Below are positions 1 to 13,385 of a DNA stretch of 13,385 bases, piece by piece. The notes beneath the pieces are model-generated. The model saw nothing but the letters and a program-made list of their open reading frames with translations, was not told the DNA's origin and made no database searches. The number at the start of each line of letters is the position of its first letter. Position 1 is the first letter of the stretch. The position numbers were made by a program, and so were the translations under genes. The DNA is from Myxococcota bacterium. GTDB taxonomy: Bacteria; Myxococcota_A; Polyangia; Nannocystales; Nannocystaceae. The stretch is taken from the NCBI GenBank assembly GCA_039028615.1, contig JBCCHT010000085.1, forward strand, positions 1 to 13,385. Direction: 5' to 3'.

Positions 1-1
1 G

Positions 2-373
2 ATCTCATGGCTCGCGCTGGTCTCCACCATCGCCGGGATCGTCCTGTTGGTGTGGGTTCACATCGCGCTCGGCGTGCACTTCAGCGGGACCTTGCACATC
101 CGGGGCGATCACGAACTCGTCCAACACGGTCCCTACGCGTGGGTTCGCCACCCCATGTACACCTCGTTCTTGTTGTTGCTCGGGGGACTGTCAGCCCTGA
201 TCGCCAACGCGATCATCGGTGCCGTGCTCCTCGGCTCGCAGGTCTGGGTGCTGGTGGCTCGCCTCCCGTCCGAGGAAGCCTCGCTCGCCAAGACCTTCCC
301 CACGACATGGCCCGACTATCGCCGCCGCACGGGTGCCCTGCTCCCGCGGTGGTCAGGTCGACCGAGCAGGTAG
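2..373 (+). CDS. Isoprenylcysteine carboxyl methyltransferase (ICMT/Ste14) family membrane protein, 5'-truncated by the window edge
   Basis: The frame is open from position 2 (ISWLALVSTIAGIVLLVWVHIALG...). It carries the family motifs H.LV..GPY.WVRHPMY and EE..L...F...W.DY.RRT..LLP, with hydrophobic TM segments. Stop TAG at 371-373. Confidence 0.88.
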   Translation: MSWLALVSTIAGIVLLVWVHIALGVHFSGTLHIRGDHELVQHGPYAWVRHPMYTSFLLLLGGLSALIANAIIGAVLLGSQVWVLVARLPSEEASLAKTFPTTWPDYRRRTGALLPRWSGRPSR

Positions 374-960
374 GTTCCTGCGGGGTCCGTCACGTACTTC
401 AACGAATGGCGCCCGCACCAAGGCCTCGAGCAGACCACGCCCGCCGCAGCGGCCCACCGTGCTCCTACCAGCCGTCTCACTTCCAGGCCGGTACTCGGCG
501 ACCTCCACCATTCGTACGGGAGGGCAGCCTAACTCCACGGATGAACGAGGTAACCAGCACGGCCTTTGTCGGCAGTTTTCTCGCCCCCTGAATGCGTAAT
601 TCGAGACCACGACGGTGACCTACTCGGGCGCAAAGCGAGCGGAACGCCACTCTGCCGGAACTACGAACGAGGCCCTAAAGGGCCGGGAGCGGGACCCCCG
701 CGCCGAGTCGCCATAGAAGCTGTTTCGAGGCCCTCTCGCGCCGCCATACGCGGCACAGGGTCCCGATGGCTTCACGCCGAAGTCTCGCAGCATACCCAGG
801 TTCTCCGCCGAGGAGAATGTCAAGCTCCTGCTCGAGGGCCTACGAGGTGTGCAGGCACATCGCGCGAGGGCGCGGCCTGCGTGGCGCATTTTTGTTGCGG
901 ACACATGAATGGATTCGGCGTTGGTGGGTACTGCCCCCACGAGCACCGCTCACCGAGCCC

Positions 961-1968
961 ATGACACAGAGCCCGACCACCATCGATGAGCTGATGCTCG
1001 CCGTTGCGAGCCACCTCGACGAGATCCTGCCTCGTGCGACCCGTGACGCTCGGGACCTGCATGCGGCCATGCACCACGCGGTGATGGGCGGGGGCAAGCG
1101 GCTCCGCCCCCGGCTGTTGCTGTCGGTGGTGCTGGCGAGCCACGACGGCACTCCCGACGAGCACACGCTGGATCTCGCGGTGCGGGCGGCCGTTGCCGTG
1201 GAGTTGATTCACGCCGCCTCGCTGGTGCACGACGATCTTCCCTGCTTCGACGATGCCGAGCTTCGCCGCGGCCAGGCCACGGTCCATCGTGCGTTTGGTG
1301 AGCCGATGGCGGTGCTCGCCGGCGATGCCCTCATCACGCTGGCGTTCGAGGTACTCGCGGCGCACACGGGTCCCGACGCCCGTGCGGTGGTGCGACTGGT
1401 CGCTCTGCTCTCCGAGGCGACGGGCGCGACCCAGGGCATCATCGGCGGCCAGAGCCTCGAGCTGCTGAACGACGAGACCGACTACGACGCCGAGTTCGTC
1501 CGGGAATATCACCGCGCAAAGACGGCGGCCCTGTTCCGCTTTGCGACCCGAGCGGCTGCCGTCATCGTGCACGCGAGCCCCGGTCACGAGCGACGATGGG
1601 GCCGCGTGGGTACGAACCTGGGTCTGTGCCTTCAGCTGCTCGACGACCTGCTCGATCTGCGGGGAAGCGACGAGAGTACGGGGAAGACCACGGGGCGGGA
1701 TCTCGCGCTCGGTCGCCCCAACGGTGTGCTGGCGGAAGGATCCGCAACCGTCTTCCGTCGTCTCGAGCGGCTCGTGGAGACCTCCAACGCCCTCGTCGAC
1801 GAACTCTCCGTCGACCCGAGACCCGTCCGTTCATTGCTCGACCGTTTCGACGCCATGCGCACGAGTGCTCGGCAATCGGCGGCCAACGACAACCCTTGCC
1901 ATGCCGCTCCCCCACGGACGACCGGGAAGTGCGAGCTTCGCCTCGTTCCACGACCGGCGGTGGGGTGA
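961..1968 (+). CDS. crtE: Polyprenyl diphosphate synthase, most likely geranylgeranyl diphosphate synthase (CrtE-like), 335 aa
   Basis: GGKRLRP; first Asp-rich motif ELIHAASLVHDDLPCFDDAELRRG (DD at 1231); GDAL; GQ; KT; second motif QLLDDLLD (1642-1656); GK..G.D. The residues at -5/-4 before the first motif are small (A,S) rather than the aromatic residue of IspA-type FPP synthases, which favours a C20 or longer product. ATG 961 chosen because family-like sequence starts there; the track's 766 start adds non-homologous sequence. Confidence 0.9.
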   Translation: MTQSPTTIDELMLAVASHLDEILPRATRDARDLHAAMHHAVMGGGKRLRPRLLLSVVLASHDGTPDEHTLDLAVRAAVAVELIHAASLVHDDLPCFDDAELRRGQATVHRAFGEPMAVLAGDALITLAFEVLAAHTGPDARAVVRLVALLSEATGATQGIIGGQSLELLNDETDYDAEFVREYHRAKTAALFRFATRAAAVIVHASPGHERRWGRVGTNLGLCLQLLDDLLDLRGSDESTGKTTGRDLALGRPNGVLAEGSATVFRRLERLVETSNALVDELSVDPRPVRSLLDRFDAMRTSARQSAANDNPCHAAPPRTTGKCELRLVPRPAVG

Positions 1969-2005
1969 TCGCGAATCCTCAGACCCCGTAGCCGGAGCTC
2001 GGACC

Positions 2006-2368
2006 ATGAAGAACCTGCTCGCTGCCCTCGCCCTGGTCCTGTTTGCCTTCCATGGCGTCGTTGCCACGGCGAACGCCACCCCAGAAAACGAAATGGTCGT
2101 CGTCATTCTCGAGCTGGACCAAGGCGATGATGAGGAGGAGACACAGGCGCTCTTCACGACCAGACTCGCCATGGAGAACATCGCGCAATTCATGGAACTC
2201 GAGCCCGTTGCCCCCTTTATGGAAACCGGTGTGTACGTCTTGGAACTCGAGTCGGAGGAGCAGATGCAACTGGTGCTCAGGCTGTTCGACGAAGAGGGCT
2301 ATGAGGTCGTGCCGAACCTCGAACGTCGCGTTCACTACGGCGTGTCGAGCGACGCTGGCCGCGGCTGA
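2006..2368 (+). CDS. Small secreted acidic hypothetical protein (120 aa) with Sec signal peptide
   Basis: GGAG at 1994-1997 precedes ATG 2006. MKNLLAALALVLFAFHGVVATANA is a classic n/h/c signal peptide ending in A-N-A. The mature part is E/D-rich with gene-like codon usage, and it sits with 37-bp gaps to both neighbours. Confidence 0.8.
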   Translation: MKNLLAALALVLFAFHGVVATANATPENEMVVVILELDQGDDEEETQALFTTRLAMENIAQFMELEPVAPFMETGVYVLELESEEQMQLVLRLFDEEGYEVVPNLERRVHYGVSSDAGRG

Positions 2369-2405
2369 GTTGCGGCCTCGAAGCCTCGAAGGGAGCGTTG
2401 GTGTA

Positions 2406-3269
2406 ATGCGAGAGGTCGACATCACTTGGCGTGCGTTGCGGAGTGACCTCAACACCACGCTGCTGCCGATCGGGCTGTTCGTGGCCGCTGCGGCCAGTGT
2501 GAAGCCAGGTATCGAACCCTTCGAGTGGTTCCGGCTCATCGCACTGAGCCAGCTCTACGCCCTGCCCTACATCGCCTGGTTCTGCTTTTCAGGGCAAGCG
2601 GGCAGCGTGGAGGAAGACCGGGTCGAGAAGCCCTTTCGACCACTGCCTCGCGGGCTACTGAGCGTGCGAGGGGCCCTGGTCCGGGCGGGGATCTGGTCCC
2701 TCGTGTACCTCGCGATCAGTGCCGTGTTGGGCGTGTTGCCGTGGGCGGTGCTGTGGTTGGTCGCCGGAGGTTACCACAACCTCGGTGGCGGGCACCGACA
2801 CTGGTTGACGAAGAACACGCTCACCATGAGCCTCGGCACCGCGGCTCAGCTCGGTGCGGGCTGGACCCTGGTGCACGGGAACTTCTCGCCCTCGGGGCTG
2901 ACGTTCACCGTCGGCATGTCGGTTTGGGTCGGAATCATGGCGAACATCCAAGATTTTCGCGATGTCGAGGGCGATGTCAGAAGCGGCCGACGCACGCTGC
3001 CGGTATTGCTGGGGGACCGCGCGCGTTGGGCCATGGCCACCGCGGCGGCCGTGCTGGGGCTCATCACGCCCGCCGTGTTGTCGAGCTTGCACGACGGCAC
3101 CGCGGCCCGGCTGTTCGCGCTGACGCTGGGGGCGTGGCAAGTGTGGATCGGCTGGCGGTTGCTCGCCTTTCGCGACCGTGCCTCCGACGATCGAACCTAC
3201 AAGCTCCACCTCTCGCTGTGGTACTGCGCCGCGCTGGCTGGTGCTGCGCTCTACCTGGAGGCGCCATGA
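2406..3269 (+). CDS. UbiA-superfamily integral membrane protein, probable UbiA-type terpene cyclase (EriG/Fma-TC-like), 287 aa
   Basis: GGGAG at 2391-2395 precedes ATG 2406. Multiple TM helices; motif 1 region GQAGSVEEDRVEKPFRPLPRG (from 2592); WLTKN; motif 2 QDFRDVEGD...GRRTLP (2949-2975). The QDxxDxxxD form and the crtE/P450 neighbours point to the terpene-cyclase subgroup. UbiA membership is secure; cyclase activity is inferred. Confidence 0.82.
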   Translation: MREVDITWRALRSDLNTTLLPIGLFVAAAASVKPGIEPFEWFRLIALSQLYALPYIAWFCFSGQAGSVEEDRVEKPFRPLPRGLLSVRGALVRAGIWSLVYLAISAVLGVLPWAVLWLVAGGYHNLGGGHRHWLTKNTLTMSLGTAAQLGAGWTLVHGNFSPSGLTFTVGMSVWVGIMANIQDFRDVEGDVRSGRRTLPVLLGDRARWAMATAAAVLGLITPAVLSSLHDGTAARLFALTLGAWQVWIGWRLLAFRDRASDDRTYKLHLSLWYCAALAGAALYLEAP

Positions 3270-6200
3270 TGCGCACCGAGACCATCCCCAGACCCCGTGG
3301 ACTTCCGGGCCTCGGCCACCTTCACCTCATTTCCCTGCGCAAGACGGTCCAGTCGCTGGTGAATCTGGCCAGCACTCAGGGCCCGCTGTTCGAGGTCGAC
3401 CTCCTCGGAACACAGATGGTCTTCGCGACGGGCGCGGACATCGTCGAGGAGCTTTGTGACGAGAGTCGCTTCCAGAAGTACCTGGACGAGCGCGTCGAAA
3501 ACCTGCGGGCTCTGGGTGGCGACGGGCTGGCGACGGCATGGACCCATGAGCCCGCCTGGCGGAAGGCCCACAACGTGCTCATGCCGGGGCTGTCGCAACG
3601 GGCCATGCGTGGGTACTTCCCGAAGATGCTCGACACCCTGGACCGCATGTTCGCGAAATGGGAAGGGTTTGGGCCGGGGCACTACTTCAACCTCTCCGAC
3701 GAGATCATGCGCCTCACCTTCGACACGATCGGGGTGTGCGGCTTCGGCTATAGCTTCGGCTCGTTCGAGAAGGAGGAGCTGGCGCCGTTCATTCACGCGC
3801 TCACTTCGTGCCTGAAGATCGCCGTCGCGCGCAGCTTCACCCCCAAGTTCGTGCAGCCGCTCCAGTTCAGGCAAAATCGGCGCTTCGACGAGAGCGTGAA
3901 GGTCATCTTCGAGTTGGTGGACGAGATCGTCGACGATCGCATCGCCTTCCCCGAGAGGTATCGGCAGAACACCGACCTGTTGAGCCTCATGCTCAACGCA
4001 ACGGACAAGGAATCCGGCTCGAAGCTGGAGGTCGCCAACGTTCGCCACCAGATCATGACGTTCTTGTCGGCGGGGAGCGAAACCACCAACTCGCTGTTGG
4101 CCTTCGCCTTCTACTATCTGTTGTCGCAGCCCACGTACATGGACAAGGCGCGTGCCGAGGTCGACGAGGTGATGGGCACCGATCCGAGCGTACGGCCGAC
4201 CTATGCGCAGCTCCAGGAGCTCCACTTCATACGTCAGGTGTTGCAGGAATCCTTGAGGCTCTGGCCCCCGGTGCCGATCTTCCAGCTCTACGCCACTCAG
4301 GACACCAACCTCGGCGGGGGCACCTACTCGATCCCGAAGGGGCAGTCGGTCAACGTACTCGTGCCCGGTCTGCATCGGGATCCCGAGGTCTGGGGGCGCG
4401 ATGCAGACGAATTCAACCCGCTGCGTTTCGAGCGGGAGCTGGCTGAGCAGCGCCACCCCTTCGGTTTCAAGCCCTTCGGCAACGGCGTGCGGGCCTGCAT
4501 CGGTCGTCAGTTCGCCATGATGGAGGCCATGTCTGCGATCGCGGCAGTGCTGCAGCGCTACCGGGTTCGACTGTCGGATCGCTACCGCTTCGAGGTCCTG
4601 GAGACGCTGACGCTGCATCCCCGAGCGCTCGAGGTTGCGATCGAGCCCCGCCCGGTCGCCGAGCGTAGGGGGCCGGCGAAGACGGTCGGCGCGATCCCAA
4701 CCCGCTCGCGGCACGCGTCCGAGGCACCTCGGCACGGGACCCCGATGTACGTCCTGTACGGCTCGAACATGGGCTCCAGCGAGGATCTGGCCAACCTGCT
4801 GGCGACCGAGGGCGCGCGTCAGGGGTTCGAGGCCACGGTGGGGCCGCTGAACGACTTCGTCGATGCCTTGCCCGCTCGCGGTCACGTGCAGATCGTATGC
4901 TCGACCTACAACGGTTTTCCTCCCGACAACGCGACCGAATTCTGTACGTGGCTTCGGAGGGAGAGCCCGGATCTTTCCGGTCTGACCTACAGCGTGTTCG
5001 GCTGTGGCAACACCCAGTGGAAGACCTTCCAGGACGTGCCTCGGTGGCTCGACGAGCGGCTCGAGACACTCGGTGCTCGCCGCGTGTACGAGCGAGGCGA
5101 AGCCGACGCCAGCGTCGACTTCGAGGGCGCGTTTCACCGTTGGTACCAGCCCTACTGGGCGACACTTCGCGATGAGCTCGCGCTCGAGGGCGAGGGCGAG
5201 CTCAGCCCCGAGCCAGTCGAGCCTTCGTTGACGGTGGTTGTTCACGAGGGCAACGTCGACGTACCGCTGCCACCTTCGCTCGAAGACGGGCAGGTTCTCG
5301 AAGTGCTGCGCAACGTCGAGCTGCAATCGAGCCGCTCTCCTCGTTCGACTCGCCACATCGAGCTCGCGCTGGATGAGACCGCCGAGTATCGCGTGGGTGA
5401 CCATCTGAGGGTGCAGCCCCGCAACGCGCCGGAGCTTTGCGCTCGCGTGTGTCGACGTTTTTGCGTGGACCCGCGACGACAGATCCTCCTTCGTGCGACG
5501 CCGGGCTATCGGACGCACCTGCCCCTCGGCGTTCCCACTACGGTCGAGCGCCTATTGACAGAGCGGGTCGAGCTACAGTCCCCGGCGACGCGCAAGCAAC
5601 TCGAGGCGGTCGCAGCGATGACCGCGTGTGTTCCCGAGGCCCGGCGCGTGAGGGGCTGGCTCGAGTCCGATGCCTACGCGCGGGAGATCGTAGCCGAGCA
5701 CCGATCGCTACTCGACATCGTCGAGGCGCTCGAGTCATGCACCATGGACTTCGCCGGGTTCGTCAGCCTACTGCCGGCCCTCGCCCCCCGGTACTACTCG
5801 ATCTCCTCGAGCCCCCGGACCCATGCGAATCAATGCAGCATCACCGTCGGCGTCGTGGCTGGCCCCGCTCGCTCCGGGGAAAGCCACTTCGAGGGGGTGT
5901 GTTCGAGCTATCTGCGGCGCGCCACCCCGGGAACGAAGATTTGCGCTTCGCTTCGGGCCAACGCCGCGCCCTTCACGGTGCCCTCGGACCCCGAGGTCCC
6001 CATCGTCATGGTGGCAGCGGGCACCGGCATCGCCCCCTTTCGCGGTTTCTTGCAGGAGCGCCGGTTCGCGCGAGCGGCAGGTCGATCGCTAGGAGACGCG
6101 CTGCTGTTGTTCGGGTGCCGGCACCCCGAGGAAGACTTCATCTATGGTGAGGAACTTCGCGAGCACGAGGCGTCGGGGGTCGTGGATGTGCGTGTCGCCT

Positions 6201-6463
6201 TCTCTCGACATGAGCCAGGGCGAAAGCACTATGTCCAACACCTGGTCGAGGAGCACTGGACGCGGATTCACGGCATTCTCGCGAAGGGCGGCATTCTCTA
6301 TGTCTGCGGCGATGCAGGGGGTATGGCGGCGGCGGTCTCCGAGACCTGCGAACGGCTCTACCTGCAAAACCACGGTACGACCGAGCACGGGGCCCGGTCG
6401 TGGGTGGCCCGGCTGAGAGCCGAGCAGCGGTACCGCGAAGACATCTGGAGCGACGAAAACTGA
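3266..6463 (+). CDS. Bifunctional cytochrome P450 / NADPH-P450 reductase (CYP102A, P450 BM3-like), about 1065 aa
   Basis: Heme domain: CDESRF.K, GDGL.T.WTHEP.W.KAHN, AGSETT, ESLR, FKPFGNGVRACIG (Cys at 4496). FMN domain: VLYGSNMGSSE, STYNG.PPDNA, VFGCGN. FAD/NADPH domain: RYYSISSSP, GVCSSYL, AGTGIAPFRGF, FGCR, AFSR..K.YVQH, YVCGD, terminal DIW. ATG 3266 overlaps the upstream TGA (ATGA). ATG 3269 is an alternative start; GGAGG at 3257-3261. Confidence 0.96.
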   Translation: MMRTETIPRPRGLPGLGHLHLISLRKTVQSLVNLASTQGPLFEVDLLGTQMVFATGADIVEELCDESRFQKYLDERVENLRALGGDGLATAWTHEPAWRKAHNVLMPGLSQRAMRGYFPKMLDTLDRMFAKWEGFGPGHYFNLSDEIMRLTFDTIGVCGFGYSFGSFEKEELAPFIHALTSCLKIAVARSFTPKFVQPLQFRQNRRFDESVKVIFELVDEIVDDRIAFPERYRQNTDLLSLMLNATDKESGSKLEVANVRHQIMTFLSAGSETTNSLLAFAFYYLLSQPTYMDKARAEVDEVMGTDPSVRPTYAQLQELHFIRQVLQESLRLWPPVPIFQLYATQDTNLGGGTYSIPKGQSVNVLVPGLHRDPEVWGRDADEFNPLRFERELAEQRHPFGFKPFGNGVRACIGRQFAMMEAMSAIAAVLQRYRVRLSDRYRFEVLETLTLHPRALEVAIEPRPVAERRGPAKTVGAIPTRSRHASEAPRHGTPMYVLYGSNMGSSEDLANLLATEGARQGFEATVGPLNDFVDALPARGHVQIVCSTYNGFPPDNATEFCTWLRRESPDLSGLTYSVFGCGNTQWKTFQDVPRWLDERLETLGARRVYERGEADASVDFEGAFHRWYQPYWATLRDELALEGEGELSPEPVEPSLTVVVHEGNVDVPLPPSLEDGQVLEVLRNVELQSSRSPRSTRHIELALDETAEYRVGDHLRVQPRNAPELCARVCRRFCVDPRRQILLRATPGYRTHLPLGVPTTVERLLTERVELQSPATRKQLEAVAAMTACVPEARRVRGWLESDAYAREIVAEHRSLLDIVEALESCTMDFAGFVSLLPALAPRYYSISSSPRTHANQCSITVGVVAGPARSGESHFEGVCSSYLRRATPGTKICASLRANAAPFTVPSDPEVPIVMVAAGTGIAPFRGFLQERRFARAAGRSLGDALLLFGCRHPEEDFIYGEELREHEASGVVDVRVAFSRHEPGRKHYVQHLVEEHWTRIHGILAKGGILYVCGDAGGMAAAVSETCERLYLQNHGTTEHGARSWVARLRAEQRYREDIWSDEN

Positions 6464-6940
6464 CCGAAGTGACGCGGCCCTCCGGGCGTAGGCAGCATTC
6501 CACGGACAGGCAGCATTGGCCGCAAATCTGCGGATAGGCGCCATTGGCCGGCAATTCGAGGTGGCCCCGATGTACCCAGTCCGTCAGACTGAGCCTCAAC
6601 ACTCCTCGGCTTCGCCCTTCAAGGCCCGCGCCCGGCCCTATCCGAAAACCCGCGGGGTCCGCAGGCTTACAGTTTGAACGTTATCGGCGAAACGCCCGGG
6701 GCCGGCCCGCATTGGAGGACGGTGCGGCCCCCAGGGCAGCGAAATGCCACGCCGCCCGGGGGCGGCACCGATATCTCGACGTTCGACGCCACGGCGCCCG
6801 ACCGCGCGAGGGCGACTTGCTTCTGGCGTCCGACGACGGCGATGACTTGCTCATGCCCGGGGAGCAGATGCCGATCGCGCGTCTTCTCGGCGACGTACGT
6901 CTGACCGCGCAGGCATCGGCGTCGGCGCGGATGCGACGTC

Positions 6941-7687
6941 GTGTCATATCCCGCGGAGACCTTTGACTTCCGCGTGCCCGATGGTGATGCTCGTCACTGC
7001 ACACGTTCGCTCAGCCCTCGCGAAAGCAGGCTCGACGAATGGAAGGCGACTCGAGCCAACATCGAAGTTCGACCCGGGACCCCCACCGCCAAGGAGGCTG
7101 AAGCTTTTGCAGAGCTCGCGCTCGCGGCGGGCGGAGAGATCTTCGCGGAGGTGTTTGGCCCCAACGCCGGTGAGCTGCTGCAGAAGCTCTACCCTCTCGA
7201 GGGCAACTACATGTCCCATCAACTGGCCTTGTTCCTGTGGGTCGACGACGAGATCGTGGGAATGTTCAGCGGCTACTCGTACGACGTGAAGAAGCGAATC
7301 GCTGGGAGCAACATGTGGCAGGCTCTCAAAAAGGGGCCGCTGTTGCTCCCGAGAATGGCCTGGAAAGCCATGACGCTTTCGAAGGTGCTGTCGTTCTCCG
7401 AGCACCTCGAGGAGGGAGAGTTCTGCGTCTCCTTCGTCGCGATCGAGCCAACGATGCGCGGCAAGGGCCTGAGCAAACGACTTCTCGCTCGCGGGACGGA
7501 GTTCGCCCGAGAGCAGGGCGCCAGCACCCTGACGCTATGCGTCGAGGTCGACAACGAAGCCGCCGTCAGTGCGTATCGCAGCTTGGGCATGGAGATCGTG
7601 AGCACTTCAGAGCCTCAAAAGAAGCCGCGAGGCGAGGGCGAGTGGACGATGCACCGCATGAGCATGCCCATCGCCCAGGACGGTTGA
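6941..7687 (+). CDS. GNAT-family N-acetyltransferase (start codon uncertain)
   Basis: Motif A VAIEPTMRGKGLSKRLL and motif B LTLCVEVDNEAAVSAYRSLGM; beta1 IEVRP near 7060. The first ~40 codons from GTG 6941 do not look GNAT-like. Stop TGA at 7685-7687. Confidence 0.85.
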   Translation: MSYPAETFDFRVPDGDARHCTRSLSPRESRLDEWKATRANIEVRPGTPTAKEAEAFAELALAAGGEIFAEVFGPNAGELLQKLYPLEGNYMSHQLALFLWVDDEIVGMFSGYSYDVKKRIAGSNMWQALKKGPLLLPRMAWKAMTLSKVLSFSEHLEEGEFCVSFVAIEPTMRGKGLSKRLLARGTEFAREQGASTLTLCVEVDNEAAVSAYRSLGMEIVSTSEPQKKPRGEGEWTMHRMSMPIAQDG

Positions 7688-7876
7688 GGGCAGCGAAAAT
7701 CGAGATTGGTGTAGCTTTTCTCCGGGCAGTGGCCGTGCTGGCTATCATTGGCGGATGAACGGAGTCGCCAGTACGACTCTTCTTCCCGCTCGCTGAGCCA
7801 AAACCAGCAGCGAAATCGCTGGCTGGCCTATCAACGCTGGCCGCCCTCGGAAGCCGTAGCCTCAGGCAGGGCAAAG

Positions 7877-7914
7877 AAAAAGCCCTGAGGGCCGTTGGGC
7901 TCTCAGGGCTTTTT
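7877..7914. terminator. Bidirectional rho-independent terminator
   Basis: Perfect 13-bp inverted repeat AAAAAGCCCTGAG (7877-7889) / CTCAGGGCTTTTT (7902-7914), extendable inward to a 4-nt loop, with T-tracts on both strands. It lies directly 3' of the - strand tRNA and downstream of the convergent GNAT gene. Confidence 0.88.
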
Positions 7915-7915
7915 G

Positions 7916-7989
7916 CGGAGCGGACGGGGCTCGAACCCGCGACCTCCGGCGTGACAGGCCGGCGTTATAACCAACTTTAACAACGCTTC
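7916..7989 (-). tRNA. tRNA-Asp(GUC), atypical or possibly pseudogenised 5' arm; CCA not encoded
   Basis: - strand reads GAAGCGTTGTTAAAGTTGGTTATAACG CCGGC CTGTCAC GCCGG AGGTC GCGGG TTCGAGC CCCGT CCGCTCC G. The anticodon stem is perfect, anticodon GTC (7953-7955), TTCGA T-loop, G73 discriminator. The acceptor stem has A2.C71 and U7.C66 mismatches. Confidence 0.85.
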
Positions 7990-8086
7990 GGTACCGAGGT
8001 TGATGGTTCCTGTTCTTCGCTGCTCGGGTCGTAGGAGGGCTCTGCGGGCGAGATCTGAGGCTTTCGTCTTCCGCCGTCGAGCCTGC

Positions 8087-8116
8087 ATTGTGAGGGACGT
8101 CGGGGGAGGGTGTCAA
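8087..8116 (-). promoter_or_regulatory. Putative sigma70-type promoter for the tRNA gene
   Basis: On the - strand: TTGACA (8116-8111), 18-nt spacer, CACAAT (8092-8087), then GC-rich GCAGGC resembling a stable-RNA discriminator. It lies about 100 nt upstream of the tRNA and points toward it. Confidence 0.6.
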
Positions 8117-9015
8117 TGTTCCCCGCGGGCCCAAGAATTGAGTCGGCGCGGACCAGAGCCGACGCGAGTTTTCGTTCCCCGATCCGACCGTCGCTCTACA
8201 GAGGATCGCGGGAGCGCGGGGCGGCAAGAAGAACCGGTAGGTGATGGGAAAACCAAGCCGGCACCGAGCTGCGTCGCTGCGGTGGGCGCGCAACAGGAAC
8301 GGTGCCAGGAGGCAAGCTTTCCCACGTCAACTCGAGTTCAGCCGCTGTCGGGGCAGCTGTGAGCACTGTCCTGACCCAGGGCGAGCGTCAACGCCGTGCG
8401 TTTGCTCGGGACAGCGTGGGTTCCGATGCCCGGCGGTCTGGCGTTTGCGATGGAACTCGAGGAGCGAGGGAGAGCCGGTCGTCGCCGGTTCGTGGGCTGC
8501 GGCTTCGACCGGGTCCGTGCTCGTCGCAAACCCTCGGGGTGATCAGGCTCGAGAGCGGTGCGTCGCCGGGTCGGGTAGTCACGTTGTCCGGGGTAACCGA
8601 TGGTGACGTGGCCGAGCTGCCGAGCACGAACGCGGGCGAGCACGCGAGCGTCGTCGAAGCTCGATCGTACGGCCAACACATTTCTGATCACCCCGTCGAC
8701 CGAGCGTCGCGATACCTCGGATGCTCGGCAAGACCCGAACGTGTCGCGGGACCGACGTGCCGCTCCTGCCCAACGGTGGGCGCCGCAGTAGTCGAAGATC
8801 CTGAGCCCAACGCGACGCGACGCTGGCTCAAGACACGCGGCCATACGGCCGTTCTCGACCACGATTCGGAACGCAGTGCGATGGAGTCGAACCCCGCCGC
8901 CTTTGCTTCGTAAGCTCGCCTTGCGTTCGCTTTCGGCCCCACACCCCCACGCAGATGACCGCTTGCGGTAGATGCGGCATGATCGGCTGGGAGGTGCCTC
9001 CCCAACGCGGACCCT

Positions 9016-12000
9016 ATGGCCGAGTACGACGTCTTTCTCTCCCACAGCTCGACCGACGAACAGGCGGTGGAGGAGATCGCGGGGAGGCTCCGCACCGAGT
9101 TCGAGCTGCGTCCCTACTTCAAGCGGTGGATGCTCGTTCCGGGAGAGCTCTGGCTGCCGGCGATCGAAAAGGCGATCGATACGAGCACGACCATCGCGGT
9201 CTTCCTCGGTCCCGGCCAGATGGGTGTGTGGCAAGAGGACGAAGCTGCTCGTGCGATCGAGCTCGTGGTGCGAGCCGAGCAACGTGGTCGAAGGGTCATC
9301 CCCGTGCTGCTCCCGGGGACGAAGCTCGAGGATGCGCGCGGTTTTCTGGGCCTGCGCACGTGGGTCGATCTCGGTGCGGAAGACGGCATGCAGCGCCTGG
9401 TCGCGGCGATCTCCGGCATCTCGCTGCGTCAACAAGAGCTGATCGCGAAGCCGAGCCGCCAAGGCTACACGCGCGTCGCCGTGGCGCAGCTCGACTACCA
9501 ACCCGCGGCGCTCATCAACCGTCAGTCCCAGCTGACCGAACCTCTGTTCGACCTCGGCAAGCCGAGTGCCCTCGAGCCCGGCACGGGTGACGTACCGCCC
9601 GAGCTGACGGAGCCTCTTCGCGAACTTCGCGAGCGCATTCGCTCGGCTTACGTCGTGCAGCTGTGGGGCAAGCTCCGGGAGATCGTCGCCACGTGCGTCG
9701 ACTGGCGGGTGCAGATCCTCGTGCTCCCCGAGTACTCGGTCCCCCACGAGCTGCTCCAACCGCTGGCCGCCGCGGCGGAGTCGATGGTGATCGTCGCGGG
9801 CACGCACACCGTGGAGCGCTCGGCGCTGAAAGCTGGCGTCTACGAGTCGCTCGAATGGTCCGACCGACCTCGCCGCGGCTCCGCGGTCGTTCCCGTTCTC
9901 CATCGCGGGAAGCTCCTCGCACTACAACCCAAGCTATCGGCGGCCCGTCTCGAGCGAGGCCTCGCAACCGGAGACACCTGGAAGCCCATCGAGTTCGAGT
10001 CCACCGCAGGCCCCCCGCTTCCCGATCCCATGGGGGTGTTGATCTGCCTCGACTTCCTCTACCGCGAGCGCGAGCTGCATCGCTCGTTGATCGGCGAGCA
10101 GCTCGAGCGCACCCGTTTCCTCGCAGTGCCCAGCTTGACGCCCTGGTACACGGTCGACGAGTTTGGTGCCAAGGGCTGGGAGGAGGCTCGGCGCTACGGG
10201 CGGCCTGTCCTGTACGCCAACCACGCCTCGGGCGGCGGGACGACCATCTTCGCCGACGAGGACAAGCGCCGCGATCTGGCTCGGTTCCCCGAGCGCGTGG
10301 GGATGCTCGAGGCGGGCGAAGAGGGGCTCATCGTGGCCGACGTCGACCTTGGGTATCAGCGCACGGGGTCTTCGACTCGCTACGACTCGCCCCGCGTGGT
10401 GATCCCATTCGCCGCCGCATCGCTGGTGTATCGCAACCATCCGGTCTCGGCCGAGTACGCCGACTGGACAACCGAGACCTCGCGCCGCCTTCGGGAGGAC
10501 TCGGTGAGCCTCGACGACGAACTCGATCGCGTCGAGGAGCACGAGTCCAAGCTGCTCGAGGCCGGCTCGCTCTTCGGCAACGAGACCCGGCGGCGACGTG
10601 TCCAACGGCTGCTGCGCGAACTCGAGGGGGTTGGTTCCTCGGAGGAGTTGTCGCGGTTCACGAGGGAGATCGTCCTTCCCGCTCACGTGCTCCCGATGTC
10701 CATCGTTCGCCAGGCGCTCGCGTTGGGAGCCTCGGATGCGATGTTCGACTGGCGAAAGGAGCATCGCTCCGCCGACTACCAGAAAGTCGGCGAGGTGCTT
10801 CGGGCCTCGGCCAAGCAGCTGTTGGATACCGACCCTTCGCAGTGGACGCCGAATGGCACGGCGGTTTGCGATCAGCTTCGCCGTGACGTGCATGCGGCGG
10901 TCGCCCCGGAACCGGCACCAGAGCCCCAGCGGATCGAAACACGGCCTGGGTTTCCGGTCGGGGTCCGAATCCCGAACCACGATGCGCCCGAGAAAGATGG
11001 CCTCACCCTAATGTTTCGGGACGGCCCCAGCGGTTTGCTGCACAAGGACCGCTCGAAAGGGGAGCAGGAGGGAAGCCAAGACCACCACGCGTATCCACCC
11101 CGCACAGATCGAGTTCTTCACGCGAATTGGTCGCCAAGTCAGCTCAAGGTGGCGACAGACCTATGGCTAGCGCGCCGAGCAGCTGGCTTCGCCGATGCGA
11201 CGGTCGTTGGGATCATCGGCGAGGACGGCTCGGCGATCGCCACCCTTCGCTGTGAGGACGGAATGTGGCTCGCTAATGCACCGGATTGGGGCATCGGCGC
11301 GGCCTGGCTTCGCACGAATTTCCGCGCCGTCGAGTCGGCGTTGCGTTCGATGCTAGGTTCGTTCGGTGGGTTCGAATTCGTAGACGAAGAGATCCACCTC
11401 CGGGCACGAGACGAGCACCTTGACCGACTCCGAGCGAGCGCTAGGTACGAGATCGCTCGTGCGGTCGCCCAACGCGTGAACATTGGCTTCGTCCCCCCAA
11501 CGGTCGAGAGCGAGGGCATGCGCTCGACCGGTTTCACGGCACTCGGGCAATGGCTGGCGGGCCCGAAGTCGGCCGCACTCGTGCTCGGACCTTTCGGTAC
11601 GGGCAAGTCGACCCTCTTGGCGAAATGGGCGGAGTCGCAGCTCGGCGACGACGCGGGGCGTGTCCCCGTCCTCGTAGACCTGGCGCGAGCGAACCTCACA
11701 GATCCACTCGGCATGCTGTGCGAGGCGGCGAGGCTGGACCCGACCCAAGAGTCCGAGCGAGCCGTGATGTCGTGGCTCGTTGGGCGCGGTCACGTGATCG
11801 CGTGTTTCGACGGCTTCGACGAGATGGCCACTCGCCGCGCGTTCGCTGACTTACCCCGCGAACTCGAGTCTCTCCTTCGCGTTGGGGGCCAGCGAGGAAA
11901 GGTGGTGGTCTCGTCCCGCGATCACTATTTCTCCGACGAGCGGCAGGTGGAACAGGTCACAGAGTCTGCGAGCCAACGCGCGGGCGTCTCCGGCCTCGTC

Positions 12001-13385
12001 CGCATGGATCTGCAGCCTTTCACCGAACGCGAGATCAAGTTGCTCGTCGGGCAGACGTTCCAAGACGTCGACAGGCGGGCTGAGGTCCTCGCGAAGATCC
12101 GCGACACCTACGACCTGCTCGACTTGGTCCAGACGCCACTGCTGCTGCACATGGTGCTCGAGACGATCGACGAGATCGACCCGAGCGCTCGCGTGGGGCA
12201 GGCGAGAATCTACGAAGAGTACCTGCAGCGATGGCTCACCAACGCCGAGCATGGCGCGAAGGAACTCTTTTCACGCGAGAACAAGATCGCATTTGCCGAG
12301 GTTCTCGCCGCCACCCTGTGGCGAAGCGGCGAGTCTTCGGTGGCGTGGAAAGACCTCCATCGCTCCGTGATGGCGCGGCTGGTGGCCGAGTTCCCCGAGA
12401 TCACTGCAGGGGTGCCCGCCGAGGCGGCATACCTGGAGATCCAGGGGGGGTCGTTCTTCGTGTGGGAAGGCGGAGACCGCTTTCGCTTCGCCCACAAGTC
12501 GTTCCTCGAGTACTTCGTGGCGCGAGGGCTGCTTTCGGGTCTCGAGGCCGATCCGGGTCGAGTCCTCGATACCAAGCCCATCAGCATCGAAGTCTCTTCG
12601 TTCGTGGCGCAGATGGTGCAGGACACTGGGCGTGACCACCCTGCGATCTCCAGTTTGCGGCAGTGGTTGGTCGGTGGTCGCGGGCGGGCCGGCATGGCCG
12701 AAACGTCGACCGCCGCGGCCAATGCTGTTCGGCTGCTTCGCGATGTGCCCCGAGCGCTGGGGGAGGCGGCTGGGTGGATTCCAGACCGAGCCGATCTTCA
12801 AGGCATCAGCCTGGCCGGAGAGTCGTTCGAGGGGATGGTGCTTCGGCATGTGAAGCTGGACCAAGCGAACTTGGCCGCGGTCGACTTCACGCGGGTCAAC
12901 CTCGAAGGCGCCTCGCTACGTGCTGCCGTGTTGACCGGTGCGACGTTCTGGCAATCGGTTTTGGAGGGAGCCGACCTCGACGGAGCGCGGCTCGACGGTG
13001 CCCAAGGGCATCAATGCCAACTGCGGGGGGCAGCGCTGCAGGGCGCGAGTTTTCGGCAGTCGGTATGGACGGCATGCGACTGGCCCCTCGCGATTTCGGT
13101 GCCGCAGGAGTTGGTTCAGCTCGCTGATGGAACGATAGTGCAAATCGAGGAAGGCCTGCGGCCTTCGTTCTCATCTGCGCGCTACACATTTCGCGCTGGT
13201 CACTCGGACTGGGTCTGGTCGGTGGCGTGGGCGCCCGACGGCCAGCGTCTCGCCTCCGCTTCCGACGATGGCTCTATCCGGGTGTGGAGTGCAGACGACG
13301 GGGCCCTCCTCGCGACCCTCGAAGGTCACTCGGGCTCCGTCCTGTCGGTGGCGTGGGCGCCCGACGGCCAGCGTCTCGCCTCCGC
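9016..13385 (+). CDS. NLR-like STAND protein: TIR - nitrilase/CN-hydrolase - unknown region - NACHT - pentapeptide repeats - WD40 repeats (3'-truncated by the window edge)
   Basis: Hand translation of frame 1 from ATG 9016 (first start after in-frame TGA 8980-8982) gives no stop up to 13385, which is why it is absent from the track. TIR about 9016-9417 (YDVFLSHSSTD, WQEDE, VIPVLLPG, TWVDL). Nitrilase 9472-10350 (RVAVAQ, LVLPEYS, QPKL, GVLICLDF, LAVPS, YAN, EEGLIVADVDL). NACHT Walker A GPFGTGKST (11587-11613), Walker B IACFDGFDEM (to 11826), VVVSSR, TPLLL, FAHKSFLEYFVA (from 12487). Pentapeptides from 12790; WD40 from 13198. Confidence 0.93.
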   Translation, partial: MAEYDVFLSHSSTDEQAVEEIAGRLRTEFELRPYFKRWMLVPGELWLPAIEKAIDTSTTIAVFLGPGQMGVWQEDEAARAIELVVRAEQRGRRVIPVLLPGTKLEDARGFLGLRTWVDLGAEDGMQRLVAAISGISLRQQELIAKPSRQGYTRVAVAQLDYQPAALINRQSQLTEPLFDLGKPSALEPGTGDVPPELTEPLRELRERIRSAYVVQLWGKLREIVATCVDWRVQILVLPEYSVPHELLQPLAAAAESMVIVAGTHTVERSALKAGVYESLEWSDRPRRGSAVVPVLHRGKLLALQPKLSAARLERGLATGDTWKPIEFESTAGPPLPDPMGVLICLDFLYRERELHRSLIGEQLERTRFLAVPSLTPWYTVDEFGAKGWEEARRYGRPVLYANHASGGGTTIFADEDKRRDLARFPERVGMLEAGEEGLIVADVDLGYQRTGSSTRYDSPRVVIPFAAASLVYRNHPVSAEYADWTTETSRRLREDSVSLDDELDRVEEHESKLLEAGSLFGNETRRRRVQRLLRELEGVGSSEELSRFTREIVLPAHVLPMSIVRQALALGASDAMFDWRKEHRSADYQKVGEVLRASAKQLLDTDPSQWTPNGTAVCDQLRRDVHAAVAPEPAPEPQRIETRPGFPVGVRIPNHDAPEKDGLTLMFRDGPSGLLHKDRSKGEQEGSQDHHAYPPRTDRVLHANWSPSQLKVATDLWLARRAAGFADATVVGIIGEDGSAIATLRCEDGMWLANAPDWGIGAAWLRTNFRAVESALRSMLGSFGGFEFVDEEIHLRARDEHLDRLRASARYEIARAVAQRVNIGFVPPTVESEGMRSTGFTALGQWLAGPKSAALVLGPFGTGKSTLLAKWAESQLGDDAGRVPVLVDLARANLTDPLGMLCEAARLDPTQESERAVMSWLVGRGHVIACFDGFDEMATRRAFADLPRELESLLRVGGQRGKVVVSSRDHYFSDERQVEQVTESASQRAGVSGLVRMDLQPFTEREIKLLVGQTFQDVDRRAEVLAKIRDTYDLLDLVQTPLLLHMVLETIDEIDPSARVGQARIYEEYLQRWLTNAEHGAKELFSRENKIAFAEVLAATLWRSGESSVAWKDLHRSVMARLVAEFPEITAGVPAEAAYLEIQGGSFFVWEGGDRFRFAHKSFLEYFVARGLLSGLEADPGRVLDTKPISIEVSSFVAQMVQDTGRDHPAISSLRQWLVGGRGRAGMAETSTAAANAVRLLRDVPRALGEAAGWIPDRADLQGISLAGESFEGMVLRHVKLDQANLAAVDFTRVNLEGASLRAAVLTGATFWQSVLEGADLDGARLDGAQGHQCQLRGAALQGASFRQSVWTACDWPLAISVPQELVQLADGTIVQIEEGLRPSFSSARYTFRAGHSDWVWSVAWAPDGQRLASASDDGSIRVWSADDGALLATLEGHSGSVLSVAWAPDGQRLAS
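12790..13074 (+). repeat. Pentapeptide repeat region (about 19 A[D/N/S]Lxx units) within the NLR-like CDS
   Basis: ADLQG ISLAG ESFEG MVLRH VKLDQ ANLAA VDFTR VNLEG ASLRA AVLTG ATFWQ SVLEG ADLDG ARLDG AQGHQ CQLRG AALQG ASFRQ SVWTA. Confidence 0.9.
13198..13385 (+). repeat. 126-bp tandem DNA repeat encoding 42-aa WD40 units (about 1.5 copies visible)
   Basis: GHSDWVWSVAWAPDGQRLASASDDGSIRVWSADDGALLATLE followed by GHSGSVLSVAWAPDGQRLAS. Nucleotides 13218-13259 and 13344-13385 are identical (42 bp, offset 126). Confidence 0.92.

Follow-up and report, generated by a model that had tools for sequence, protein, structure and literature searches.

At the end of a contig from a metagenome-assembled genome of a marine myxobacterium (94 contigs), one long reading frame appears to place two enzymes, a TIR domain and a nitrilase-like domain, ahead of a NACHT module. 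This raises the question of whether the gene encodes an NLR-type receptor with two effectors and, if so, which of them is native to its family and what the two would do together. The window, meaning the whole stretch of DNA analyzed here, is 13,385 nucleotides long and is identical to the entire contig (G000:C85:1-13385).

Reading frame and domain order

The gene begins with an ATG at position 9016 on the plus strand and is free of stops up to the end of the sequence. An earlier note on this DNA had claimed an uninterrupted frame of at least 1456 codons, and we confirmed 1456 codons at 9016..13383. Because the window spans the entire contig, it is the assembly that truncates the gene, with no stop codon reached. 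Relatives are ~2,300 amino acids long, so roughly 850 C-terminal residues, containing further WD40 repeats, are absent from the contig. The flanking genes in the window encode a polyprenyl synthetase, a P450-reductase fusion, and a GNAT acetyltransferase; these are metabolic genes, and the window holds no defense island. The gene and its features are as follows.

9016..13383, plus strand: whole gene, open frame of 1456 codons, 3' end cut by the contig end
9031..9402, plus strand: TIR domain (residues 6-129), from Pfam TIR_2
9241-9243, plus strand: putative catalytic glutamate E76, within W72-x3-E76
9403..9459, plus strand: short linker from TIR to nitrilase, with no ATG, GTG, or TTG at the start position of the relatives
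9460..10479, plus strand: nitrilase-superfamily (CN-hydrolase) domain, residues about 149-488, from fold model, Foldseek, VIA-align, and tetrad
9730, 9931, 9952, and 10045, plus strand: tetrad E239, K306, E313, and C344, respectively, conserved in relatives
10576..11565, plus strand: middle segment, residues 521-850, predicted as a helical bundle, a ~70-residue disordered linker, and a small alpha/beta unit
11578..12063, plus strand: NACHT NTPase core, residues 855-1016, from Pfam NACHT and motifs
11587-11610, plus strand: Walker A motif GPFGTGKS, from residue 858
from 11809, plus strand: Walker B motif DGFDE, residue 932
12787..13065, plus strand: pentapeptide-repeat region, residues 1258-1350, from Pfam Pentapeptide (E 7.6e-18) and NCBIfam pentapeptide families
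13156..13383, plus strand: first WD40 repeats of the C-terminal sensor, from Pfam WD40 (E 6.8e-18), cut by the contig end

The N-terminal TIR domain described in the earlier note matched Pfam TIR_2 with an E value of 7.9e-18 (65.6 bits against a cut-off of 28), and E76 lies in the WxxxE motif as the note had it. All 15 TIR homologues that were aligned keep both W72 and E76, and we take the position of E76 to be that of the catalytic glutamate of TIR NADases. With this conserved glutamate kept, the TIR is putatively competent for NAD+ cleavage. Both Walker motifs of the NACHT module are present, and Pfam NACHT scored 23.8 bits, just below its cut-off of 26.7; relatives scored above that cut-off, at 48.4 and 47.1 bits. 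The NCBIfam model for the antiphage NACHT protein EruA gave a partial match (E 1.7e-11), and a literature search on the name "EruA" returned only an unrelated E. coli regulator. The repeat sensor was recovered with both pentapeptide and WD40 matches above their Pfam cut-offs, the WD40 repeats starting at about residue 1381. The window's protein has the tripartite plan of effector, NACHT, and repeat sensor, and these domain calls support its earlier reading as a STAND/NLR-type receptor with N-terminal enzymes.

Between the nitrilase-like domain and the NACHT core, the first part of the middle segment is conserved in relatives. No Pfam family matched residues 521-850. The model of this segment had a pLDDT of 69.8, its best structural match (Z 7.0) was within background, and the atlas gave weak leads, including NACHT N-terminal helical families, with all scores below 0.9.

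The TIR-nitrilase junction might be an assembly chimera or a recent accident in a non-functional gene: it was seen once, in a metagenome-assembled genome, within a gene that runs off a 13.4-kb contig, and the nitrilase domain was present in none of five same-genus genomes. In a second assembly, made from the sole public run with this stretch, positions 8600-11000 lay in a single 5,299-base contig that spans the junction at an even depth of 21 with zero differences. That run may be the source sample, and hence the re-assembly does not count as independent data. Runs X2 and X3 of the same study yielded no contigs matching the stretch. The frame is open over all 1456 codons with its catalytic and NTPase motifs all intact, and a short linker joins TIR and nitrilase in frame at the boundary between the domains. 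We consider a chimera or a decayed gene extremely unlikely.

The nitrilase-superfamily domain and its family

For the second domain, the earlier note had proposed a nitrilase fold with an E-K-C triad. The match of the protein's own sequence to PF00795 was weak (E 0.095, 12.5 bits) and failed the gathering cut-off of 23.2, and 15 of 30 family members matched PF00795 at E <= 0.01, with a best value of 1.3e-06. A search with the single sequence of the nitrilase segment against solved structures gave four matches with E >= 0.76, none of them a nitrilase; a profile search gave six marginal matches (E 0.028-0.044), all in the nitrilase superfamily. The fold match was firm. An AlphaFold2 model of the domain (pLDDT 89.5, pTM 0.91) had only nitrilase-superfamily proteins as its top Foldseek matches (E about 1e-10). 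With VIA-align, ranks 1-24 were all nitrilase-superfamily chains (Z 17.0-22.9, 202-238 aligned residues), and the next fold appeared at rank 25 with a Z score of 8.4. Model and structure searches agreed on a four-layer alpha-beta-beta-alpha sandwich. The modeled fold and the active site firmly place the domain in a divergent branch of the nitrilase superfamily. The structural neighbors of the model showed no preference for any substrate class, and a homodimer prediction, run without controls, scored 0.00 and carries no weight on self-association either way.

All three triad residues (E239, K306, and C344) were found where the note had located them, and E313 is a fourth conserved residue. In profile-to-PDB alignments, the PE motif corresponded to that of D-carbamoylase and the K...E and Cys motifs to those of NitA; the tetrad-aligned positions are presumably the catalytic residues of these solved enzymes. 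Across 227 other carriers of the domain, which include P0003, a protein identical to the window's, E239 is kept in 215, K306 in 216, E313 in 211, and C344 in 210. This intact E-K-E-C site suggests that the nitrilase domain is probably catalytic.

Nitrilase domains were shown only recently to serve as immune effectors in bacteria. A nitrilase with a role in defense is known from DRT1, where it is an abortive-infection effector, with an unknown substrate and a requirement for homo-oligomeric assembly for activity (PMC13275509); the same 2026 structure paper states that nitrilase domains have little precedent in defense. DRT1/UG5 (PMC13275509; PMC13436386) and the window's protein share a nitrilase that has the tetrad and serves as effector, with activity tied to oligomeric assembly, both points being predictions for our protein. 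DRT1 has its nitrilase at the C-terminus, under the control of DNA adducts and filament formation, whereas in the window's protein the domain lies N-terminal to a NACHT switch. Unlike DRT1/UG5, the window's protein carries no reverse transcriptase, and none is among the 25 of 38 Pfam families listed. The PADLOC match to RT_UG5-nitrilase was faint (E 0.031) and covered residues 219-265 only, about 47 residues. Membership in DRT1/UG5 was rejected on the missing reverse transcriptase domain, the likeness being confined to the nitrilase effector.

Since intra-tetramer contacts in DRT1 are made exclusively via the nitrilase domain (PMC13275509), the domain might instead be a non-catalytic platform that tetramerizes or stacks and so clusters the TIR, which would then be the sole effector. 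Replacement of the catalytic cysteine in 12 of the 227 relatives (about 5%) is consistent with such a scaffold. We regard it as very unlikely, as the tetrad residues are each kept in 210-216 of these relatives and no carrier among the 227 has a TIR that could be clustered, the window's own protein excepted.

Including the window's own protein, 228 carriers of the nitrilase domain were identified, most of them myxobacterial. Of the 191 relatives that include the start of the domain, 182 have it within 40 residues of the N-terminus, and distant versions of it head nSTAND6+TPR and NB-ARC+TPR proteins in other phyla. Judged by these domain orders, nitrilase-first STAND proteins are a large family, and the nitrilase-NACHT pairing is not new in itself: a figure legend in Kibby et al. 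2022 (10.1101/2022.07.19.500537) names CN-hydrolase as one of the domains fused to NACHT. The earlier note had suggested that the whole receptor may be undescribed. In the architecture search, that view did not hold for the nitrilase-NACHT part, which is common, and stood for the TIR placed in front of it, which is unique among the proteins searched.

Other relatives combine the nitrilase with different partners. It is fused to EAD2, with no NACHT detected, in P0052 and P0055, to PNP_UDP_1 and EAD1 in P0053, and to PNP_UDP_1 alone in P0094, and five relatives have a C-terminal SIR2. A second enzyme acting on NAD+ or nucleosides is thus present in 8 of the 228 carriers. Most family members lack one; the nitrilase must therefore be capable of acting by itself. 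Across these predicted architectures, the nitrilase behaves as a swappable effector module, with second effectors recurring in the family. In a phylum-wide genome sample, the domain occurred in three of 401 genomes (G000 counted), which is too sparse to describe its distribution.

Links to known defense systems, which the earlier note had proposed to score, were mixed. PADLOC did not recognize the window's protein as a system and returned faint partial matches only, whereas defense-type genes neighbored the family at three of 14 sampled relatives' loci (raw count): a TIR-kinase-FGE-sulfatase gene, a DpdE/ZorD-like SNF2 helicase, and a HerA/mad8-like ATPase.

A second gene recurs beside the nitrilase gene in relatives. 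Among 51 loci with at least 2 kb downstream, 17 have a Metallophos gene directly downstream on the same strand, and at one more locus, L032, such a gene lies directly upstream of a nitrilase-EAD2 gene. Gene order thus suggests that a Metallophos-domain protein probably belongs to the system in relatives. By sequence, this partner had only marginal PADLOC matches (E about 6e-4), and a search against solved structures gave nothing relevant. With the partner from locus L023 as the query, no Metallophos partner was found in the window's genome, the sole match being unrelated (E 4e-4). With an assembly of 94 contigs and a gene that continues past the end of its own, the partner cannot be taken to be absent from the genome.

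This pairing would fit a role in signal processing, in which a small-molecule signal would be produced or broken down by the nitrilase, and the Metallophos protein would be either the real effector (e.g., a nuclease or phosphodiesterase) or a regulator that degrades the signal. Defense has a parallel pairing of these two enzyme types. In the available part of Kaur et al. 2020 (PMC7159879), EADs are proposed adaptors that couple effector or signaling enzymes to core components, with EAD2 mainly recruiting signaling enzymes and not terminal effectors. Relatives of our nitrilase domain carry EAD1 or EAD2, which in those EAD-coupled systems is the hallmark of effector or signaling enzymes, whereas the window's protein has no EAD. 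The main text of that paper contains no mention of nitrilase, amidase, or carbon-nitrogen, and a literature search joining "effector-associated domain" with nitrilase found no paper. Against signal processing, the partner is absent at 34 of the 51 loci (33 with L032 set aside) and was not found in the window's genome assembly, nine of the 17 positive loci are from Sorangium strains and are therefore not independent, and the partner's own sequence has no PADLOC or solved-structure match to speak for it. We consider this role quite unlikely.

The TIR domain as an addition

The window's TIR shares 56% identity with that of a TIR-DUF4062-NACHT-FGE-sulfatase paralogue encoded on another contig of the same genome (G000:C26; L004:1196-4756, minus strand), and in same-genus genomes, matches to the TIR only were found heading long frames in five of five. 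Judged by these homologues, this TIR is a leading module that can move between proteins, and it is related to those of the TIR-NACHT paralogues resident in the genome. The paralogue likewise has a TIR preceding a second N-terminal domain and a NACHT; its second domain is DUF4062 and its sensor FGE-sulfatase, whereas the window's protein has a nitrilase and a sensor of pentapeptide and WD40 repeats.

Relatives begin with M-x(3-8)-YTRVAVxQLDY. The corresponding site in the linker lacks ATG, GTG, and TTG, which leaves the nitrilase-NACHT part without a separate start codon. We found no second TIR+nitrilase protein in the 150 best matches from a set of 1.84 billion representatives, in 60 genomes of the same family, or inside the nitrilase genes at 71 loci. 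Within these sets, the TIR in front of the nitrilase is a feature unique to the window's protein. As the nitrilase itself is N-terminal in relatives, it is the family's ancestral domain at the effector position, and the TIR was added late, in this lineage only. The window's protein is not a co-evolved TIR+nitrilase pair.

As a single occurrence in one metagenome-assembled genome, the TIR fusion could be young and have little or no selective value.

TIR-STAND or TIR-NLR receptors, including bacterial TIR-NACHT proteins, Avs, and plant TNLs, have an N-terminal TIR, a STAND NTPase, and a repeat sensor. The window's protein shares this order and the conserved glutamate of the TIR, and differs in having a 340-residue enzyme domain and a 330-residue segment between the TIR and the NTPase. 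It also shares an N-terminal effector, a central NACHT, and C-terminal repeats with the bNACHT proteins of Kibby et al. (10.1101/2022.07.19.500537). In the available part of that paper, pentapeptide and beta-propeller repeats are listed as sensor types and TIR as an effector, and enzymatic effectors include RNases, DNases, and NAD+-targeting and nucleotide-signal enzymes. The same part tests or discusses no CN-hydrolase-bearing NACHT protein and has no TIR+nitrilase tandem. The main text of a 2026 Nature survey of STAND proteins (PMC13581612) mentions no nitrilase, amidase, or carbon-nitrogen; its supplementary tables, like those of Kibby et al., may list proteins of this kind. Literature on nitrilase and NACHT, or on CN_hydrolase and STAND, described no such protein in titles or abstract openings.

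Proposed mechanism and its meaning

The enzymes found beside the nitrilase might point to coupled NAD+ chemistry, in which the nitrilase would deamidate nicotinamide, NMN, or NAD+ so that NAD+ cleaved by the TIR, or by SIR2 in relatives, could not be rebuilt and depletion becomes irreversible. The earlier note had proposed coupling of this sort, with NAD+, nicotinamide, or a TIR product as the deamidated molecule. Some indirect support comes from the pairing of the nitrilase with three enzyme types (TIR here, SIR2 in five relatives, and PNP_UDP_1 in two), and NAD+ is one of the substrates that the DRT1 authors consider for a defense nitrilase (PMC13275509). Nitrilase-superfamily amidases can bind nicotinamide, as in entry 5ny7, which was among the Foldseek matches. 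The phage NARP1 and NARP2 pathways are reported to rebuild NAD+ from nicotinamide. We nevertheless find this coupling rather unlikely. With a second enzyme in only 8 of 228 carriers, the nitrilase must be able to work without one, loss of nicotinamide alone is not obviously harmful to the cell, and the structural neighbors do not favor any one substrate class. TIR, SIR2, and PNP are moreover among the commonest NLR effectors in the available part of Kibby et al., and the pairings may be generic stacking. In a more specific version, which we judge unlikely, the nitrilase would be an NAD+-pathway deamidase, paired at least twice with NAD+-cleavers, and the receptor would both break NAD+ and remove the nicotinamide on which host salvage and phage NARP rebuilding depend. 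If true, this would give the receptor its own counter to phage NAD+ reconstitution and hint at what the DRT1 and UG5 defense nitrilases act on.

On balance, and by analogy with characterized bacterial and eukaryotic NLRs, we lean toward a conflict receptor in which oligomerization would switch on the nitrilase and the TIR would serve as a second effector gained later. At the C-terminus, the pentapeptide and WD40 repeats would bind a trigger, either a phage molecule or another non-self molecule. The NACHT NTPase would then oligomerize and gather the N-terminal enzymes of several protomers. Because nitrilase-superfamily enzymes need homo-oligomeric assembly (PMC13275509), this induced proximity would activate the nitrilase, which may hydrolyze an amide or nitrile group of an essential cellular molecule and cause growth stop or death. 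The TIR would be clustered by the same oligomerization and cleave NAD+. The two effectors of the receptor would most likely work in parallel.

Some observations count against the conflict receptor. The neighboring genes are metabolic, the NACHT and nitrilase scores are below their cut-offs, and the gene is cut by the contig end. Only three of 14 sampled relatives' loci have defense-type neighbors, PADLOC recognizes neither the protein nor the Metallophos partner, that partner was not found in this genome's assembly, about 5% of relatives have replaced the catalytic cysteine, and the TIR fusion was seen once. In addition, the fusion to EAD2, which mainly recruits signaling enzymes, fits a signal-processing role of the nitrilase at least as well as killing.

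The effector position of NLR-like STAND proteins is a second, independent, and much larger setting for the defense nitrilase. The pairing with TIR, SIR2, or PNP, the EAD fusions, and the conserved Metallophos partner gene are clues to the role of this enzyme. Activating mutations can switch on NLR-type proteins, as stated in the available part of Kibby et al. (10.1101/2022.07.19.500537), and the family is therefore a practical route to the substrate of the defense nitrilase. Since no other natural protein with both enzymes in an N-terminal tandem was found, the window's protein would offer the most direct test of whether their chemistries cooperate.

Frame, domains and fold of the putative tandem receptor

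The window is the whole of contig C85 (13,385 bases), one of 94 contigs in an assembly of 12.27 Mb with a completeness of 96.66%. An ATG at 9016 opens a frame of 1456 codons that runs free of stops to the last base of the contig, so the gene is cut by the assembly rather than ended. The earlier note had described a long uninterrupted frame with a TIR and a nitrilase ahead of NACHT and repeats, and the frame and its Pfam matches agree with it.

Pfam matches in the window's protein (9016-13383, plus strand)
Residues 6-129: TIR_2 (E 7.9e-18, 65.6 bits; cut-off 28)
Residues 855-1016: NACHT (23.8 bits; cut-off 26.7)
Residues 1258-1350: pentapeptide repeats (above cut-off)
From about residue 1381: WD40 (above cut-off)

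The NACHT module has an intact Walker A (GPFGTGKS) beginning at residue 858 and an intact Walker B (DGFDE) beginning at 932, and motifs and architecture both place the protein among NACHT NLR-related proteins; its TIR passed the tests run for TIR domains. The residues that the note had singled out (E76 of the TIR; E239, K306 and C344 of the nitrilase domain) were found exactly at the nucleotides it assigned to them. Only a short linker separates the TIR from the nitrilase; the frame is kept across it, and the nitrilase has lost its own start codon. In a separate assembly of the sole run holding this stretch, possibly from the source sample and hence not independent data, one 5,299-base contig of even depth (21) spans the junction with zero differences. 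This argues against an assembler artefact; that the gene is artefactual or decaying is hardly credible.

On the window's own domain, PF00795 scored 12.5 bits (E 0.095) against a cut-off of 23.2, PADLOC returned only faint matches to nitrilase-fusion models, and a single-sequence search of solved structures with the nitrilase segment gave nothing relevant. Sequence by itself is insufficient for a nitrilase assignment. In an alignment of the domain with 29 short homologues (A1), K306, E313, C344 and D346 were invariant and E239 nearly so across the 30 sequences, 15 of which individually matched PF00795 at E ≤ 0.01. A profile search of solved structures yielded six marginal matches, all nitrilase-superfamily enzymes, in whose alignments the PE, K...E and Cys motifs line up. 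Foldseek with a confident AlphaFold2 model built on A1 (pLDDT 89.5, pTM 0.91) gave, among the top matches listed, only members of this superfamily at E ~1e-10 (Nit2, Nesterenkonia amidase, the glutaminase domain of NAD+ synthetase, vanin-1, and aliphatic amidase). In an independent all-against-all structural search, 24 nitrilase-superfamily chains scored Z 17.0-22.9, and the next fold 8.4. The tetrad was retained by most of the 227 other carriers of the domain, among them P0003, a protein of identical sequence to the window's (E239, 215; K306, 216; E313, 211; C344, 210). The Pfam score thus falls short, but fold and tetrad both point to the nitrilase superfamily, as the note had held; the domain is a divergent member and very probably catalytic. 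A purely structural role for it seems very improbable.

The catalytic cysteine is replaced by Gly, Tyr, Ala or His in 12 of the 227 relatives (about 5%), which may be inactive or decoy versions.

A nitrilase-first family and a lineage-specific TIR

Searching proteins of 800-2548 aa with the nitrilase segment gave 132 matches at E ≤ 0.001. Most of the 120 listed were Myxococcota proteins of ~2,300 aa (Sorangium, Enhygromyxa, Archangium, Polyangium, Cystobacter, and Hyalangium) with NACHT, pentapeptide and WD40 regions and the nitrilase as N-terminal module. The domain begins within 40 residues of the N-terminus in 182 of the 191 proteins that contain its start; where the extension is longest (114-131 residues, in P0112, P0114, and P0115), it is not a TIR. 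The closest relatives, P0123 (65%) and P0124 (63%), begin straight at M-x-YTRVAVAQLDY with no TIR ahead.

When residues 1-520 were scored against 1.84 billion cluster representatives, 147 reached E ≤ 1e-30. Of the top 150, the window's protein alone matched both halves; a very divergent fusion could score below these. In 60 other genomes of the same taxonomic family, matches spanned residues ~3-135 or ~141-519, never both. TIR-only matches occurred in five of five same-genus genomes and the nitrilase domain in none; in 11 genomes from five other genera the nitrilase domain was present and the TIR was not. A tblastn search with the window's TIR gave no match in 71 relatives' loci, taken with flanks of up to 10 kb at either end. 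Since the TIR is missing from all close relatives, the simplest history would be fusion of a resident TIR module onto a nitrilase-first NACHT gene in the window's lineage. What is unusual in the architecture described by the note is the tandem, for which these searches gave no second example; nitrilase-first NACHT proteins themselves form a large, mainly myxobacterial family.

The TIR belongs to a family that commonly leads STAND proteins. In a TIR_2-DUF4062-NACHT-FGE-sulfatase paralogue in the same genome (contig C26, 1196-4756 of locus L004, minus strand), a TIR 56% identical to the window's likewise precedes a second N-terminal domain, and the TIR-only matches in all five same-genus genomes searched stand at the head of long frames.

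Module partners and neighboring genes

Other relatives combine the nitrilase with different modules, which is evidence for its being of the effector type.

Architectures of nitrilase-bearing relatives
P0052, P0055: nitrilase and EAD2; NACHT not detected
P0053: nitrilase, NACHT, TPR, PNP_UDP_1 and EAD1
P0094: nitrilase and PNP_UDP_1
P0050: nitrilase, NACHT and FGE-sulfatase
P0074: nitrilase, NACHT and HEAT
P0040, P0054, P0078, P0081, P0085: N-terminal nitrilase, SIR2 at extreme C-terminus
L070:9989-13021 (Bacillota): distant nitrilase, nSTAND6 and TPR
L078:10001-13126 (Dehalococcoidales): distant nitrilase, NB-ARC and TPR
L075:9998-13423 (Acidobacteriota): distant nitrilase, TPR and DUF3892

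EADs are adaptors between core components and enzymes with effector or signalling roles, and EAD2 is classed as recruiting mainly signalling enzymes (Kaur et al., PMC7159879). In the SIR2 relatives the nitrilase has, independently, been joined a second time to an enzyme that targets NAD+; C-terminal effectors probably share the spatial position of N-terminal ones (Kibby et al., 10.1101/2022.07.19.500537). Coupled chemistry on the NAD+ pathway, which such pairings could reflect, is unlikely. The distant versions, which are 25-33% identical, stand first in proteins of ~1,000-1,140 aa and, with nSTAND6 or NB-ARC in other phyla, show that nitrilase-first STANDs are not restricted to NACHT or myxobacteria. 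A Pirellula metagenome-assembled genome (L043) has nitrilase (6651-8108, 485 aa), NACHT (8151-9719, 522 aa) and WD40 (9583-11949, 788 aa) as three consecutive ORFs, either a natural split or frameshift errors.

Downstream sequence of 2 kb or more is available after the nitrilase gene at 51 loci; at 17 of these it is followed directly, on the same strand and abutting or overlapping it, by a gene for a Metallophos protein (for example L023:9176-11137, L024:16735-19047, L026:16819-18828, L030:16571-18526, and L067:14862-16919; 12 further loci). This protein (~650-770 aa) has a calcineurin-like phosphoesterase domain in its C-terminal half and ~300 N-terminal residues without assignment; neither PADLOC nor sequence search of solved structures recognized it. 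The pairing occurred at 16 of 34 closer loci (L019-L066) and one of 17 more distant ones. Sorangium strains supplied nine of the 17, the rest being Nannocystaceae, Archangium, Hyalangium, Polyangiaceae, Myxococcales, and Polyangia records, and all 17 had the nitrilase-NACHT-pentapeptide-WD40 architecture of the window's protein. The two genes are a candidate two-gene system. The partner was not found in the window genome's assembly; the contig ends inside the nitrilase-NACHT gene, so the genome may still have one. A nitrilase that signals to the Metallophos protein as effector appears distinctly improbable.

In a Haliangium MAG, a nitrilase-EAD2 gene has a Metallophos gene immediately upstream of it, within an apparent four-gene operon (L032:5699-12550: unknown 361-aa protein, 600-aa HerA/mad8-like ATPase, 439-aa Metallophos, nitrilase-EAD2); after the operon come a transposase fragment and a TPR STAND gene of AAA/NACHT-like type. 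Defence-type neighbors occurred at three of 14 sampled relatives' loci. A Pfam scan found a different, more distant TIR at one of the 14 (L066, Sorangium cellulosum So ce56), in a TIR_2-protein kinase-FGE-sulfatase gene (5667-8282) 1.2 kb upstream of a giant nitrilase-first gene and in the same orientation; PADLOC likened it to a PD-T4-6 kinase and a ThsB TIR. In the window, the receptor gene's own neighbors are metabolic genes, which may form a small terpenoid-tailoring cluster.

766-1968: polyprenyl synthetase, upstream of the P450 fusion
3251-6463 (plus strand): self-sufficient P450 with flavodoxin/FAD/NAD reductase, P450-BM3-like architecture
6941-7687: GNAT acetyltransferase, downstream of the P450 fusion

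Proposed mechanism and relation to known systems

The window's protein has intact TIR, nitrilase and NACHT active sites and carries its nitrilase in effector position. DRT1/UG5 systems contain a reverse transcriptase; the protein has none and so is not a member. Nitrilases require homo-oligomeric assembly to be active, and that of DRT1 is an abortive-infection effector for which ATP, GTP and NAD+ have been suggested as substrates (PMC13275509). We somewhat favor a receptor in which the C-terminal repeats would bind a trigger, which may be a phage, another mobile element or non-self kin, and NACHT oligomerization would gather the nitrilase domains into an active oligomer, which might hydrolyze an essential molecule with an amide or nitrile group; the lineage-specific TIR, clustered simultaneously, would cleave NAD+ as an added NADase.

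Kibby et al. (10.1101/2022.07.19.500537) name CN-hydrolase among NACHT-fused domains in a figure legend, so the broad architecture is already catalogued. Our literature search, which covered titles, abstracts and main-text passages, found no discussion or test of a nitrilase-NACHT protein, and PMC7159879 and PMC13581612 have no nitrilase, amidase or carbon-nitrogen wording in their main text. Within the scope of these searches, the TIR+nitrilase tandem, the recurrent pairings with SIR2 and PNP, and the Metallophos partner are new. The nitrilase-NACHT family offers a second, tractable setting for asking what defence nitrilases do.
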